DNA of 64,000 nucleotides from Alphaproteobacteria bacterium. GTDB lineage: Bacteria > Pseudomonadota > Alphaproteobacteria > JAEULC01. How positions within the stretch are numbered: position 1 is the first letter of the stretch; each line of letters opens with the position of its first letter. Below the pieces are notes generated by a model. That model worked only from the letters and a program-made list of their open reading frames with translations, searched no databases and was not told the origin of the DNA. The translations under genes were made by a program, and so were the position numbers. Location of the stretch: the NCBI GenBank assembly GCA_023150455.1, contig JAKLKW010000026.1:41982-105981 (forward strand), given 5' to 3'. Positions 1 to 64,000 of this stretch are shown here, piece after piece.

Positions 1-1
1 G

Positions 2-385
2 GTGGTCGACAAGTGGTTCCAGGTCCAGGCCACCGCGCCGCGCGCGGACGCGCTGGACGAGGTGCGCCGGCTGACCGGCCATCCCGCCTTCTCGATCCGC
101 AACCCGAACAAGGTGCGCGCGCTGATCGGCGCCTATGCCGCCGCCAACCCGGTCGGGTTCCACCGCGCCGACGGAAAGGGCTACGATTTCCTCGCCGACC
201 GCGTGATCGAGCTCAACAGGCTCAACCCGCAGGTTGCCGCCCGCATGCTGGGCACCATGACGCGCTGGCGCCGCTACGACGCGGCCCGCCGCGCGACGAT
301 GCGCCGCGCGCTCGAGCGCGTCGCCGCCGAGCCGGGCCTCAGCAAGGACGTCTTCGAGATCGCCAGCAAGAGCCTGGCGGGGTAG
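2..385 (+). CDS. pepN: Aminopeptidase N (M1 family) C-terminal fragment; 5' end lies outside the window
   Basis: The ORF runs to the window edge. The C-terminal ERAP1-like domain pattern resembles PepN C-termini. Confidence 0.6.
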   Translation: MVDKWFQVQATAPRADALDEVRRLTGHPAFSIRNPNKVRALIGAYAAANPVGFHRADGKGYDFLADRVIELNRLNPQVAARMLGTMTRWRRYDAARRATMRRALERVAAEPGLSKDVFEIASKSLAG

Positions 386-505
386 TCGCGAGGCGTCCTT
401 CGACAGCTCAGGACGAGGACTCCGATCGCGCCAGCCGCGTCGCGCCAGCAGGAAGAGGACCTCCCTTGCGCAGCCGGCATTTGTTCCGGCGGCGAGGAAG
501 GCGCT

Positions 506-1669
506 ATGAATCCCGGCAGCAAGAACGAGGGGGAACGCCGCGCCATGGACGTGAAGACCGTCGCACCGTCGACCGCCGCCAGCGACGCCTGGAACGACTT
601 CGAGAACCTGCACGAGTTCGTGCGCAAAGCGCGGCAGAACCTGGACCAGAACAACTGGGACTACATCGTCGGCGGCACCGAGACCGAGACGACGCTGAAG
701 CGCAACCGCCTGGCGCTCGACTCGATCGCCTTCCGGCCGCGCGTGCTGCGCGACGTCAGCCGCATCGACAGCACGGTCGAGCGGTTCGGCCGCAAGCTGC
801 GCCTGCCGGTGTTCATGGCGCCGGTCGGCAACCTCGAGGTCTTTCATGCCGGCGCAGCCGCCTCGGTCGTGCGCGCCGCCGGGCGGTTCGGCGCCGGGCA
901 CATGCTGAGCTCGGTCTGCCAGCCGGGGCTCGAAGCCACGGCCGATGCCGCGCCCGACGCCTTGCGCATCTTCCAGCTCTACGTGCGCGGCGACGACGCC
1001 TTCGTGCTCGACCACGTCGCCCGCGCCGAGCGGCGCAACTACGCCGCCTTCTGCCTGACGGTCGACACGGCGGTCTACAGCCGGCGCGAGCGCGACCTGG
1101 CCAAGCGGCACCGCACGGCGGGCAGCGGGCGCGTCGAGGGCCGCCAGCAGCTTGCGGCGCTGGACTGGCGCACGGTCGCGCTGATCCGCAAGAGGACGAA
1201 GCTGCCGCTGGTGCTGAAGGGCATCGCCACTGCCGAGGACGCGAAGATGGCGCTCGAGCACGGTATCGAGTGGGTCTATGTCTCGAACCACGGCGGGCGC
1301 CAGCTCGACCACGGTCGCGGCGCCATGGACGTGCTGCCCGAGGTCCTTGCTGCCGTCGCGGGCCGTGCGAAGATCATGATCGACGGCTCGTTCTGCCGCG
1401 GCTCGGACGTGGTGAAGGCGATCGCCGCCGGCGCCGACATGGTCGGGCTCGGCCGCATGCAGTGCTGGGCACTGGCGGCCGCCGGCGAGGACGGCGTCCA
1501 CCGCATGCTGGAGCTGCTGGAGGACGAGGTGCGCCGCTGCCTGGGGCTGCTGGGCGTCACGAGCTTCGCCCAGCTCGACCGCTCCTACCTTCACCCGGCC
1601 CCGCCGGTGAACCTGCCCGGCGTGTACAGCGCCTTCCCGCTGCTGGCGATGGACGAGTACCGCTACTGA
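506..1669 (+). CDS. FMN-dependent alpha-hydroxy acid dehydrogenase (L-lactate dehydrogenase / glycolate oxidase family)
   Basis: 387-aa ORF with TIM-barrel FMN-dehydrogenase signatures (SNHGGRQLD, GxGR). A GAGGAAGG SD lies 7 nt upstream of the ATG. Confidence 0.75.
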   Translation: MNPGSKNEGERRAMDVKTVAPSTAASDAWNDFENLHEFVRKARQNLDQNNWDYIVGGTETETTLKRNRLALDSIAFRPRVLRDVSRIDSTVERFGRKLRLPVFMAPVGNLEVFHAGAAASVVRAAGRFGAGHMLSSVCQPGLEATADAAPDALRIFQLYVRGDDAFVLDHVARAERRNYAAFCLTVDTAVYSRRERDLAKRHRTAGSGRVEGRQQLAALDWRTVALIRKRTKLPLVLKGIATAEDAKMALEHGIEWVYVSNHGGRQLDHGRGAMDVLPEVLAAVAGRAKIMIDGSFCRGSDVVKAIAAGADMVGLGRMQCWALAAAGEDGVHRMLELLEDEVRRCLGLLGVTSFAQLDRSYLHPAPPVNLPGVYSAFPLLAMDEYRY

Positions 1670-1681
1670 CCCTTCCGTCCG

Positions 1682-2272
1682 CTACGCCGCCGCCGAACGC
1701 GGGGCCGTGCGGGGAGCGAATTCCGTCTCCTCGGCTTCCAGTGCCTCGGGCGGTGCGGCCGGATCGACCGCGGCCGCGCCGAGCGCCAGCGGCGCAGGGC
1801 GGAAGGCGATCATGCTGACGAGGATCGTCGCCTCGCCCGCATCGTCGAGCAGCGGCAGCAGGAGGCGCGTGATCGTCTTGTGCGCGCGGCCGGGCACCGG
1901 CAGCGGGCAGTGATAGGCGACCGGACGGCCGGATTCGAGCGCGCGCAGGAACAGCGCGGCCCGGCTGGGCAGCGCCGCCGCCGGCAGCAGCTCGTCGAGA
2001 AGGAGGCCGGTGCATTCGCATCCGGTCTGGTTGCGGATCGCGGTGCCGCTGAGGCAGCAGCGCAGGCGCCCGTCCGGCATGCGGCGCCAGACCTCCACCA
2101 GGGGCAAGAGCTTGCGCACGCCCATGGGATCGAGCGCGCGGCGCGACGGAACCTGGCCGCCGGCCTGCCGGCGCAATGCGCACCAGTAGTCGAGCAAGGC
2201 GGCAAGGCCTGGATCGTCGAGAAGACGACGAAATGGGTTCGGCGCGGCGGCGCCGGCGACTTCCTGCTGCAT
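1682..2272 (-). CDS. PAS-like domain protein (alphaproteobacterial 'PAS domain-containing protein' family); start uncertain
   Basis: Internal Met of the 295-aa ORF. The LLDYWxxxR...MPSRxxxDP...LLP motif is typical of this family. The upstream part of the ORF is Arg/Pro-rich frame noise. Confidence 0.45.
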   Translation of the reverse strand: MQQEVAGAAAPNPFRRLLDDPGLAALLDYWCALRRQAGGQVPSRRALDPMGVRKLLPLVEVWRRMPDGRLRCCLSGTAIRNQTGCECTGLLLDELLPAAALPSRAALFLRALESGRPVAYHCPLPVPGRAHKTITRLLLPLLDDAGEATILVSMIAFRPAPLALGAAAVDPAAPPEALEAEETEFAPRTAPRSAAA

Positions 2273-2429
2273 TGGATGCCCCCGATCAACGATGGGTGCG
2301 ATGCTACGGGGGCGATGCTGAGCCTGCGATGAACCGATCGTTAACGCCGCATGCCGCGCCGTCATGGACAGGTTGCGGGCGGAGCGATAAGAGACATCGG
2401 CAAGGGACAGGGACAAACCGGGGGCATCG

Positions 2430-3884
2430 ATGACCAGACCAAGCTTCCGCCGTTCGCTCGGCGCGGCCGCCATTGGCGCCGGCTGCCTGCTGGCGCCGTG
2501 GAACGGCCCGGCGCTTGGCCAGTCGGGCCTGCCGACCCTGCCGGGCCAGGCGCCGGCCGGGCAGCCCACGCCGCAAGCGCAGCCTCAGGCACAGCCCCAG
2601 CCGGCCCCGCTTCAGGCAGCACCGCGCCCGCCGGGGGTACAGCCGCAAGCCCAGCCCCAGCCGCAACCTCACCCCACGGCGCAGCCGCCGGCCGCCGCCG
2701 CCGGCGCCTTCGACCAGACGCCCGAGCGCCCGGTCGCCGACGTCTATCCGCCGGAGCAGCGCGAGAGCCCGCAGCACACGCTGGTCGATCCGGTGCGCCC
2801 GTCGCCGTCGCCGACGGCGCTGGGGCTCTGGAACCAGACCTCGATCCAGTCGCGCTACGGCAATCTCGAGACGCCGAACGAATCCTTCACGCGCATCCGC
2901 ATCCGCGAGATCGAGGCGATCACCAAGCTGAAGGCGATCGACACCGGCGAGACGGTCGGCGGCGGCGTCGCCAACGCCGCCATGGCGCCGGTGCGCGCGG
3001 TCGGCGCGCTGTTCACCAAGCCGGTCGAGACGCTCGGCAACATCCCCAAGGGCGTCGGCGACTTCATCGCCCGCACCGGCGAGGGCTTCTCGAGCGAGAA
3101 GTCGAAGTTCGAGGACGGCATGTTCAAGGAGATCGCCGGCGTCAGCCGCAAGAAGCGCGAAATCGCGGCGCAGATGGGCGTCGACGTCTACTCCTCCAAC
3201 CCGCTGCTGCAGGAGGAGCTCGACCGGGTCGGCATCGCCAGCGCCGGCGGCAACATCACGGTCGACGTCGGCATGATCGCCGTCACCGGCACGGCCGGCG
3301 CCATCATCAGCAATCTCGGCCGCGTCGACGCGCTGCAGGAGATCGTCAACACCCAGCCCGCCTCCGAGCTGCGCCGGCGCGCGCGCCACACGCTCGAGGT
3401 GATCGCGATGCCGAAGAGCTTCATCGACCAGTTCCTCGACCATCCCTACTACTCGCCGCGCCGCAAGACGATCATCGTCGGCCTGATGTCGCCGATGAAG
3501 GAGGTGCGGGGGCTCGAGCAGTTCATGGAGGCCGCGCTGACGGCTGGGAGCGAGGCCGACGCGCTCTATTACCAGCAGATGATGGAGCTGTTCTCGGCCT
3601 TCCACTTCAACGTGGCGCCGCTGAAGCAGATCCTGCTGATCGAGAAATACCCGGTCGCGATCTCCGAGAAGGCCGGCGCGTTCTTCTCCGTGCCCGTCGA
3701 TCGCGTGTACTGGACCAAGGAGACGCAAGGCTTCCTCGACCAGCTGTTGGCCAAGCTGCCCGACCGCCAGAAGCTGCCGGCCGTCACCATGTGGGCGCTC
3801 GGCGACTACACGCCGCTCGCCGCGGCGGAAGTAGCCAAGCGCGGCATCCGCGCGGGACAGAAGGCGGCGGTGAACTACAACTGA
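2430..3884 (+). CDS. Secreted hypothetical protein with an N-terminal signal peptide and a Q/P-rich low-complexity repeat (QAQPQ)n, followed by a ~380-aa globular domain
   Basis: Signal-peptide-like N-terminus. The repeat region spans roughly 2520-2700. Codon usage is coherent. Confidence 0.55.
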   Translation: MTRPSFRRSLGAAAIGAGCLLAPWNGPALGQSGLPTLPGQAPAGQPTPQAQPQAQPQPAPLQAAPRPPGVQPQAQPQPQPHPTAQPPAAAAGAFDQTPERPVADVYPPEQRESPQHTLVDPVRPSPSPTALGLWNQTSIQSRYGNLETPNESFTRIRIREIEAITKLKAIDTGETVGGGVANAAMAPVRAVGALFTKPVETLGNIPKGVGDFIARTGEGFSSEKSKFEDGMFKEIAGVSRKKREIAAQMGVDVYSSNPLLQEELDRVGIASAGGNITVDVGMIAVTGTAGAIISNLGRVDALQEIVNTQPASELRRRARHTLEVIAMPKSFIDQFLDHPYYSPRRKTIIVGLMSPMKEVRGLEQFMEAALTAGSEADALYYQQMMELFSAFHFNVAPLKQILLIEKYPVAISEKAGAFFSVPVDRVYWTKETQGFLDQLLAKLPDRQKLPAVTMWALGDYTPLAAAEVAKRGIRAGQKAAVNYN

Positions 3885-3902
3885 GGCGTAGCGGTAGCCC
3901 GG

Positions 3903-5498
3903 TCACGCCCCCGCCACCCCGATCGACGCCAGCCTCACCTCCTCCAGGTCCAGCTCGCGCTGCAGGCGCTGCCACGCCTCGTCGCCGATCTGGCCGTCGC
4001 GGCGGAGCTTGATCAGGCGGCGGCGCGCGGCGCCAAGCGCGGCCAGGTGCGCGGCGTGGTAGGCGCCCGCGGCGGCGCCCGACGGGCGCTGGAGGAAGTC
4101 GCCGAAGAGCGCCTCGACATCGGCCAGGCGATGGCCGTAGCCGTCGCGGATCGTGTGCGCGACCTCGGCCGGGACCCTGCCCGACTTCGCCATCTCGTCG
4201 ATCTCGGCCATTGCGGCGTGGATGCTCTTGGCCCGCGCCAGGCGTTCCTCGGCGTCGGTGTCGCAATCGGCGCCGACGCCCAAGCGGCGGATGACGAAGC
4301 CCAGCGTGCCGCCCTGCAGCACCAGCGTCGCGAGGATGACGGCGTAGGTCAGGAACAGGATCAGCTCGCGCTGCGGGAAGGGCTCGCCGTCGTGCATGGT
4401 GAGCGGCAGGGCCAGCGCCATCACGAGCGAGACCACGCCGCGCATGCCGGACCAGCCGACGATGACGAGGTGGCGCCAGGGCAGCTCCGACGCGCGGCGC
4501 CGGAGCGTCGGCACCGCGATCTCGCGCCCGTAGGCGGCGCCGAAGACGACGAGGAAACGCAGCGCGATCACGGCCGCCGACACCACGACCGCGCAGAGCG
4601 CGAGCGTCGACAGGGGATAGCCGGCGAGTCCTTCCATCACCTGGGGCAGCATGAGCCCGATCAGGATGAACACGACGGTGTTGATCAGGAACACGATGAC
4701 ATCCCACACCGCATAGGCCTGGATGCGGGTCTGCGCCGAGAACACCTCGGGCGCGTGCCAGCCGCGCACGAGGCCGGCCGCCACCACGGCGAGGACGGCG
4801 GAGACGTGCAGCTTTTCGGCCGCGATGAACACGGCAAATGGGAAGACGAGCGAGAAGGCGATCTCGCTCATGGGATCGGCGATGCGCCGCTGCACATGCA
4901 CGGACAGGTAGCCGGCGGCCGCGCCGATCACGGTGCCGCCCGTCGCCAGGAACAGGAACTGCAGGCCCGGCCCGGGGAAGGAGAAGGACCAGGCTCCCGC
5001 CAGCGCCGCCGCCAGGGCGAAGCGGAAGAAAACGAGACCGGCGGCATCGTTCACCAGGCTCTCGCCCTCGATCACGGTGACGATGCGCCGGGGCACGCGC
5101 ACGTTGCGCATGATCGCCGTCGCGGCGACCGCGTCGGAGGGCGAGACGATGGCGCCGAGCACCAGCGCGGCGGTCCAGGGCATGGCCGGCACGATCAGCT
5201 TGGCGACCGCGGCGACGCCGAGCGTGGTGACCAGTACCAAGCCGATCGCGAGCAGGCCGATCGGCTTGATGTTGGCGCGGAAGTCGCGCCAGGAGGTGAA
5301 GATCGCCGCCTGGTAGAGGATCGGCGGCAGCACGAGGGTCAGCGCCAGCTCGGGATCGACCGCGATCGCCGGCAGCCCGGGGATGAAGCTGACGGCGAGC
5401 CCGCCCAGCACCAGCGCGATCGGATAGGGCACGCGCGTCTGCCGCGCGAGCAGCCCCAGCACGATGCCGCCGGCGATGAGCGCAAGGATTTCCGTCAT
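3903..5498 (-). CDS. Na+/H+ antiporter, CPA1 (NhaP-type) family
   Basis: 531 aa, multi-TM protein with a C-terminal cytoplasmic regulatory tail. The ILxxAIVSPSDAVAATAI motif matches. Confidence 0.8.
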   Translation of the reverse strand: MTEILALIAGGIVLGLLARQTRVPYPIALVLGGLAVSFIPGLPAIAVDPELALTLVLPPILYQAAIFTSWRDFRANIKPIGLLAIGLVLVTTLGVAAVAKLIVPAMPWTAALVLGAIVSPSDAVAATAIMRNVRVPRRIVTVIEGESLVNDAAGLVFFRFALAAALAGAWSFSFPGPGLQFLFLATGGTVIGAAAGYLSVHVQRRIADPMSEIAFSLVFPFAVFIAAEKLHVSAVLAVVAAGLVRGWHAPEVFSAQTRIQAYAVWDVIVFLINTVVFILIGLMLPQVMEGLAGYPLSTLALCAVVVSAAVIALRFLVVFGAAYGREIAVPTLRRRASELPWRHLVIVGWSGMRGVVSLVMALALPLTMHDGEPFPQRELILFLTYAVILATLVLQGGTLGFVIRRLGVGADCDTDAEERLARAKSIHAAMAEIDEMAKSGRVPAEVAHTIRDGYGHRLADVEALFGDFLQRPSGAAAGAYHAAHLAALGAARRRLIKLRRDGQIGDEAWQRLQRELDLEEVRLASIGVAGA

Positions 5499-5649
5499 GG
5501 ATGGCGATCTCCGCGGCGGTCACGGCCGGCCGCTGCAACAGGCATGTCGGGATGGCGCTTGGGCCCATGCGCGGGGCGCCTTGATAGCCCGGCGAGGGGC
5601 GCGCAAGTCAACCTCGCAACCGGCATCGCCCAGGCGCGGCGCCAACCCG

Positions 5650-5677
5650 TTGACAGCGCGCGCTTGCTGGCTATAGT
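5650..5677 (+). promoter_or_regulatory. Sigma70-type promoter for rplU-rpmA: TTGACA, 16 nt spacer, TATAGT
   Basis: Read directly from the sequence. An untranslated leader of about 100 nt precedes rplU. Confidence 0.5.
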
Positions 5678-5782
5678 GCCGGCCTTCCGGCGGCGGGGCG
5701 GCCTCGCGGCCGTTTTGGCGCGCGGGCCAGGAATTCCTTAACTTTCAGGCACTTCGCAGCGCCCGAGCTAACAGGACAAGCC

Positions 5783-6097
5783 ATGTTCGCGGTCATCAAA
5801 ACAGGCGGCAAGCAGTACAAGGTCGCCAAGGACGACGTCATCGAGGTCGAGAAGCTGCCGGGCGCGGCCGGGGCCTCGGTCGACCTGACCGAAGTGCTGA
5901 TGCTGTCGGACGGCGGCAAGGTCGAGACGGGCTCGCCGCTTTTGGCCGGCGCCAAGGTGTCGGCCGAGGTGGTCGAGCAGACCCGCGGCGACAAGATCAT
6001 CGTCTTCAAGAAGCGGCGCCGGAAGAACTACCGCCGCAAGAAGGGCCATCGCCAGGACCTGACGGTCCTGAAGATCACGGGTATCTCGCGCGGCTAG
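5783..6097 (+). CDS. rplU: 50S ribosomal protein L21
   Basis: [14 protein letters not shown]...; the N-terminus is canonical for L21. Confidence 0.95.
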
Positions 6098-6140
6098 GGC
6101 CGCGCGGCCCCGAACTGACGAGAAGCTGGGAGCATGCGTC

Positions 6141-6410
6141 ATGGCGCATAAGAAAGCAGGCGGCAGCTCACGCAACGGCCGCGATTCCGCCGGTCAACGC
6201 CTGGGCGTGAAGCGCTTCGGCGACCAGCTGGTGCCGGCCGGCAACATCCTGGTGCGCCAGCGCGGCACCAAGTTCCATGCCGGTCAGAACGTCGGCATGG
6301 GCCGCGACCACACGCTGTTCGCCAAGGTGGACGGGCGCGTGAAGTTCCGACCGTCGAAGCTCGGCCGGACCTTCATCGACGTGCTTCCGGTCAAGGAAGC
6401 CGCCGAATAG
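6141..6410 (+). CDS. rpmA: 50S ribosomal protein L27
   Basis: [16 protein letters not shown]... is the canonical L27 N-terminus. Confidence 0.95.
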
Positions 6411-6497
6411 GGTCCTGACGCCCCGCCCGGGAACTCCCGGGCAGAAGGTCCCTTGACGGGTCCGGCGGGGCGCAAGCCCCGAAAGGCGACCCGGTAG

Positions 6498-7547
<1,050 letters not shown>

Positions 7548-7716
7548 AGGGCGCGACGCGAACGCAATCTCCCCGGTCCCCCCTCCCCTCGCGGGACGGG
7601 GTTAGGGGGAGAGGGCGAACAGACGAGTCCGGTTCCGCGCCGGTCGAGCTCCGTCGTGACGACCCCTCCCCCTGGCCCGCTCCCGCACGGGGAGGGGGGA
7701 CAGGAATGGCGGTGCC

Positions 7717-8859
7717 ATGACCGCCCCGGCGAAAGCCGCCGCCGTGTCGCCGCTCGCTTCGGCGCGGCGCATCGTCTTGAAGATCGGCTCGGCGCTGCTG
7801 GTGGACGAGGCGACGGGCAAGGTGCGCCGGCAATGGCTGGCGGCGCTGGCGGACGATATCGCGGCGGCGCGCCAGCGCGGGCAGGATGTGCTGATCGTCT
7901 CGTCCGGCGCCATCGCGGTCGGGCGGCATCATCTCAACCTGCACGGGCGCGCGCTGAAGCTGGAGGAGAAGCAGGCGGCGGCCGCGACCGGGCAGAGCCG
8001 ATTGACGCATGCCTACGAGGAGGCGCTGGCGCGGCACGGCATCACCGTGGCGCAGGTGCTGCTGACCTACGAGGACACCGAGGAGCGCCGCCGGCATTTG
8101 AACGCGCGCGGTACGCTGACGGAACTGCTGCGGCTCGGCGCCATTCCGGTGATCAACGAGAACGACACGGTGACGACCGAGGAGATCCGCTTCGGCGACA
8201 ACGACCGGCTGGCGGCGCGCGTGGCGCAGATGGTCAGCGCCGACGCGCTGGTCCTGTTCTCCGACATCGACGGGCTCTACACCGCCGACCCGCGCCGCGA
8301 CGGCGCCGCGCGGCACCTGCCGGAAGTGCGCGAGCTGACGGCGGAGATCGAGGCCATGGCCGGCAAGGCGCCGCCGGGCTACAGCTCGGGCGGCATGGTC
8401 ACCAAGCTCGCCGCCGCGCGCATCGCCCTGGCGGCGGGCTGCCGCATGGCCATCGCCAACGGCCGCGCCGAGCATCCGCTCAAGGCGCTGATCGAGGGCG
8501 CGCGCTGCACCTGGTTCGTGCCGCAGGCCTCGCCGCCTGCCGCGCGCAAGGGCTGGATTGCCGGCACGCTCAAGCCCGCCGGCACGCTGGTGGTCGACGA
8601 CGGCGCGGTCGCGGCCTTGAAGACGGGCAAAAGCCTGCTGCCCGCCGGCGTCGTCGCGGTCGCCGGCGCGTTCGAGCGCGGCGACGCGGTGCAGGTCGAG
8701 GACCGCGGCGGCCGCAAGCTCGGCCGCGGGCTCGTCGCCTATTCCAGCCAGGACTGCGCGCGCATCATCGGCCACCGCTCGGGTGAAATCGAGGCGATCC
8801 TGGGCTACCGTGGGCGCGACGAGATGATCCATCGCGACGACCTGGTGCTGGAGTCATGA
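7717..8859 (+). CDS. proB: Glutamate 5-kinase
   Basis: Amino-acid kinase domain plus a C-terminal PUA domain. Its stop overlaps the proA start as ATGA. Confidence 0.9.
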   Translation: MTAPAKAAAVSPLASARRIVLKIGSALLVDEATGKVRRQWLAALADDIAAARQRGQDVLIVSSGAIAVGRHHLNLHGRALKLEEKQAAAATGQSRLTHAYEEALARHGITVAQVLLTYEDTEERRRHLNARGTLTELLRLGAIPVINENDTVTTEEIRFGDNDRLAARVAQMVSADALVLFSDIDGLYTADPRRDGAARHLPEVRELTAEIEAMAGKAPPGYSSGGMVTKLAAARIALAAGCRMAIANGRAEHPLKALIEGARCTWFVPQASPPAARKGWIAGTLKPAGTLVVDDGAVAALKTGKSLLPAGVVAVAGAFERGDAVQVEDRGGRKLGRGLVAYSSQDCARIIGHRSGEIEAILGYRGRDEMIHRDDLVLES

Positions 8860-10137
8860 CCGCCGCCATCGCCGAGGCCGAGAACGTCGCCGAGCTGACG
8901 GCCGAGATGCGCCGCATCGGCCGGGCCGCGCGCGAGGCGGCGCGCGCGCTTGCCGTCGTGCCGTCGGAAGCCAAGACGCGCGCGCTGAAGGCCGCCGCCG
9001 CCGCCGTGCGCGCCCATGCCGCCGCCATCATCGAGGCCAACGGCGAGGACGTGGAAGAGGCGCGGCGCGACGGGCTGGCCGCGCCGCTGATCGACCGCCT
9101 GCTGATCGACGAGAAGCGCGTCGCGGCGATCGCCGCGAGCCTGGACGAGATCGCCGCCCTGCCCGACCCGGTCGGCACGGAGCTTGCGCGCTGGCAGCGG
9201 CCGAACGGGCTCGACATCGCGCGCGTGCGCGTGCCGCTCGGCGTGATCGGCATCATCTACGAGTCGCGGCCGAACGTGACGGCCGATGCCGGGGGGCTTT
9301 GCCTCAAGGCCGGCAACGCCACGATCCTGCGCGGCGGCTCCGAGAGCTTCCATTCCTCGCATGCCATCGCGCGCTGCCTGGCCGAGGGGCTCAAGGCGGC
9401 GAACCTGCCCGAGGCCGCGATCCAGCTGGTGCCGACGCGCGACCGGGCGGCGGTCGGCATGATGCTGACCATGCCCGAGTTCATCGACGTCGCGCGGGGG
9501 AAAGTCGCTGGTCGAGCGGGTGATGAACGAGAGCCGCATTCCCGTGCTCGCCCATCTCGAGGGCAACTGCCACGTCTATGTCGACGGCGCCGCCGATCTG
9601 GCCATGGCGCGCGAGGTCACGCTCAACGCCAAGATGCGCCGCACCTCGGTCTGCGGCGCGGCCGAGACGCTGCTGGTCGACCGCCGCGTCGCGTCGTAGC
9701 ATCTGCCGGCGCTGGTCATGGACCTGCTCGCTGCCGGCTGCGCCGTGCGCGGCGACGACGCGACGCAGAAGGTCGACCCGCGCGTGACGCCGGCGAGCGA
9801 CGAGGACTGGTCGACCGAGTTCCTCGACGCGATCATCGCCGTCGGGCTGGTCGACGGCGTCGACGGCGCGATCCGGCACATCAACAAGTACGGCTCGCAT
9901 CACACCGACAGCATCATCACGGCCGACGCCAAGGCGGCCGAGAAGTTCCTCGGCGAGGTCGACAGCGGCATCGTGCTGCACAACGCCTCGACCCAGTTCG
10001 CCGACGGCGGCGAGTTCGGCATGGGCGCCGAGATCGGCATTTCCACCAGCCGCCTGCACGCCCGCGGCCCCGTCGGCGCCGAGCAGCTGACCAGCTTCAA
10101 GTACGTGGTGCGCGGGTCGGGCCAGGTTCGACCCTGA
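8856..10137 (+). pseudogene. proA: Gamma-glutamyl phosphate reductase (proA) with two lesions: a frameshift in a G-run near 9495 and an in-frame TAG at about 9697-9699
   Basis: ProA homology runs across three frame segments: 8856-9490 in frame 0, 9493-9696 in frame +1 ([36 protein letters not shown]...LLVDRRVAS*), then HLPALV...GQVRP to 10137. Confidence 0.75.
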
Positions 10138-10180
10138 CTGCGCCATAACGCGCTTCAGACGGATCGACGTCTTTCGACAA

Positions 10181-10221
10181 GCTCAGCATGAGGACCAAGA
10201 CAAGGAGTCCTCACCCTGAGC
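10181..10221. terminator. Imperfect long inverted repeat between convergent proA and fadD-like genes (candidate bidirectional terminator)
   Basis: gctcag/ctgagc and tgaggac/gtcctca arms are nested inside the gtctttcgac/gtcgaaagat arms. Confidence 0.3.
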
Positions 10222-10262
10222 CTGTCGAAGGGCGAGCCCGTCGAAAGATGAGTCCGCTGTCG

Positions 10263-12056
10263 CTACCCGTACAGGCTCTCCAGCGCCCTGCCGTACGCCT
10301 CCTTCACCACGTGGCGGCGTACCTTCATCGTCGGCGTCATCATGCCGTTGGCGACGGAGAACGGCTCGCCGGCGATCGTGATGTGGCGCACGCGCTCGAG
10401 CACCGAGAGGTTGGCGTTGACGCGCTCGACCGCCGACGCGAGCGCCTTGTGCAGCTCGGGGTCGTCGGCGACGCGCGGCAGGATGGGCTCGCGCCTGTGT
10501 GTCGCGGCCCATTGCTCGAGGAACTCCTGGCGCGGCACGACGACCGCGACGAGATAGGGCTTGCGGTCGCCGTAGACCATGGCCTGCCCGATCTCGGGCG
10601 TCATGGTGAGGAAGCCCTCGACGCGCTGCGGCGCCACGTTGTCGCCCCCGGAGTTGACGATGATGTCCTTCTTGCGGTCGGTGATGCGCAGGTAGCCGTC
10701 GGGGTCGATGACGCCGATGTCGCCCGTGTAGAGCCAGCCGTCGCGCACGGTCTGATCGCTGAGCTCCTTCAGGCCCCAGTAGCCCTGCATCACGTTCTCG
10801 CCGCGAATCAGGATTTCGCCGTCCTCGGCGATCCGGACTTCGACGCCCTGGATCGGGGGCCCTACCGTGTGCATGCGCTCGGCGAAGGGCGGGTTGCAGT
10901 TCGACACCGGCCCGCTTTCGGTGAGGCCGTAGCCCTGGAGGATGCGCACGCCGAGGGCATGGAAGTAGAGGCCGATCTCGGGATTGAGCGGCGCGCCGCC
11001 GGAGACCATGGCCTTGAGCCTTCCGCCGAAGCGCTGGCGCACCTTGTCGCGCACGAGCTTGTCGACAACCGCGTCCTCGAGCCGCTCGACCACCGTGAGG
11101 CTGTCGGGCGCGTCGTACTTCTTGCGGCCGAGCGCGAGCGCGCGATGGAACAGCCTGGCCTTCAGTCCCCCGGCGCGCTCGACGCCAGACGCGATGCGCT
11201 GGTGCATGGTCTCGTAGAGGCGCGGCACCGCGGTCATGATGGTGGGCCTGGCCTCGGGCAGGTTGGCGGCCAGCTTGTCGGCGCCCTCGGCGTAGTAGAT
11301 CTGCGCGCCGACCGAGATCGGGAAGAAGAGGCCCGCCGTGTGCTCGTAGGAATGCGAAAGCGGCAGGAAGGACAGGAACACCTCGTCGTCGAGCCCGAGC
11401 TTCTCGAGCAGGATCGTCGCGCCCCTGCAGTTCGACAGGATGGCGCCGTGGCTCAGCATCACGCCCTTGGGCGTGCCGCCGGTGCCCGAGGTATAGATCA
11501 GGCAGGCCGTGTCAGTGCGCTTGCGGCCGGCCAGCCGCGTGGGGTCGCCGTCCTGCCCCAGCGCCAGGGCCTGGTCCCAGCCGAGCACTTTGAACCGGCC
11601 GCCCGGCGGCGCGTCGAAGCCCGGGTCCATCGCGATCACGGTCTCGATCGAGGGCACTTCGAGCGCGGACTTCATCACCGTCTCGCCCAGGCGCGGGGTC
11701 GAGACGATCACGGCGCGCGCGCCGCTGTCGGCGAGGATGTGGCGATGGTCGGCGACCGTGTTGGTGACATAGGCCGGCACGCTGATGCCGCCCGCGGCCA
11801 TGATGGCGATGTCCGCGATGGGCCATTTCGGCCGGTTCTCGGCCACCAGCCCGACGCGGTCCCCCGGCTCCAGCCCGAGCGCCCGCAGCCCGAGCGCCAG
11901 AGACCGCGCCTCAGAGGCGGCATCGGCCCAGCTGGTCGGCTGCCAGGCGCCCCCGCGCTTCGCCCACAGGAACGGCCGGTCGCCCATGGACTGGGCCACG
12001 GCGAAGTACATCTCGGCCAGATTCTGGAAAGTCGCCGTGTCGACGGCGTTGGGCAT
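10263..12056 (-). CDS. Long-chain fatty acid--CoA ligase (AMP-binding enzyme family)
   Basis: 597 aa with AMP-binding motifs TSGTTGTPKGV, YGLTE and TGDIG. Confidence 0.8.
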   Translation of the reverse strand: MPNAVDTATFQNLAEMYFAVAQSMGDRPFLWAKRGGAWQPTSWADAASEARSLALGLRALGLEPGDRVGLVAENRPKWPIADIAIMAAGGISVPAYVTNTVADHRHILADSGARAVIVSTPRLGETVMKSALEVPSIETVIAMDPGFDAPPGGRFKVLGWDQALALGQDGDPTRLAGRKRTDTACLIYTSGTGGTPKGVMLSHGAILSNCRGATILLEKLGLDDEVFLSFLPLSHSYEHTAGLFFPISVGAQIYYAEGADKLAANLPEARPTIMTAVPRLYETMHQRIASGVERAGGLKARLFHRALALGRKKYDAPDSLTVVERLEDAVVDKLVRDKVRQRFGGRLKAMVSGGAPLNPEIGLYFHALGVRILQGYGLTESGPVSNCNPPFAERMHTVGPPIQGVEVRIAEDGEILIRGENVMQGYWGLKELSDQTVRDGWLYTGDIGVIDPDGYLRITDRKKDIIVNSGGDNVAPQRVEGFLTMTPEIGQAMVYGDRKPYLVAVVVPRQEFLEQWAATHRREPILPRVADDPELHKALASAVERVNANLSVLERVRHITIAGEPFSVANGMMTPTMKVRRHVVKEAYGRALESLYG

Positions 12057-12155
12057 GTCCTGTCCTCCCCTTTCTCGTTCGGCCGGGTGCGGCCCGGTCC
12101 GGCTTGTTCCCGCGCCCGGGCCGACTTATATCGCTTCCAGCGCCCACGGAGGAAG

Positions 12156-13973
12156 ATGATGCCCTTTGCGCCCGACACCCAGGCCGGCAAGCCCCTTCCG
12201 GCGGCCACCGCGACCGTGACCCTGCCGGAATGGAACCTGACCGACCTGTACCCGGCGATGGATTCGCCCCGGCTCAAGGCCGATCAGGCGCAGATGGACA
12301 TGGCCTCCGAGGCGTTCGAGAAGCGCTACAAGGGCAAGCTCGCGGGCTTGGGCGGCGCGGACCTGGGCAAGGCGATCGGCGAATACGAGAAGATCAGCGA
12401 GACGCTGTCCCGCATGTCGGCCTATGCCCAGCTGCTGCACGCGGCCAACATGACCGACGCCGACATCGGCCGTTTCTACCAGACGCTGCAGGAGAAGGTG
12501 ACCGACATCTCGTCGCGCACGCTGTTCTTCGCGCTGGAGATCAACCGCATCGACGACGCCGTGCTGGCCAAGCAGCTGGAGGATCCGACCACCAAGCGCT
12601 ACGCGCCGTGGCTGCGCGACGTGCGCGCCTTCCGCCCGCACCAGCTCTCCGACGAGCTGGAAAAGCTGCTGCACGAGAAGTCGGTCGCCGGGCGCAACGC
12701 CTGGGTGCGCCTGTTCGACGAAACCATGGCGAGCCTCAGGTTCGAGGTCGACGCGCGCAGGCTGACCGCGACCGAGGCGCTGCACCTGCTGTCGCACCGC
12801 AACCGCGACACGCGGCGCGAGGCGGCGAAGGCGTTCGGCCACGGCCTGGGCGAGAACGCGCGCACCTTCGCGCTGGTCATGAACACGCTGATCAAGGACA
12901 AGGAGATCGAGGACCGCTGGCGCGGCTATCGCCGGCCGGTATCGTCGCGCAACCTCGGCAACTTCGTCGAGGACGAGGTTGTCGACGCGCTGGTCGAGGC
13001 GGTGAAGTCGTCCTATGCCGACCTGTCGCACCGCTACTACGCGATCAAGGCACGCTGGCTGGGGCTGGACAAGCTCGAGTACTGGGATCGCAACGCGCCG
13101 CTGCCGGAGGACGACGACCGCGAGATCGCGTGGGAGGAGGCGCGCGACACGGTGCTCGGCGCCTACGGCGCCTTCTCGAAGGACCTTGCCACGATCGGCA
13201 AGCGCTTCTTCGACAACGCGTGGATCGATGCACCGGCGCGCGCCGGCAAGGCCGGCGGCGCCTTCGCGCACCCGACCGTGCCGAGCGCGCATCCCTACCT
13301 GCTGCTGAACTACCAGGGCAAGTCGCGCGACGTGATGACGCTGGCGCACGAGCTGGGCCACGGCTGCCACCAGATCCTGGCCGGCGGCCAGGGCCACCTA
13401 TTGGCGGACACGCCGCTGACGCTGGCCGAGACCGCCTCGGTGTTCGGCGAGATGCTGACCTTCCGCGCCGTGCTCAGCAAGGAGACCAACCCGAAGCGCC
13501 GCCGCGTCCTGCTGGCGACCAAGATCGAGGACATGCTGAACACGGTCGTGCGCCAGATCGCGTTCTACGACTTCGAGACGCTGGTGCACGACGAGCGGCG
13601 CAAGGGCGAGCTGACGGCCGAGCGCATCGGCGAGATCTGGCTTGCCGTGCAGCGCGACAGCCTGGGGCCCGCGCTGCGCTTCGATCCGGAGTACCAGTAC
13701 TACTGGGCCTACATCCCGCATTTCATCCATTCGCCGTTCTACGTCTACGCCTACGCCTTCGGCGACTGCCTGGTGAACTCGCTCTATGCCGTGTATCAGG
13801 ACGCGCACCCGAACTTCGTCGCCAAGTACCTGGACATGCTGCGCGCCGGCGGCACGCTCCGGCACAAGGAGCTGCTGGCACCGTTCGGCCTTGACGCCAG
13901 CGATCCCAAGTTCTGGCTGCGGGGGCTCGACGTGATCCGCGGCTTCATCGACGAGATCGAGGCTTCGGCCTGA
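12156..13973 (+). CDS. pepF: Oligoendopeptidase F (M3B family)
   Basis: HELGHGCH zinc motif. A GGAGGA SD sits 4 nt before the ATG. The upstream in-frame extension (10188-) is a GC-rich artefact. Confidence 0.85.
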   Translation: MMPFAPDTQAGKPLPAATATVTLPEWNLTDLYPAMDSPRLKADQAQMDMASEAFEKRYKGKLAGLGGADLGKAIGEYEKISETLSRMSAYAQLLHAANMTDADIGRFYQTLQEKVTDISSRTLFFALEINRIDDAVLAKQLEDPTTKRYAPWLRDVRAFRPHQLSDELEKLLHEKSVAGRNAWVRLFDETMASLRFEVDARRLTATEALHLLSHRNRDTRREAAKAFGHGLGENARTFALVMNTLIKDKEIEDRWRGYRRPVSSRNLGNFVEDEVVDALVEAVKSSYADLSHRYYAIKARWLGLDKLEYWDRNAPLPEDDDREIAWEEARDTVLGAYGAFSKDLATIGKRFFDNAWIDAPARAGKAGGAFAHPTVPSAHPYLLLNYQGKSRDVMTLAHELGHGCHQILAGGQGHLLADTPLTLAETASVFGEMLTFRAVLSKETNPKRRRVLLATKIEDMLNTVVRQIAFYDFETLVHDERRKGELTAERIGEIWLAVQRDSLGPALRFDPEYQYYWAYIPHFIHSPFYVYAYAFGDCLVNSLYAVYQDAHPNFVAKYLDMLRAGGTLRHKELLAPFGLDASDPKFWLRGLDVIRGFIDEIEASA

Positions 13974-14038
13974 CCGCGCGCCGGCCCAGGAAGCCCGCGA
14001 CCCCGCCCGCGCCGACACCGCGCGACGACGGCGACACC

Positions 14039-15361
14039 TTGGGCGGCCGGTTGCGCCGCTACGCGCGGGTAGGCGCCTCGGTCGGCGGGCTGGCGGCGCG
14101 GCTGGCGGGCGAGCGCTACCTGGGCTTCGGCCTCGACCGGGCGCGGCACGCGGCCGACTTGCGCACGGCGCTGGGCGGCTTGAAGGGCCCGCTCATGAAG
14201 GTGGCCCAGCTGATGGCCACGATCCCCGACGCGCTGCCCAACGAATACGTGGCGGAGCTGACGCAGCTGCAAGCCGACGCTCCGTCGATGGGCTGGCCGT
14301 TCGTGCGGCGGCGCATGGCGAGCGAGCTGGGTCCGGATTGGCAGGCGCGTTTCAAGAGCTTCGAGCGCGCCGCCGCGCATGCCGCCTCGCTCGGCCAGGT
14401 GCACCGCGCGGTGCTGCACGACGGCAGGCAGGTCGGCTGCAAGCTGCAATACCCCGACATGGCCTCGGCGGTCGAGGCCGACCTGCGGCAGCTGAAGCTG
14501 ATCTTCGCCATCTACGAGCGCTACGACCGCGCGATCGCGACCGAGCAGATCCACGCCGAGATCGCCGCGCGCCTGCGCGAGGAGCTGGACTACGCGCGCG
14601 AGGCGAAGCACATCGGCCTCTACGGCCGGATGCTGAAGCACGAGAATGGCGTGCACGTGCCTCAGGTCATCGATGCGCTGTCCACCGGGCGCCTCTTGAC
14701 GATGACGTGGCTGGACGGCGCCAGGCTGATGTCGGTCACCGAGCTGCCGCTGCCGGAGCGCAACCGCGTCGCCTACAACATGTTCCGCGCCTGGTACGTG
14801 CCGTTCTACGGCTACGCCGTGATCCACGGCGACCCGCATCTCGGCAACTACACGGTGCGGCCCGACCAGAGCGTCAACCTGCTGGACTATGGCTGCATCC
14901 GCGTGTTCCGGCCGGGCTTCGTCGCCGGCGTGATCGACCTCTACCGCGCGCTGCAGCACGGCGACGAGGCGCTGGCGATCAAGGCCTACGAGGACTGGGG
15001 CTTCCAGAAGCTGAACAGGGAGACGATCGACGTGCTCAACCTGTGGGCGCGCTTCGTCTACGCGCCGCTGCTCGAGGACAAGACGCGCCGCATCCAGACC
15101 AAGGAGAGCGGGCAGTACGGCCGCGAGGTGGCGGAGAAGGTGCACGCCGAGTTGCGCCGCCTGGGCGGCGTGCGCCCGCCGCGCGAGTTCGTGTTCATGG
15201 ACCGCGCCGCCATCGGGCTCGGCTCGGTGTTCATGCGCTTGAAGGCCGAGATCAACTGGCATCGCCTGTTTCACGAGCTGATCGCCGATTTCGACCTCGG
15301 CGCGCTGACGAAGCGCCAGGCGAAGGCGCTGACGGCCGCCGGCCTGCCCTTGCCGGGCTAA
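14039..15361 (+). CDS. ABC1/UbiB-family atypical protein kinase
   Basis: ADCK-like kinase motifs (KVAQL, HGDPHLGN, LDYG). The start appears to be a non-ATG codon chosen by the ORF track. Confidence 0.7.
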   Translation: MGGRLRRYARVGASVGGLAARLAGERYLGFGLDRARHAADLRTALGGLKGPLMKVAQLMATIPDALPNEYVAELTQLQADAPSMGWPFVRRRMASELGPDWQARFKSFERAAAHAASLGQVHRAVLHDGRQVGCKLQYPDMASAVEADLRQLKLIFAIYERYDRAIATEQIHAEIAARLREELDYAREAKHIGLYGRMLKHENGVHVPQVIDALSTGRLLTMTWLDGARLMSVTELPLPERNRVAYNMFRAWYVPFYGYAVIHGDPHLGNYTVRPDQSVNLLDYGCIRVFRPGFVAGVIDLYRALQHGDEALAIKAYEDWGFQKLNRETIDVLNLWARFVYAPLLEDKTRRIQTKESGQYGREVAEKVHAELRRLGGVRPPREFVFMDRAAIGLGSVFMRLKAEINWHRLFHELIADFDLGALTKRQAKALTAAGLPLPG

Positions 15362-15504
15362 GGCAGCGAAAATACCGCTCAAATCACGCGCGTTTCCCGT
15401 CGCGTGCCGTGCTTCTTAGTGACCCCTTTCACTGCACCCAATTCGCAGTCGCCCCAGTGTCGCAGGCGACCAGGGAGCCTTGGCGCATTCGGGGAGAACG
15501 AGCC

Positions 15505-16248
15505 ATGGCAAGCGTGGATATGGCCCAGCCCGAGCCGATCGGGCAGATCGAAGACGGCACGGTCGTGAAGCTTTTCTGCTGCGCCTTCGGCGCGGTAATG
15601 GCGATCTTCGGCGACCTGATGAACAACGAGCGCGCCTCGCTGCTGATCAAGCTGCGCGAGGTCTTGAAGACCTACGCGCATCCGCAGTTCGAGGACACCT
15701 ACGTTGTGATCCTATTCGTGGTGGCGATCGCGCTCTGCCTGTTCGTGGTGCGCCCGCCGCGCGGCCGCGGCGAGGCCTTCGCCCAGGGGCTGGCGGTGTT
15801 CGCGGTCTTCACGACGCTCGCGCCGTTCAAGGCCATCCCAAGCTCGACCGAGATCAACCTTTCGGCCGCCCCTCCGCCGGCGGTCTCGTCCCTGTTCTTC
15901 GGCACGGCCATGGCGGCGCCGGGGGGCGAGACGTTCCGCCGCTCCGTCGTGGTCGTGTTCGAAGGCGGCCGGGCGCCGTCGCCGGGTGCGCGCGTGATCG
16001 TTCGCGACGCGGCGACGGGCGCGCCGGTCGGTCAGCGCAACCTCGCCGACGCCCGCAACGACGTGACCATCACCGCGCCGCGCGGCGGCTACCTGCTCGA
16101 CGTCGAGGCCGACGGGTACCAGCGCACGCGCGCCCGCGTCCAGATCGCCGGCCCGGCCGATCCGCCGGCCACCATCCAGGTGCGCCGCTCCTCGGTGCCG
16201 CTGCCGATCCAACAGCTCTGGCGCCCCAACGCGGCCAAGCCGCGCTGA
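15505..16248 (+). CDS. Hypothetical membrane protein with a C-terminal carboxypeptidase-regulatory-like beta-sandwich domain
   Basis: Internal ATG preceded by GGGGAGA. It has two predicted TM segments. The long upstream ORF in this frame overlaps the kinase gene and is rejected. Confidence 0.4.
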   Translation: MASVDMAQPEPIGQIEDGTVVKLFCCAFGAVMAIFGDLMNNERASLLIKLREVLKTYAHPQFEDTYVVILFVVAIALCLFVVRPPRGRGEAFAQGLAVFAVFTTLAPFKAIPSSTEINLSAAPPPAVSSLFFGTAMAAPGGETFRRSVVVVFEGGRAPSPGARVIVRDAATGAPVGQRNLADARNDVTITAPRGGYLLDVEADGYQRTRARVQIAGPADPPATIQVRRSSVPLPIQQLWRPNAAKPR

Positions 16249-16262
16249 CGCCGGGCCGACCG

Positions 16263-16291
16263 CCGGCTGCGCAGGGGCGGGCGCAGCCGGC
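16263..16291. terminator. Perfect 11-bp inverted repeat (GCCGGCTGCGC...GCGCAGCCGGC) between convergent genes
   Basis: Read from the sequence. There is no T-run, so it is a hairpin-only candidate terminator. Confidence 0.3.
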
Positions 16292-16302
16292 GCGCTTGGC
16301 CG

Positions 16303-17547
16303 CTAAAATCTGTCCGGACGGAACGGCGCCAAGTCGACGCTCGGCGCCCGTCCCGCCACCAGCTCGCCCACCAGCTTGCCGGTGATGCCGCCCAGCGCCA
16401 GGCCGATATGGTCGTGGCCGAAGGCGAAGAAGACGTTGGGGAAGCGCGGCGAGCGGCCGATCACCGGCTTGGAGTCGGGGTGCGAGGGGCGCGGTCCCAT
16501 CCACTGGCTGGTCGGGTCCGACTTGAGCGCCGGGATCAGCGCCTCGGCGTGGCGCTGCACCAGCCGCGCGTTCGCCATGTCGGGCGGCGCGTCTGGTGCG
16601 GCGAACTCGGCGATGCCGGTCGCGCGCACGCCATCGGCCATGTGCGTGACGGCGATGTAGCGGTCGCCCGACATCACCGCGACGCGCATGCGCAGCGGCG
16701 GATCGGCGAACATGACGTGATAGCCGCGTTCGGCCTCGAGCGGCACCGCCGTGCCGAGCTCGGCTGCGAGAGCGCGCGACCAGACGCCCGCCGCAATCAC
16801 GATCGTGCCGGCGTCGAGCGTGCCGTTCTCGGTCAGGATGCGCCTGGGCCCATCCGGGCCGATCTCGAAGCCCCGGACCGAAGCGCGCAGGATCTCGCCG
16901 CCGCGCCGGTCGAAGTTGCGCGCCAGAGTCTGCGTCAGCTTCAGCGGGTCCAGGACATGCGCGAGTCTCGGGATGAACACGGCGCGCGCCACGTTGCGCG
17001 CGAGCGACGGCTCGATCTGCCGCGCCTCGTGCCCGTCGAGGATGTCGAACGTCACACCGCGGCGGCGGCGCAGGTCGAGCGCATAGGCGGCACCCTGGAA
17101 CGCCTCCTCGCTCTCCCAGGTCATCATCAGCCCGCTGGGGTTGATCAAGCCTTCGGCTCCGGCATCCTCGATCAGCGGCTGGTAGCCCTCGTGCAGGCGC
17201 TTCAAGAGGCTGTCGCGCGCATCCGCGATCGCCTCGACCCGCGCAGGCCGTGCATTCGCGACGAAACGCAGGAACCAGGGCAGCGCCTTGGGCAGATGCG
17301 ACCAGCGCAGCTTGAGCGGCGCATCGGCGTCGAACAGCATGCGCGGCACCTTTTTGAGGATGCCGGGCATCGCCGCCGGTACGCAGGACGCGAAGCCGAG
17401 ATTGCCCGCGTTGCCGAGGGAGGCGCCTTCGCCCGGCGCGGCGCGGTCGACCAGCCGCACGCGGAAGCCCTCGCGCTGCAGGTAGAGCGCGCAGCACACG
17501 CCGACGATGCCGGCGCCGATCACGGTGACGGGGGGTCGCTCGGACAT
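16303..17547 (-). CDS. FAD-dependent oxidoreductase (D-amino acid dehydrogenase-like, DAO family)
   Basis: N-terminal VTVIGAGIVG Rossmann motif. Its start overlaps the stop of the upstream aminotransferase by 1 nt. Confidence 0.8.
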   Translation of the reverse strand: MSERPPVTVIGAGIVGVCCALYLQREGFRVRLVDRAAPGEGASLGNAGNLGFASCVPAAMPGILKKVPRMLFDADAPLKLRWSHLPKALPWFLRFVANARPARVEAIADARDSLLKRLHEGYQPLIEDAGAEGLINPSGLMMTWESEEAFQGAAYALDLRRRRGVTFDILDGHEARQIEPSLARNVARAVFIPRLAHVLDPLKLTQTLARNFDRRGGEILRASVRGFEIGPDGPRRILTENGTLDAGTIVIAAGVWSRALAAELGTAVPLEAERGYHVMFADPPLRMRVAVMSGDRYIAVTHMADGVRATGIAEFAAPDAPPDMANARLVQRHAEALIPALKSDPTSQWMGPRPSHPDSKPVIGRSPRFPNVFFAFGHDHIGLALGGITGKLVGELVAGRAPSVDLAPFRPDRF

Positions 17548-18732
17548 CAGCGTATCTCCGCCACCGCGCGGACGAAGCGGTCGATCTCGTCCTCGCTGTT
17601 GTAATAGTGGACCGAGGCGCGCACGACCATGTCGAGCCGGCGCCCGGTCATGTCGATCAGCGTCGAGAAGCGGCTGGAGGTCGTCACATTGATGCGCTGG
17701 GCCGCCAGCGCCTGCCGGATCGCGGCGGGCTCAACGTCGCGCTTCGTGAACGTCACGATGCCGCACCTGATCGTGCCGAGATCGCGCAGCTCCACGCCGG
17801 AAAGGTCGCCCAGCCCGGCCCTGAGGCGCGCGGCGAGCGAACCGATGCGCGCCCAGATCGCGTCCATGCCCCAGGAGAGCGCGTAGTCGACCGCGACGCC
17901 GAGGCCGATCTTGGCGGCGACGTTGCCCTCCCAGTTCTCGAAGCGGCGCGCGTCCGGTCGGACCTCGTAGCGGTCCTTCGCCACCCATTTGGCCGCGTGC
18001 AGATCGAGGAAGGGCGGCTCCAGCCGGTCGAGGAAGTCGCGGCGCACGTAAAGGAAGCCGGTGCCGCGCGGCCCGCGCAGGTACTTGCGGCCCGTGGCCG
18101 AGAGCATGTCGCAGCCGATTTGCCGCACGTCGACGGGCAGCTGGCCGACCGACTGGCAGGCGTCGAGCAGGTAGGGGATGCCGTGGGCGCGCGCGAGGCG
18201 GCCGATGGCCTCGGCCGGGTTGACGAGGCCGCCATTGGTCGGCACGTGCGTGACCGCGATCAGCCGGACGCGGCCGTCGATCATCCGTTCGAGCCGGGCG
18301 ACGTCGAGCTGGCCGCTGGCGTCGTTCGGCACCACCTCGACCACGGCGCCGGTCTGCCGCGCCACCTGCAGGAAGGCAATGTAGTTGCTGGCGTACTCCG
18401 ACACCGCCGTCAGGATGCGGTCGCCGGCCTGGAAGCCGATGCCGTAGAACGCCATGTCCCAGGCGCGCGTCGCGTTCTCGACGATCGCGATCTCGTCGCG
18501 CTCGGCGCCGATCAGCGCCGCGACGGCGTCGTAGGCGCGCTCCACCGCCGGGGCGGCCCGGTCGGCGGCCTCGTAGCCGCCGATGCGGCCTTCGAGGTCG
18601 ATATGCTCCTTCACGGCGTCGAGCACCGGCGCCGGCGTGAGCGCCATGCCGGCGTTGTTGAGATGCAGCACGTGGGCGGTGCCCGGCGTCTCGGCGCGGG
18701 CGCGGGCAAGATCGAAGCTCATGCGGATGTCA
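17547..18732 (-). CDS. Class V aminotransferase (cysteine desulfurase / selenocysteine lyase-like, PLP-dependent)
   Basis: AT-V fold signatures and a TGRK lysine region. The internal start is MSFDLARA; the upstream part of the 569-aa ORF is P/R-rich frame noise. Confidence 0.75.
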
Positions 18733-18823
18733 CGTCCCCTCGGGCGATTGGCAGCCGCATTGTCGCTATAATCGCCGGCTTGGCTAGTGCGCGCCGGACC
18801 GCGCGCGGAAGCATGGAGGAAGC

Positions 18824-19204
18824 GTGAGCGACCTCGACCTGTTGGCGGCGATCCGCCGCGGCGACGTCCAGGCAGCCGGGCGGGCCCTCGAGGGCGGGGC
18901 CAGCCCGAGGGCGCGGTCGGCGACGGGCGACTCGGCGATCGTGCTGGCGGCGGCGAGCGGTGAGACGGCGCTGGTCGAGCTGCTGCTCGACAACGGCGCC
19001 CCCGTCGACGACGCGGGCGAGGCCGGCAACACCGCCCTGATGCAGGCGGCGGCGCAGGGTCAGTCGATGATGGTGAAGCTCTTGCTGTCGCGCGGCGCCG
19101 ATGGCGGCCACGCCAATCGCTGGGGGCTGGGGCCGGCGGACTGGGCGCGGTGGGCCAAGGACGCGCCGGACCTGTTGGCGGCAATCCAGGCGAAGCGGTC
19201 CTGA
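18824..19204 (+). CDS. Ankyrin-repeat protein (about 3 repeats)
   Basis: GxTALMQAAAQG...VKLLLSRGAD repeat signatures. It has a GTG start. Confidence 0.6.
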   Translation: MSDLDLLAAIRRGDVQAAGRALEGGASPRARSATGDSAIVLAAASGETALVELLLDNGAPVDDAGEAGNTALMQAAAQGQSMMVKLLLSRGADGGHANRWGLGPADWARWAKDAPDLLAAIQAKRS

Positions 19205-19893
19205 CCGATGCGCGGGCGCAGCACGGTGACGCCGGGCGCCTGCTTGCGCGCCGCACGCTCGCGGTATTCGGCCATCACCGTCTCCTGGTGCTTGCGGTCA
19301 CGGTCGATGCGCGCCTGGGTCCAAGCGTCGAACACCCGCTTGCGATAGGCCTGGCCCAGCTCGGGCGTGGCGGAGTGGTAGTTGGCGACGGCGAGCGACC
19401 ACGAGCGCCTGGCATCGCGCAGCTCCTTCAGGAAGCGCGCGCCATAGGCGACGTTGGTCTCGGGATCGAAGGCTTCCTCGAGGCTGGCAAAGGCGTCGGG
19501 ATGGTGCAGCAGGCTGATCTGCATGCAGCCGACGTCGATGTTGCGCTCGCCGCGTGCCTGTAGCCGGCGCACCTCGGCAATGGCCTGGGCCTTGGTCTCG
19601 TAGTAGCGGCCGTCACCGGCATTGTTGACCGTCCACGGCCAGGCAATTCTTTCCCCCAGCTCGGGGTGGTGCCGGCCCGATTCGGTCATGGCGACCGCGG
19701 CCAGGAGCTGGGCGGGGATGTTGCCGGCGCGCTCGGCGCGGTCGATGGCGCGCCCGCAGGGGTCGTCCGATGTACGGATAAGCGGCCCGAATATCTCGGC
19801 TTTTCCGGCCAGGGGGGCCGCCAGCACCAGCGCCAGGGCCAGGGTCATCGGGGCCAAAACGGTGCGGGGGCGGAAACCGGCAAATCCAGCCAT
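19060..19893 (-). CDS. Secreted lytic transglycosylase (SLT domain)
   Basis: Signal peptide, then an SLT catalytic region (AMTESG...). An AGGAGA SD lies upstream of the ATG. Its 3' end overlaps the ankyrin gene by 145 nt. Confidence 0.7.
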   Translation of the reverse strand: MAGFAGFRPRTVLAPMTLALALVLAAPLAGKAEIFGPLIRTSDDPCGRAIDRAERAGNIPAQLLAAVAMTESGRHHPELGERIAWPWTVNNAGDGRYYETKAQAIAEVRRLQARGERNIDVGCMQISLLHHPDAFASLEEAFDPETNVAYGARFLKELRDARRSWSLAVANYHSATPELGQAYRKRVFDAWTQARIDRDRKHQETVMAEYRERAARKQAPGVTVLRPRIGQDRFAWIAANRSGASLAHRAQSAGPSPQRLAWPPSAPRDSKSFTIID

Positions 19894-20119
19894 GCGACTC
19901 TCCTTGCCGGCGACGGGTCGCAACGGCCATGCCAATGACGTCCATATGCGCCGACAGAATGCGCAGAAACGGTGCATGGCATGCCCCGGTCTTGTGCATC
20001 GCAGCAAATAAGGGGCACGACGGGCGAACGGATTTTGGCCGATTTGTGGTAAGATCATGAAATCTGGAAATTATTCCGATTCTGTTTGCATTACGTCTGC
20101 ATCAGAGCCATATTGTGCA

Positions 20120-20217
20120 ACGCCGAATGAAGGCTGCGCGGCAGGTTCCTGTCGTGCTCTTCTTGGGCGTTTCCTCCCTAAACTCGGGCCGTGTCTTTCG
20201 ACACGGCCCGTTTTTTT
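20120..20217 (+). ncRNA. Candidate sRNA of about 100 nt, with a promoter-like TTGCAT/TATTGT upstream and a strong intrinsic terminator
   Basis: The terminator (GGGCCGTGTC-tttc-GACACGGCCC followed by GTTTTTTT at 20186-20217) is the hardest evidence. No + strand CDS precedes it. The body contains a UUCCUCCC motif. Confidence 0.35.
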
Positions 20218-20277
20218 CATATGTAGGCGAACAGTTTAAGCCGAATCGACGGGCGCGTAGACGGGCGGCGCGGCGGG

Positions 20278-20868
20278 TCAGCGCTCGGGCGGGCTGTCGG
20301 CGCCGGGGCCGAGCGGGCGCTGCATCATCAGCACGTCGACCCAGCGGCCGAACTTCCAGCCGACGGCGCGCAGCAGCGCGCATTCCTTGAAGCCCAGTGC
20401 CGCATGCAGACTGGCCGAGGCGGCGTTGTCGTAGCCGCCGCCGATCACGGCGATCATCTGGCGCCGTCCGGCGGCGGTGCAGCGCTCGACCAGCGTGGCG
20501 AGCAGGGCGCGGCCGACGCCGCGACCTTCCATACCCGGGGCGACATAGACCGAGTTCTCGACCGTGTTGCGGTAGGCGGGACGCGGCCGGAAGGCGCCGG
20601 CGTAGGCGTAGCCGACGACCTTGCCGTCGAGCACCGCCACGAGATAGGGCAGGCCGAGATCGACCACGGCGCGATAGCGCTTCTCCAGCTCATCGAGCGG
20701 CGGGGACGTCTCCTCGAACGAGCCGAGCCCGGTCAGCACGTGATGGCCGTAGATCGCCTGCACCGCCGCGAGATCAGCCGGCGCGGCGTCGCGCACCAGC
20801 GGCGCGGGGTGCGGCGCGGTCGATATCGCTTCGTCGGGGCGGGTGGTGTCGCGCATCGGCGATGTCAC
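20278..20868 (-). CDS. GNAT-family N-acetyltransferase (phosphinothricin acetyltransferase-like)
   Basis: GNAT motif region VAPGMEGRGVGRALL. Its start overlaps the hutG-like stop by 4 nt. Confidence 0.75.
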   Translation of the reverse strand: MTSPMRDTTRPDEAISTAPHPAPLVRDAAPADLAAVQAIYGHHVLTGLGSFEETSPPLDELEKRYRAVVDLGLPYLVAVLDGKVVGYAYAGAFRPRPAYRNTVENSVYVAPGMEGRGVGRALLATLVERCTAAGRRQMIAVIGGGYDNAASASLHAALGFKECALLRAVGWKFGRWVDVLMMQRPLGPGADSPPER

Positions 20869-21755
20869 GCGGCTGCCAGCAGGCGGCGGTCGATCGTGCC
20901 GAGCGCTGCCATCACCTTGGCCATGTCGCGGGTCAGGCCGAGGATCGCGTCCTTGCGGGTGATCGTCTCCTCGTCCATGTAGAGCGCGCGATTGATCTCG
21001 ATCTGCAGCGCGTGCACTCCGCGCCGCGGGCGCCCGTAATTCTGGGTCGTGAAGCCGCCGGAATACGGGTTGTTGCGTGTCACGGCGTAGCCGAGCTGGC
21101 GCAAGGTGCGCTCCGCCGTGTCGGTGACGATCGGCGCGCAGGACGCTCCGTGCACGTCGCCCAGGATCACGTCGACGCGGGCCCTGCCGGCATCGGTGTC
21201 CATCGGGCCGCCGACCGAAGGCATGGAGTGGCCGTCGATCAACAGGCAGCAGCCGAAGGCCTGGCGCGTGTCGGCGATCAGCCGCCGCAGCGCGCCGTGG
21301 TAGGGCTGGTACAGCGCCTGGATGCGCTCCAGCGCCTCGGCCAGGCGCAGCTTGTCGCGATAGATGTCGCGGCCGGTCGCGACCACGCGTGCGATGGTGC
21401 CGAGGCCTGCGGCCACGCGCGGCGAGCGCGTGTTGGCGTAGCCCGGTAGGGTGTCCTCGAACATCGCCGGGTCCAGCTCGTAGGGCTCGCGGTTGGGATC
21501 GATATAGGCGCGGGGAAACAGCGCGCGCAGCAACGGGGCGCCGAGGCTGGGCGCGGCGCCGAATATCTCGTCGATGAAGCTGTCCTCCGAGCGCCTGAGC
21601 GCGACCGGGTCAAGGCGCGAGGCGGCGACGAACTCGGCCGGGTAATGCGCCCCGCTATGCGGCGAGGCGACAACCAGCGGCACAGCTTGGCGCGGCGGCG
21701 CCAACACCTCGAACGGCGGCGGCTTGACGCCGACCAATGCGGCCGCTGTGTCCAT
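20865..21755 (-). CDS. N-formylglutamate amidohydrolase family protein
   Basis: FGase-family signature (SPHSG...IDGHSM). Confidence 0.7.
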   Translation of the reverse strand: MDTAAALVGVKPPPFEVLAPPRQAVPLVVASPHSGAHYPAEFVAASRLDPVALRRSEDSFIDEIFGAAPSLGAPLLRALFPRAYIDPNREPYELDPAMFEDTLPGYANTRSPRVAAGLGTIARVVATGRDIYRDKLRLAEALERIQALYQPYHGALRRLIADTRQAFGCCLLIDGHSMPSVGGPMDTDAGRARVDVILGDVHGASCAPIVTDTAERTLRQLGYAVTRNNPYSGGFTTQNYGRPRRGVHALQIEINRALYMDEETITRKDAILGLTRDMAKVMAALGTIDRRLLAAA

Positions 21756-21939
21756 GCGTCTGATTTAGGGCAATCGCGTTTGGCTGTCACGCCTGCCGGT
21801 CATGATCGGCAAGCGCCAGGCGACGGCCGCATCGAGCGCCCGGAGATCATGCAGTCGTGGCCGCCTCGGCTTGCGCGCGGCCAGCGTTTGATGCTATGTC
21901 GCGCGCCGTCCCGATCCCGGCATGGGCCCCGGTCCATGT

Positions 21940-22014
<75 letters not shown>

Positions 22015-22251
22015 TTCCTTCCAGCGCCGGCCCGGGCTTCGCCGCCACGCCAGGCAGGTTCTCCGGGCCGTGTCGCGAAGAGTCCGCGCTGGCCCGTCGT
22101 CAAGTAAGTATCATTTGCGCTAAGCGCTTGTAAAGTAACGCTTTCTCAACTGCTACTCGTGTAGCGGTTATCGCGGGCGAGCGCAGGGTGCCTGGAACAG
22201 CCGCCCGGGAAACTCCCCATCGGCCAGGAACGCATAGGTAACAACAAGGAC

Positions 22252-23223
22252 ATGGGCCAGAGCCTGGCGATATCGTCGGACGAGCGCCGCCGCCCGGGCA
22301 GCCTCGGCCGGGCCGCTGCCAAGTTCCGCGACTGGTGGGATGGGCGCGACGCCTACGACCCGGACCAACGTCGGCCGTCGCCGGCGAAGCCGCGGCCGCG
22401 CGAGTCCAAGGCGGCCGACCTGCCCCAGCCGCTCGACGCCGGGCCGCAGCCGCGCATGACGGCCGAGAAGCTCGCGATCGCCACCAAGCTGTGGGGCGAG
22501 GGCTTCCACGAGCCGCTCGGCAAGAACTACATGCCGGACCTGGTGAAGCCCTTCGCGCTGGACGAGAAGATGACCGTGCTCGATCTCGGCGCGGGCCTGG
22601 GCGGCGGTACGCGGGCGGTGGCCGAGCGCTACAGGATTTGGATCACGGGCATGGAGCCTGATCCGGACTTCGCCAGCGCCGCGATGCACCTTTCGGTCAA
22701 GGCCGGCATGAAGACGCGCGCCCCGATCGCCGTCTACGACATCGAGAAACTGTCGTTGCCGCCGCGCAAGTACAACGCCGTCTTCGCCAAGGAAACCTTC
22801 TACCGCGCCCAGAACAAGCGCGGCCTGCTGGCCGCGATCGTGAAGGGCATGGCCAATGGCGGGCAGGTGCTGTTCACCGATTTCGTGCTGCGCAAGCCCG
22901 GGCGCGTGACCGACGACGTCGCCGCCTGGCTCCAGGCCGACACGTTCGTCGGGCATCCCTGGAGCGGCGAGGAAACGACCGCGACGCTGAACGACCTCAA
23001 GCTCGACACGCGCATCGACGAGGACATGACCCCGCGCTATCGCCGCGCGGTGCTCGCGGGCTGGCAGGCCTGCCTGGAAGGGCTGGGCGAGAAGCGGCCG
23101 CCGCGGCCGGTGCTGCTGCAGCTCCTGAGCGACGCCGAGCTTTGGGTGCATCGATTGCGGGCGCTGGAAAGCGGCGACCTGCAGGTGCGCCGCTATCACG
23201 CCATCCTGAAGCGCGCGCGGTAG
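22252..23223 (+). CDS. Class I SAM-dependent methyltransferase
   Basis: LDLGAGLGGG motif I. It lies in the lower-GC islet between the two tRNAs. Confidence 0.65.
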   Translation: MGQSLAISSDERRRPGSLGRAAAKFRDWWDGRDAYDPDQRRPSPAKPRPRESKAADLPQPLDAGPQPRMTAEKLAIATKLWGEGFHEPLGKNYMPDLVKPFALDEKMTVLDLGAGLGGGTRAVAERYRIWITGMEPDPDFASAAMHLSVKAGMKTRAPIAVYDIEKLSLPPRKYNAVFAKETFYRAQNKRGLLAAIVKGMANGGQVLFTDFVLRKPGRVTDDVAAWLQADTFVGHPWSGEETTATLNDLKLDTRIDEDMTPRYRRAVLAGWQACLEGLGEKRPPRPVLLQLLSDAELWVHRLRALESGDLQVRRYHAILKRAR

Positions 23224-23266
23224 CGTTGTCGGTCCAATCGGGTCCGGCCCAGGCGCGGCCGACCGT

Positions 23267-23722
23267 TCACTCCTTGTCGCATACGCCCTTGTTGGGGCCT
23301 TTCGGGAAGCAGTTCTGGCCGGGCTTCCAGTTGTTCGAATCGTCCTGCACGTTCTTGCAGAAGACGAGATAGGTCCCGGCCTTGCGGTTGATGATCGTGG
23401 TGAACTCGGTCACCTGCTTGCCGCTGGTGCAGCCCTTGCCGAGATGGCAGACCGGCTGCTCCTCGATCTGCTTCATCGTGATCTGCGACTCGTTGATCAC
23501 GACGGTCGCCGGCACGCGCTTGCCATCGTCGAAATAGAAGTTGCGCGTGTCGGTGTCGAACACCCACAGCGCCGGCCGCGTCGCCAGCTCGTGCTTGCAC
23601 TTGAGCTGGATCTCGCGCGCCGCGGCGGGCGCCGCCGCGCCCAGCGCCGCGACAGCGGCGAGAAGCGCCCCGGCTGTGCCCAGCACGCGCAAGCCGTGCG
23701 TCGGACCTTGGCCCTTCCTCAT
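23267..23722 (-). CDS. Secreted Cys-rich hypothetical protein (signal peptide plus about 6 Cys)
   Basis: 151 aa. GC is about 58-60%, against about 68% for the backbone. Confidence 0.55.
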   Translation of the reverse strand: MRKGQGPTHGLRVLGTAGALLAAVAALGAAAPAAAREIQLKCKHELATRPALWVFDTDTRNFYFDDGKRVPATVVINESQITMKQIEEQPVCHLGKGCTSGKQVTEFTTIINRKAGTYLVFCKNVQDDSNNWKPGQNCFPKGPNKGVCDKE

Positions 23723-24006
23723 GACGTACCTCTGCCGATGTCGTGACGATTTCCCCCAGGGGACGGCCCGCTTATCACGGCCGCAGGGACAAGCTCAACA
23801 AATCATCGCGTGAGTTGCGTGTATTTTTCGTCGCGCTTTCGCCATGCGACGAATTCCTAAAATCTTTCAGATGTTTATACGGGGGCAGCAGCGTCCAATC
23901 GGACCGGACGGTCCCCCGCCACGCACTTGCAATGGCAAGGCTTTTCTATATGATCCGCCGCTCGCCGCGCCCGGCCGCTCGTCCGAGCGGCACCGGGCGC
24001 TGGCGT

Positions 24007-24081
<75 letters not shown>

Positions 24082-24143
24082 GTTCATCGGCCCCACCCTA
24101 ACCCAACGCAAGCCTGGTTCCGGGCTACCGCGCCGCCATTCGG

Positions 24144-24694
24144 GTGCCGGTCGCAAGGCGGTGTGCGTGCGTGGTCGCACTCGCCGCCCTGGTCGGGTTC
24201 GCGGTCGTCGTCGCCCATCCCGCGCAGGCGGCGGCGGGCCGCTGCCAGGACATCCCGGGCGTCTGGTCCTGGTTCGACGGGCACACGGTTACGCTGTCGC
24301 GCGACGGCGCGCTGGCGGCGACCAACCTGGGCAACTACTTGATGGAAGGAGACACCCCGCGCTGACCGAGCTCGCCCTCGGCGAAGCGTGCGAACGCGTC
24401 GCCAAGATCGCGGCATCGAGATATTGGGCGCCATTCACCATCCCCGACCTGAAGCTGATGGGCGAAATGATCGACGTGGCGCGCAAGCGGGGCACGGCGA
24501 AGTTGGCCCAGGGTACGCGAATCACCGACCGCTGGACCAAGGCCGATTTCATGCTCGACGCGCTGTCCTATGGACAGAGGTCCTGGCCGCGCAGCCTGCG
24601 CTACCTGGAAACCGCCATGAAGGCGGCGCCCAAGGATCCGCGGCTGCGCGAGGCCTATGACGAGCTGTCCGCGATCGCGGCGAGCGCCATGTGA
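24144..24694 (+). pseudogene. Secreted hypothetical protein, apparently disrupted by a -1 frameshift in a C-run near 24357
   Basis: Frame 0 gives a signal peptide plus 50 aa that end in TGA. The shifted frame continues as a 110-aa non-repetitive region (ALTELALGEACERV...) that has no plausible own start. Confidence 0.4.
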
Positions 24695-24747
24695 CGAGTT
24701 GCGCCGCGAACCGAATTCTTCAGTCCGCCAAGTAGGGCACGCTGAGC

Positions 24748-24800
24748 CACCTTCCCATTGCCAACGGCAACACGCCGGGTTCAAATCCGGGCCCCGCTCC
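24748..24800 (+). repeat. Degenerate direct repeat of the 3' half of tRNA-Gly (att-site-like scar)
   Basis: It shares TTGCCAA, GGGTTCAAATCC and CCCGCTCC with the intact tRNA-Gly about 720 bp upstream. It lacks a 5' half and a CCA. Confidence 0.5.
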
Positions 24801-26096
24801 GTGCCTCGGTCTCAGCCATTGAGCAGCGCCACCGACGCCTCCCGCCCGCTCGCCGTCGCGCTGACGGCCTTCACCGCGTTCACGCTCGCGTTGTTCATCG
24901 CGCAGTACTACCGCACGGCGATGGCATTGTTGGCGCCGCTGTTGCACGAGGAGATGGCGCTGACAGCCGACCGGCTGGGGCTCTTGGCGGCGACCTATTT
25001 CATGGCCTTCGGCCTCGTGCAGCTTCCCGTCGGGCTGCTGCTCGACCGCTTCGGCCCGCGCCGCACCGTCGCGGCGCTGATGGGCGTGGCGATGGCGGGC
25101 TGCATCCTCTTTGCCGGCGCATCGTCCTACCTGGGGCTGATGGCGGCGCAAGTGCTGATCGGCGTCGGCACCGCGGGCGGTTTCATGGGCGGGGTGATGA
25201 TCTGTGCGCGCTGGTTTTCGCCCAGGCGCGCCGCCGCCATGACCGGGCTGATGCTGGGCGCGGGCAATCTCGGCGGCATCGTCGCGGCGACGCCGCTGGC
25301 GATCGGGCTGGAGGCCTGGGGCTGGCGCGCGACGACGCTGGCGCTGGCGGCCGTCGTCGCGGCGGACGTCGGGCTGATCTTCCTTGCGGTGCGCGACGCG
25401 CCGCCCGGCCACGCCGCGCGGCATCGCGCGCCCGAGACGGCGCTGCAGATCCTCGCGGGGCTCGGCCAGATCCTGCGCAGCGGGCAGGTCTGGCGTCTGA
25501 TGGCGCTGGCCTTCGTCGGCTATGCCAGCGTCATGGCGGTGCGCGGCTTGTGGGGCGGACCGTACCTGCTCGAGGTGCATCGCCTCGGCCCGGTCGCGAC
25601 CGGCCACGTGCTGCTGGCCATGTCGCTCGGCATCATCGCCGGCGCGATCGGCTACGGGCTCCTGGAGCAGCCGTTCGACAGCCGCAAGCGCGTGGCCCTG
25701 GCGGGCGGCAGCGCCAATGCGGCGCTGTTTGCGGTCCTGGCGCTGTGGCCATCGCCGCCGCTGTGGCTGGTGGTCGCCGCCTTCGTCGGCATCGGCGCCT
25801 GCGGACAAACCTATGTGATACTGCTGTCGCACGGGCGGGCGGGCTTCGCCGACCGGCTGGTCGGACGCGTCATCACCACGCTCAACATGGCGGCGTTTCT
25901 CGGCACATTCAGCATCCAGGCGATGAGCGGCGTGATCGTGCGCGCCTTCCAGCTCGACGACGGCTCGGTGCCGGAGATCGGCTATCGCGCCATGTTCGCC
26001 TTCGTCGGCGTGGTCGTGCTGGTCGCCGTCCTTATCTATGCCGGCGCTCCGGACGCGCGGCCGAGCGAGGACGCGACGCGGGCGAGGATCGGCTAG
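24801..26096 (+). CDS. MFS transporter
   Basis: 12-TM-like hydrophobic profile. The start is GTG 24801 or TTG 24819. Its stop abuts the start of the next gene. Confidence 0.75.
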   Translation: MPRSQPLSSATDASRPLAVALTAFTAFTLALFIAQYYRTAMALLAPLLHEEMALTADRLGLLAATYFMAFGLVQLPVGLLLDRFGPRRTVAALMGVAMAGCILFAGASSYLGLMAAQVLIGVGTAGGFMGGVMICARWFSPRRAAAMTGLMLGAGNLGGIVAATPLAIGLEAWGWRATTLALAAVVAADVGLIFLAVRDAPPGHAARHRAPETALQILAGLGQILRSGQVWRLMALAFVGYASVMAVRGLWGGPYLLEVHRLGPVATGHVLLAMSLGIIAGAIGYGLLEQPFDSRKRVALAGGSANAALFAVLALWPSPPLWLVVAAFVGIGACGQTYVILLSHGRAGFADRLVGRVITTLNMAAFLGTFSIQAMSGVIVRAFQLDDGSVPEIGYRAMFAFVGVVVLVAVLIYAGAPDARPSEDATRARIG

Positions 26097-26828
26097 GTGA
26101 TCGTCCTGTTCACCGATTTCGGCCTTGAAGGTCCCTATGTCGGCCAGATGAAGGCCGTGCTGCAGGCGCGCGCGCCGGCGGTGCCCGTCATCGACCTGTT
26201 CGCCGACGCGCCGGCGTTCGAGCCGCAACTCGCGGCCTATCTGCTGGCCGCCTATGCCGGCGAATTCGCGGAGGGCACGGTGTTCCTGTGCGTGGTCGAC
26301 CCGGGCGTCGGCTCGGCGCGACCGCCGGTGATCGCCGAGGCCGACGGGCGGAAGTTCGTCGGACCCGGCAATGGCGTGTTCGAGATCGTGCTGCGCCGGG
26401 CGATGAGGCGCCGCTGGCGGTGCATCGACTGGAGGCCCGAGCGCCTGTCCGCGAGCTTCCACGGCCGGGATCTGTTCGCGCCGGCCGCGGCGATGCTGGC
26501 CATGGGGCAGGACGTGCCGGCGACGGCGCTTCCGTTCGACGGCGCGCGACCGGGCGCCGATTGGCCGGACGATCTGGCGCGCATCATCTATATCGACGGC
26601 TACGGCAACGCGATGACCGGTTGGCGCGCCTCGGCGACGACGGAAAGCACGCGCGTGCGCGTCGGCGACTGCGCGATCGAGCGCGCGCGCACCTTCTCGG
26701 ACGTGAAGCCGGGCCAGGCCTTCTGGTACGAGAACGCCAACGGCCTGGTCGAGATCGCGGTCAATCGCGGCCGGGCAAGCGATCTTCTGGGCCTGGGCGT
26801 CGGCGCGGCGGTCGCGATCACGACCTGA
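26097..26828 (+). CDS. DUF62 family protein (SAM hydroxide adenosyltransferase / SalL-FlA chlorinase-fluorinase fold)
   Basis: DUF62 N-terminal motif (LFTDFGLEGPYVGQMK) and GYGNA region. It has a GTG start directly after the MFS stop. Confidence 0.7.
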   Translation: MIVLFTDFGLEGPYVGQMKAVLQARAPAVPVIDLFADAPAFEPQLAAYLLAAYAGEFAEGTVFLCVVDPGVGSARPPVIAEADGRKFVGPGNGVFEIVLRRAMRRRWRCIDWRPERLSASFHGRDLFAPAAAMLAMGQDVPATALPFDGARPGADWPDDLARIIYIDGYGNAMTGWRASATTESTRVRVGDCAIERARTFSDVKPGQAFWYENANGLVEIAVNRGRASDLLGLGVGAAVAITT

Positions 26829-29256
26829 CGCGTTCGCCCTTGGGATCGTAGAGCGGCTGCAGGTGGACTTCGCAGGATACGCGTTCGCGCGCGACCTCGA
26901 GCTCCCAGGTACCGGTTCGCAGATAGGCGGCGTCGACGCCCGCGTCGTTGCGCGCATAGCCGTAGCCGATGGCGCGTCCGACCGTATGGCCGAAACCGCC
27001 GGAAGCGAGCCAGCCGGCGCGCACGCCGTCGCGGTAGATCGTCTCGCGCCCGTGCAGGAACACGTCGGGCGACGCGGTCACGCCGACGAGACGGCGCCTG
27101 AGGCCGTCCTTCTTCTGCTGCAGCAGCGCCTCGCGCCCCTGGAACGCGATGTCCGTGCCGAGCTTCACGGCGAAGCCGAGGCCGGCTTCGAGCGGCGTGA
27201 AGTCCGGGCCGATCTCGCCGCCCCAGGCGCGATAGCCCTTCTCCAGCCGCAGCGACTCGATGGCGCGATAGCCGGCGTCGCGCAAGGCCAGCGGCGCGCC
27301 GGCCGCCTTGAGCGCGTCGTAGACCGCGGCGGCGGCCGGCATCGGCACGTGCAGCTCGTAGCCCAGCTCGCCGACATAGGTGACGCGCAGCGCCGCAACG
27401 CGCTGGCCCGCGATGGCGATGGCGCGGCCCGTCATGTAGGGCAGGGCGGCATTCGACACGTCGTCGTTCGTGACCGCCGCGAGCACCTCGCGCGCGCGCG
27501 GACCCATCAGCGCCAGCACCGCGTTCTCGTGGGTGACATCGCGGACCGCGGCATGCATGCCTGAGGGAATGTTGCGCGCGATCCAGTCGAAGTCGCGCGT
27601 CGCGAAGGCGGTGCCGGTGACGACGTAATAGGCGTCCGGCGCCCGGCGCCACAGCGTCAGATCGGCCTCGATGCCGCCGTGGCGGTTGAGGAGCTGCGTG
27701 TAGATCACCTGGCCCACCGGCCGCGCCACGTCGTTGGCGGCGATCCATTGCAGCGCGCGCTCGGCGTCGCGGCCCACGACCTCGGCCTTGGCGAAGGAAG
27801 TCTGGTCGAACAGGACGGCGGCCTCGCGGCAGGCGCGGTGCTCCGCCGCCACGGCATCGAACCAGTTGGCGCGGCCGAAAGACGGTTGATCGACGGGATC
27901 GACGCCAGGCGGGGCGAACCAGTTCGGCCGCTCCCAGCCGAACTTCGAGCCGAAGCAGGCGCCGGCAAGCGCGAGGCGGTCGTAGAGCGGCGAGCGGTGC
28001 GGGCCGCGCGCGGCCTTGTACTCCTCGTTGGGCCAGGCGATCGTGTAGTGCTTGGCATAGGCCTCGAGCGTGCGCTCGCGCACCCATCGGTCGTCGCGAT
28101 GCACCGCGCCGAAGCGCCTGATGTCGACCGGCCAGAGATCCATCGGCGCCTCGCCGCCGGCGACCCATTCCGCGATCGCCTTGCCCGCCCCGCCACCGCC
28201 GGCGATGCCGAAGGCGTTGAAGCCGCAGGCCACGAAGAAGCCGCGCAAGCCCGGCGCCTCGCCAAGGATGAAGTTGCCGTCCGGCGTGAAGGATTCCGGT
28301 CCGTTGACCAGCTGCTTCACGCCTGCCTTCTCCAACGCCGGCACGCGGCGAATCGCCGGCGCCATCATCGGCTCGAAATGGTCCCAGTCGGATTCGAGCA
28401 GCGAGAAGTGGAAGCCTTCGGGAATCCCGTCGAGCGCCCAGGGGATCGGGTTCGGCTCGTAGCCGCCCATGGCGAGCCCGCCGACCTCCTCCTTGAAGTA
28501 GATGAGATTGTCGGGATCGCGCATGGTCGGCAGGTGCCGCGGCAGGCCGGGGATCGACTCGGTGATCAGGTACTGATGCTGCACGGATTGCAGCGGCACC
28601 GAGACGCCGGCCATGCGGCCGACCTCCTTCGCCCATTGCCCGGCGCAGTTCACCACGACGTCGCAGGCGATCTCGCCCCCGGCCGTGGCGACGCCGGCGA
28701 CGCGGCCGTCCTTCACGCGGATCGCCGTGACCGGGCAGTCCTCGACGATGCGCACGCGATTGAGGCGCGCGCCCTTGGCCAGCGCCATGGCGATGTCGGA
28801 GGGATTGGCCTGGCCGTCGGAGGGCAGGAACACCGCGCCAACCACGTCGTCGACCGCCATGGCCGGCCAGAGCGCGAGCGCCTCCTTCGCAGAGAGAACC
28901 TGCACGTCGAGGCCGAAGCTGGTCGCCATGGTCGCCTGGCGCCGGAGCTCGAGGAAGCGGTCGGCCGAACAGGCGAGCCTGAGGCCGCCGGTACGCTTGA
29001 AGCCGGAGCTCAGCCCCGTTTCCGCTTCCAGACGCTCGTACAGCTCGACGCTATGCGTGAGGAGCCGTGTGATGTTGGCGGAGCTGCGCAGCTGCCCGAC
29101 CAGCCCGGCCGCGTGGAAGGTCGTACCCGACGTCAGCTTCTTGCGCTCGAGCAGGACCACGTCCTTCCAGCCGAGCTTGCCCAGATGGTAGGCGGTCGAG
29201 CAGCCGACGATACCGCCGCCGATGACGACGGCGCGGGCGTGGCTCGGCAGGGTCAT
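26818..29256 (-). CDS. Dimethylglycine/sarcosine dehydrogenase-family flavoenzyme (FAD DAO domain plus C-terminal GcvT-like folate-binding domain)
   Basis: VVIGGGIVG Rossmann motif and a GcvT-like C-terminus. The internal start is MTLPSHARAVVIGGG. Confidence 0.8.
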   Translation of the reverse strand: MTLPSHARAVVIGGGIVGCSTAYHLGKLGWKDVVLLERKKLTSGTTFHAAGLVGQLRSSANITRLLTHSVELYERLEAETGLSSGFKRTGGLRLACSADRFLELRRQATMATSFGLDVQVLSAKEALALWPAMAVDDVVGAVFLPSDGQANPSDIAMALAKGARLNRVRIVEDCPVTAIRVKDGRVAGVATAGGEIACDVVVNCAGQWAKEVGRMAGVSVPLQSVQHQYLITESIPGLPRHLPTMRDPDNLIYFKEEVGGLAMGGYEPNPIPWALDGIPEGFHFSLLESDWDHFEPMMAPAIRRVPALEKAGVKQLVNGPESFTPDGNFILGEAPGLRGFFVACGFNAFGIAGGGGAGKAIAEWVAGGEAPMDLWPVDIRRFGAVHRDDRWVRERTLEAYAKHYTIAWPNEEYKAARGPHRSPLYDRLALAGACFGSKFGWERPNWFAPPGVDPVDQPSFGRANWFDAVAAEHRACREAAVLFDQTSFAKAEVVGRDAERALQWIAANDVARPVGQVIYTQLLNRHGGIEADLTLWRRAPDAYYVVTGTAFATRDFDWIARNIPSGMHAAVRDVTHENAVLALMGPRAREVLAAVTNDDVSNAALPYMTGRAIAIAGQRVAALRVTYVGELGYELHVPMPAAAAVYDALKAAGAPLALRDAGYRAIESLRLEKGYRAWGGEIGPDFTPLEAGLGFAVKLGTDIAFQGREALLQQKKDGLRRRLVGVTASPDVFLHGRETIYRDGVRAGWLASGGFGHTVGRAIGYGYARNDAGVDAAYLRTGTWELEVARERVSCEVHLQPLYDPKGERVRS

Positions 29257-30149
29257 GCGGCAGCTCCGGCGAACTCGGACCAAGCCGCCTCGAAGCGGCC
29301 GAGATTCTCGCTGGTGTAGGCGACATAGTCGATCGGCAGGGCGGAATGGATCTCCTGCACCATGCCCCACATCGCTTCGCGCAGCAGCGAGGCACAGGTC
29401 ATGGCGTCGAACGCGCGCCGGCGCGCCGGCACGGGCGCCCGGCCGTCATAGGCGGCGAGCAACCAATCGACCTGGGCCGGAGACAGGCCGTTGTTCGAGG
29501 CGAGGTTTCCCAGGTCGAACAGCGGCGAGTTGAAGCCGCCGTATTCCCAGTCGATCAGCCAGAGCCGGCCGCCGTCGTCGATCAGGTTGGCGGCAAGCAG
29601 GTCGTTGTGGCCGAATTTCAGCTCGATCGGGCCGACCGCGCGCTCGAGCCGCTCGCCGATCGCCATCAGGCGCGGCAATTGCCCGGCCATGCGGCTGCCG
29701 CCGGCGCGAAGCGTGCGGGCATAGTCGCGCAGCGCGTGGAACACCCAGAACAGCGGCGGCGCGCCGGCGATCTGGCGCGGCATCTCGTCGTGACAGCGCC
29801 GCACGAGTGCCAGCACGCGCGGCAGCATCGCATCGGCGCGCACGTCCTCGGCTGCGAGCGTGCGCCCGTCGATGAAAGCGAACACCAGCACGCCGGGCTC
29901 GGCATGGACGAGCTCGGGCGACAGGCCGCATGCCGCCGCGGCGCGCGAGCAGGCGATCTCGTTGCGGCGCAGGAGCCCGTGCACCGGCACGTCCTCGCCC
30001 AGGCGCACCACGCAGCGCCGGTCGCCGTCGCGGACGAGAAAGTTGCGGTTGCTCAAGCCCCCGGACAGCGGCTCCGGCGCCACGCGGCCTCGCCAACATG
30101 TGAGGCGCGCGACGCGCGCTTCGGCATCTTCGCTCTTGGCTTCCCCCAT
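29253..30149 (-). CDS. Choline/ethanolamine kinase-like phosphotransferase (APH family)
   Basis: Brenner motif HNDLLAANLI...IDWEY. An ATGA overlap couples it to the downstream flavoenzyme gene. Confidence 0.7.
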   Translation of the reverse strand: MGEAKSEDAEARVARLTCWRGRVAPEPLSGGLSNRNFLVRDGDRRCVVRLGEDVPVHGLLRRNEIACSRAAAACGLSPELVHAEPGVLVFAFIDGRTLAAEDVRADAMLPRVLALVRRCHDEMPRQIAGAPPLFWVFHALRDYARTLRAGGSRMAGQLPRLMAIGERLERAVGPIELKFGHNDLLAANLIDDGGRLWLIDWEYGGFNSPLFDLGNLASNNGLSPAQVDWLLAAYDGRAPVPARRRAFDAMTCASLLREAMWGMVQEIHSALPIDYVAYTSENLGRFEAAWSEFAGAAA

Positions 30150-30207
30150 CGCGCATGGATACACCGTCCGCGCCGCCGCTGTCATCGGCGGCACCGCAGG
30201 GGATTCC

Positions 30208-30660
30208 ATGGCCGGCATCCGCATCCAAGAGGTCGACGACCGCGCCCTCGGCACTGCGGTCGATCTGCTCGATCGCTTCTTCCGCGAGGAAGGCTTCGGC
30301 ACGCCGCGCGCGGAGGTCGCCGCCAACGCGGCGCGCCTGCTCCGCGACCCGCATCACTGGGTGGCGCTGGCCTGGGACGGCGGCCGCGCCGTCGGCGTGG
30401 TGACGGTTTCCTCGGTGCTCTACGTCGAATGGGGGCGGCTGGGCGAGATCGGCGACCTCTATGTCCTGCCCGAGATGCGCCGGCGCGGCATCGCGCGCGC
30501 GCTGATCGAGGCCGGCATCGCGCGCTGCCGCGCGCTCGGCTGCTCCGCCGTCGGCGTGACCATCACGCCGCAGGGCGAGCGGACGCACGGCCTCGGCCGG
30601 TTCTACGCCAAGCTGGGGTTCGTCGAGCTTGGACGCGCGAGCGCGGTGCTGCGCCTGTAG
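30208..30660 (+). CDS. GNAT-family N-acetyltransferase
   Basis: Acetyl-CoA motif RRRGIARALI. An AGGGGA SD precedes the start. It is divergent from the kinase gene. Confidence 0.6.
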   Translation: MAGIRIQEVDDRALGTAVDLLDRFFREEGFGTPRAEVAANAARLLRDPHHWVALAWDGGRAVGVVTVSSVLYVEWGRLGEIGDLYVLPEMRRRGIARALIEAGIARCRALGCSAVGVTITPQGERTHGLGRFYAKLGFVELGRASAVLRL

Positions 30661-30662
30661 GC

Positions 30663-32462
30663 CTACCGGTACAGACGGTCCACCGCCGCCGGCAGGTCCT
30701 TGGGGTCGAACACCGGCAGCGAGCAGATGCGGTTGGAGCAGGCGAAGGCGGCCGGCTCGCCGAGATCGGGATACTCGACGTCGTGGTTGGGCAGCTTGCC
30801 TTTGGCCGGATCCCACCATTCCGCACGCTTGTAGGATGACGGATAGGACAGGGCCGCGGCATAGAGGCCGCGCGCCGTCCGGTCCCCGTGGCCGCCGACG
30901 ACGGTGATGTGGACGGGCTCGCGCTGCAGCTCGCGTTCGGCCAGCAGCACGCCGGGCAGGAAGTCGAGCGCGTCGATCACGGCCGGCGAGGCGAGATAGC
31001 CGAAGCCGCGCTCGGCCGCTTGGCGCCAGCGCTCGTCCCCGCTGTAGCGGTTGAGCAGATTGAGGAAGCGCACGGCGGCGACGTTCTCGTCGCGCGACTT
31101 CGCGGGCTTGCCGAGGACGCCCGAATGCGTCTCGGGCGCGCTGGTGAAGAAGCCGCCGGTCATCGGATCGGCGAAGCGCTCGACGATGAACGCGGCGGCG
31201 GCCGCCGCGCGCTCGAGCCATTCGAGGTCCGAGGTCGATCGGTAGAGCGCGAGGAAGGCCTGGCCCATGGCGAGCGTGTCGCCGAGGAACGGCCCGCCCC
31301 GGTCGGCGGGCCCGTGCGCGAAGCCGCCGCCCCGTTTCGGCTCGTTGGGCAGCGCGCGGTTGGTCGCGATCCAGCGTGCCGCCTTGACCGCGCGCTCGAG
31401 CGCCTCGCCCTCGCCGGTCGCGTCGAAATAGGCGGCCATGGCCGCGATCGCCCAGCCGTTCTCGCGTGCGTAAATGTTGGTGTCGATGCGCGGCATCGGC
31501 CGTTGGCGGCGCCCGGCGTCGTCGAGCGCGAAGAATTCGCTGCCATGGTCGCCCGGAACCGAGTCGGCGTCCTGGCTGGTGTAGAACGCGCCTTCGGGCG
31601 CGGTCAGGAAATCGACGAGGTAGCGGTAGACGCGGCCGGCGGCCTCGCGGTGCTCTTGCGCGGCCCACTGCGCATGGGCCAGCGAATAGAGCATCAGGTG
31701 CGAGGCCTGGATGCTCATGATCTTCTCGTAGTGCGGCGACTTCCAGTCGGCCTTGTCGGAGTACTGGTAGACGCCGCCCCAAGCGGGGTCGATCAGCTTG
31801 AAGGATTGCGTCAGCGTCAGCCGCGCCATGCGCTCGGCGTCCCCGTCTCCGCGCTTGGCGAGGGCGAGGGCCAGTTCCATCGCCTGCGCGTCGACGAACT
31901 TGTGCAGCTCGCCCCAGCCGCCGTTCTCGGCGTCGAAGCCCCTGCGGAAGAAGGCCTCGAGCTCGGCTTTGCGCGCGTCCGGCAGGCGCGTCGTGGCCGA
32001 GGCCTCGGTCTCGGCCGGCTGTTCGCCGTAGTTCACCGGCGAAGGATCGGCGACGACGTCCTTGAGGATGGCGAGGAACTGGCCGGGCGCGCGATAGCCG
32101 CGCAGCTTGGCGATCTCGGTGCCGTCCGGCCCGAAGATGATGGTCGCCGGCCAGCCCCAGTCCTCGTAGCGCAGCGACAGGTCGGGCCGCGAATCCTGGT
32201 CGACCCGCACGGGGATGTAGTGCTTCGCCATGATGTCGAGGACGTCGGCGTCCTTGTAGGTCGTGCCCTCCATCACGTGGCACCAATGGCACCACACGGC
32301 CTTGAGGTAGAGCACGACGAAGCGGTTTTCGCGTTTCGCCTCCTCGAATACCGCGTCCGAGAAGTCGCGCCACGCGACCGTGCCCGTTCCGGCGGCACGC
32401 GCCGGCGCGCCGCCAAAGGCGATCGCCAGAGCGATGACGAGCGTTGCCGCGATCTGCCGCAT
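30663..32462 (-). CDS. Secreted thioredoxin-domain protein, DUF255 (YyaL / SPATA20-like: thioredoxin fold plus six-hairpin glycosidase-like domain)
   Basis: Signal peptide, then a VVLYLKAVWCHWCHVM thioredoxin-like CxxC. It runs co-directionally 62 nt after the DUF2063 gene. Confidence 0.75.
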   Translation of the reverse strand: MRQIAATLVIALAIAFGGAPARAAGTGTVAWRDFSDAVFEEAKRENRFVVLYLKAVWCHWCHVMEGTTYKDADVLDIMAKHYIPVRVDQDSRPDLSLRYEDWGWPATIIFGPDGTEIAKLRGYRAPGQFLAILKDVVADPSPVNYGEQPAETEASATTRLPDARKAELEAFFRRGFDAENGGWGELHKFVDAQAMELALALAKRGDGDAERMARLTLTQSFKLIDPAWGGVYQYSDKADWKSPHYEKIMSIQASHLMLYSLAHAQWAAQEHREAAGRVYRYLVDFLTAPEGAFYTSQDADSVPGDHGSEFFALDDAGRRQRPMPRIDTNIYARENGWAIAAMAAYFDATGEGEALERAVKAARWIATNRALPNEPKRGGGFAHGPADRGGPFLGDTLAMGQAFLALYRSTSDLEWLERAAAAAAFIVERFADPMTGGFFTSAPETHSGVLGKPAKSRDENVAAVRFLNLLNRYSGDERWRQAAERGFGYLASPAVIDALDFLPGVLLAERELQREPVHITVVGGHGDRTARGLYAAALSYPSSYKRAEWWDPAKGKLPNHDVEYPDLGEPAAFACSNRICSLPVFDPKDLPAAVDRLYR

Positions 32463-32524
32463 TGGTACGGGCTCCGTCCTGCCGATGCCGCCGCTTGATA
32501 CGCGCGGCGTCCGGGCGGCGTTCT

Positions 32525-33358
32525 TCACATCGCCGCGATTCGGGTGCCCACGACCCAGCCCGATTCGACCCAGCCGCGCAGCAGCTCGGCCGCGCGCCCG
32601 CCCGCCTGGTCGGCGGGAACGAAGGCGCAGAGGCCCTCGCACAGCACCCCGAAAGCGCTGCCCTGCCGCGCCGCGTCGAGCGCCCAGGCTTCATCCTCGG
32701 TCATCGAGCGGAAGAAGGTCTCGCCGTCCCGCCGCCAGACGGCGAAGGGAACCGGTGCCGCGCGTGCCTCGGGTGGCGGAATGTCGGCATCCTCGCCCTC
32801 GGCGCCCAGCGCGTTCCACAGCTCGGGCACGGTCCAGCGCGAGACGACGGCCTGCAGCGACGGATGGAAGGCAAGGACCAGGCCCGGCCAGTCCGCCGGC
32901 GCGATGGCGGCGATGGCGGCGACGTCGAGGGGCGCGGCGTCGGCCGCGTCGAAGGCACCCGCGAGCGCCCATTCCAGCCGTGCAAGCTCCGCCAGCGCGG
33001 GCGTGGCGTGCCAGGGCGCCTGTTCGAAGAGGAAGCCGGCCAGCGCGTCGCCGAACCAGCGGATCGAGAAGTGCCGGCTGGGATGTGCCGCGATGTAGGC
33101 GCGCGCGAGGCGGTCGAAATCGTCGTCGCCCAGCACGCGCTTCAGGCGGGGAAAGTTCGTCTCCAGCGCCTCGATCAGGCGCAGCGCGTAGGCGTCGCGA
33201 TAGACGCGCAGGAGCGTCGCGGCATGGGCCTTGGCGGTGGCGCGCACCTTGCCGTCCATCGCCCGGTCGTCGCCCAGGATATAGGCCTGGAAATCCGCCT
33301 GCAGGCGTTCGAGCGGCGGCGTGTTGCTGCGCCCCGGGCCATGCGGGGAAGCGTTCAT
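32525..33358 (-). CDS. DUF2063 family protein (HvfC-like partner of DUF692 enzymes)
   Basis: Its start overlaps the DUF692 stop as ATGA. The upstream in-frame extension of the ORF is rejected. Confidence 0.65.
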
Positions 33359-34197
33359 GCGGCGCGGCTGGCGAGCGCTTGCGCCGCGACCGCGCGCATT
33401 CGGTCCACCTCGCGCAGAAGCTCCGGCAAGGGCGGGATGTTGGCGTCGCGTTCGATCATCGCCGGCACCGGGCCGAAGCGTCGCACCGCCTCGGCGAACA
33501 GCGCCCAGACCGGGTCGATCACGTCGTGATCGTGCGTGTCGATGATGTGGCTGCCGTTGTTCTGGTGCCCGGCCAGGTGGAACTGGCGCACACACTTGGG
33601 CGGCACGGCGGCCAGGTAGTCGAGCGCGTCGAACTCGTGGTTGAAGGCACTGACATAGATGTTGTTCACGTCGAGCAGGATGTCGCAGTCCGCGGCTTCG
33701 GCGACCGCCGCCAGAAACTCCCATTCCGGCACGGCGGAGAAGCTGTAGTCGACATAGCTCGACACGTTCTCCAGCGCGATGCGCCGGCCGAGGAATTCCT
33801 GCACGCGGCGCACGCGCTCGGCGATGTGCGCGACAGCCTCTTCGGTGTGCGGCACCGGCAGCAGGTCGTGCATGTTGAGGCCCGCCGAGCCGGTCCAGCA
33901 CAGATGGTCCGAGATCAGCGCGGGCTCGATCCGCCGCGCCAGCGCACGGACCTGCTCGAGGTAGTCCAGGTCGAGCGGGTCGGTCGATCCGATCGACAGC
34001 GACACGCCATGCATGACGACTGGGTAGTTCGCGCGGATGCGCTCGAGATGGGCAAGCGGCGGCCCGCCGGGAACCAGGTAGTTCTCGGTCAGGATCTCGA
34101 GCCAGTCGAGCTTCGGTCGGGTCTCCTGGATCGCTTCGTAGTGGTCGGTGCGAAGCCCCAGGCCGAATCCGCCGAACGCGCGGGCGGGGGCGGTCAT
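33355..34197 (-). CDS. DUF692 family protein (MbnB/HvfB-like multinuclear-iron TIM-barrel enzyme)
   Basis: 280 aa with xylose-isomerase-like TIM-barrel signatures (LDWLEIL..., HLAGH). Confidence 0.8.
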
Positions 34198-34300
34198 GAA
34201 AACACCATAGCCCGAAACGGAGCGGGCGCCCGGACCTTTCGGTCGGGACGCCCGGCCCGTCAGTCCGTATCGGACGTGGCCGAAAGGACGTCGTTCGTGG

Positions 34301-34549
34301 TCAGCTGACCTTGCCGCCCGACTTCTCGCACGCGGCCTTGTCCTTCGCTTCGGTCCAGCCCTTGCCCTTGCACGCGTTCATGCCCTTGCAGGCGCTCGAC
34401 GCGGTCTTGCAGGCGCTCTGGCCCTTGCAGGCGTTGCCGCCCACGCACTTCACGCCCGCGGCCTGGGCCGGGGTGATGGTGCTCACGATGCCCGCGGTCA
34501 GAAACGCGGCAGCCGCGGTGGCGGCGAGGACGATGCCAGTCTTCGACAT
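34301..34549 (-). CDS. DUF2282-like small secreted Cys-rich peptide (HvfA-like precursor) with four A-C-K-G/T repeats
   Basis: 82 aa. Signal peptide, then [32 protein letters not shown]...CEKSGG. Confidence 0.7.
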
Positions 34550-34916
34550 GATTCACTTCCCTTGAATGTTAGTTGCGGTGGATCGCGAGAACCGTTGCGA
34601 TCATAGCTTTTACGCAAGACGGATGGGAATGGATGCCCGGAGCGGGAGCAGGCCCCGTCGCACGGGCCGCGCCCGTCTTGCTGCGATGCAGCATAACACG
34701 CCATCCGATCAACATTATCAAACGATAACCAAGGTTGCGGCGCCGCATTCTGGATCGAGGGCTTGGCTGCACGCGCAGCCGCTGAAGGTGCGGTCGTCGT
34801 TTCACAAAGCCGTGCGCGACCGGTGACTGAGTGGACAGGCGAAGCTTGCGGCGCCATGGCCGACCGGGCGAACTCCGCAGTTGAGAAGTTTCGTCCGATC
34901 CCCGATACAACCGCGC

Positions 34917-36566
34917 ATGCGTTACCCGCGGCCGCTCGACGATCTTCCACCGCGCCGCGTGAGGACGGCCAAGCTGTGCTTCATGCTCGGCATGCCGCTC
35001 GGCTTCGGCATTCTGTCGGTCCTGCTGCGGCAGGACTACAACTGGGATTTGCTCAACTATCACTACTACAATTCCTTCGCGTGGCTGAACGGCCGCTACG
35101 GACACGACATCGACGCGGCGGTGACGCCGAACGGCCATTTCAATCCGCTGCTGCACCTGCCCTGGTATCTGGCGATCGGCGCGGTGCCGCCGAAGCTGAT
35201 CGGCTTTGCCATCGGCGCCGTGCAGGGCCTGAACGCGGTCCTGCTGTTCGCGATCGCGCGCGCCGTGCTGCCGGCCGCGAGCGCCGCGCAGCGCGAGCTG
35301 GCGGCGCTGGCGCTGGCGTTCGTCGGCATGCTCGGCGCCGGCAACCTGAGCGAGATCGGCACCAGCTTCGCCGACAACATCCTGAGCCTGCCGGTCCTCG
35401 GCGGACTGCTGCTGCTGGTCGCCGAGCCCGAACGCCTGGCGCACGGGCGCATCGGTCCGCCGCTCGCGATTGCCGCCGGCGCCGGCATGCTGGTCGGGCT
35501 CGTCGCCGGCTTGAAGCCCACGATGTGGCTCTACGGCGTGGGCATGGGCTTCGCCTGCCTGAGCCTGCCGGCGACGCCGGGCCGGCGCATCGCGATCGCC
35601 GCCGGGATGTCCGCAGGCGCGCTGGCCGGCGCGGCCACCAGCGGCGGCTTCTGGATGGTGGAGCTGTGGCATCGCTACGCCAATCCGATGTTCCCGTTCT
35701 TCAACAACTGGTTCCGTTCGCCTTGGGCGGCGCCGTTGAGCAACAACAATCTCACCTACCTGCCCAAGGGCTTCTTCGATGCGCTGACGCGGCCGCTGCG
35801 CTTTCCGTTCAACCATCGGCTCGGCAGCGAGATCAGGCTGGTGGATTGGCGACTCCCGCTGCTCTATGCGCTGGGCTGGGCCGGGATCGCGGCCGCGGTG
35901 CTCGCCGCCGCGCGCGGGCGGCTCGGCGCGATGGCGCGCGCCGATGTCGGGCGCTCCGCGATGATGCTGGCCTGGCTCGCCGGGAGCTTCGCCGCGTGGC
36001 TCGTCATGTTCGGCATCTATCGCTATGCCGTGGCGATCGAGATGCTGGCGCCGATCGGCATCGTGCTGCTGCTCGACCGTCTGGGCCTTGGCGGACGGCG
36101 CCTGGCAGGCAGCGCCGCCGCCGCGATGCTGGTGCTGGTCGCGACCACGCGCGTCGCCGGCTGGGGACACGTGCCGTGGAGCGCGCATCATTTCGGCGTC
36201 GAGCCGCCGGCCCTAGCCGATCCGGCGCGCACGCTGGTCGTGCTGCCGGCGACCGAGCCGGCGGGGTTCGTCGTGCCGTTCTTCCCGCGCCCGGTCCGCT
36301 TCGTGCGCGTGTCGCGCTGGCCGCCGGTGTGGACCGATCCGCCGACGGGCATGGAACGTCTGGCGTTCGACATCGTCGCGCGGCACGACGGGCCGATCTA
36401 TGCGCTGTTCCGCTCGAGCGAGCACTACGCCGCGATGGAAGCGCTGGAGCGGCGCGGCCTGGCGCTCAGGCGCGGCGCCTGCGAACGGCTGGTCGTCCGC
36501 GCCGAGATGCACAAGCGCGATGGGCTCCTGTTCTGCGCGCTCGACCGGATCGCGAAGGCAAACTGA
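34917..36566 (+). CDS. Polytopic membrane protein, GT87/DUF2029-like glycosyltransferase fold (start uncertain, 34881-34983)
   Basis: Many TM segments. The WDLLNYHYYN...HFNPLLHLPWY region is typical of this family. Confidence 0.5.
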   Translation: MRYPRPLDDLPPRRVRTAKLCFMLGMPLGFGILSVLLRQDYNWDLLNYHYYNSFAWLNGRYGHDIDAAVTPNGHFNPLLHLPWYLAIGAVPPKLIGFAIGAVQGLNAVLLFAIARAVLPAASAAQRELAALALAFVGMLGAGNLSEIGTSFADNILSLPVLGGLLLLVAEPERLAHGRIGPPLAIAAGAGMLVGLVAGLKPTMWLYGVGMGFACLSLPATPGRRIAIAAGMSAGALAGAATSGGFWMVELWHRYANPMFPFFNNWFRSPWAAPLSNNNLTYLPKGFFDALTRPLRFPFNHRLGSEIRLVDWRLPLLYALGWAGIAAAVLAAARGRLGAMARADVGRSAMMLAWLAGSFAAWLVMFGIYRYAVAIEMLAPIGIVLLLDRLGLGGRRLAGSAAAAMLVLVATTRVAGWGHVPWSAHHFGVEPPALADPARTLVVLPATEPAGFVVPFFPRPVRFVRVSRWPPVWTDPPTGMERLAFDIVARHDGPIYALFRSSEHYAAMEALERRGLALRRGACERLVVRAEMHKRDGLLFCALDRIAKAN

Positions 36567-36577
36567 GGGAATTCGAC

Positions 36578-36901
36578 ATGGCTTGGATGACGTTGCTCGT
36601 CGCCGGCGTGCTGGAGATCGGCTGGGCCGTTGGCTTGAAGTACACGGACGGCTTCACGCGCCTGAAGCCGAGCCTGTTCGTCGCGGTTTGCACCGTGTTC
36701 AGCTTCCTGTTCCTGGCGCATGCCGCGCGCACGATCCCGATCGGCACCGCCTATGCCGTCTTCACCGGCATCGGCGCCGCCGGCACAGCCCTGTTCGGCA
36801 TCCTGATCCTGGGCGAGTCCCGCGACTGGCCGCGCCTCGTCGCGATCGCCACGATCGTCCTCGGGGTGATCGCGCTGAAGCTGGTGAGCCAGGAGGCGTA
36901 G
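36578..36901 (+). CDS. sugE: SMR-family transporter, Gdx/SugE-type (guanidinium exporter)
   Basis: Near-identical motif pattern to SugE (LLEIGWAVGLKYTDGF...PIGTAYAVFTGIGAAG). It starts 11 nt after the upstream gene. Confidence 0.8.
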   Translation: MAWMTLLVAGVLEIGWAVGLKYTDGFTRLKPSLFVAVCTVFSFLFLAHAARTIPIGTAYAVFTGIGAAGTALFGILILGESRDWPRLVAIATIVLGVIALKLVSQEA

Positions 36902-36975
36902 GCGGACTCATTCCCTCGACAAGCGCGGGATGACGACGTTTCGTTGAGCCTCGTGCTGGGCTTGGCGAAGGACGT

Positions 36976-38127
36976 TCAGCGCCGCTCCCAGACGAGCGCG
37001 TCGACCAGCGCGCGGGCGACGATGGCATTGCCGGCGCCGGCGAAGTGCGAGGAGTCGATGAACAGCTCCTGCGCGGCCGGCACGTCGGCGAACAGGCGCG
37101 AGAGATCGAGGAAGCGGTAGTTTGGCGCGTCGATCGAGCCGAGCGCCGCGCGCATGCGGCCGAAGCATTCGCTCCATATCTGCGGCCATTCGGGGTTGCG
37201 CTGGCGCACGCGCTCCTCGCGTACGGTCGGCGTCTTGCCCATGGTGAAGATGTTGGGCTGCAGCGCGAAGACCAGCTCGGCGCCGGCCTGGCCGGCGGCG
37301 AAGGCGGCGTGGACGACGTTGCGCCGGGCGCGGGCGGCAACGGTCGCGCAATCGGCCTTGTGCTCGGTCAGGATGCGCGTCGGCCCGACCGGCGGCAGGC
37401 CGACGCGCTGGTGAACCTGGTTCAGAAGCGCGATGTAGTGCTGGTCGTAGAAGGTGAAGAACCAGCTCACGTCGCTGAAATACTGGCCCCACAGCACGTC
37501 GTTGAAGCCGGAGAGCATCACGATGCGGTCGGGCGCCAGGTCGGCGATCCGGTTCTCGATCATGATACGCTCGTGCGTCGTCGACCAGGCGGGCACGGCG
37601 ACGGTCACCGCCTCGTAGTCGAGGCCGCTCTTGGGCTTGAGGTCGCGGTTGAGCATCGCCTCGAGCTGGCCGGCGATGATGCGGTCGTCGCCTTCCGCGC
37701 CGGAGCCGAAGGCGGTCGAGCCGCCGGTCAAGAACAGGCGGTAGGTCCGCGCGGGCTTCGGCATGTAGCGCTGGCGCCGGTCGCGGAAGCCGAAGGAATT
37801 GATCTCGGCGTTGGCGAAGCGGCCGGGCCGCGCGATCGCGCCGACGAACGGCGCGGGCATGCCGGGCGGGACCCAGGCGATCTTGTCGAGCTCGCGCTCC
37901 TGGCCCGGCTTCAGGCCGTAGATCGCGAGGATGCCCGGCATGTCCTCTTCGGGCATGCGCACATGGCGGAGGCCGCCGAGCAGCGTCTCGGTGCGACGCT
38001 CCTCGTCGATCATGCGCTGGAAGCGGTAGGCGGCGGTCTTGAGGCCGCCGAAGAACCCCAGCGCCAAGGTGAGCGCCAGGACGGCACAGAGAATTGCTGC
38101 CAGCGCCCATTCCAGGCGGCGCGACAT
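36976..38127 (-). CDS. Membrane-anchored SGNH/GDSL-like hydrolase family protein
   Basis: N-terminal TM segment followed by an SGNH-like esterase fold (LTGGSTAFGSG). Confidence 0.5.
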   Translation of the reverse strand: MSRRLEWALAAILCAVLALTLALGFFGGLKTAAYRFQRMIDEERRTETLLGGLRHVRMPEEDMPGILAIYGLKPGQERELDKIAWVPPGMPAPFVGAIARPGRFANAEINSFGFRDRRQRYMPKPARTYRLFLTGGSTAFGSGAEGDDRIIAGQLEAMLNRDLKPKSGLDYEAVTVAVPAWSTTHERIMIENRIADLAPDRIVMLSGFNDVLWGQYFSDVSWFFTFYDQHYIALLNQVHQRVGLPPVGPTRILTEHKADCATVAARARRNVVHAAFAAGQAGAELVFALQPNIFTMGKTPTVREERVRQRNPEWPQIWSECFGRMRAALGSIDAPNYRFLDLSRLFADVPAAQELFIDSSHFAGAGNAIVARALVDALVWERR

Positions 38128-38135
38128 CGCGGACG

Positions 38136-38669
38136 TCAGTCGCCGACGAGCTTGGAGAGCGGCACCGAGTAGGTGAGTGTCAGCGTCTCGACGCCCGGGT
38201 TCCTGTCGCCGAGGCTCGCATTCGACAAATGCGCGATGCCCAGGCTGAGGCGCGAATAGTCGTCGAAGCGGTAGGCGATCTCGGCGGAGGAGCGGAACTC
38301 GAGCTCGAAGCCGAGGTCGCGCCCGTTACCTTCGTGATAGACGCCCGGCGAGAAGCTGGGCGTGAACACGAAGCGGTCGCCGAAATAGACGTCAAGCCGG
38401 ATGCCGGCGTAGAGATAGAAGCCGCCCTTCGAGGTGCCGAACATGCCGGCCTGCGGCTTGAACCACCACAGCTTCTTGTTCGAGCGGTACTCGAGGTTGA
38501 GCAGAGCGGCCGTATCCTTGTTCTGGACGACGTCCCACCAGCCCGCACCGAATGCCAGCGCGTCCGGGTCGCTGTCGCTGTCGAGCGATTGCGCAGCCGC
38601 CGGCACGGCGAGGGACAACCCGGCCAGGACGGCAAGGCCCCATACGACGATCCGAAGTCGAGCGCGCAC
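38136..38669 (-). CDS. PagL-like lipid A 3-O-deacylase / acyloxyacyl hydrolase family outer-membrane protein
   Basis: Signal peptide and a C-terminal HLSNA catalytic motif. GTG start. It lies 8 nt upstream of the SGNH gene. Confidence 0.55.
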   Translation of the reverse strand: MRARLRIVVWGLAVLAGLSLAVPAAAQSLDSDSDPDALAFGAGWWDVVQNKDTAALLNLEYRSNKKLWWFKPQAGMFGTSKGGFYLYAGIRLDVYFGDRFVFTPSFSPGVYHEGNGRDLGFELEFRSSAEIAYRFDDYSRLSLGIAHLSNASLGDRNPGVETLTLTYSVPLSKLVGD

Positions 38670-38867
38670 CCTGTACCTATCTCCCGGTCTCGGCCGCGGT
38701 TCGGGTCCGCGGTCCCATTCGCGTGCGGAAACATAGCGTTGAGCGGGGGTACGAAACCATCCCGGCAACAGGCCGGAATGGGGCTCCGGCCGAGATACGA
38801 CCCGCCTGTTGCCAAAATGCAACTATATCCCCTTGACACATGTAAGCCCGTTTGGTAGCTTCGGGGC

Positions 38868-39770
38868 ATGAAACAGAAGCCGCCCACCATCCGTCAGTTC
38901 CTGGTTCAGTTCCCGACCGATGATGCGTGTCTGGATCACTTGATGCGCGTCCGCTACGGCGACCGCTTCGCCTGTTCCAAGTGCGGCCGGGAAGCGCACT
39001 ACTACCGGGTCAAGACGCGGCGTTGCTACGAGTGCGAGTTCTGCGCCAATCAGATTTATCCGACCGCTGGCACGCCGTTCGAAAAGACGCGGACCAGCCT
39101 CAAGGATTGGTACTACGTCATGTTCCTGTTCTGCGCGACGCGGAACGGAGTCAGTTCCAAGGAAGTGCAGCGCCAGCTCGGCGTGACTTATAAGACCGCT
39201 TGGCGCATGACGCACGAAATTCGCAAGTACATGGGCGCAGTGGACGGCGATTTCCCGATGGGCGGCAGCGACGACGGCGAGCCGGTTGTCGAAATCGACA
39301 AGACGTTCATCGGCGGCAAGCACCCGCGCAAGGCGAACAAGCGCAAGGCCGTGGTGCTGGGCATGGTCGAGCGCGGCGGCGATGTGATCTCCAAGGTCGT
39401 GCGCGACCGCAGCAAGAAAAGCGTGCTACCGCACATCAAGGAATGGGTTGAGGAAGGCTCGCGCGTCGCCACGGACGAAGCCAAGGCTTTCGCTGATCTA
39501 CATGAGGACGGCTACCAGCACGCGACCGTCAATCACACTGAGAAAGAGTACGTGCGCGGCGACGTGCACACGAACACGATCGAGTCCTACTGGTCAGCCG
39601 TGAAGCGGACGATCAAGGGGACTTACGTTTGGGTTTCGAAGAAGCACCTGCAAAAGTACCTGTGGGAGTGCGAGTACCGGCATAATCTGCGCCGCTCGCC
39701 TCACCTGATGTTTGACGTGCTGTTGGCTTCTTTCCCGAAGCCGGCAGCATTCCCCGCGCCATCGCACTAA
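38868..39770 (+). CDS. IS1595-family transposase (N-terminal zinc ribbon plus DDE domain)
   Basis: The N-terminus MKQKPPTIRQFLVQFPTDDACLDHLMRVRYGDRFACSKCG is typical of the family. Confidence 0.85.
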   Translation: MKQKPPTIRQFLVQFPTDDACLDHLMRVRYGDRFACSKCGREAHYYRVKTRRCYECEFCANQIYPTAGTPFEKTRTSLKDWYYVMFLFCATRNGVSSKEVQRQLGVTYKTAWRMTHEIRKYMGAVDGDFPMGGSDDGEPVVEIDKTFIGGKHPRKANKRKAVVLGMVERGGDVISKVVRDRSKKSVLPHIKEWVEEGSRVATDEAKAFADLHEDGYQHATVNHTEKEYVRGDVHTNTIESYWSAVKRTIKGTYVWVSKKHLQKYLWECEYRHNLRRSPHLMFDVLLASFPKPAAFPAPSH

Positions 39771-39865
39771 GGAGACGATCAAATCGTTGCTCGATGGGAA
39801 GTTTCGATTTGTTGCTCATCTTAGTTTCGCATCGCTGATGTAAAGACTGACAATCTCACCATCCT

Positions 39866-40546
39866 TCAAGACCGGCTTGGCCGTGAGTTCAACATCACGC
39901 TGGGCAGCGTGCTCATATCACCAACCTCCAACGGTTCCTTCGATTTCAACACCTCCGCAATCGGTTCATCGATGACAACGGGGGCCGTGACTAACGCCCG
40001 GCCAAAAGCGATGGTTCGGCATGATTGGCCGACAGGCTCGGGAACCTTTTGGAGAGCGGGCGTGAGAAGCGATGTGAGTTTCGTTACGTGCTCCTGCAAC
40101 CAGGCTTTATCGCGCAAATGCCCTTGGTGCACATCACGCGCAAACTCACCGTGGCTTTTTGTTATATCGGCTATCTGGTCAAGCATCTTATCCGCCTCGG
40201 CTTTTCTACCGATGCGCCAGTTGATTACTGAGCCAAATATCTTCGGGAGAACGGTTTCGGCCAGTTCGCATAGCAGCGGTGCGTAGAGGGGAAGGCTGCC
40301 TGTCGCCATAAGCGCCATGACCTCGTAAATGAGTGATCCCGCTTTGGGCGGCCCCACATACACGCGCACCTGATACAGCCTCGGGTCTCGGCTGACTTGG
40401 CCGGCGAGCCAAAAATGAATGAGGCTGTTTGAAACACGACTTAGCCCGACTAGCGACTCGCCAAGTTGTTGCGCATCCACAAGCGAATCGTCGGCGTAAA
40501 GACCGGCATACTCCAATGGGATCGGCCGGAAAATTCCCTGCGGCAT
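39866..40546 (-). CDS. Hypothetical protein (IS passenger), unknown function
   Basis: 226 aa. GC is about 52%. A GGGGGGAG SD precedes the ATG, and a perfect palindrome lies further upstream. Confidence 0.5.
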   Translation of the reverse strand: MPQGIFRPIPLEYAGLYADDSLVDAQQLGESLVGLSRVSNSLIHFWLAGQVSRDPRLYQVRVYVGPPKAGSLIYEVMALMATGSLPLYAPLLCELAETVLPKIFGSVINWRIGRKAEADKMLDQIADITKSHGEFARDVHQGHLRDKAWLQEHVTKLTSLLTPALQKVPEPVGQSCRTIAFGRALVTAPVVIDEPIAEVLKSKEPLEVGDMSTLPSVMLNSRPSRS

Positions 40547-40652
40547 ATGCTCCCCCCAACCTTATTGGTTGGGGAAACATTATCATCAGCATCGAAATGC
40601 GCATCACATGTTTATGGGGGATATAGTTGCCAAAATGCAACGGACGCCCGGG

Positions 40653-41603
40653 TCAGAACCGGCGTTTGAAGCGCTCCGTCGCGCCGACCAGGGCGGAACG
40701 CACGCCGGGTTCCATGGCCGAATGCCCGGCATCGGCGACGACCGTGAATTCGGAGCCGGGCCAGGCCCGCGCCAGCATGTCGGCGGTGCCGATCGGGCAG
40801 ACCATGTCGTAGCGGCCGTGCACGATCACGGCCGGCAGCCGCGCGACGCGCGGCAGATTGTCCATCAGCGCATCGGGCGGCAGGAAGATGCGGTTGACGA
40901 AGTAGTGCGCCTCGATCCGCGCGAGCGCGAGCGCAACGCGATAGTCGTTGACGGCGGCGACGTTGTCGGCGTTCGGCAACAGCGTCGAGCAGGCGGCCTC
41001 GTAGGCGCTCCAGGCGCGCGCCGCGGGACGATGCACCGCCGGATCGGGATTGTTCAGCCGGCGATGGTAGTTGGTCAGGAGATCGCCGCGCTCGGCCTCG
41101 GGCAGGAATCCGGCAAAGGCGCGATGCGCCTCGGGAAACACCTGCGCCAGGCCGTGGAGGAACCAGTCGACCTCGTTGTCGCGGCACAGGAAGATGCCGC
41201 GCAGCACGAAGCCTAGGCAGTGCTGCGGATGCGCCTCGCCGTAGGCCAGCGCCAGCGTGCTGCCCCACGAGCCGCCGAACAGCAGCCAGCGATCGATGCC
41301 GAGCAGGTTGCGCAACATCTCGATGTCGGCAATGAGGTGCTGGGTGGTATTGTCGGCAAGCTCCGCCGTCGGCGTCGAGCGCCCGGCGCCGCGCTGGTCG
41401 AATACCACGACCCGATAGAACGACGGGTCGAAGAAGCGCCGATGCGCCGGCGTCGCGCCGGCGCCGGGGCCGCCGTGCAGGAACAGCACGGGCACGCCGG
41501 ACGGATTGCCGCACTCCTCGTAATAGAGGCTGTGCCGCCCGTCCGGACGAAGCGTTCCCGTGCTATAAGGCTCGATGGGTGGAAAGAGGTCGGTACGGGC
41601 CAT
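40653..41603 (-). CDS. pip: Proline iminopeptidase (alpha/beta hydrolase, S33 family)
   Basis: GGSWGSTLAL nucleophile elbow and the Pip-type N-terminus. Confidence 0.8.
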   Translation of the reverse strand: MARTDLFPPIEPYSTGTLRPDGRHSLYYEECGNPSGVPVLFLHGGPGAGATPAHRRFFDPSFYRVVVFDQRGAGRSTPTAELADNTTQHLIADIEMLRNLLGIDRWLLFGGSWGSTLALAYGEAHPQHCLGFVLRGIFLCRDNEVDWFLHGLAQVFPEAHRAFAGFLPEAERGDLLTNYHRRLNNPDPAVHRPAARAWSAYEAACSTLLPNADNVAAVNDYRVALALARIEAHYFVNRIFLPPDALMDNLPRVARLPAVIVHGRYDMVCPIGTADMLARAWPGSEFTVVADAGHSAMEPGVRSALVGATERFKRRF

Positions 41604-41717
41604 GCGGGCGTAAGGGCGGCGCTTCCGGTTGGGAGCGGCCGGCGCCTGGGCCGCCGACCTCCAGCTTGTTGTCGGCACGTCTTATCGCCCATCGGGCGGA
41701 CAAGTTAAACAGGTAAA

Positions 41718-42515
41718 ATGCAGCTCGGGTTCCTGCCGCGACCAGTCATCGTCCCTGCCATCGCCTTTGCCTCGATCGCCGCTGCGGGCTCCGCGCCTGC
41801 CGAGGACTTCACCGCGATGGAGCGCGCGGGAGCGGTCCGCGCGGAGCGCGCGATCGACGGCGACACGCTGGCGCTCGCGGATGGGCGCGAGTTGCGGCTG
41901 ATCGGGATCGCGGCGCCGAAGAGTACGCCCAAGGGCCCGCTGCATCGGGTTGCGGAAGCGGCACGACAGGAGCTCGACCGGTTGGCGGCCGGGCGTACGC
42001 TGACGCTCTACAGCGGCGGGCGGCCGAGTGACCGGCGTCAGCGCCTGCTGGCCCATGCCGTGGCCGAGGACGGCACCTGGCTGCAGGGCGCGATGCTGGC
42101 GGCTGGGCTTGCCCGGGTCGAGACGTTCGCCGACAATCGCGCGCGTGCCGCCGAAATGCTGGCGCTCGAGGCGACAGCTCGCAAGGAGCGCCGCGGCATC
42201 TGGGCCGAGCCGCGCTTTCGCGTCCTGACGCCGGAGCAGGCCGAGCGCTGGCGCGACGGGTACCATCTCGTCGAGGGACGCGTGCTGCGGGTGAGCGAGG
42301 AGCAGGGACGACTGGCGCTGGAATTCAGCCCGAACGGCCGGCGGGGCTTCGTGGTTGCCGTCCCCGTGCGGCAGCGCGCCCAGTTCCGCGCGGCCGGCCT
42401 GGATCCCGCCGGGCTGGCCGGCACGACGCTGCGCGTCCGCGGCTGGATCCACCGGCGGCTCGGCCCGGAAATCCTCGCCTCGCATCCCGAGCAGATCGAG
42501 CGCCTGACGCAATGA
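41718..42515 (+). CDS. Secreted thermonuclease (SNase-like) family protein
   Basis: Signal peptide and SNase-like conserved DGDT. Confidence 0.65.
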   Translation: MQLGFLPRPVIVPAIAFASIAAAGSAPAEDFTAMERAGAVRAERAIDGDTLALADGRELRLIGIAAPKSTPKGPLHRVAEAARQELDRLAAGRTLTLYSGGRPSDRRQRLLAHAVAEDGTWLQGAMLAAGLARVETFADNRARAAEMLALEATARKERRGIWAEPRFRVLTPEQAERWRDGYHLVEGRVLRVSEEQGRLALEFSPNGRRGFVVAVPVRQRAQFRAAGLDPAGLAGTTLRVRGWIHRRLGPEILASHPEQIERLTQ

Positions 42516-43996
42516 CGCCCCGACGCCCGACCGTGCGCGCCGCGTTGCGCGCAAGCCTTCGCGCGCTTGCCGTCGCGACCGGCCTTTTTGCCGGCGGGTG
42601 CGTCATCGACCCGGCAACGGGCGAACGCAGCCTCGGCCAGCTCTTGACGCGCGAGGACGAGCTGGCGGTGGGGCGCGACGAGCATCCGCGCGTCGTGCGG
42701 CAGTTCGGCGGCGAATACCGCGACCTTGCTGTGGCGGGCTATGTAGACCAGGTCGGGCAGGCCGTCGCCAAGCTGTCGGACACGCCCGAGATCGCCTTCA
42801 CCTTCACCGTTCTCAACAGTCCGATCGTGAACGCGTTCGCGCTGCCAGGCGGATTCGTCTACGTCACACGCGGGCTCCTGGCGCTGGCCGGCAACGAGGC
42901 GGAGCTTGCGTCGGTCCTGGCACACGAGATCGGCCATATCACCGCGCGCCACGCGGCGCAACGCCATCAGCGCGCCGCCCGGCTGCCGACGGCGGCCGGC
43001 GCCAAGATCGACGGCGGCGCCGCAGGCGAGCTCGCGCCGGGACAGGATCCCGCCGCCTACGTGCAGGGCTATTCGCGCGAGCAGGAGCTGGAAGCCGATA
43101 CGCTGGGCATCCGCTATCTCGCGCGCGCCGGCTACGATCCCGCGGCCATGTCGACCTTCCTGGCGCGGCTGGACGCGCAGGCGCGACTCGACGCGGCCCT
43201 GATGGGTCTGCCCGCCGACCAGGCCGACCAGATGAGCTTCACCGCGACCCATCCGCGCACGGCGGACCGGGTGCAGGCGGCGGCCCAGCGCGCCGGCGAG
43301 CTCGGCGCGCCGCGGCGGCCGCTCGAGCCGCAGTCGTACCTCAAGCGCATCGACGGCATCCTCTACGGCGACGACCCGGACCAAGGCTTCGTGCGCGGCA
43401 CGACCTTCCTGCATCCGCGGCTCTTGTTCCGTTTCGACGTGCCGGCCGGGTTCCGCCTGTTCAACTCGGCCCAGCGCGTGATCGCGCGCAACCCGCAAGA
43501 AGCCCTCGTCCTGTTCGACTCGGCGCGGCGGCCGGCCGGCATGTCGGTCGCCGACTACCTGATCGGCGTTTGGTCGCGCGACCTGTCGCTGGCGGGAACC
43601 GAGAAGATCCAGATCAACGGCTTCGCGGCGGCCACCGGCTGGACCCGGGTCGAAACCAACCGCGGACCACGCGATCTGCGCCTGGTGGCCATCCAGTTCG
43701 ACGAGGACACGATCTACCGTTTCACGTTCATCACCCCGCCCCCCCTGACCGATTCGCTGTCGCTCGACCTCCGGCGGTCGACCTACAGCTTCCGCGCGCT
43801 GCCGCAGGACGAGGCGGCGGCGCTGCGGCCGCTGCGATTGCAGATGGTGCGCGTGCGCGAAGGCGACACGGTGGCGAGCCTTTCTTCCCGCCTGCCCGTG
43901 CCCGATGGCCGCGAAGGCGTGTTCCGCACGCTCAACGGCCTCGGCACGCAGGACGAGATCAAGCCGGACCAGCTCGTGAAGGTCATCGTGGAGTAG
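42512..43996 (+). CDS. M48-family Zn metalloprotease, lipoprotein
   Basis: HEIGHITARH zinc motif and a GGC lipobox. Confidence 0.75.
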   Translation: MTPRRPTVRAALRASLRALAVATGLFAGGCVIDPATGERSLGQLLTREDELAVGRDEHPRVVRQFGGEYRDLAVAGYVDQVGQAVAKLSDTPEIAFTFTVLNSPIVNAFALPGGFVYVTRGLLALAGNEAELASVLAHEIGHITARHAAQRHQRAARLPTAAGAKIDGGAAGELAPGQDPAAYVQGYSREQELEADTLGIRYLARAGYDPAAMSTFLARLDAQARLDAALMGLPADQADQMSFTATHPRTADRVQAAAQRAGELGAPRRPLEPQSYLKRIDGILYGDDPDQGFVRGTTFLHPRLLFRFDVPAGFRLFNSAQRVIARNPQEALVLFDSARRPAGMSVADYLIGVWSRDLSLAGTEKIQINGFAAATGWTRVETNRGPRDLRLVAIQFDEDTIYRFTFITPPPLTDSLSLDLRRSTYSFRALPQDEAAALRPLRLQMVRVREGDTVASLSSRLPVPDGREGVFRTLNGLGTQDEIKPDQLVKVIVE

Positions 43997-44100
43997 CTTC
44001 CGGCCGGGTCCAAATTCCGCCAATATCATGCGCCATGGATTGCCGCTCGGCCCGTCGTTGACTCGGCGGACCGCCCGAACCATCTGACCAGGCACGCGCC

Positions 44101-45591
44101 ATGCGCTCGAGACATGGAAACCTGTCGGTCGCGATCGTCGCCGCCGCGCTCGCTCTCGGCGGCACGACGGGCGCGCGCGCCCAATGGACGGACCTGCTGA
44201 AGGGCGAGTGGATCGATCGCCTGTCGGAAACGGTGGTCACGCCGGAGCAGGAACGCCAGATCGCGGAGAGCGAGCATCCGAAGATCCTGACGCAGTTCGG
44301 CGGCGAGTATCGCGACCAGGCGATGCAGGAGTACCTGACCCAACTGGTCAACGCGCTGGGCAAGGCCTCGGCCCAGCCGCAAATCCAGTACCGCGTCACG
44401 CTGCTGAATTCGCCGGTCGTCAACGCATTCGCCCTGCCCGCCGGATACGTCTACACCACGCGCGGACTGCTGGCGCTGGCCGGCAGCGAGGCCGAGGTTG
44501 CGGGCGTGTTGGCGCACGAGATCGGCCATGTGACGGCACGGCACACGACGCAGCGCTATGGACGGTCCGTTCTTGCGAGCGGCGCGTCGGGCCTGGCCGG
44601 CCTCTTGAACATGCCCATGCTGGAGCAGGCCATCGCCTTCGGTGGGCAACTTTGGATCCAGAGCTTCAGCCGCGAGCAGGAATTCCAGGCCGACGAGCTG
44701 GGCGTCCAGACCCTGGCGCGGGCCGGCTACACGCCGGCGGCGATGGCGAGCTTCCTCGGGCGCATGCAGCTGCATTCGGACCTGCAGGCGACCTTGGCCG
44801 GCCGCAAGCCGGGAGAGACGGACCAGTTCAGCCTGTTCGCGACGCATCCGCGCACCGCCGACCGTGTGGAGCGGGCGATCGAGCAGGCCGGGCTCGCCGG
44901 CGCGAAGGGCGGGCGCGAGGAGCGCGATTCCTACCTGCGGCGCATCGAAGGCGTGCTGTACGGCGACGACCCCGACCAGGGCTATGTGCGTGGCCGCATG
45001 TTCCTGCACCCGGCCCTCAAGCTGCGCTTCGAGGTGCCGGAGGGATTTCAGCTGCTGAACGGCGCCGACGCGGTCACGGCGACCGGACCGGGCGGCGCCG
45101 TGATCAAGTTCGACAGCGCGCCGGAGAAGTACCAAGGCTCGATGCGCGGTTACGTGACCGATCTCTGGGCGCGCCAGGCGGCCGTCGGCATGGCCGAGCA
45201 GATCAGGGTCGACTCGATGGAAGGCGCATCCGCAGTCTCGCGGATGAACACGCAACGCGGGCCGGTCGACGTCCGGTTCACCGCCATCCGCTTCGCGCCA
45301 GACCGGATCTACCGCTTCCAGTTCATCGCACCAAGCCAGATCGCCCAGCAGCTCGCGCCGGAGTTCGGCAAGGTCACCGGCAGCTTCCGGCGCCTGACCG
45401 ACCAGGAGGCGGCCGCCCTGAAGCCGTTCCGGCTGCGGCTGGTCGCAGCGGCAGCGGGCGACACGCCCGAGACGATGGCGCGCCGCATGGCGCAGCCGAC
45501 CCAGCAGGTCGAGCGCTTCCGCGCCTTGAACGGGTTGAGACCGGGCGATCCGGTCGTCCCCGGACAGCTGTACAAGATTGTCGCGGACTGA
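44101..45591 (+). CDS. M48-family Zn metalloprotease (tandem paralog of the upstream gene)
   Basis: HEIGHVTARH motif. It is collinear with the upstream paralog over about 480 aa. Confidence 0.75.
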   Translation: MRSRHGNLSVAIVAAALALGGTTGARAQWTDLLKGEWIDRLSETVVTPEQERQIAESEHPKILTQFGGEYRDQAMQEYLTQLVNALGKASAQPQIQYRVTLLNSPVVNAFALPAGYVYTTRGLLALAGSEAEVAGVLAHEIGHVTARHTTQRYGRSVLASGASGLAGLLNMPMLEQAIAFGGQLWIQSFSREQEFQADELGVQTLARAGYTPAAMASFLGRMQLHSDLQATLAGRKPGETDQFSLFATHPRTADRVERAIEQAGLAGAKGGREERDSYLRRIEGVLYGDDPDQGYVRGRMFLHPALKLRFEVPEGFQLLNGADAVTATGPGGAVIKFDSAPEKYQGSMRGYVTDLWARQAAVGMAEQIRVDSMEGASAVSRMNTQRGPVDVRFTAIRFAPDRIYRFQFIAPSQIAQQLAPEFGKVTGSFRRLTDQEAAALKPFRLRLVAAAAGDTPETMARRMAQPTQQVERFRALNGLRPGDPVVPGQLYKIVAD

Positions 45592-45616
45592 CCACCTTTC
45601 CGCGGCGCCCGCCGAA

Positions 45617-47413
45617 ATGCGCGCGCGCGGTCGCGGCTGGCCGATCGCCGGCATCCTGGGCGTCGGGCTCGGGCTGTTCGTCGCGCTGGCGGTCGGCGCG
45701 GAGCTTGTGGTCGGATATGTCGGCGCGCGCAGCTCGGCTTACAACCTGGTGCGCGACCACACGGTGCTGATGCTCGACGCGCTGGTCGAGCGCATCCTGC
45801 ACCACCTGCAGCCGGCGGTCGACCAGGCGGCCTTTCTCGAGCGGCAGATCACCGGGCGCTACATCGACGTCGCCGATCCCGAACGCGTCATTGACGCGCT
45901 GACGCTGGCGCTCGCCGGCACGCCGCAGGTCGCGTCGCTGACGTTCTTCTCCCCGGACTTCAAGATGGTCGGCGTCAGCCGCGCCGGCCGGCGCATCGAG
46001 CCGCTCCGGGCCGAATTTCCCAAGACCGCCGAGAACGTGCTGGCTGCCGAGCGGCTTGCCGCCGCCGTCCAGCCCTATTGGGGCGAGGTGCGGCGCATCC
46101 GCACAGGCGAGACCGTCATCAACCTGCGCACGCCGATCCGGCGCGACGGGAAATACATCGGCGGCATCGTGTCGGCGATCTCGATCCTGGATCTCTCGGC
46201 GCTGCTCGCCGAGATCGGCAGCAACGGGCCCGGCCGGCCGTTCGTGCTGCTCGGCCGCGATCAGGTCCTGGCGCACCCGGGCTACGTGTTCGGTCTGCCG
46301 ACAAACGGTGCGCCGCAGCGAACCCTGCCGACGGTGACCGAGTACGGCGACCCGGTGCTCGCCAACCTCTGGAGCCCGTCCGCCAGCCAGCAGATCGAGC
46401 GCTTCGGGCGCACCGAGGCACGCTACGTCGACCCGCCCGGCGACGACCGGCGCGTGGTGCTGTACCGCGAGATCTACGACCTGGGCGACCGGCCCTGGAT
46501 CGTGGGGACGCAGTTCAAGGCGGTGGAGATCGGGGCGGAGCTGCAGCGGTTGTACCGCATGGTCTATGTCGGCCTCGCCGTGCTGGTGGCTGCGGTCGGC
46601 GCGGCCGTGCTGCTGGGCCATTGGTTCGCCCGTCCGATCCGTCGCTTCGCCGAAGCCGCCGACGCCATGCGCCGCCTGGACTTCGCCGCCCTGCCCTCGC
46701 TGCCGCGCAGCCGATTCCGCGAGGTCGACAGCGCGGCCATGGCCTTCAACGCCATGGCCTCGACGCTGCGCTGGGTCGAAACCTACCTGCCCAAGCGCCT
46801 GGTGCAGCGCCTGATGCTGCAGGAGGGCGGGGTCGCATCCGAGGAGCGCGAGGTCACGGTGATGTTCACCGACATCGTCGGCTTCACGTCGTTATCGGAG
46901 CATCGGCCGGCACGCGAGCTGGCGGACATGCTGAACGAGCATTTCTCGCTGATCGCGCGCTGCATCGAGGCCGAGGGCGGAACGCTGGACAAGTACATCG
47001 GCGATTCCGCGATGGCCTTCTGGAACGCGCCGGACCGCCAGCCCGACCACGCCGCGCGCGCCTGCCGCGCCGCTATCGCGATCGCGGAGGCCATGCGCGA
47101 CAGCGCGAAGCGACGCCGGGCGGCGGGGCTGCCGGTGCTGCGCATGCGCCTGGGCCTCCATACCGGCCCCGCGATCGTCGGCAATATCGGCGCGCCCGGG
47201 CGCGTCAACTACACGATCGTCGGCGACACGGTGAACACGGCGCAGCGCCTGCAGGGCCTCGGGCGGCGCTTCGACGACGGCACGGCGCCGGCGATCGCGC
47301 TGGCCAGCGAGACGACGGCGCGCGCAGCCGACGGCGTGGTGCCCATGGTCGAGCTCGGCCTGCGCGGCGTCGCCGGACGCGAGAAGCCGATCACCGTGTT
47401 CCGGCTGGCATGA
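45617..47413 (+). CDS. Membrane adenylate/guanylate cyclase with a periplasmic sensor, HAMP and a class III cyclase domain
   Basis: FTDIVGFT and GDS/NTAQR cyclase motifs. Confidence 0.75.
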   Translation: MRARGRGWPIAGILGVGLGLFVALAVGAELVVGYVGARSSAYNLVRDHTVLMLDALVERILHHLQPAVDQAAFLERQITGRYIDVADPERVIDALTLALAGTPQVASLTFFSPDFKMVGVSRAGRRIEPLRAEFPKTAENVLAAERLAAAVQPYWGEVRRIRTGETVINLRTPIRRDGKYIGGIVSAISILDLSALLAEIGSNGPGRPFVLLGRDQVLAHPGYVFGLPTNGAPQRTLPTVTEYGDPVLANLWSPSASQQIERFGRTEARYVDPPGDDRRVVLYREIYDLGDRPWIVGTQFKAVEIGAELQRLYRMVYVGLAVLVAAVGAAVLLGHWFARPIRRFAEAADAMRRLDFAALPSLPRSRFREVDSAAMAFNAMASTLRWVETYLPKRLVQRLMLQEGGVASEEREVTVMFTDIVGFTSLSEHRPARELADMLNEHFSLIARCIEAEGGTLDKYIGDSAMAFWNAPDRQPDHAARACRAAIAIAEAMRDSAKRRRAAGLPVLRMRLGLHTGPAIVGNIGAPGRVNYTIVGDTVNTAQRLQGLGRRFDDGTAPAIALASETTARAADGVVPMVELGLRGVAGREKPITVFRLA

Positions 47414-47859
47414 GCATCGGGGGAGCAGAGGAATTGAGCGAACCGGTCACCTATCGCGGCACCGCCTATCCATGGCAGTGCGACCATATCGGCCACATGA
47501 ACGTCATGTACTACGTCGGCAAGTTCGACGAGGCGACGTGGAACTTCTTCGCGTCGATTGGCATGACGCCCAGCTATCTGCGCGACGGCGGCCGAGGCAT
47601 GGCGGCGGTGCAGCAGAACATCGCCTATCGGCGCGAACTGCTGCCGGGCGACATCATCGAGGTGCGCACGCGCGTCGCGGAGATCCGCGACAAGGTGATC
47701 CGCTTCGTGCACACGATGCGCAACGCCGAAAGCGGCGAGGTCGCCGCCGAATGCGAGCTGACCTGCGTGCATCTGGATCGCGCGACGCGCAGGAGCTGTC
47801 CGTTCCCGGAGGCGGTAAGCAAGGCGGCCGCGGCGCGGATGGCGCCGGCGGCCCCCTGA
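47410..47859 (+). CDS. Acyl-CoA thioesterase (4HBT / hotdog fold)
   Basis: A WQCDHIGHMNVMYY-type 4HBT motif. An ATGA overlap links it to the cyclase gene stop. Confidence 0.6.
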   Translation: MSIGGAEELSEPVTYRGTAYPWQCDHIGHMNVMYYVGKFDEATWNFFASIGMTPSYLRDGGRGMAAVQQNIAYRRELLPGDIIEVRTRVAEIRDKVIRFVHTMRNAESGEVAAECELTCVHLDRATRRSCPFPEAVSKAAAARMAPAAP

Positions 47860-47916
47860 ATCACGAAACGCCCGCCGTTGCCGGCGGGCGTTGCGTCCTG
47901 CGATGGATGCAGAGAA

Positions 47917-48753
47917 TCAGGCGGCGCGCAGCACGCTTTCCAGCTTTTGCGCCGCGGCCATTTCGTCGATCTTCTCGACCGCCGCCAGCTCGCGCGCCAG
48001 CCGGTCGAGCGCCGCCTGGTAGATCTGGCGCTCGCTGTAGGACTGGTCGGGTTGGCCGGCGTTGCGGTAGAGGTCGCGCACGACCTCGGCGATCGACACC
48101 GGGTCGCCGCTGTTGATCTTCGCCTCGTATTCCTGGGCGCGCCGGCTCCACATCATGCGGCGGATGCGCGAGCGGCCCTTCAGCGTCTTCAGCGCCGTCT
48201 CCATCTCCTTGCGGCTGGACAGGCGCCGGAGGCCGGAATTGGTCGCCTTGCCGACCGGCACGCGCAGCGTCATGCGCTCCTTCTCGAAGGTGATTACGAT
48301 CACCTTGAGACTCGTGCCGGCGATCTCCTGGTTCTCGACGCCCTGGATGCGGCCGACGCCGTGCGTCGGATAGACGACGTAGTCGCCCGCCGAGAATTCC
48401 GGCTCCTTGCCGACGACGGCCGGCTTGGCCGCCGGGGCCGGCATGGGCGGCCGCACCGCCTGCTTGACCGCTGCCTGGGGCACCACCGCCAGCTTGGCGT
48501 TGGCATTCGCCGCCGGCTTGACCAGCGCCTTCACCTTCGGCTGGGCCGCCACGAGCTTCGCCACCGACGACTTGGCCGGTGCCTTGGCGGCCGCCGGCTT
48601 CTTCTTCAGGGTCTCTGGCATCTTCTTCTTCGACTCGACTTTCGCTTTGGTTGACGTCGTCCGGGCCGCCGCCTTCGCGACCGCCTTACGGGATTTGCCG
48701 GCACTGATTGTTTTCGAAGCGACCTTCCGGTCCGCCGTCTTGTGCTTGCTCAT
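47917..48753 (-). CDS. CarD/CdnL-family transcriptional regulator with an about 115-aa N-terminal Lys/Ala/Pro-rich histone-H1-like extension
   Basis: CarD_CdnL_TRCF RNAP-interaction domain (EFSAGDYVVYPTHGVGRIQGVE...) preceded by AKKxxAAK-type repeats. Confidence 0.7.
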   Translation of the reverse strand: MSKHKTADRKVASKTISAGKSRKAVAKAAARTTSTKAKVESKKKMPETLKKKPAAAKAPAKSSVAKLVAAQPKVKALVKPAANANAKLAVVPQAAVKQAVRPPMPAPAAKPAVVGKEPEFSAGDYVVYPTHGVGRIQGVENQEIAGTSLKVIVITFEKERMTLRVPVGKATNSGLRRLSSRKEMETALKTLKGRSRIRRMMWSRRAQEYEAKINSGDPVSIAEVVRDLYRNAGQPDQSYSERQIYQAALDRLARELAAVEKIDEMAAAQKLESVLRAA

Positions 48754-49033
48754 CACCCACTCATCCCGCCGCCCGCAAGGATCGTTAAGATCGACCCAAC
48801 GGCCCCGGACGGCATACAAAAAACCCCTTTCGCCGCTCCGCACCCGGCGGAACCCGGCGAAAAGACAGGCTCCTCTCGCAAATTATCTAAGCTGTTGGGG
48901 GCGGGTTTTAAGGCCCGAATTAGGTCCAACAACTGTGCGGATATGAATATCACAGAAAGGACAGCGAGTCAGCCGCTGCGATACCGCTATGCACAAAATG
49001 CATGGCGGTTCGAAATCACAAGAACAGAGCGTG

Positions 49034-49369
49034 TTAACGTTTGGCCGGGTTGGGGCTGAAATGCTCGGCGAACTTGTTCGCCACGCCATTCCACTTCTCG
49101 GCGTCTTCGGGCTGTGTCCCCTTGCGCGTGATGTTCGGCCAGCTCTGCGCGTATTCGCGGTTGACTTCCGCGAACTTCTCCGCCGCGCCGTCGGTATCGG
49201 GCACGATGGCTTCGGCTGGGCACTCCGGCTCGCACACGCCGCAGTCGATGCATTCATCCGGGTGGATGACGAGCATGTTCTCGCCTTCGTAGAAGCAGTC
49301 GACCGGGCAGACTTCGACGCAGTCCATGAACTTGCACTTGATGCAGGCTTCCGTAACGACGTAGGCCAT
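49034..49369 (-). CDS. fdxA: 7Fe ferredoxin
   Basis: [29 protein letters not shown] is the canonical FdxA N-terminus. Confidence 0.85.
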
Positions 49370-49567
49370 AGCCCCTCTCTCTCGCCCTTCTTCCTTCGAC
49401 CGCTTGCCTTCTTGCTCGCCCGATCGGGCGCAGTGGGGTAGCACGCTCGGGCGCACCGGTGCAACCCTGGCACCGAAAGGGTTTATCGGCGCTTCGGTGC
49501 GCCCGGATTCAGCGACCGCCCGGCGCGCGTCGATCCGCGCGCGCATTCGTTACAACGCGCGGCCGGA

Positions 49568-49945
49568 TCAGCGGCCGCGCAAGCGATCGATCGCGCGGCG
49601 CTCGAGCTTCGTCGGCCGGCCGGCGCCGGTATCGCGCTCGGCCTGCCCTTCCTGCGTCACGCCGGCCGGGCGCGGCGCCGGCGGGACAAGGTCGTCGTAT
49701 AGCGTCGCCGCCTCGGTGGCCGGCCCGCGGCGCAAGCCCAGCGCCCGGATCGCCACGACGCGGATATGCGGTCCCTGCGGGAAAGTCAGCACATCGCCGA
49801 TGCGAACCGCGTGATGCGCCTTGTAGACGACCTGCTTGTTGATGCGGACGCGGCCCGCTTCGCACCAGGTGCCCGCGAGCGTCCGGCTCTTGCAGAAGCG
49901 CGCGAACCACAGCCACTTGTCCAGGCGGATGCTGGCCTCGCTCAT
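49568..49945 (-). CDS. S4-domain RNA-binding protein (Hsp15-like)
   Basis: S4 motif IRLDKWLWFARF. Its start overlaps the helicase stop by 1 nt. Confidence 0.7.
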   Translation of the reverse strand: MSEASIRLDKWLWFARFCKSRTLAGTWCEAGRVRINKQVVYKAHHAVRIGDVLTFPQGPHIRVVAIRALGLRRGPATEAATLYDDLVPPAPRPAGVTQEGQAERDTGAGRPTKLERRAIDRLRGR

Positions 49946-52440
49946 CAGCGCGAGCGCGGCCGCCGGTCGACCAGCTCGCCGAGGCGCGCGAACGGTCCCT
50001 CGGCCGCGGCGGCGGCTGCGACGCTGCGCCGGCGCCGCTGGTCGCGCCGCCGGCGCTGGGCGAAGCTGATGCCCGCCTGATCGACTTGCGCGCGGTATCC
50101 CAGCGCCTTCAGCACGCCGGCGATCTCGCCCTCGGCGCAGCCGGCAAGCTCGCGCAGGGCCGGCGTGGCGGCGAAGGCGCCCTGGCGCGCAAGGCGCCGG
50201 CAGGCTGCGGACAGCCGCTCGAGCTGATCGACCCGGATGGCACGCGGGCCCATGCGGCGGAAGCCGAGCGCGAGGTCGAGCGCCTCGGGCCGCTCCGGAT
50301 CGACCGCGATCGACACCGCGCCCGCCGGCGGCGGCTTGACCGGCCCACCCTCGTAGAGCGACCACAGCATGGCCTTGAGCTGGACCGAGGCCGGCTTCAG
50401 CTGCGCCGGAAGGAACACGCTTTCGGTGCCGAGGCGCACGCCGAAGCGGGCGAGCGCCTGGGTCTCGTCGCGCTGGAGCGCCGAGAGCTGCTGCTCGACC
50501 CGCGCGCGCGGCATGACGCCCATGGCTTCGACGAGCTGGTAGGCGACCCCGCGCGCGGCCCCGGCGAGCGGCGCCGTCGCCAGGCGGCGCAGCGACTGCA
50601 GTCCGCGGTCGAGCTCCGCGGCGAGCCAAGCCTCCAGCCGCCGCCGCACGCGCACCTTCAGGTCCCCGTCCAGAAGCTCGCTCGCCAGCGGCTCGATCCG
50701 TGGCGCCGAAGGCGTCTCGCCGCGCACCAGCCGCGCCACCGGTGCGCCGCGCCACAGCACGCGCTGATCGGCGAGGCGCAGCGCAAAGGCCTCGTCGGGC
50801 TCCTCGGCGAAGCGCTGCACCCGGCGGCCGATCTCGCTACCGAGCGCGCGGCGCGCCGCGGCCAGCACCGCGCGCGATTCGACCGCGGCGGCGTTTTCGG
50901 CCACGAAGGCGAAGCCGTCGAGCCGCCCGATGGTCTGGCCCTCGACCACCACGTCGTCGTTGCGCGTGACGCCGCCCAGAAGCTCCCCGCGCTCGCCCGA
51001 TCCGCGCCCGATCGACGAGCCGCGCCGGTCGATGAAGCGCTGCGTCAGGCGCTCGTGCAGCGCGTCGCTGAGCTTGTCCTCGATCGCGCGGGTGAGCTCC
51101 TGCCAGTAGGCCGCCCGTTGCAGCCAGTCCGCCCGGTGCGAGATGTAGGTCCAGGTCCTGACATGCGCGATGCGGTTGGTGAGCGTGTCGATGTCGCCGG
51201 CGATGCTGTCGAGGCGCGCCACGTGCTCGGCCGTCCAGTCCTCGGGCAGGCGCCCACCGGCGCCGGTCAGGTGGCGGAAGACCTGGCCGAGGAAGCGCGC
51301 GTGCGAATCGGTCAGCGTCTTGCGGAAGTCGGGGATCTGGCACACTTCCCACAAGAGCCGCACGAGCGCCGGATTCCAGCGCCGCTCGGCGAGGTCGCGG
51401 TCGCGCACGAGGGCGGCGAGCGCGAGATGATCTTCCGCCTCGCGCGCGCGGATCAGGAAGGGCGCCGGCGAGCGGGCGTCGAGTGAGCGCAGCAGGGCCT
51501 GCGGCGAGGCGAAATCGAGGGTGCCGTTGCGCCAGAACAGGTTGTCGAGCGGGTCGAAGCGATGCGCCTCGATCTGCTCCACCGCGGTCTCGTCGAGCGG
51601 ACCCAGCTCCTGCGTCGTGCCGAATGTGCCGTCGCTCATGTGTCGCCCGGCACGGCCGGCGATCTGGGCGAGCTCCGCCGGGCCCAGACGGCGGTTGGCG
51701 CGGCCGTCGAACTTGGCCAAGCCCGCGAAGCACACATGGTCCAGGTCCATGTTCAGGCCCATGCCGATCGCGTCGGTGGCGACCAGGTAGTCGACCGCGC
51801 CTTCCTGGAACAGGCCGACCTGGGCGTTGCGAGTGCGCGGGCTGAGCGCACCGAGCACGACCGCGGCGCCGCCGCGCGTGCGGCGGATCAGCTCGGCCAT
51901 CTCGTAGACCTGGGCGGCGGAGAAGGCGACCACCGCGGAGCGCGGCGGCAGGCGCGTCAGCTTGCGCGGACCGGTATAGAGCAGCGTCGAGAAGCGCGGA
52001 CGGGTCTGGAACTCGGCCTCGGGCACCAGGCGGCGGATCAGCGGGCGGATGGTCTCCGCGCCGAGGAACATCGTCTCCTCGCGCCCGCGCGCGTGGAGCA
52101 GGCGGTCGGTGAACACGTGCCCGCGCTCGGGATCGGCGCAGAGCTGGATCTCGTCGACGGCCAGGAACGCAACCGGGCGGTCGAGCGGCATCGATTCGGC
52201 GGTGCAGACGAACCAGCGCGGCTCGGGCGGAACGATCTTCTCCTCGCCCGTGATCAGCGCCACGGCGCGCGCGCCCTTCATCTTGACGATGCGGTCGTAG
52301 TTCTCTCGCGCCAGCAGGCGCAAGGGGAAGCCGATCATCCCGCTGGCGTGGCCGAGCATGCGCTCGATGGCGAGATGGGTCTTGCCGGTGTTGGTCGGCC
52401 CGAGAACGGCCAGCACCCGGGAGGCGGACGAAAGCGCCAT
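49945..52440 (-). CDS. ATP-dependent helicase, Suv3-like ('helicase-related protein' of alphaproteobacteria)
   Basis: Walker A GPTNTGKTH and a helicase C-terminal domain. Confidence 0.75.
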   Translation of the reverse strand: MALSSASRVLAVLGPTNTGKTHLAIERMLGHASGMIGFPLRLLARENYDRIVKMKGARAVALITGEEKIVPPEPRWFVCTAESMPLDRPVAFLAVDEIQLCADPERGHVFTDRLLHARGREETMFLGAETIRPLIRRLVPEAEFQTRPRFSTLLYTGPRKLTRLPPRSAVVAFSAAQVYEMAELIRRTRGGAAVVLGALSPRTRNAQVGLFQEGAVDYLVATDAIGMGLNMDLDHVCFAGLAKFDGRANRRLGPAELAQIAGRAGRHMSDGTFGTTQELGPLDETAVEQIEAHRFDPLDNLFWRNGTLDFASPQALLRSLDARSPAPFLIRAREAEDHLALAALVRDRDLAERRWNPALVRLLWEVCQIPDFRKTLTDSHARFLGQVFRHLTGAGGRLPEDWTAEHVARLDSIAGDIDTLTNRIAHVRTWTYISHRADWLQRAAYWQELTRAIEDKLSDALHERLTQRFIDRRGSSIGRGSGERGELLGGVTRNDDVVVEGQTIGRLDGFAFVAENAAAVESRAVLAAARRALGSEIGRRVQRFAEEPDEAFALRLADQRVLWRGAPVARLVRGETPSAPRIEPLASELLDGDLKVRVRRRLEAWLAAELDRGLQSLRRLATAPLAGAARGVAYQLVEAMGVMPRARVEQQLSALQRDETQALARFGVRLGTESVFLPAQLKPASVQLKAMLWSLYEGGPVKPPPAGAVSIAVDPERPEALDLALGFRRMGPRAIRVDQLERLSAACRRLARQGAFAATPALRELAGCAEGEIAGVLKALGYRAQVDQAGISFAQRRRRDQRRRRSVAAAAAAEGPFARLGELVDRRPRSR

Positions 52441-52574
52441 GTGTGTCCGAGCAATGGGTCGCTGCAACAATTGGGTCTTTACCCGGCGGATGCAAGGGGT
52501 TACGCCGGTTTCATGGCGGGATTATGATGCGGCGCATGACCGCAGCGCGCCGGTGCCGGCGCGACGCCGGCCTC

Positions 52575-53243
52575 CTATCCGCCCGGCACCATCGGCACGA
52601 AGGCGACCGGCAGGACGCTGCGCCGGTCGAGACTGCCGTCCTTTTCCTTGCACACCAGCACCAGTTCCTGGTCGCTGCCGCGCGGACCGATGGGAATCAC
52701 CATGCGGCCGTCCGGCTTGAGCTGGTCGACCAGCGCCCGCGGCAGGCTCGGCGCCGCGGCCGTGACGACGATGGCGTCGAACGGCGCGCCCTCGGGCCAG
52801 CCGAGATAGCCGTCGCCGTGGCGTACCTCGACGTTGGCGATGCCGAGCGACTTGAGCCGCTCGGCCGCTTCGCTCGCCAGTTCCGGCACGGTTTCGATCG
52901 AACAGACCTGCGCGGCCAGCCGGGCGAGGATGGCGGCCTGGTAGCCGCAGCCGGTGCCGACCTCGAGCACGCGGTCGCCGGGTTCGAGATGCAGCAGGTC
53001 GGTCATCACCGCGACGATGTAGGGCTGCGAGATGGTCTGGCCGTGGCCGATCGGCAGCGGCCGGTTGTCGTAGGCGCTGTCGGCCCATTCCGGCGGCACG
53101 AAGCGCTCGCGCGGCACGCTGCCGAGCGCCTCGATCACGCGCGGGTCCAGCGCCGTCTTGCCGAGGTAGCGGTTGGTCCACAGGACCTCGTCGACCACGG
53201 TCCGGACCATGGCCAGGCGCGCTTCAGCCATGTCGGCGCTCAC
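52575..53243 (-). CDS. pcm: Protein-L-isoaspartate O-methyltransferase
   Basis: VLEVGTGCGYQAA SAM motif and the PIMT-specific region. Confidence 0.85.
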   Translation of the reverse strand: MSADMAEARLAMVRTVVDEVLWTNRYLGKTALDPRVIEALGSVPRERFVPPEWADSAYDNRPLPIGHGQTISQPYIVAVMTDLLHLEPGDRVLEVGTGCGYQAAILARLAAQVCSIETVPELASEAAERLKSLGIANVEVRHGDGYLGWPEGAPFDAIVVTAAAPSLPRALVDQLKPDGRMVIPIGPRGSDQELVLVCKEKDGSLDRRSVLPVAFVPMVPGG

Positions 53244-53267
53244 GCCCGGCCGACGCCGCTTCCAGGG

Positions 53268-53295
53268 TCTTGCGGGGCAAAGCCCTCATCCCATA
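53268..53295 (+). promoter_or_regulatory. RpoH (sigma32)-type heat-shock promoter: CTTG, 17 nt spacer, CCCATAT
   Basis: Read from the sequence about 70 nt upstream of htpG. It matches the alphaproteobacterial sigma32 consensus. Confidence 0.5.
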
Positions 53296-53363
53296 TAGGG
53301 GTTCGCCCGCGGGCGGCGGCCGCCGGGGTCGCGCCGCTGGGAACGGTGGATCGAGGGTCGGAC

Positions 53364-55220
53364 ATGGCAGAGGAAACCTTGCATTTCCAGGCGGAAGTCG
53401 GGCGCCTGCTGGATATCGTCGCGCATTCCCTCTACAGCGACAAAGAGATTTTCCTGCGCGAGCTGATCTCGAACGCGTCGGACGCGTGCGACCGCCTGCG
53501 CTACCTGGCGTTGACGCGGCCGGAGCTGGCGGCGGACGATCCCAATTTCAAGGTGGTGATCGCGGCCGACGCCAAGGCGCGCACGCTGACCGTCTCCGAC
53601 AACGGCATCGGCATGAACCGCGAGGACCTGGTGACGAACCTGGGCACGATCGCGCGCTCGGGCACCGCCGCCTTCATGAAGGACCTGACCGGCGACGCCG
53701 CCAAGGACACCAAGCTGATCGGCCAGTTCGGCGTCGGCTTCTATTCGGCCTTCATGGTCGCCGACAAGGTCAGCGTCACCAGCCGCAGGGCGGGCGACGC
53801 CCAGGCCTGGCGCTGGATGTCGGACGGCAAGGGCGACTTCGCCATCGCCGAGGGCGAGCGCGACGGCCGCGGCACGACGATCGAGCTGCACCTGCGCGAC
53901 GGCGAGGACGAGTTCCTGCAGTCCGAGCGCCTGGCGGAGATCGTGCGGCGCTATTCCGACCACATCGCGCTGCCGGTCGTGCTGCTGGAGAACGGCAAGG
54001 AGCGCACGCTCAACGCCGCAGCGGCCCTGTGGACGCGGCCGAAGAGCGAGATCACCGAGCAGCAGTACCGCGAGTTCTATCGCCACGCCGGTCATCTGGG
54101 CGACGAGCCGTGGCTCACCGTCCATTTCAAGGCCGAGGGCACGGTCGAGTACCACGCCCTGCTGTTCGTGCCGCAGACGAGGCCGTTCGACCTGTTCCAT
54201 CCCGACCGCCGCCACAACGTGAAGCTCTATGTCCGGCGCGTCTTCATCAGCGACGACTGCCCCGAGCTCGTGCCTTCGTGGCTTCGATTCCTGAAGGGCA
54301 TCGTCGATTCCGAGGATCTGCCGCTCAACGTCAGCCGAGAGATGCTGCAGAAGAACGCGGTCGTGACGAAGATCCGCAAAGGCCTGGTCACGCGCGTGCT
54401 GTCGGAGCTGGATAAGAAGGCGGAGAAGGCGCCGGAGGAGTACGCGGGCTTCTGGGAGAGGTTCGGCGCGGTGCTGAAGGAAGGGCTCTACGAGGACCGC
54501 GAGCGACAGGAGTCGCTGCTGAAGCTGGCGTGGTTCCGCACGACCCATGGCGAGAACTGGAGCTCGCTGGCCGATTACGTCGCGCGCATGAAGCCCGGCC
54601 AGGAAGCGATCTACTTCATCAGCGGCGACGATGCGAAAGGGTTGCGCAAGAGCCCGCAGCTGGAGGGCTTCGCCGCCAAGGGCGTCGAGGTGCTGCTGCT
54701 GAGCGATCCGATCGACGATTTCTGGGTCGCCGCCGTCGGCGAGTACGAAGGCAAGCGCCTGCGCTCGGTCACGCAGGGCGGCGTCGACCTGTCGAAGATC
54801 GACGGCGGCGAGAAGAAGGACGAGCAGGCCGATCCGCCGGCGGGGCTCGCCGGCCTCGTCGCCGTGTTCAAGCTGGCGCTGAAGGACGAGGTGAAGGACG
54901 TGCGCGCCTCGGAGCGGCTGACCGAGAGCGCGGTGTGCCTGGTGGCGGACCAGGGCGATCTCGACATGCGCATCGAGCGCATGCTGCGCCAGCACCGCCA
55001 GCTCGACACCGCGGCCAAGCGCATCCTCGAGCTCAATCCGCGCCACGCGCTGGTGCGCAAGCTGGCGGGCCTCGTCGGCAAGACCGAGGAGGCGCCGACG
55101 CTCGACGCCATGGCGCATCTGCTGCTGGACCAGGCGCGCATCGTCGAGGGCGAGACCCTGCCCGACCCCGCCGCCTTCGCCCGGCGCCTCTCGGGCGCGC
55201 TGGAGCGCGGGCTGGCGTAG
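53364..55220 (+). CDS. htpG: Molecular chaperone HtpG (Hsp90)
   Basis: GHKL ATPase motifs (ELISNASDA, DNGIGM, GQFGVGFYS). Confidence 0.9.
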   Translation: MAEETLHFQAEVGRLLDIVAHSLYSDKEIFLRELISNASDACDRLRYLALTRPELAADDPNFKVVIAADAKARTLTVSDNGIGMNREDLVTNLGTIARSGTAAFMKDLTGDAAKDTKLIGQFGVGFYSAFMVADKVSVTSRRAGDAQAWRWMSDGKGDFAIAEGERDGRGTTIELHLRDGEDEFLQSERLAEIVRRYSDHIALPVVLLENGKERTLNAAAALWTRPKSEITEQQYREFYRHAGHLGDEPWLTVHFKAEGTVEYHALLFVPQTRPFDLFHPDRRHNVKLYVRRVFISDDCPELVPSWLRFLKGIVDSEDLPLNVSREMLQKNAVVTKIRKGLVTRVLSELDKKAEKAPEEYAGFWERFGAVLKEGLYEDRERQESLLKLAWFRTTHGENWSSLADYVARMKPGQEAIYFISGDDAKGLRKSPQLEGFAAKGVEVLLLSDPIDDFWVAAVGEYEGKRLRSVTQGGVDLSKIDGGEKKDEQADPPAGLAGLVAVFKLALKDEVKDVRASERLTESAVCLVADQGDLDMRIERMLRQHRQLDTAAKRILELNPRHALVRKLAGLVGKTEEAPTLDAMAHLLLDQARIVEGETLPDPAAFARRLSGALERGLA

Positions 55221-55249
55221 GCCGGATGGCAGAGGTCGGATGACAGAAG

Positions 55250-56286
55250 TCAGAAGTCGGATGGCTCGGGCTCGTGCGTTCGGCCCTCCGACATCTGACC
55301 TCTGTCATCTGACATCTGCTGCCGCAGCGGTCGTTCGGCACCCGAGGGCAGCGGGGCGCTCGGATCGGATATCCAGGCGGCGATGTCCTGCCGCACGATG
55401 TCGGCGTTGAGGTCGCGCAGCAGCATGTGGAAGCCCTGCGGGTAGACGACCAGCCGCTGGCGCGGCGCCGCTTCGGGCGGCAACTTCTTGAGGAAGCTGT
55501 CGACCGGCCCGTGCGGGATCAGTTGCTCGTTGCTGCCGTAGAGGATCAGCGCGCGCGCGGCGAAGCGCGGCGCGGCGGCCTGGGCATCGTCCATCAGGTT
55601 CACCAGGCCATAGACCGTATCGATGCGGTTGTACTTCTGCACATGGCGGTCCTGGCCGAGACGGCGCAGCATCGGCATGTTGTCCGACGGCACGCGGCCC
55701 GTGTTGTGGCCGCCAACCGGGAACCACGGCATCGCGTGGGCGAGGAAGTCGAGCGTGCCGGCCTGCATGCCGGGCATGAAGGCGCGGCCCCACAGCGCCG
55801 GCGCCGACAGGACGGCGCCGTCGACCGGGGGCGGTTGGTCGCCGGCCATCGCGACGATCGCCACGGCGGCGCCCATGCTTTCGCCCAGGAGATAGAGCGG
55901 CAGATCGGGATGGCGCCCGCGCAACAGCCGCGCCATCTCGCCCGCGTCGCGCACCAGCAGCTCAGTGCCCGCCCAGATTCCGGGGTCCGGCGCCTCGCCG
56001 TGGCCGCGCTGGTCGTAGGCATAGGTGAGGATCCCGCGCTTCGCCCATTCCGACGCCGGCTCGGCGAAGGCATTGCGGTAGTCGTTGAATCCATGCAGCG
56101 CGAGCAGGACGGCCCTGGGCGGTCCGTCCGGGCGCCACGCCGCGACCTTGAGCGCGATCCCGTCCGACGTGACGAAGCGCTCCTCGTCGAGCCGCGCGGC
56201 GTCCATCATGCTGCCGGGCTGCTGCATCAGCGGCGCGCAGGCCGAGAGCGCGAACGCGACCAGAACGCCGATGGTACGCCGTGCGT

Positions 56287-56290
<4 letters not shown>
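55250..56290 (-). CDS. Alpha/beta hydrolase lipoprotein (lysophospholipase-like)
   Basis: LSAC lipobox and a GESMG nucleophile elbow. Its start overlaps the ABC ATPase stop as ATGA. Confidence 0.7.
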
Positions 56291-57291
<1,001 letters not shown>

Positions 57292-57398
57292 GACTCCACC
57301 GGTCGGAAATGCCGCGATAGTTGATTATGCCGGTGCCATGCGTATCATCGCACGCGCGCGCGGGTCAATCGCGCGCGCGTGAAGGGAGTTCCGGGCCG

Positions 57399-57575
57399 AT
57401 GCCGACGACGGAAACAGTGGAAGTGGACAGCGAAACCGTCGCCTGCGACGGCGGCGTCGGCGCGCTCGGCCATCCGCGCGTCTATTTGACGCTGGGCCCG
57501 GAAGGGAAGATCGACTGCCCCTATTGCGGCCGGCATTTCCGGCTGAAGCCGGGCGCGCGTCCCGCGGCGCACTGA
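57399..57575 (+). CDS. Small zinc-finger protein, zf-CHCC (NDUFS6-like)
   Basis: 58 aa with VACDGG...GHPRVY...CPYCG. A GAAGGGAG SD precedes the ATG. Confidence 0.55.
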   Translation: MPTTETVEVDSETVACDGGVGALGHPRVYLTLGPEGKIDCPYCGRHFRLKPGARPAAH

Positions 57576-57600
57576 CGCCCGGCGGGTCTGGCGCGGCCGT

Positions 57601-58530
57601 GTGAACTCCTACGCGGCGCTTCTGATCGGAATCGCGTTGGCCGCAGCGGGCGGGGACGCGTTCGTCCGCGGCATTCGAGCCCTCGCCGACCTGTTGCGCG
57701 TGCCCTCCGTCCTGGTCGCTTCAACTGTCGCTGCCGTCGCGACCTCGGCGCCGGAGCTGGCTGTCGGCATCAACTCGGCCCTTGCCGGCGTGCCGCAGAT
57801 CGCCATCGGCGACTCCCTCGGCAGCAACGTCGTCAATCTAGGGCTGATCCTCGGCGCGTGCCTGGTCGTCGGCGAGATGCGGGTCGCGCGCGAGGACACG
57901 CAGCGCGCCTTCGCCACGGCAGCCCTCGCGCCGGTGGCCACGGCCGCCCTGGTGGCCCATGGCGGCTTGGGCAGGCCCCACGCCGCCGGATTGATGGCTC
58001 TGTTTGTTGCCTATCTCGCAGCGAGCGTGCTGGAAGCACGCCGCCATCGGAGGGCCGCGAAGTCGTGTGCCGGACTCGCTGCCTTGCCGGTCGTCGCCAT
58101 GCTACTTCTCGGTCTCGCGGCGATGATCGGCGGCGGATACTTGATCGTCGATGGTGCGGCCGCCCTGGCGGTGCGATGGGGGATCGACGGATTCGTCATC
58201 GGCGCCGCGATCGTGGCAATCGGCACCTCCACACCCGAGCTGGCCGTGATGGTTGTCGCGCGCCTGCGCGGCCACGGTGAGATCAGCCTTGCGACGCTAC
58301 TCGGCAGCAACATCTTCAACGGCCTGTTCATCGTGCCGACGGTCGTCCTGATCCGGCCGGTCGCACTGACATTGGACGAGGTGCTGCCGGCGCTCGCCTT
58401 CGGCCTGATCGTGGTTGCGCTGTGCTATCCCGGGCGCGGCGGCCGACTTCTCCGCTGGCGCGGGCTTTTCTTGACCGCGGCCTATGTCGGATTCCTCATC
58501 GCGATCACGTCTGCCTCGATCGCTCCTTGA
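57601..58530 (+). CDS. CaCA-family sodium/calcium exchanger membrane protein (YrbG-like)
   Basis: Two alpha-repeat GxSxPE motifs (TSAPELAV and TSTPELAV). GTG start. Confidence 0.75.
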   Translation: MNSYAALLIGIALAAAGGDAFVRGIRALADLLRVPSVLVASTVAAVATSAPELAVGINSALAGVPQIAIGDSLGSNVVNLGLILGACLVVGEMRVAREDTQRAFATAALAPVATAALVAHGGLGRPHAAGLMALFVAYLAASVLEARRHRRAAKSCAGLAALPVVAMLLLGLAAMIGGGYLIVDGAAALAVRWGIDGFVIGAAIVAIGTSTPELAVMVVARLRGHGEISLATLLGSNIFNGLFIVPTVVLIRPVALTLDEVLPALAFGLIVVALCYPGRGGRLLRWRGLFLTAAYVGFLIAITSASIAP

Positions 58531-61171
58531 ACATCCGGATCACGAGCTTCTCCAGCTCGACCGCGGCCATCACCAGCAGACCGGCCGCCAGGATCGGGCC
58601 CCAGTCGGCAAGTCCGAGCGGGACCGTGCCGAATACCGCCTGCGCCGCCGGCAGGTAGGTGAATCCGAGCTGGCACAGCGCGGTCAGTCCCATGGCCGCA
58701 AGCGCGCGCCAAATGCCCGGCAGCGCGGCCATCGACAGGCCCGGGGCCAGCAGGAACCGCGCCGAGAGCAAATAGAACACCTCGCACGCGACGACCGCGT
58801 TGACCGCCACGGTGCGCGCATGGGCGAGATCATGGCCCGCCGCAAGATGCCAGTGGAACAGCGCGAAGACGGCGCCGAGCGTCAACAGGCCGACGAACAG
58901 GATGCGCCAGCCGAGAAACGCCGTGAGCAACCCCTCCGTCGGCGGACGCGGCGGGCGCCGCATGGCGTCGGGCTCCGCCGGCTCGAACACGAGCGGCAGG
59001 CTCAAGGTCGTGCTGGTGACGAGGTTGACCCACAGAATCTGCACGGGCGTCACCGGCAGCGTGCCGCCCGCGATCACCGCCAGCGCCACCAGCAGCGCTT
59101 CGCTGAGATCGGTCGGCAGCATGAAGGCGAGGCTCTTGCGGATATTGTCGTAGACGGCGCGGCCCTCGCGCACGGCATGAGCGATCGTGGCGAAGTTGTC
59201 GTCGGCCAGCACCATCTGCGCCGCCTCGCGCGCCGCCTCGGTGCCTCTTTGGCCCATGGCGACGCCGACATCGGCGCGCTTGAGCGCGGGCGCATCGTTG
59301 ACACCGTCGCCGGTCATGGCCACGACCTGGCCGTCGGCCTGTAGCGCCTGGACCAGCCGCAGCTTGTGCGCCGGGTCGGCGCGGGCGAACACGGACGTGT
59401 CGCTCAGCGCGCCGTTCAGCGACACACCGTCGAGGGCGTCGATGCCGCTGCCGGTTAGCGCGCGCCCCGAATCGATGCCCAATTCGCGCGCAATCGCCAA
59501 GGCCGTGACATCGTGGTCGCCGGTGATCATGGCCACGCGGATGCCGGCGTCGCGGCACGCCGCGACGGCGGCGACGGCTTCCTCGCGCGGCGGATCGATC
59601 ATGGCTACCAGGCCCAGCAGCGTGAACCCGTCGCGCGTGTCGGCCATCGACAGGCTGCGCTTGCCCGGCGCCACGTTCTTGCTCGCCAGGGCGAGAACCC
59701 GTCGGCCGTCGGAGGCCGCCTGCTCGATCGTCCGGCGCCAAGTCGGCCGATGGATCGGATGCGGACCGGAGGATGCGTTCTCGTTTGCGCAGATTTCCAG
59801 CACGGCCTCGGGCGCGCCCTTCAGGTAGACGACCGCTCCGCCCGCCGTTTGGTGCAGCGTCGCCATGAAGCGGTAGGCCGCGTCGAACGGGATCTCGTCG
59901 AGCCGCGGCGCCGCCCGGCCCTCTGCCGCCGGATCGATGCCCACCTTCATCCCGGCCGAGAGCAGGGCGCCTTCGGTCGGATCGCCGGCGAGTTGCCACG
60001 AACCGGCGGCCTGGCGAAGGGACGCGTCATTGCACAGGACGGCGGCCTTGAGCAGCGCGCGCAGCCCGGGGTCATGGGCACCAGGCGCCTCGGTGCCGTG
60101 GCGTTTGATCTCGCCGCGCGGATCGTAGCCCACGCCGGTCGTCTCGTACCGGGCGTCCGGTGTCACGATGCTGCGCACCGTCAGTTCGTTGCGCGTCAGC
60201 GTGCCGGTCTTGTCGGTGCAGATGACCGTCACCGAGCCCAGCGTCTCCACCGCGGGAAGACGGCGGATGATCGCGTTGCGCCGCGCCATGCGCTGCACGC
60301 CGACCGCCAGCGCGATGGTAATCACGGCGGGAAGTCCCTCGGGAATGGCGGCGACGGTGAGGCCGACCGCCGCCAGGAACATCTCGGCCGCCGGGAATCC
60401 CTGCAGCAGCGCGCCGATCGCGAAGGTCAGCGCCGCGAGCAGCAGCACGGCCGCGGTCAGCCATCGTCCCATCACGGCCAGGCGCGCGAGCAACGGCGTC
60501 TCGAGCGCGCTCGTCTCGGCCAGAAGGCGGCTGACTTTCCCGATCTCGCTGGCGAGGCCGGTCGCCACGACGACGCCGGCGCCCTGGCCGGCGCCGATCA
60601 GCGTGCCGGCATAGGCCATCGAGCGCCGATCGCCGAGCGCAGCGGACTCCCGCGCCGGCTCCACCGTCTTGTCGACCGGCACCGATTCGCCGGTCAGCGC
60701 CGCCTCGACCGCGGTCATGCTCTTGGCACGGAGCAGCCGCACGTCGGCCGGCACCTTGTCGCCGGATTGCAGGAACACGATGTCGCCCGGCACGAGTTCC
60801 GCCGCGTCCACCTCGCGCCGCGTGCCGTCGCGCAGCACGACCGCGTGCAGCGACAGCATGTCGCGCACGGCGTCGATGGCGTGCTGCGCCTTGCCTTCCT
60901 GCACGAAGCCGATCAACGCGTTGATCAGCACGACGGCCAGGATCACGCCGGTGTCGATCCAGTCATCAAGCGCGATCGTGATTACCGCCGCGCCGAGGAG
61001 AACGTAGATAAGGACGTTGTTGAACTGCAGGATGAAGCGCCGCAACGCGCTCGGCGGCCGCGGCGCCGGCAGGCGGTTGGGTCCGTAGCGGTCGAGGCGG
61101 TGGCGCGCCTCGGTAGCGCTCAGCCCCTCCGGGGTCGCCCGGAGAATCGACAACACCGCCTCGCACGGCAT
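58505..61171 (-). CDS. P-type ATPase, type IIA cation-transporting (Ca2+/Mg2+ ATPase-like)
   Basis: DKTGTLT phosphorylation motif, TGDHDVTA and GDGVNDAPAL. Confidence 0.85.
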   Translation of the reverse strand: MPCEAVLSILRATPEGLSATEARHRLDRYGPNRLPAPRPPSALRRFILQFNNVLIYVLLGAAVITIALDDWIDTGVILAVVLINALIGFVQEGKAQHAIDAVRDMLSLHAVVLRDGTRREVDAAELVPGDIVFLQSGDKVPADVRLLRAKSMTAVEAALTGESVPVDKTVEPARESAALGDRRSMAYAGTLIGAGQGAGVVVATGLASEIGKVSRLLAETSALETPLLARLAVMGRWLTAAVLLLAALTFAIGALLQGFPAAEMFLAAVGLTVAAIPEGLPAVITIALAVGVQRMARRNAIIRRLPAVETLGSVTVICTDKTGTLTRNELTVRSIVTPDARYETTGVGYDPRGEIKRHGTEAPGAHDPGLRALLKAAVLCNDASLRQAAGSWQLAGDPTEGALLSAGMKVGIDPAAEGRAAPRLDEIPFDAAYRFMATLHQTAGGAVVYLKGAPEAVLEICANENASSGPHPIHRPTWRRTIEQAASDGRRVLALASKNVAPGKRSLSMADTRDGFTLLGLVAMIDPPREEAVAAVAACRDAGIRVAMITGDHDVTALAIARELGIDSGRALTGSGIDALDGVSLNGALSDTSVFARADPAHKLRLVQALQADGQVVAMTGDGVNDAPALKRADVGVAMGQRGTEAAREAAQMVLADDNFATIAHAVREGRAVYDNIRKSLAFMLPTDLSEALLVALAVIAGGTLPVTPVQILWVNLVTSTTLSLPLVFEPAEPDAMRRPPRPPTEGLLTAFLGWRILFVGLLTLGAVFALFHWHLAAGHDLAHARTVAVNAVVACEVFYLLSARFLLAPGLSMAALPGIWRALAAMGLTALCQLGFTYLPAAQAVFGTVPLGLADWGPILAAGLLVMAAVELEKLVIRMFKERSRQT

Positions 61172-61657
61172 TGCGTGCCATGGAGGCGGCTTGTCGCCGT
61201 CGCGACCGACGGAGGAAGCTGTGGGCTGCGCGCGTGTCAACGTGGAGGAAATATCACGCGTGCAATTCCCACGCCAAGCCTCGGCCGCGGCTAAGCAAAG
61301 AGGCGCGCTATGGCAGCACGCGCGCCGGCGGCGGTTGCGACACGATGACGAAATCGGGGAGCCGGTCGGCGCCAGCCGTCTGGAACCCGGGCGGGTCGTT
61401 CCGGCCGTGCAGAACATCGGGTCGCGTCAGCGATGTCAGCCATACCTGCTTCAGCGAGTCGAAGAGTGGCGCGCCGGGGGCGGCGGCGCCGTGCGAACCG
61501 GAAGTTTCATGATCGAGCTTGCCCATCATCGCAAGGTCTCCGTCCAGGAGGGATGGTCGTTGAGGCGATGGGTCGGGCGGGCGCACCGGTCATGGCCGCT
61601 GCGCCCGTCCGCTCAGGTCATGCGATCAGACCTTGTCGTTGCGCGTTGCTTCGCCCG

Positions 61658-62125
61658 TCAGGCGGCCTTGGCGTCGATGGTCTGCACCTTTGCCGCGGCC
61701 GGCTGGCTTGCGCCGATCTGGATCGTGCGCGGCTTCATCGCCTCGGGCACTTCGCGCACCAGATCGATGGTGAGCAGGCCGTTGGCCAGGCTGGCGCCCG
61801 TGACCTTCACGAAATCGGCCAGGCTGAAGCGGCGCTCGAACGCGCGGCCGGCGATGCCGCGATGCAGGAACTGCGCGCCTTCCGGCGCCGGGCGCGCCTT
61901 GCCGCCGACGATCAGCGTGTTCTCATGCTGCACCACGTTGAGGTCGCTTTCGGTCATGCCGGCGACCGCCATGGTGATGCGGTACGCGTTGTCGCCCGCA
62001 AGCTCGATGTTGTAGGGCGGATACCCGTCCGTCTCGGACGCGCGCAACGCGTCATCGAGCAGATCGGCGATCCGGTCGAAGCCGACGGTGGAACGGAAGA
62101 AGGGGGAGAAGTCGAAATGGGCCAT
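61658..62125 (-). CDS. Hsp20/alpha-crystallin family small heat-shock protein (IbpA-like)
   Basis: Alpha-crystallin domain. The start is chosen by GGAGGA SD spacing. The enclosing 732-aa ORF is an artefact. Confidence 0.85.
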   Translation of the reverse strand: MAHFDFSPFFRSTVGFDRIADLLDDALRASETDGYPPYNIELAGDNAYRITMAVAGMTESDLNVVQHENTLIVGGKARPAPEGAQFLHRGIAGRAFERRFSLADFVKVTGASLANGLLTIDLVREVPEAMKPRTIQIGASQPAAAKVQTIDAKAA

Positions 62126-62230
62126 TGCCATATCCTCCGGTTGAGCAACATGGTTGATCGGGCCCACCGCCGAGACGGCTGGGCCCAGCGTCCTGGCCGC
62201 GGCCCCGATCGGGCATCCGCAGCCGAGATC

Positions 62231-62260
62231 GAGGTAGGTAGCGCCGATCGGGCGTTCAAG
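62231..62260 (-). promoter_or_regulatory. Candidate RpoH-type promoter for hsp20 (CTTGAA, 15 nt spacer, ACCTACCT, on the minus strand)
   Basis: Read from the reverse complement of the hsp20/polA divergent region. The match to consensus is weaker than for htpG. Confidence 0.3.
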
Positions 62261-62290
62261 AGGGGCGGACGAATCGGTTAATATCGGCGC

Positions 62291-64000
62291 ATGAGCAAGA
62301 AGCCCGCCTTCCGCCACCTGTACCTGATCGACGGGTCCGGGTTCATCTTTCGTGCCTTCCATGCGCTGCCGCCCCTGACCCGGTCCGACGGCACGCCGAC
62401 CGGGGCCGTGCTCGGCTTCTGCAACATGCTGATGAAGCTCCTGGACGGCACGGACTGCGACGGCATCGCGGTGATCTTCGACGCGGCGCGCAAGACGTTC
62501 CGCAACGAGATCTACGCCGAATACAAGGCGAACCGCGAGGCGCCGCCGCCCGAGCTGGTGCCGCAGTTCGCCCTGGTGCGCCAGGCGACCCAGGCCTTCA
62601 ACGTGCCCGCGATCGAGATGGAGCGCTACGAGGCCGACGACCTGATCGCCACCTATGCACGGCTGGGAAAGGAGAACGGCGTCAAGGTCACGATCGTGTC
62701 CTCGGACAAGGACCTGATGCAGCTGGTCTGCGACGGGGTCGAGATGCTCGACCCCATCAAGAACAAGCCGATCGGCGAGGCCGAGGTACGCGAGAAGTTC
62801 GGCGTCGATCCCTGCAACGTCATCGACGTGCAGGCACTGGCGGGGGATTCGACCGACAACGTGCCCGGCGTGCCGGGCATCGGCGTCAAGACGGCCGCGC
62901 AGCTGATCACCGAGTACGGCGACCTCGAGACCCTGCTGAGGCGCGCCGGCGAGATCAAGCAGCCGAAGCGGCGCGAGACGCTGCTGGCCAATGCCGAAAA
63001 GGCGCGCATCAGCCGGCGGCTCGTGAAGCTGGACGACCATGTCCCCGACGCGCCCGACCTGTCCGAGCTCGAGCGCCGGCCGATCGACCGCGACCGGTTG
63101 CTGGCCTTCCTGTCCGAGAACCAGTTCCGCTCGCTGATCCAGCGGCTGCAGAACGGCCAGGGCAAGCCGACCCCGGCGGCCAAGCCGGAGCCGGCGGCGG
63201 GCGCCGACGGCGGGCGGCCCGAGGTGCCGTTGGCGGCAGCCCGGCCGCCGCAGGCAGTCATGGTGCCGGTGGACCGCTCGGCCTACGTGCTGGTGCAGGA
63301 CATCGGACAGCTGAACCGCTTCGTCGAGCGCGCGCGCGAGGAAGGCGTCGTGGCGGTGGACACCGAGACCACGTCGCTCGATCCGTTCCGGGCCGAGCTC
63401 GTGGGCATCTCGCTGGCGGTGGCGCCGAACGAGGCGTGCTACGTGCCGCTCGGCCATGTCGGCGCGGTCCGCCCGGGCGAGATGGACCTGGCCGCCGCCG
63501 GCGACAGGCCGAAGCAGCTGCCGATGCGCGACGCGCTGGCGGCGCTCAGACCGCTGCTCCTCGACCCGGGCGTGCTCAAGGTCGGGCACAACCTCAAATA
63601 CGACATCGAGGTGCTGGGCCGCCATGACGTGGCGTTGAGCCCGATCGACGACACGATGCTCGTGTCCTACGTGCTCGACGGCAGCCTGCACGGCCACGGC
63701 ATGGACGAGCTCTCCTCGCTGCATCTCGGCCATCAGACCATCAAGTTCACGGATGTCGCCGGCAGCGGGCGCGACCAGGTGACCTTCGACCGGGTGCCGC
63801 TCGACCGCGCGCGCGACTACGCCGCCGAGGACGCCGACGTCACCCTGCGCCTGCACCAGATCCTGAAGCCGCGGCTGGTAAGCGAACGGCTGGTGTCGGT
63901 CTACGAGACGATCGAGCGGCCGCTCGCCGCCGTCGTCGCCGAGATGGAGCGCGCCGGCGTGCTGGTCGATCGCACGGAGCTGGCACGGCTCAGCCGCGAC
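62291..64000 (+). CDS. polA: DNA polymerase I, N-terminal 5'-3' exonuclease and 3'-5' exonuclease domains; it continues past the window end
   Basis: The N-terminus MSKKPAFRHLYLIDGSGFIFRAFHALPPLTRSDGTPTGAV is the canonical 5' nuclease. The ORF track does not list it because it has no stop in the window. Confidence 0.9.
   Translation, partial: MSKKPAFRHLYLIDGSGFIFRAFHALPPLTRSDGTPTGAVLGFCNMLMKLLDGTDCDGIAVIFDAARKTFRNEIYAEYKANREAPPPELVPQFALVRQATQAFNVPAIEMERYEADDLIATYARLGKENGVKVTIVSSDKDLMQLVCDGVEMLDPIKNKPIGEAEVREKFGVDPCNVIDVQALAGDSTDNVPGVPGIGVKTAAQLITEYGDLETLLRRAGEIKQPKRRETLLANAEKARISRRLVKLDDHVPDAPDLSELERRPIDRDRLLAFLSENQFRSLIQRLQNGQGKPTPAAKPEPAAGADGGRPEVPLAAARPPQAVMVPVDRSAYVLVQDIGQLNRFVERAREEGVVAVDTETTSLDPFRAELVGISLAVAPNEACYVPLGHVGAVRPGEMDLAAAGDRPKQLPMRDALAALRPLLLDPGVLKVGHNLKYDIEVLGRHDVALSPIDDTMLVSYVLDGSLHGHGMDELSSLHLGHQTIKFTDVAGSGRDQVTFDRVPLDRARDYAAEDADVTLRLHQILKPRLVSERLVSVYETIERPLAAVVAEMERAGVLVDRTELARLSRD

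Follow-up and report, generated by a model that had tools for sequence, protein, structure and literature searches.

The 384-bp gap between an SLT-domain gene and a GNAT gene of an alphaproteobacterial contig raises the question of whether it holds a small RNA (sRNA) gene and, if so, of which kind. The window analysed here is the whole 64-kb stretch of DNA around this gap, and all positions are counted from its first letter. An earlier note, made from the sequence alone, measured the gap correctly (19894–20277, from the SLT start at 19893 to the GNAT stop at 20278) and proposed that it carries a base-pairing sRNA with its own promoter and an intrinsic terminator. The candidate is a real sRNA gene of the αr8 family (MmgR/SuhB/SisA, Rfam RF00519). 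The family is already known, and the element is therefore not new. We hold with high confidence that the region from about 20121 to 20217 on the plus strand encodes a trans-acting αr8 sRNA with its own sigma-70-type promoter and intrinsic terminator.

Family membership and genomic neighbourhood

According to the Rfam scan, RF00519 (suhB, Makes More Granules Regulator RNA) matches 20149–20224 on the plus strand. The match scores 59.7 bits (gathering score 41), and its E-value over all 64 kb is 9e-10. It spans the full model (positions 1–77 of 77), and besides two tRNAs RF00519 is the sole Rfam family detected in the window. A custom covariance model (CM) matches 20117–20219 at 121 bits. The predicted αr8-family sRNA is about 97 nt long (20121–20217, plus strand), and its 3' end lies in the U-run. 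Shuffled versions of a 137-nt stretch reach −37.8 ± 3.6 kcal/mol, whereas the real sequence reaches −59 kcal/mol (z = −6.0); none of 200 shuffles folds as well. Family membership is thus directly supported here.

Published αr8 RNAs are recognized by their internal 10-mer 5'-UUUCCUCCCU-3', which is single-stranded, by the weak hairpin that directly precedes it and by a Rho-independent terminator; in most species there is one gene copy, adjoining the gene of N-formylglutamate amidohydrolase (FGase) (PMC12559287). All four are found at the window locus. The anti-Shine-Dalgarno-like tract reported in the earlier note, UUCCUCCC at 20171–20178, lies within an exact UUUCCUCCCU at 20170–20179. Its CCUCCC tract is the validated seed of the family (PMC12559287), which, together with the full-length match above threshold, bears out the reading as a base-pairing sRNA. 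Going by record titles, the host is an alphaproteobacterium outside the Rickettsiales: the FGase loci most similar to its own (96% and 85% identity) are titled uncultured Rhodospirillaceae or Rhodospirillales. The characterized members of the family are MmgR of Sinorhizobium meliloti, SuhB of Sphingopyxis granuli and SisA-D of Caulobacter crescentus. The reasoning from the sequence alone was sound; what it could not show is that the element belongs to a known, named family.

No second αr8 copy was found in the 64-kb window by the Rfam scan and a 10-mer search, and no sponge complementary to the 10-mer was found in the same 64 kb. The sole near-match to the 10-mer (56852–56861, minus strand) differs from it at one position, as chance alone would allow.

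Three minus-strand genes surround the element. The SLT-domain lytic transglycosylase gene (19060–19893; Pfam PF01464) is divergent from the sRNA promoter. The GNAT acetyltransferase gene (20278–20868; Pfam PF13420/PF00583) is convergent with the sRNA and is located between the sRNA and the FGase gene (20865–21755; Pfam PF05013, E = 1.8e-75), which is the syntenic marker of αr8. The FGase gene is 650 nt from the sRNA on the opposite strand, with GNAT alone between them, and the association of FGase with αr8 is stated in PMC12559287. As had been noted, there is no plus-strand coding sequence upstream: the nearest is an ankyrin-repeat ORF ending at 19204, and the minus-strand SLT gene intervenes. 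This ankyrin ORF (18824–19204, plus strand; strong Pfam matches) runs towards the SLT gene, and the two share about 145 nt. A comparable overlap of about 130–140 nt is observed by tblastn in L001–L003, and it is unusually long for convergent genes.

For comparison, 45 related loci (L001 and onwards) were gathered using the FGase protein. They are mostly Rhodospirillaceae/Rhodospirillales metagenome-assembled genomes (MAGs) by title, and the closest is 96% identical. RF00519 matches at or above the gathering score are present in 18 of the 45 FGase loci, and the custom CM adds two, giving 20 of 45. All 20 copies are located just past the 3' end of FGase or of FGase plus GNAT, on the opposite strand, and the SLT gene is retained on the other side of the sRNA in many loci. 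GNAT lies between FGase and the sRNA in L001–L005, L007, L013–L016, L020, L031 and L033. No GNAT gene was detected between them in L006, L008, L009, L011, L012, L028 and L039, and the sRNA is nearer to FGase in these loci (42 nt in L006). Thus the synteny FGase–(GNAT)–αr8–SLT extends over many Rhodospirillales MAGs. The conservation and covariation check proposed in the earlier note gives a positive result, as the element is kept in 20 related loci and its stems covary.

An adjacent αr8 gene is absent from the other 25 of the 45 FGase loci, and no element combining CCUCCC with a terminator was found downstream of FGase in those 25. They include L017–L027, L029, L030, L032, L034–L038 and L040; L025, L026 and L034 keep both GNAT and SLT. 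Judging from these sequences, the sRNA appears to have been lost or relocated in such FGase lineages.

A tRNA-Val(GAC) gene (21940–22014) is located immediately upstream of FGase, and a tRNA is present at that position in most of the 45 loci. As the tRNA is conserved beside FGase, the conserved block is therefore tRNA–FGase–(GNAT)–αr8–SLT. The second tRNA of the window, tRNA-Gly(GCC) (24007–24081), is 2 kb beyond tRNA-Val(GAC). With regard to the record titles, L014 (titled Flavobacteriaceae MAG) is near-identical to L033 (titled Alphaproteobacteria) across FGase, GNAT and the αr8 gene, and FGase contigs are also titled Paceibacterota (L041) and Myxococcota (L044). The contigs of L014, L041 and L044 are probably mis-binned.

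Predicted promoter, PhaR-like box and 5' end

The −35/−10-like pair described in the earlier note is present in the gap. The −35 hexamer TTGCAT is located at 20086–20091 and the −10 hexamer CATATT at 20109–20114 (TATTGT at 20111–20116), both on the plus strand, with a spacer of 17 nt. Among the 18 aligned loci the TTG varies little, if at all, and the A at 20110 is the same in every one. The −10 variants at the same place in the relatives are CATATT, CATAAT, GATAAG, CTATAT and TATATT. The pattern TTGnnn-N17-cATAtt is kept in 18 of 18 loci aligned with upstream sequence, and the fixed 17-nt spacer supports the proposal of an own promoter, whose function we infer from this conservation. A generic scanner called no sigma-70 promoter in 18500–21500, because only 7 of 12 consensus positions match; given this null result, the promoter call rests on the conservation across relatives. 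The −10 ends exactly 55 nt before the 10-mer both in the window's clade and in the sequence-divergent L006 clade. The predicted start is therefore at about 20121, and the RNA would be about 97 nt long.

Between this predicted start and the weak hairpin of the family there is an extra hairpin, SL1 (20136–20157, plus strand), with 9 bp and the loop GUUC, identified from folds, relatives and covariation. The 36 nt of this interval form a hairpin in 15 of 15 distinct relatives, whose sequences there are unrelated. According to the per-sequence folds, the z-scores of the 5' hairpin range from −1.2 to −4.1 and are negative in all 15 distinct sequences. Compensatory changes are observed in five of the seven modelled pairs of SL1. 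The scanner listed 20136–20157 as a terminator; this candidate was rejected, as UCUUCUUGGG comes next and not a U-run.

A putative dyad resembling the PhaR/AniA box, TGCA-A-CGCC, is located at 20116–20124 and overlaps the predicted −10/+1 region. The corresponding putative operator sequence, TGCAACGCC, lies within 20100–20135. Of the 15 specified positions of the S. meliloti PhaR motif WNWDDNYGCRNYGCRNHHWNW, the 21-mer at 20110–20130 matches 14. The motif is a palindrome YGCR-N-YGCR with AT-rich arms, and the sole misfit is one purine of the second half-site, which is thus imperfect. Spanning the predicted start, ATTGTGCAACGCCGAATGA agrees at 15 of 19 positions with the PhaR site of S. meliloti mmgR that was verified by EMSA (PMC12542648). 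Five more distant loci, namely L007, L013, L014 (/L033), L015 and L016, have a perfect core, TGCAGCGCA or TGCAGTGCA, at the matching place in the alignment. In S. meliloti, PhaR binds the mmgR promoter in EMSA (PMC12542648). By analogy, these similarities suggest that the polyhydroxybutyrate (PHB)-sensing regulator PhaR may repress the window sRNA, as in S. meliloti. The recurrence of the box at the start site hints that the coupling of αr8 to PHB status is widespread.

The same box supports a different 5' end. The mapped transcription start site (TSS) of mmgR in S. meliloti is 13 nt after the PhaR box (PMC12542648). By collinearity of the two box regions, the start here would be at about 20141, and the product would be a 77-nt RNA without the 5' hairpin. 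This explanation retains the same αr8 sRNA in a shorter form of about 77 nt, starting at about 20141–20143 as in S. meliloti MmgR. On this view TTGCAT/CATATT and the 5' hairpin would lie outside the RNA, as DNA of the promoter or operator; alternatively, the long form could be processed to the short one. The lengths of the known RNAs agree with it: MmgR is 77 nt, and the SisA 10-mer contains C40 (PMC12559287), so that about 30–35 nt are 5' of the seed there, against 49 nt here. In addition, sm8 in S. meliloti gave a doublet of bands (PMC2573895). However, a −10-like hexamer for a start at about 20141 is absent from 20126–20136, and that stretch is GC-rich in the L006 clade. Neither the promoter pattern common to all 18 loci nor the 5' hairpin agrees with the short form: the hairpin is maintained through unrelated sequences with compensatory changes, which is expected of RNA and not of promoter DNA. 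We regard the shorter form as unlikely, whether as the primary product or as a product of processing. On the evidence of the promoter and the 5' hairpin, both conserved, we place the 5' end at about 20121, predicted to within 2 nt. It is favoured over one at about 20141, because there is no −10 element for the latter and because the 5' hairpin covaries.

Weak hairpin, seed and terminator

SL2 (20156–20168, plus strand) is the weak hairpin of the family, GCUC-UUCUU-GGGC, and corresponds to the first helix in the alignment with the Rfam model. In the relatives, 86.5% of its cells are paired. The variation is from G-C to G-U only, with no compensatory double changes. In the window's clade SL1 and SL2 have 2 nt in common, and SL2 can instead become part of a longer 5' helix. 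The minimum-energy (MFE) fold of the window RNA uses this extended helix, which takes up the 3' arm of SL2. Within 20120–20169, in the window's clade only, the 5' segment ACGCC...GAAGG is complementary to CUCUUC...GGGCGU, and in the MFE fold SL1 and the weak hairpin become a single long helix that reaches exactly as far as the 10-mer. Such a merged helix could be a clade-specific alternative structure, as modelled.

The chances are evenly balanced that the αr8 RNA of this Rhodospirillales lineage is a variant extended at its 5' end to about 97 nt, which has an additional conserved 5' hairpin and a PhaR-type operator directly on its start rather than between −35 and −10, and that, jointly with this, the 5' hairpin of the window's clade can rearrange with the weak hairpin into one long helix.

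The 10-mer UUUCCUCCCU at 20170–20179 (plus strand), the predicted anti-Shine-Dalgarno seed, is the only exact match in 64 kb. It is intact in 16 of the 18 aligned loci, and each of the other two has one substitution. It is unpaired in the MFE fold, with a mean unpaired probability of 0.996. The identical 10-mer is the experimentally validated seed of SisA (PMC12559287).

The Rho-independent terminator (20185–20217, plus strand) is identified from its sequence and from covariation. It consists of CGGGCCGTGTC-TTTC-GACACGGCCCG at 20185–20210, followed by T7 at 20211–20217. The earlier note had placed a GC-rich stem with a TTTC loop and a T-run on the plus strand, and this part stands; the stem has 11 bp (nine of them G-C pairs) rather than 10, and the T-run has 7 nt rather than 8. 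The distance of about 100 nt from promoter to stem needs correction, since the stem begins 71 nt after the −10 hexamer; 100 nt is the distance from the start of the interval that had been reported. Ten of the 11 terminator pairs show compensatory changes, and 95% of cells are paired.

Over all the stems, 92% of cells are paired and 15 of 22 pairs show compensatory double changes, in a model-guided alignment of 21 matches; these counts come from an alignment fitted to the custom CM and are thus biased towards the modelled structure. None of 500 shuffles reaches the observed covariation, and the values collapse when the partners are slid by 1–3 columns. Plain MAFFT with RNAalifold on the 18 RNA-only sequences did not recover the stems and gave only four pairs, all spurious, since the alignment shifted the terminator stems against one another. 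This procedure was replaced by the CM-guided alignment and per-sequence folds.

The location of the terminator permits an explanation with no sRNA gene at all, in which the hairpin is a (possibly bidirectional) terminator of the convergent GNAT–FGase operon, or the element is a cis-regulatory leader. A leader was the original suggestion for the 'suhB' motif, since the first description of RF00519 gave it an unknown or cis-regulatory role. For a terminator, the hairpin is 68 nt beyond the GNAT stop codon, and the terminator scan found no other terminator-like site for the GNAT–FGase operon. On the minus strand, however, the hairpin continues into AGUUUAGGGAGG and not into a U-run, and the mere terminator is rejected for this reason; furthermore, it would leave the invariant 10-mer and the conserved promoter unexplained. 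The cis-acting leader is rejected because there is no plus-strand gene downstream to control. Members of the family (MmgR, SuhB and SisA) have been shown experimentally to act in trans. We therefore consider the absence of an sRNA gene very improbable.

Less probable still is that the region encodes a small protein, from the 60-aa ORF (20057–20239, plus strand) or from the minus-strand ORFs (20071–20220 or 20102–20383): the frames are open on both strands and the plus-strand ORF is also intact in the 96%-identical L001, but in L002–L005 it has stop codons and 1–2-nt indels although the nucleotide sequence is conserved, there is no Pfam match, the GC content is 0.49–0.53 over 19950–20250 against about 0.70 in the flanks and the genome, and the most conserved block is the 10-mer with the stems, which show RNA-type compensatory changes. 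The atypical composition had been described correctly, and the doubt cast on the 60-aa ORF was justified. Coding potential was rejected for this ORF, whose frame survives solely in L001, and for the minus-strand ORFs, which behave like it. These results directly support the non-coding status of the element.

Predicted action and relation to known αr8 RNAs

The predicted RNA consists of the 5' hairpin, the weak second hairpin, the single-stranded 10-mer UUUCCUCCCU and the terminator hairpin. The most likely product of the gene is an RNA of about 97 nt (about 20121–20217) that would repress mRNAs by anti-Shine-Dalgarno pairing, a mechanism we infer from MmgR, SuhB and SisA. In the case of SisA, many mRNAs are repressed through the 10-mer, as demonstrated by compensatory mutations; the repression is Hfq-dependent and is countered by the sponge CrfA (PMC12559287). 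SuhB of Sphingopyxis binds the Shine-Dalgarno region of thnR, and loss of SuhB raises PHB. MmgR of S. meliloti likewise depends on Hfq and restricts the levels of PHB and phasin; NtrC activates it and AniA/PhaR represses it. By analogy with these RNAs, the 10-mer would pair with GGAGG-type Shine-Dalgarno regions of several mRNAs. This pairing, in which Hfq is probably involved, would block translation or destabilize the mRNA. The outcome may be a tuning of carbon and storage metabolism (PHB, phasins, transporters and catabolic regulators). The PhaR/AniA-like operator over the start site would in turn allow repression by the PHB-sensing regulator.

In the duplex target scan of the 64 kb, the top-ranking sites were either strong Shine-Dalgarno sequences of a generic kind or GC-rich artefacts. 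An ORF with an AMP-binding domain (12056–10263, minus strand), similar to acyl-CoA synthetases, has the Shine-Dalgarno sequence AAAGGGGAGGA located 6 nt before its ATG, with the scan match GGGGAGGA. It is the best plausible complement of the seed in the window and is indistinguishable from a generic strong Shine-Dalgarno sequence.

MmgR (Sm8/SmelC689/'suhB') of S. meliloti shares with the window element the full-length CM match, the UUUCCUCCCU core, and the weak hairpin followed by a Rho-independent terminator. In both cases the sRNA gene is opposite in strand to the two flanking genes (gene< sRNA> gene< for sm8; PMC2573895), and the promoter region contains a dyad of the PhaR/AniA type, putative in the window, with the 15/19 identity described above. 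They differ in that the window RNA is predicted to be about 97 nt long with an extra covarying 5' hairpin, whereas MmgR is 77 nt. The PhaR-like box of the window lies on −10/+1 and has the imperfect second half-site CGCC, whereas the box is at −33 to −13 in S. meliloti. In addition, GNAT separates the window sRNA from FGase, and the host belongs to an uncultured Rhodospirillaceae lineage.

SisA of C. crescentus (with SisB-D) has the same 10-mer anti-Shine-Dalgarno seed, a weak hairpin 5' of the seed and a terminator, and adjoins FGase (PMC12559287). The mechanism is probably also the same by analogy, namely Hfq-assisted repression at 5' UTRs. One αr8 copy is seen in the 64-kb window, whereas Caulobacter has four, and the SisA seed is at about +32 to +43, whereas the window seed is predicted at about +50 to +59. 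SuhB of Sphingopyxis granuli TFA is an MmgR homologue of the same family, and the window RNA would act in the same way. Unlike the window element, SuhB is transcribed under a LysR-type regulator and has species-specific targets (tetralin genes).

The element is an instance of a well-characterized, Rfam-catalogued sRNA family in its canonical genomic context, and the understanding of the αr8 family is unchanged by these results. They annotate a conserved riboregulator in an uncultured Rhodospirillaceae genome. They also add modest comparative detail for a known family, namely a conserved promoter geometry and a 5' hairpin maintained by compensatory change. If the 97-nt variant is true, a lineage-specific function could come with the extra domain, for instance in RNA stability, as a second site of interaction or in the recognition of a sponge, and the control of αr8 by PHB status would be ancestral to several alphaproteobacterial orders.

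Follow-up and report, generated by a model that had tools for sequence, protein, structure and literature searches.

The locus described here raises the question of whether a gene for a periplasmic DUF255 protein belongs functionally to the peptide-modification cluster that it follows. Open reading frames and translations of the window (the whole stretch of DNA analysed, 64,000 nucleotides) place four genes on the minus strand, in the order precursor, MNIO (DUF692) maturase, DUF2063 partner and DUF255, at the coordinates that an original prediction from the same DNA had given. Our reading, to which we assign a probability of about 0.7, is that the first three genes form a Buf2-type bufferin cluster, bufA2-bufB-bufC, to which the periplasmic DUF255 gene is added as a functionally linked fourth.

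Identity of the cluster core

The first gene, bufA2 (34301..34549, minus strand), encodes a bufferin precursor of 82 aa that matched the NCBIfam model BufA2 (NF050166; Buf_6/12Cys bufferins) over positions 3-78 of its 79, scoring 78.7 bits where 60 are required. Read by eye, its N-terminus resembles a signal peptide, with a K-containing n-region, a hydrophobic stretch and the sequence AQA|AG, at which a Sec-type signal peptide is probably cleaved. The 52-aa core contains all six Cys of the precursor (residues 35, 41, 47, 54, 60 and 74) and the four units NACKG, SACKT, SACKG and NACKG; signal peptide, six Cys and four [N/S]ACK[G/T] units are thus seen in the sequence as the original prediction had described them. 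When roles are transferred from Buf2 of Caulobacter (PMC11626156), CysI (KCVGG) and CysVI (AACEK) form a predicted disulfide pair, and the four Cys of the [N/S]ACK[G/T] units are predicted thiooxazole sites. Orthologues in the related loci L081-L085 are 81-96% identical.

The second gene, bufB (33355..34197, minus strand), encodes the 280-aa MNIO maturase, which lacks a signal peptide. It matched Pfam MbnB_TglH_ChrH (PF05114) with an E-value of 3.7e-110 and NCBIfam MNIO_BufB (NF050167) with 375.4 bits, above the cut-off of 310, and its nearest solved structure is 3BWW (6.9e-48). The 277-aa product of the third gene, bufC (32525..33358, minus strand), matched Pfam DUF2063 (PF09836; 83.2 bits, cut-off 27.2, E = 1.5e-23). 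DUF2063 partners are described in the literature as RRE-type, and no solved relative of BufC was found by sequence. The model libraries showed no BufC-specific profile. Since two of the genes exceed curated equivalog cut-offs, the match of the core goes beyond chance, and we assign it on these models to the Buf2-type bufferin ('captophorin') clusters. The expectation of a DUF692 and DUF2063 RiPP cluster with a secreted, Cys-rich and probably metal-binding precursor is borne out.

The original prediction had gone further, placing the precursor in DUF2282 and the enzyme among the HvfABC or methanobactin systems, with heterocycle or thioamide groups as the products. A DUF2282 match was absent from the precursor at E ≤ 0.01 across all Pfam-A, in which its sole match was a sub-threshold one to DUF7640 (17.9 bits, cut-off 28.1), and membership of the Buf1/DUF2282 bufferins was rejected on this ground. 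HvfABC/oxazolin membership was rejected because the precursor sequence has no EGKCG repeats and because BufB and BufC remained below the HvfB (285.5 bits, cut-off 360) and HvfC (39.9 bits, cut-off 142) cut-offs. Methanobactin MbnABC was rejected as well: BufB scored 66.3 bits against an MbnB cut-off of 325, the partner is a DUF2063 protein and not MbnC, and the precursor has a signal peptide, which the short leader-core precursors of methanobactins lack. The published chemistry of the family is 5-thiooxazole formation, with -4 Da per modified Cys, rather than oxazolone or thioamide formation, and the structure of oxazolin itself has been revised to a 5-thiooxazole. A cluster of the HvfABC/DUF2282 type, or one resembling the methanobactin clusters, with oxazolone/thioamide groups as its products, would have the MNIO superfamily and the DUF2063 partner in common with the locus, and would fit the 285 bits scored with the HvfB model, but with the BufA2 and BufB models exceeding their cut-offs where those of HvfB, HvfC and MbnB fall short, we consider it very improbable.

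The cluster core is ordinary: descriptions of the triad date back to 2024, and novelty is limited to the DUF255 extension. As to the surroundings, the 'GT87-like' label proposed for the divergently encoded 561-aa membrane protein found no Pfam or NCBIfam support. This gene and SugE are missing from two of four distinct close-relative arrangements (L082; L084 with its near-duplicate L085), which fits the earlier view that they are probably unrelated to the cluster. No sigF or nrsF genes were seen adjoining the cluster.

Transcription signals and spacers

A consensus scan upstream of bufA2 returned one site, against 0.3 expected, at 34600..34629 (minus strand; -35 TTCCCA, 18-nt spacer, -10 TATGAT), a candidate sigma-70-type promoter of the cluster. 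In the upstream regions of four close relatives, neither the -10 pattern TATNNT nor a CGGTTCT further downstream varies. The 103-nt spacer between the bufA2 stop (34301) and the bufB start (34197) contains a GC-rich hairpin, GGGCGUCCCGACCG-AAAG-GUCCGGGCGCCC, and after it a U-rich stretch (34200..34261, minus strand). RNA folding of this spacer gave -58 kcal/mol (z = -2.78), and a terminator scan placed a terminator-like match at 34227-34210. A hairpin with T-tract occupies the same position in L081-L084 and also in L087 and L089, there with unrelated sequence. Its probable function, as a partial terminator or attenuator, is to set the ratio of precursor to enzyme.

Of the ATGA-coupled starts that had been predicted, the one between the DUF692 and DUF2063 genes is present, with the bufC start overlapping the bufB stop at 33355-33358; precursor and DUF692 genes are separated by the spacer described above. 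The gap between bufC and the DUF255 gene measures 62 nt, and no terminator was found in it, which argues for co-transcription of the two genes.

The DUF255 protein

The fourth gene (30663..32462, minus strand) encodes a periplasmic DUF255 (YyaL/SSP411-type) protein of 599 aa, whose start (MRQIAAT) agrees with that of the 599-aa, 100% identical database entry P0001. The unit ends with this gene, directly next to a GNAT gene of convergent orientation. The product matched Pfam Thioredox_DsbH (PF03190; 78.6 bits, cut-off 27, E = 6.8e-22). With its distance from bufC, its signal-peptide-like N-terminus and the WCHWC motif of its thioredoxin-fold domain, it corresponds to the secreted fourth gene product of the original prediction. 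WCHWC is invariant across 68 DUF255 homologues. In the protein, the signal peptide and the thioredoxin domain are followed by an (alpha/alpha)6 barrel and by a small C-terminal domain in which a CxxxxC (C575, C580) is invariant. A Foldseek search with its AF2 model (pLDDT 92.8) gave as best full-length match 7TKV, Brucella Bab1_2064 (TM 0.75), and the barrel next resembles AGE-type (AGE-family) epimerases (E ~1e-10). The best named NCBIfam models for the thioredoxin domain were DsbD-gamma, DsbH and TsoB, all far below their cut-offs. The searched literature contained no established biochemical function for any member of the DUF255 family.

Linkage of DUF255 genes to Buf2 clusters

Linkage was surveyed from the side of DUF255 in periplasmic homologues of ~600 aa, 30-58% identical, at 80 metagenome loci. 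At 18 of these 80 the DUF255 gene lay beside a BufA2-MNIO-DUF2063 cluster, with a BufB gene in the flank. The same held for 13 of the 36 loci whose flanks reached at least 2 kb to either side and for 8 of the 22 with at least 6 kb; five of eight looked-up contigs with distant DUF255 homologues were also linked. Linked genes occur in 9 of 37 sequence clusters (60% identity), intermixed with unlinked clusters, and 9 of the 20 informative clusters are linked (P ~7e-11 against a base rate of 2% that was assumed rather than measured). The linked loci have at least seven different gene orders or orientations, the precursors adjoining DUF255 are BufA2 (76-82 bits) or BufA2-like, and a signal-peptide-like N-terminus together with WCHWC is found in 27 of the 28 linked proteins listed, the remaining one (L145) running off a contig end. 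In close relatives the DUF255 gene (74-89% identity) follows bufC co-directionally in all four that were looked up, and the genes on either side vary.

DUF255 thus accompanies Buf2 clusters repeatedly, across distant lineages and gene orders, an association that has so far gone undescribed. As the original prediction had held, it stands outside the described operons: no published operon description or bufferin cluster in the searched literature includes it. That prediction had named the case in which DUF255 is never syntenic with the triad in relatives as one of incidental adjacency, and linkage was instead found in distant lineages and in varied orders. Seen from the opposite side, DUF255 was present at just 2 of 80 BufB-centred loci and is thus a minority accessory of Buf2 systems. 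Since most Buf2 systems work without it, DUF255 is dispensable for the modification itself. Of the earlier suggestion that the locus is an undescribed variant, what holds is the recurring, unreported extension by DUF255, rare as it is among BufB loci, and not the triad.

In the clade of the window itself the flanking genes are also syntenic, so that conservation there alone could reflect inheritance. The DUF255 gene might accordingly have been kept beside bufC by inherited gene order, perhaps as a member of a downstream choline-kinase-like/DAO-GCV_T unit. In L082-L085, a co-directional choline-kinase-like gene does follow 28-45 nt after DUF255 within a syntenic wider neighbourhood, and the scarcity of DUF255 among BufB loci would suit this explanation. 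It is disfavoured, and we judge it improbable, by independent linkage in eight further clusters (60% identity), among them those of Bradyrhizobium and Nevskia, in which the gene orders differ, and by the convergent GNAT gene that cuts DUF255 off from the downstream unit in the window and in L081 while the bufC-DUF255 junction is intact.

Recurrent co-neighbours of linked DUF255 genes are DsbD_TM, DoxX, a creatininase-family gene and a gene for an HExxH protein; in the Bradyrhizobium-type version, the DsbD_TM gene and DoxX lie directly upstream of DUF255. None of these four genes occurs within the 64-kb window. DUF255 is convergent or kilobases away in L041, L089, L171, L002 and L119, and co-transcription with the buf genes is therefore not general. 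Unlinked family members are numerous (L086, L088, L173 and the plasmid L170), and L173 carries the DsbD_TM-DoxX-DUF255 trio without any MNIO gene. Such observations, together with the many Buf2 clusters that lack DUF255, would be expected of a general periplasmic redox or copper-stress protein, for example one that repairs copper-induced wrong disulfides like ScsC/DsbG and shares regulation and neighbourhood with the bufferin without having it as a substrate; the convergent and distant placements suit co-regulated neighbours over one operon. Such a general role is possible but doubtful. The sampled linkage is specific to BufA2 or BufA2-like clusters and survives many rearrangements, although sequence alone hardly separates a general role from the preferred functional link to the bufferin.

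Proposed mechanism

For the core pathway, family membership is taken from the window sequence and the chemistry is borrowed from the literature on Caulobacter Buf2. The Caulobacter precursor has a signal peptide and six Cys, of which the four central ones are modified by -4 Da each and CysI and CysVI form a disulfide; a minor -20 Da form has an extra labile S-S, and the system is induced by copper (PMC11626156). DUF2063-dependent MNIOs in general carry out this 5-thiooxazole chemistry, and aggregation of the modified peptides is put down by the authors to disulfide formation. By analogy, BufB and BufC would oxidise the four central [N/S]ACK[G/T] Cys of BufA2 to 5-thiooxazoles in the cytoplasm, at -4 Da each. 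The modified precursor would be exported via Sec with removal of the signal peptide, its first and last Cys would form the disulfide, and the folded product of ~52 aa would chelate periplasmic copper and so buffer copper stress. The hairpin after bufA2 probably provides precursor transcript in excess of enzyme transcripts.

DUF255 is exported to the same compartment as the bufferin, and here is the only accessory retained from the recurring set of DsbD_TM/CcdA-like, DoxX, DUF255, creatininase-family and HExxH proteins. Its linkage is observed, and for its role we prefer a scheme in which a membrane protein of the CcdA/DsbD type, encoded at another place in the genome, supplies the CHWC domain with electrons. 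With these, DUF255 would hold the bufferin's thiooxazole thiols, which are prone to oxidation, in a reduced and copper-competent state, or would resolve wrong bufferin disulfides. We infer that DUF255 may be a reductase for the thiooxazole thiols; the reductive direction is suggested by the periplasmic WCHWC, the matches to DsbD-gamma, DsbH and TsoB, and the adjoining DsbD_TM and DoxX genes in Bradyrhizobium-type loci. The large (alpha/alpha)6 barrel is not explained by this proposal. More speculatively, the periplasmic ~600-aa subfamily could be a dedicated bufferin-handling enzyme, whose CHWC, possibly with CxxxxC and barrel, acts directly on thiooxazole-containing Buf2 by reducing oxidised pairs or by loading or unloading copper, within an undescribed module of CcdA-like DsbD_TM, DoxX, DUF255, creatininase-type peptidase and HExxH protein. 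If true, this would give the uncharacterised DUF255/YyaL/SPATA20 family its first concrete substrate.

Significance and comparison with known systems

Among MNIO-made peptides, bufferins (captophorins) are considered the largest group, and a copper defence that is widespread in bacteria. In published surveys, the core comprises the precursor, the MNIO and DUF2063, at times joined by DoxX. One of them set a limit of 10 bp from a core gene for any further gene, and accessories 60-600 nt away were therefore invisible to it. The linkage suggests that in some soil lineages, among them the alphaproteobacterial MAG clade of the window, Bradyrhizobium, Nevskia-like bacteria and unassigned metagenome lineages with a divergent precursor, the bufferin system is supplemented by a periplasmic redox module. 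It raises the question of how oxidation-prone thiooxazole thiols stay functional in an oxidising periplasm, and for the DUF255 family it offers a first lead to function.

The closest known system is the buf2 operon of Caulobacter vibrioides (bufA2-bufB2-bufC2, CCNA_03001-02999; PMC11626156, PMC12452194), which has in common with the window the six-Cys precursor with signal peptide, the BufB-type MNIO, the DUF2063 partner, the gene order and the lack of DoxX; the window cluster adds the periplasmic DUF255 gene as a fourth co-directional gene. The Buf1 operon bufA1B1C1D1 (DUF2282 precursor and DoxX) shares the enzyme pair, the logic of periplasmic copper buffering and a redox-type fourth gene that is dispensable for modification, whereas the precursor in the window is without DUF2282 and the accessory is DUF255 rather than DoxX. 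HvfABC/oxazolin of Haemophilus and fontiphorin, also 'captophorins' (PMC11252979; bioRxiv 10.1101/2025.11.18.689057), likewise combine an MNIO and a DUF2063-type partner, act on a Cys-rich substrate that is secreted and share the copper-linked 5-thiooxazole chemistry, but their precursors carry EGKCG (Lys-Cys) repeats and that of the window carries Cys-Lys units in a BufA2 frame.

On the side of the accessory, Bab1_2064 of Brucella abortus (7TKV) and the YyaL/SSP411/SPATA20 family share the thioredoxin domain with CHWC, the (alpha/alpha)6 barrel and the C-terminal domain. 7TKV, itself uncharacterised, is only 22% identical, and the ~600-aa subfamily of the window differs in having a signal peptide and in adjoining Buf2 clusters. 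The DsbD/CcdA-fed periplasmic reductases (DsbD-gamma, DsbH) resemble DUF255 in their periplasmic CxxC thioredoxin domain, in the DsbD_TM gene that neighbours DUF255 in Bradyrhizobium-type clusters, though not in the window, and in the copper-related context. ScsB/ScsC of copper tolerance is a comparable DsbD/CcdA-fed periplasmic thioredoxin-like system. Compared with DsbD-gamma and DsbH, DUF255 carries an extra 450-aa barrel and a C-terminal domain that have no counterpart there.

Identity and organization of the cluster

From our profile searches, we conclude that the cluster is almost certainly a Buf2 ('Buf_6/12Cys') bufferin cluster, rather than the DUF2282/HvfABC-type cluster of the original prediction. 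The 82-aa precursor (bufA2, 34301-34549, minus strand) scored 78.7 bits against NCBIfam BufA2 (cut-off 60). The 280-aa DUF692/MNIO enzyme (bufB, 33355-34197, minus strand) belongs to Pfam MbnB_TglH_ChrH (3.7e-110) and scored 375.4 bits against MNIO_BufB (cut-off 310), but stayed below the cut-offs for HvfB (285.5 versus 360) and MbnB (66 versus 325). The 277-aa partner (bufC, 32525-33358, minus strand) belongs to Pfam DUF2063 (1.5e-23) and fell below the HvfC cut-off (39.9 versus 142); a search of solved structures gave no match for BufC. These curated cut-offs rule out the DUF2282, Hvf and Mbn assignments, and the whole of Pfam-A gave no DUF2282 match in the precursor. The accession PF09601 initially cited for DUF2282 differs from the PF10048 used in the 2025 survey (PMC12452194), which is harmless because all Pfam-A families were scanned, and the outcome is unaffected.

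The precursor consists of 30 residues followed by 52, and its signal peptide, six Cys and four [N/S]ACK[G/T] units are all present as originally described. The 599-aa DUF255 protein (30663-32462, minus strand) completes a head-to-tail arrangement of four genes. The G+C content of approximately 70% gives rise to many long spurious ORFs in this region; the start of the DUF255 protein, MRQIAAT, is shared with a 599-aa database entry of 100% identity, which comes from a MAG labelled 'Alphaproteobacteria bacterium'. The stops of the DUF255 gene and a convergent GNAT gene lie two bases apart, which places DUF255 at the end of the unit. ATGA-coupled starts had been proposed throughout the triad; we found such coupling at the DUF692/DUF2063 junction only, the precursor and enzyme genes being 103 nt apart. 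That spacer contains a GC-rich hairpin with a U-rich tail (34200-34261, minus strand; fold z = -2.78). A hairpin with a T-tract occurs at the same position in four close relatives (L081-L084), in a Bradyrhizobium cluster (L087 10345-10463) and at locus L089 (11600-11663), the structure being kept while the sequence is unrelated between distant lineages. This suggests a partial terminator or attenuator, which would raise the precursor:enzyme ratio. The 62-nt gap between bufC and the DUF255 gene has no terminator and no unusual structure (z = +0.46).

The sole promoter-like match in the region is a sigma-70-like site, TTCCCA-18-TATGAT (34629-34600, minus strand), and no ECF/SigF-type promoter was recognised upstream of bufA2. 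The -10 box is invariant in the upstream regions of the four close relatives (L081-L084), as is a CGGTTCT 8-10 nt 3' of it, followed by GCAAC/GCAGC (window 34560-34600, minus strand). The CGGTTCT may serve as an operator or as an element of the 5'-UTR. We did not find it in the distant lineages, and no upstream motif common to these and the clade of the window was found. The divergent 561-aa multi-pass membrane protein (34881-36566, plus strand) was labelled GT87-like, which no Pfam or NCBIfam match supports; among all fetched loci, its homologues occur at L081 and L083 only.

Linkage of DUF255 genes with Buf2 clusters

Each of the four close relatives that we looked up (identity 74-89%) keeps the order bufA2-bufB-bufC-DUF255, although their flanks are also syntenic and the conserved order could thus reflect inheritance. 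The gene-neighbourhood comparison of distant homologues is decisive here, and bears out the recurrence of DUF255 next to the triad, with at least seven gene orders among the linked loci. Bradyrhizobium sp. USDA 4451 has the order DsbD_TM-DoxX-DUF255-bufA2-bufB-bufC-329aa, and at loci L089 and L171 the DUF255 gene is convergent with bufC-B-A2. Locus L172 and the contig of database entry P0094 combine (DsbD_TM)-DoxX-DUF255 with two precursors, MNIO, DUF2063, a creatininase-family gene and a gene of ~320 aa, while three other distant contigs looked up carry DUF255 without buf linkage.

A metagenome scan with the DUF255 alignment yielded 80 loci (30-54% identity), 18 of which have BufB in the flank; the share is 13/36 among loci whose two flanks each span at least 2 kb, and 8/22 where each spans at least 6 kb. 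At 60% identity, linked DUF255 genes occupy 9 of 37 clusters and are mixed with unlinked genes; the clusters were derived by UPGMA on pairwise identity, a coarser method than a true phylogeny. Nine of the 20 informative clusters are linked, corresponding to P ~7e-11 against an assumed base rate of 2%. The signal peptide and WCHWC are present in every linked DUF255 protein with its N-terminus in the recovered contig (27 of the 28 listed; that of L145 lies beyond the contig end), and the adjoining precursors, outside a divergent group of metagenome loci (below), score above the BufA2 cut-off (76-82 bits). Linkage that persists through repeated rearrangement in distant lineages is a classic sign of functional connection, and we estimate the probability that DUF255 is functionally connected to the Buf2 cluster at roughly 75-80%.

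Seen from the enzyme side, DUF255 is no general part of Buf2 clusters. Scanning a single genome per species with BufB as the seed yielded 80 loci, mostly gammaproteobacterial and 58-73% identical; 68 of them have a BufA2-like gene, 78 BufC and only 2 a DUF255 homologue, namely L041 of Nevskia (convergent) and L002 (2.3 kb away). Close relatives of the window are missing from this set, whose best match is 73% identical, and it says little about the clade of the window.

Some linked loci differ in their precursors. Metagenome loci L101, L102, L108-L113 and L119 encode secreted precursors of a divergent, CKG-rich subclass (HACKGQNSCKGKGGCKxxDNGCKGKNSCKGKGGC) next to MNIO/DUF2063/DoxX/DUF255, with BufA2 model scores of 34-42 bits against a cut-off of 60; L117 has a 153-aa multi-repeat version. 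Two tandem BufA2 genes precede one MNIO gene in the Bradyrhizobium-like clusters of L172 (10145-10944) and the P0094 contig. A plasmid search with DUF255 found one Bradyrhizobium copy, a periplasmic DUF255 gene amid IS elements and without buf genes in its vicinity, on a conjugative plasmid of Bradyrhizobium sp. Ash2021 (L170, NZ_CP100605.1, 8923-10647).

Other genes recur around these clusters. One encodes a protein of ~329 aa that has a hydrophobic segment at its N-terminus and an HEMVH (HExxH) motif, and belongs to no Pfam family (L087 12163-13152; also L001, L002, L006, L040, L056, L090-L099, L104, L143, L149 and L172); it adjoins Buf2 clusters (5/80 BufB loci) and also DUF255 genes without any MNIO gene. 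The other is a creatininase-family (PF02633) gene in or beside Buf2/DUF255 clusters (L172 12791-13570, L083 4955-5656, L002 6907-7653; further at L056, L104, L090-L099, L134 and L145). The creatininase family includes the RiPP peptidase MftE. By tblastn, the 64-kb window has no DsbD_TM, DoxX, 329-aa HExxH or creatininase gene.

Predicted function of the DUF255 protein

Like BufA2, the DUF255 protein carries an export signal, its N-terminus being signal-peptide-like. It has a Trx domain with WCHWC (PF03190, 78.6 bits), and C575 and C580 near its C-terminus are invariant among homologues. A confident AlphaFold model (68 homologues; pLDDT 92.8) places an (alpha/alpha)6 barrel after the Trx domain and ends in a small C-terminal domain of beta/alpha type. 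The top structural match, also seen at the sequence level, is the uncharacterised Brucella protein Bab1_2064 (7TKV, TM 0.75), and the barrel next matches AGE-type sugar epimerases. The best named matches of the Trx domain, all far below cut-off, are DsbD-gamma, DsbH and TsoB, which are reducing-branch proteins. The searched literature gave no function for bacterial DUF255/YyaL proteins.

DUF255 may act in the periplasm as a thiol-disulfide oxidoreductase of the reducing branch, with electrons supplied by a CcdA/DsbD_TM-type protein; the DsbD_TM gene lies next door in Bradyrhizobium-type clusters, and in this genome elsewhere, if at all. It would keep the thiooxazole thiols of the bufferin reduced, or correct disulfides involving the bufferin, a specific mechanism that we propose tentatively and at clearly less than even odds. 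The main alternative is that DUF255 is a general copper-stress redox protein merely sharing regulation with the bufferin genes. This is favoured by locus L173 (6500-9794), where a DsbD_TM-DoxX-DUF255 trio without MNIO or DUF2063 gene indicates that the redox module exists on its own. Sequence cannot separate these two readings.

Comparison with described bufferin systems

What we say here of thiooxazole chemistry, of copper chelation and of thiols prone to oxidation comes from the literature on other clusters. Buf2 was described in Caulobacter in 2024 (PMC11626156) and surveyed in 2025 (PMC12452194). In the Caulobacter peptide, each of four central Cys loses 4 Da to become a 5-thiooxazole, a disulfide joins the first and last Cys, and a minor -20 Da form contains one further S-S bond, which is labile; copper induces the operon, which gives protection against the metal (PMC11626156). 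The four [N/S]ACK[G/T] units of our precursor correspond to these four modified Cys. A later preprint revised oxazolin and extended the thiooxazole chemistry to all DUF2063-dependent MNIOs, including those with precursors of 'multiple Cys-Lys motifs', and reported aggregation of the modified peptides, blamed on disulfide formation (bioRxiv 10.1101/2025.11.18.689057).

The companions named in the searched bufferin literature are DoxX, sigma/anti-sigma genes and a few redox enzymes, and never a thioredoxin, DUF255, creatininase-family or HExxH protein, in agreement with the prediction that DUF255 lies outside the described operons. A literature search for a thioredoxin-MNIO-bufferin link found nothing relevant, and the searched supplements of the 2025 survey have no PF03190 or thioredoxin terms. 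Since that survey counted an unrelated gene only if it lay no more than 10 bp from the core (PMC12452194), a partner 62-600 nt away would have been missed. The bufA2-bufB-bufC core is an already known system, and its DUF255 extension, absent from the searched bufferin literature, is the new part. The link is not surprising in kind; it is useful to the bufferin/captophorin field and provides a first functional lead for DUF255.

What the first reader, a model, noticed from the sequence alone, without database searches (positions are those of the whole stretch)
38808..40637. IS1595-family element with a lower-GC passenger gene and an unusual 16-bp direct-repeat border
The transposase (38868-39770) has the IS1595 zinc-ribbon N-terminus. 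The element ends are 9-bp perfect inverted repeats, TATATCCCC and GGGGATATA. Each end is abutted by an identical 16-bp palindromic sequence, GTTGCCAAAATGCAAC, in direct orientation. Those 16 bp could be a target-site duplication, which would be long for this family (usually 8 bp). They could instead be part of extended 25-bp imperfect IRs. Inside the element, convergent with the transposase, lies a 226-aa ORF with about 52% GC against about 68% for the backbone. It has its own strong SD and no recognisable motif. Passenger genes are known in some IS1595 subgroups. This passenger may be a mobile accessory or defence function.
Basis: seen in the sequence. Interest (0 to 1): 0.6.

Follow-up and report, generated by a model that had tools for sequence, protein, structure and literature searches.

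The report
IS1595 insertion sequence carrying broken cargo gene
This is an ordinary IS1595-family mobile element with the family's usual 8-bp target duplication; it landed in a small conserved hairpin, which makes the border repeat look 16 bp long, and the cargo gene it carries is broken in this copy.

Summary
The sequence features are real, but the unusual part has an ordinary explanation. The element is a single-copy IS1595-family "transporter IS" at 38820-40629. It has 13-bp perfect terminal inverted repeats (CAACTATATCCCC / GGGGATATAGTTG) and an 8-bp target-site duplication, CCAAAATG.

36 related elements (38 in the target-site analysis) all show an 8-bp duplication abutting ends with TATCCC at positions 7-12. 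That fixes the boundaries here.

The 16-bp direct repeat is 4 nt of target flank, plus the 8-bp duplication, plus the 4-nt IS tip. Genomes with 92% and 83% identical pip genes keep pip-pagL synteny without the IS. They carry one homologous copy of the 16-mer as a conserved hairpin just after the pip stop. So GTTG and CAAC are ancestral target arms, and the IS hit the AT-rich loop.

The passenger does have a recognisable family. It is a DUF7946+DUF7947 protein: a helical N-domain and a C-terminal OB-fold. It is 289 aa in otherwise identical public contigs. In this window a 139-bp deletion removes the most conserved segment and shifts the frame, giving the 226-aa ORF.

The family has no known function and no match to known defence models. 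Verdict: a new member of a known kind, of low to moderate interest.

The parts
38808..38811 (.). GTTG: left arm of the pre-existing target hairpin. This is flank, not IS and not duplication.
   Evidence: The empty-site alignment shows GTTG...CAAC arms around a single loop in the uninterrupted relative L116.
38812..38819 (.). Left copy of the 8-bp target-site duplication, CCAAAATG.
   Evidence: The register is fixed by 36 related elements with 8-bp duplications abutting ends of the form NNNNNNTATCCC.
38820..38843 (+). Left terminal inverted repeat: CAACTATATCCCCTTGACACATGT. The first 13 nt pair perfectly with the right end. It contains the family-conserved TTGACA at 38833-38838, a likely -35 element for the transposase.
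   Evidence: (I1) and the IR alignments. The promoter role is inferred; the strict consensus scan found no promoter.
38868..39770 (+). IS1595-family transposase, 300 aa: zinc ribbon, HTH and DDE domain. Candidate catalytic residues are D144, D203 and E239, with K246.
   Evidence: Invariant or near-invariant columns in a 36-sequence alignment.
39766..39825 (.). Imperfect hairpin between the convergent stop codons of the transposase and the intact passenger. Possibly a bidirectional terminator.
   Evidence: I7: 21-nt arms, 76%; MFE -22.8, z = -1.15, not significant.
39816..39902 (-). Out-of-frame remnant encoding the last 28 residues and stop of the intact passenger (QRDVELTAKPVLKDGEIVSLYISDAKLR*).
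   Evidence: compared with the L001 ORF.
39904..39905 (.). Junction of a 139-bp deletion relative to otherwise 100% identical public contigs (L001 5038-5176). In the intact version the deleted segment is bordered by the inverted hexamers ACGCTG and CAGCGT.
   Evidence: BLASTN of the window against L001-L008 and the L001 sequence.
39866..40546 (-). Truncated passenger ORF of 226 aa. Residues 1-214 are identical to the 289-aa DUF7946+DUF7947 protein, followed by a frameshifted 12-aa tail. Probably a pseudogene.
   Evidence: The deleted residues include the family-invariant I243, D245, P246 and Y255.
40553..40573 (-). Perfect 8-bp hairpin (CCCCAACC / GGTTGGGG) abutting the Shine-Dalgarno run (GGGGGGAG) of the passenger.
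   Evidence: Sequence and fold. Any regulatory role is inferred.
40606..40629 (-). Right terminal inverted repeat: ACATGTTTATGGGGGATATAGTTG.
   Evidence: (I1).
40630..40637 (.). Right copy of the 8-bp target-site duplication, CCAAAATG.
40638..40641 (.). CAAC: right arm of the pre-existing target hairpin (flank). It lies 11 nt from the stop codon of pip (40653-41603, minus strand).

Best explanation
The feature is a single-copy transporter IS (an insertion sequence carrying a passenger gene) of the IS1595 family. Its ends and DDE(K) motif fit the ISNwi1-like group.

**Anatomy.** The element spans 38820-40629. It is 1810 bp here and 1949 bp in the intact version found in public contigs.

**How it moves.** The zinc-ribbon/HTH/DDE transposase binds the terminal inverted repeats (CAACTATATCCCC...). 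It cuts the target with an 8-bp stagger, and gap repair duplicates CCAAAATG. Catalysis and the promoter in the left repeat are inferred from the family.

**Where it landed.** Like its relatives, the element prefers AT-rich 8-mers (symmetrised consensus nAAATTTn). In this 69% GC genome it landed in the AT-rich loop of a small conserved hairpin, GTTGC-N6-GCAAC, 11 nt downstream of the pip stop codon.

**Why the repeat looks 16 bp long.** The two hairpin arms (GTTG, CAAC) happen to equal the two 4-nt IS tips (GTTG at the right end, CAAC at the left). Each junction therefore reads GTTG+CCAAAATG+CAAC.

**The passenger.**
- It lies convergent with the transposase and reads inward from the right end.
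- It encodes a two-domain protein: DUF7946, a helical domain, and DUF7947, a C-terminal OB-fold.
- In this window a 139-bp internal deletion removes the conserved core of the OB-fold domain and shifts the frame. This copy carries dead cargo.
- My best guess for the intact protein is a nucleic-acid-binding accessory factor in phage-host conflict. That is inference from its genomic contexts, held at low confidence.
For: **Transposase family.** (Pfam and NCBIfam, both far above cut-off). In a 36-sequence alignment D144 and D203 are invariant, and E239 and K246 are at least 90% conserved.

**Boundaries.**
- 36 unique related elements (L009, L032 and viral loci from L035 on) each show an exact 8-bp duplication abutting ends of the form GGnnanTATCCC. 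L030, with a degenerate right end, was read by hand.
- The closest relatives have non-GG tips like the window's: L009 CGCA/CAGA, L032 CGCA/CGCA, L036 CAGC/CAGA, and CAAG at the right end of L030.
- In that register the window gives the duplication CCAAAATG and 13-bp perfect repeats.
- PMC8101967 states that IS1595 members are usually flanked by 8-bp duplications.

**Empty site.**
- L116 (pip 92% aa) and L117-L122 (83%) keep the gene order M48-M48-SNase-pip-PagL-GDSL with no IS.
- The alignment shows one homologous 16-mer after the pip stop: GTTGCATTTTGGCAAC (window, reconstructed), GTTGTAATTCAGCAAC (L116) and GTGGCGGCGATGCCAC (L117, with a compensatory T>G/A>C change).
- All three fold as hairpins.

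**AT-rich target.** Duplications average 76% AT. Flank AT ranges from 30 to 70%, mostly 40-60%.

**Foreign origin.** GC is 0.53-0.62 inside the element and 0.67-0.75 outside.

**Passenger.**
- PF25678 and PF25679 on the 289-aa form.
- 139-bp deletion.
- The deleted residues include the invariant columns I243, D245, P246 and Y255.
- AlphaFold model of the 60%-identical homolog P0002: pLDDT 87, helical N-domain plus beta-barrel.
- OB-fold matches: IF1, CusF/SilF, RuvA domain I, RPA and Ten1, with probability about 1.0 and target-normalised TM 0.5-0.68.

**Cargo is the rule in this group.**
- Most related elements are 1.4-3.6 kb, with one or more genes convergent with the transposase.
- Pfam hits among the cargo: an IrrE-like peptidase, a PAPS-reductase-like protein and an NYN domain protein. 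Methyltransferases were read from sequence motifs only.
- Transporter ISs of the IS1595 family are described in the literature (PMC3129680, citing Siguier 2009).
Against: - **The tip/flank match.** If tips and flanks were independent, the match would have probability about 4^-8. It is about 4^-4 given that both the tips and the target arms are inverted repeats. I call it coincidence, but no second copy of this exact IS at another locus was available to prove that CAAC/GTTG travel with the element.
- **Longer repeats in two relatives.** L030 has a 12-bp repeat and L072 a 13-bp repeat. That leaves some room for a real tip/flank relationship.
- **Unverified steps.** No promoter passed the strict consensus scan. 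Transposition has not been shown experimentally.
- **Subgroup assignment.** The ISNwi1 subgroup definition comes from my memory of ISfinder. No ISfinder search was possible.
- **Passenger function.** It is unknown. PADLOC gave no hit, and PDB sequence and PHROGs searches returned only uncharacterised families.
Confidence: 0.85

Rival explanations
1. The element ends at TATATCCCC / GGGGATATA, and its transposase made an unusually long 16-bp target-site duplication covering the whole hairpin.
For: The 16-mer is identical at both borders and occurs nowhere else in the window. With a single copy, the sequence alone cannot say whether the 4 nt next to TATATCCCC belong to the IS or to the target.
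Against: - All 36 related elements have exactly 8-bp duplications, with TATCCC starting at IS position 7.
- The two closest relatives, L009 and L032, have a 4-nt IS tip between the 8-bp duplication and TATATCCCC. That tip is not duplicated.
- Relatives' tips (CAGC, CAGA, CAAG) resemble CAAC.
- Duplication length is set by transpososome geometry and is constant within families (established knowledge).
Confidence: 0.05
2. The match between the IS tips and the target flanks is not chance. These transposases prefer targets whose flanks mimic the terminal 4-5 nt of the element, or the tips get remodelled from the target. Direct repeats longer than 8 bp would then be a recurring signature.
For: - With the window included, 4 junction sides out of 68 show an extension of 4 nt or more, against 0.12 expected by permutation (0 of 5000 permutations reached this).
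- L030 has a 12-bp repeat.
- L072 has a 13-bp repeat, and its left tip departs from its sibling L080 (CGTAAG against GGTAAG) in the direction of the flank.
Against: - The window was picked because of this feature, so it is an ascertained case. Excluding it, and filtering strictly on the end motif, leaves only L072 among 36 elements (p = 0.03, one event).
- 63 of 72 sides show no extension at all.
- The arms GTTG/CAAC pre-exist in the empty site, so here the flank was not remodelled.
- L030's right end is degenerate, so its register is uncertain.
Confidence: 0.1
3. The passenger is a working mobile defence or anti-defence gene in this genome.
For: - The family recurs as cargo of a second, distantly related IS1595 element (L021-L028; transposase about 30% identical).
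- It occurs next to a solo IS-like repeat in a prophage-like region beside an integrase and what looks like a tRNA 3' end (L033).
- It occurs next to a sequence that looks like a tRNA gene (L029; not scanned with the tRNA tool) and on a viral contig (L115).
- It matches phrog_5147.
- An OB-fold suggests nucleic-acid binding.
Against: - In this window the gene lacks 47 residues, including every invariant position of DUF7947, and is frameshifted.
- PADLOC gave no hit for four full-length members.
- No paper mentions DUF7946.
- No experimental data exist.
Confidence: 0.05

Closest known systems
IS1595 family, ISNwi1-type transporter ISs (ISfinder; Siguier, Gagnevin & Chandler 2009, Res Microbiol 160:232, cited in PMC3129680)
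   Same: - Zinc-ribbon plus DDE_Tnp_IS1595 transposase.
- 8-bp target-site duplication.
- Ends with TAT at positions 7-9.
- A candidate D, D, E, K catalytic set.
- Passenger genes between the inverted repeats.
- Size of about 1.8-2 kb.
   Different: - The outermost 4 nt are CAAC rather than the usual GGnn. The nearest relatives share this C-start variant.
- I do not know of DUF7946/DUF7947 cargo having been described before.
- The subgroup definition is recalled from ISfinder and was not checked against it.
L009 and L032 elements (transposase 74% and 69% identical; Rhodospirillaceae MAG and an ENA metagenome contig)
   Same: - Same inverted-repeat core, TATATCCCC(T/C)...ACATGT.
- 4-nt tip outside that core.
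- 8-bp duplication.
- Transposase at the left end.
   Different: L009 (1195 bp) carries no passenger. L032 (1899 bp) carries a different 175-aa membrane-like ORF. Their tips are CGCA.
L021-L028 element (3184-bp IS1595-family transporter IS from metagenomes)
   Same: Carries a DUF7946+DUF7947 gene (39% identical) inside an IS1595-family element with an 8-bp duplication.
   Different: - The transposase is only about 30% identical.
- The inverted repeats are different (CGGACTTCTGGCGCAA...).
- It carries extra genes (DUF6471 and a 148-aa ORF).
- The gene order differs.
- It is found in both orientations at one site.
Target-site preference of other DDE transposons for symmetric or AT-rich sites (for example IS231 GGG-N5-CCC, Tn10 NGCTNAGCN; recalled from the literature)
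   Same: Insertion centred on a symmetric site, with an AT-rich duplicated core.
   Different: The preference here (nAAATTTn) is derived from only 38 sites. Flank symmetry is not general across those sites.

Membership tests
IS1595 family insertion sequence | Transposase with the DDE_Tnp_IS1595 catalytic domain | tested here: met
   PF12762 at E = 1.5e-39 (135.9 bits, cut-off 27). NF033547 at 196 bits (cut-off 75)..
IS1595 family insertion sequence | N-terminal zinc-ribbon domain (present in all groups except IS1016) | tested here: met
   PF12760 at E = 1.5e-10, residues 16-62. The cysteines are invariant in the alignment..
IS1595 family insertion sequence | 8-bp target-site duplication | tested here: met
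   CCAAAATG at 38812-38819 and 40630-40637. The register is fixed by 36 relatives and by the single-copy empty site.
IS1595 family insertion sequence | Terminal inverted repeats bounding the element | tested here: met
   13 of 13 nt perfect, about 24 nt imperfect.
IS1595 family insertion sequence | Evidence of mobility (an empty site in relatives) | tested here: met
   L116-L122 have pip directly followed by pagL, with one copy of the target hairpin.
ISNwi1 subgroup (definition recalled from ISfinder: ends ggnnatTAT, DDEK + ER4 motif) | End consensus ggnnatTAT | tested here: inconclusive
   TAT at positions 7-9 is present, and the wider clade has GGnnanTATCCC. The window's tips are CAAC, not GG. 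No ISfinder comparison was possible.
ISNwi1 subgroup (definition recalled from ISfinder: ends ggnnatTAT, DDEK + ER4 motif) | D, D, E catalytic triad with K seven residues after E, followed by an E-x3-R motif | tested here: met
   D144 and D203 are invariant. E239 and K246 are at least 90% conserved. E267 and R271 are invariant. Assigning these as the catalytic residues is by position only.
Transporter IS (an IS with passenger genes) | One or more genes unrelated to transposition inside the inverted repeats | tested here: met
   The DUF7946/DUF7947 gene lies between the transposase and the right inverted repeat. It is truncated in this copy.
Known anti-phage defence system | Sequence match to a described defence protein family | tested here: not met
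   PADLOC gave no hits for the window ORF, the intact 289-aa form or three homologs.
Known anti-phage defence system | Protection phenotype | not testable with these tools
   Needs experiments.

The most novel reading that the evidence does not exclude
DUF7946-DUF7947 (a helical domain plus an OB-fold, about 290 aa) may be an undescribed single-gene phage-host conflict factor, either defence or counter-defence. It would spread as cargo of IS1595-family transporter ISs. These ISs are themselves abundant in phage genomes, with 239-282 transposase relatives in IMG/VR and diverse cargo. A secondary possibility is that these elements favour targets whose flanks mimic their own tips.
Probability: 0.15. 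Interest if true: 0.55.

Novelty: new member of a known kind. Interest (0 to 1): 0.25.

Why it matters
- **Annotation.** The element is 38820-40629 with a normal 8-bp duplication, and the 226-aa ORF is a pseudogene fragment. The locus also shows how an insertion into a palindrome whose arms match the IS tips can pass for an abnormally long duplication.
- **IS1595 transporter ISs.** The survey suggests these elements are common in phage and prophage contigs and carry varied cargo.
- **The cargo family.** DUF7946/DUF7947 is small (824 representatives at 50% identity) and uncharacterised. It recurs on two unrelated IS1595 elements and in prophage or island positions, which makes the intact gene a reasonable candidate for a phage-resistance screen.
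- **This locus.** The window copy itself is unlikely to do anything beyond possibly disturbing the hairpin between pip and pagL.

Tried and rejected
- **Exact-protein look-ups** for the transposase, pip and PagL returned only the same occupied locus. They gave no second copy and no empty site. The empty site came later, from pip homologs.
- **Collection scans with the transposase** gave one relative in genome contigs and two in metagenome contigs.
- **Plasmid tblastn** found no close transposase (at most 49% identity), and the passenger hit only two Pantoea proteins at 22% identity.
- **The exact left-repeat 21-mer** has no match in viral contigs.
- **A PDB sequence search** with the passenger profile gave nothing significant.
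- **Literature:** no paper mentions DUF7946. The reviews that define the IS1595 subgroups are not held.
- **16-bp duplication:** considered and rejected, as set out under the rival explanations.
- **The 16-mer as the junction of a circular or tandem form** (right tip + 8 bp + left tip): rejected. The arms exist in the empty site, and similarity to the inverted repeats stops after 4 nt.
- **Tips copied from the target during repair:** rejected. It does not fit the standard strand-transfer and gap-fill mechanism, and it is unnecessary because relatives have similar tips.
- **General tip-mimicry:** tested and found weak.
The 60%-identical P0002 was modelled instead.
Full report
**1. Observation**

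The 16-mer GTTGCCAAAATGCAAC occurs exactly twice in the window, at 38808-38823 and 40626-40641, both on the + strand. Chance would give 0.15 matches even allowing three mismatches.

Inside the two copies lie TATATCCCC (38824-38832) and GGGGATATA (40617-40625). CAACTATATCCCC and GGGGATATAGTTG pair perfectly over 13 nt, and the match continues imperfectly to about 24 nt (I1).

ORF 38868-39770 (+) is an IS1595-family transposase with a zinc ribbon and a DDE domain (PF12760, PF12762, NF033547). ORF 39866-40546 (-) is 226 aa and matches PF25678 (DUF7946) at E = 2.4e-25. So it is not motif-free.

GC falls to 0.53-0.62 inside the element, against 0.67-0.75 outside. There is no second copy of the left repeat or of the 16-mer elsewhere in the window.

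**2. The passenger is truncated in this window**

Public contigs carrying the identical transposase are 100% identical to the window over 3.7 kb, with one exception. These are L001, from GCA_026647135.1, and seven Logan contigs. They hold an extra 139 bp between window positions 39904 and 39905.

With those 139 bp, the passenger is a 289-aa protein carrying DUF7946 and DUF7947.

- The window ORF equals residues 1-214 and then runs out of frame.
- The last 28 codons survive out of frame at 39816-39902.
- In an alignment of 54 family members, the most conserved block is the C-terminal GKITDPAL...NVYTHALDT region.
- All four invariant residues of that domain (I243, D245, P246, Y255) fall in the deleted segment.
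- The 226-aa form does exist in a public record, P0001, 'MAG: Alphaproteobacteria bacterium'. It is therefore a real variant or a MAG assembly difference.

Either way, the copy in this window is most likely a pseudogene.

**3. Where the element ends**

The closest relatives gave the first clue. In both, a 4-nt tip lies between the duplication and TATATCCCC.

| Locus | Transposase identity | Left junction | Right junction | Duplication |
|---|---|---|---|---|
| L009 | 74% | AATTTATC-CGCA-TATATCCCC | GGGGATATA-TCTG-AATTTATC | 8 bp |
| L032 | 69% | CCTTCGCC-CGCA-TATATCCCC | GGGGATATA-TGCG-CCTTCGCC | 8 bp |

I then fetched 160 loci encoding related transposases from viral contigs. A script looked for symmetric inverted-repeat seeds flanked by exact 8-bp direct repeats.

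- 36 unique elements were recovered.
- Every one has an 8-bp duplication directly abutting ends of the form GGnnanTATCCC(C)TTGAC.
- TATCCC therefore occupies IS positions 7-12.

This agrees with the published statement that IS1595 members are usually flanked by 8-bp duplications (PMC8101967). It also agrees with my recollection of the ISfinder end consensus for the ISNwi1 group (ggnnatTAT).

In that register the window element runs from 38820 to 40629, and its duplication is CCAAAATG. The tips CAAC/GTTG resemble those of near relatives: CAGC and CAGA in L036, CAGA in L009, CAAG in L030.

**4. Why the border repeat is 16 bp**

With an 8-bp duplication, the pre-insertion target must have been GTTG-CCAAAATG-CAAC. 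I looked for the empty site through pip homologs.

- L116 (pip 92% identical) and L117-L122 (83%) keep the gene order M48-M48-SNase-pip-PagL-GDSL lipase, with nothing between pip and pagL.
- Aligned in pip orientation, the region 11 nt after the stop codon reads as follows:

| Source | Sequence after the pip stop |
|---|---|
| Window (reconstructed) | GTTGCATTTTGGCAAC |
| L116 | GTTGTAATTCAGCAAC |
| L117 | GTGGCGGCGATGCCAC |

- This is a conserved small hairpin, with a compensatory T>G / A>C change in L117. All three sequences fold that way.

The GTTG and CAAC arms are therefore ancestral flank. The IS inserted into the loop. The apparent 16-bp repeat is flank arm (4 nt) + duplication (8 nt) + IS tip (4 nt) at each junction, because the IS tips happen to equal the hairpin arms.

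The choice of the loop fits a family trend.

- Across 38 reconstructed targets, the duplications are 76% AT. Flank AT ranges from 30 to 70%, mostly 40-60%.
- The symmetrised consensus is close to nAAATTTn.
- In this host the local flanks are 31% AT, and the duplication is 62% AT.

**5. Is the tip/flank match more than chance?**

With the window included, 4 of 68 junction sides show an extension of at least 4 nt, against 0.12 expected. But the window was selected for exactly this feature.

Without it, and with a strict end-motif filter, only L072 remains (13-bp repeat; p = 0.03). 63 of 72 sides show no extension at all. L030 has a 12-bp repeat, but its right end is degenerate.

I treat the match as a coincidence made easier by two symmetric objects meeting: inverted-repeat tips and a palindromic target, giving roughly 1 in 256. 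A real effect remains a low-probability rival.

**6. The passenger family**

*Structure.* An AlphaFold model of the 60%-identical homolog P0002, built from a 53-sequence alignment, is confident (pLDDT 87, pTM 0.85). It shows an N-terminal helical domain and a C-terminal five-strand barrel. The barrel matches OB-folds: IF1, CusF/SilF, RuvA domain I, RPA and Ten1, with Foldseek probability about 1.0 and target-normalised TM 0.5-0.68.

*Other searches.*
- PDB sequence search: nothing.
- PADLOC: nothing for four full-length members.
- PHROGs: phrog_5147, function unknown.
- BFVD: only uncharacterised viral proteins.
- No paper mentions DUF7946.

*Family size.* It is small: 824 representatives at 50% identity with E ≤ 1e-3 among 1.84 billion.

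*Genomic contexts seen.*
1. This IS.
2. A 3184-bp IS1595-family element with a transposase only about 30% identical, plus DUF6471 and a 148-aa ORF (L021-L028).
3. A prophage-like region between lysis genes and an integrase, next to what looks like a tRNA 3' end. Here the gene is preceded about 60 nt upstream by a solo IS1595-type end, GCGCGTTTATCCCCTTGAGG, and there is no transposase (L033/L034).
4. A chromosomal site beside a sequence that looks like a tRNA gene (L029; not scanned with the tRNA tool).
5. A viral contig (L115).

So the gene is a recurrent accessory gene that has ridden IS1595 elements more than once. A role in phage-host conflict is a reasonable guess, but it is untested.

**7. 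Cargo is normal for this IS clade**

- Most of the 36 elements are 1.4-3.6 kb. Typically the transposase sits at the left, with one or more convergent genes reading in from the right end.
- Pfam hits among the cargo: an IrrE-like M78 peptidase, a PAPS-reductase-like protein and an NYN domain protein. Methyltransferases were read from sequence motifs only.
- One further cargo protein gives a weak hit to a PADLOC candidate system, PDC-M34A.
- The nearest transposase relative (P0061, 76%) carries a convergent DUF4747 gene instead.
- Transporter ISs were first defined on the IS1595 family (Siguier 2009, as cited in PMC3129680).

**8. Verdict**

This is an IS1595-family transporter IS of the ISNwi1-like type, with standard ends and a standard 8-bp duplication. 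It is recently mobile relative to its closest sequenced relatives. It inserted into the AT-rich loop of a conserved hairpin downstream of pip, and in this window it carries an inactivated DUF7946/DUF7947 cargo gene.

It is a new member of a known kind. The 16-bp border is explained. What remains of interest is the uncharacterised cargo family and the abundance of such elements in phage genomes.

Noticed in passing
window 39904/39905; L001 5038-5176: The window lacks 139 bp that are present in eight otherwise 100% identical public contigs. In the intact version the deleted segment is bordered by the inverted hexamers ACGCTG and CAGCGT, with no direct-repeat microhomology. This may be hairpin-mediated deletion or a MAG assembly difference.
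   Followed up: partly
window 38806-38823 + 40638-40643 (reconstructed); L116 about 1165-1185; L117 about 3963-3983: A conserved hairpin or palindrome (GTTGC-N6-GCAAC; GTGGC-N6-GCCAC in more distant relatives, a compensatory change) sits 11 nt downstream of the pip stop, in the pip-pagL intergenic region. It has no T-run, so it is not a canonical intrinsic terminator. The IS splits it.
   Followed up: partly
L021-L028 (e.g. L021 3880-7063, L023 1647-4830): A 3184-bp IS1595-family element carrying DUF7946/DUF7947, DUF6471, a transposase and a 148-aa ORF is found in both orientations at the same chromosomal site, with the same 8-bp duplication (GAGAAATG), in different metagenomes. This is consistent with inversion by recombination within the identical outer 16 nt of its inverted repeats, or with repeated insertion at one site.
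   Followed up: partly
L035-L202 (IMG/VR viral contigs): 239-282 relatives of this transposase occur in viral contigs. Most of the 36 elements with defined ends carry cargo. Pfam hits include a PAPS-reductase-like protein, an IrrE-like peptidase and an NYN domain protein; methyltransferases were read from sequence motifs only, and many ORFs are unknown. IS1595 transporter ISs look like a common cargo vehicle in phage genomes.
   Followed up: partly
L072 2349-4020; L030 2952-4999: Two relatives also show direct repeats longer than 8 bp: 13 bp in L072 and 12 bp in L030. In each, the flank beyond the duplication matches the IS tip at the opposite end. L072's left tip (CGTAAG) differs from its sibling L080 (GGTAAG) towards the flank sequence.
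   Followed up: partly
contig of P0061 (JGI 3300059473; no DNA available): The closest transposase relative (76%) has a convergent DUF4747 passenger instead of DUF7946/7947. It also lies next to a PagL-domain gene, though in a different arrangement.
   Followed up: no
L033 3866-3890 and 4809-5040: A 59%-identical passenger homolog sits in a prophage-like region. A solo IS1595-type end (GCGCGTTTATCCCCTTGAGG) lies about 60 nt upstream of its start. Downstream are a terminator hairpin and what looks like a tRNA 3' end, next to an integrase. It looks like a decayed transporter IS that kept its cargo.
   Followed up: partly
window 40553-40573 (minus strand): A perfect 8-bp hairpin (CCCCAACC/GGTTGGGG) directly abuts the G-rich Shine-Dalgarno run of the passenger. 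It might occlude the ribosome-binding site.
   Followed up: partly
38 reconstructed target sites: Target-site duplications of this IS clade are strongly AT-rich: 76% AT, against flank values of 30-70% (mostly 40-60%). The symmetrised consensus is close to nAAATTTn.
   Followed up: yes
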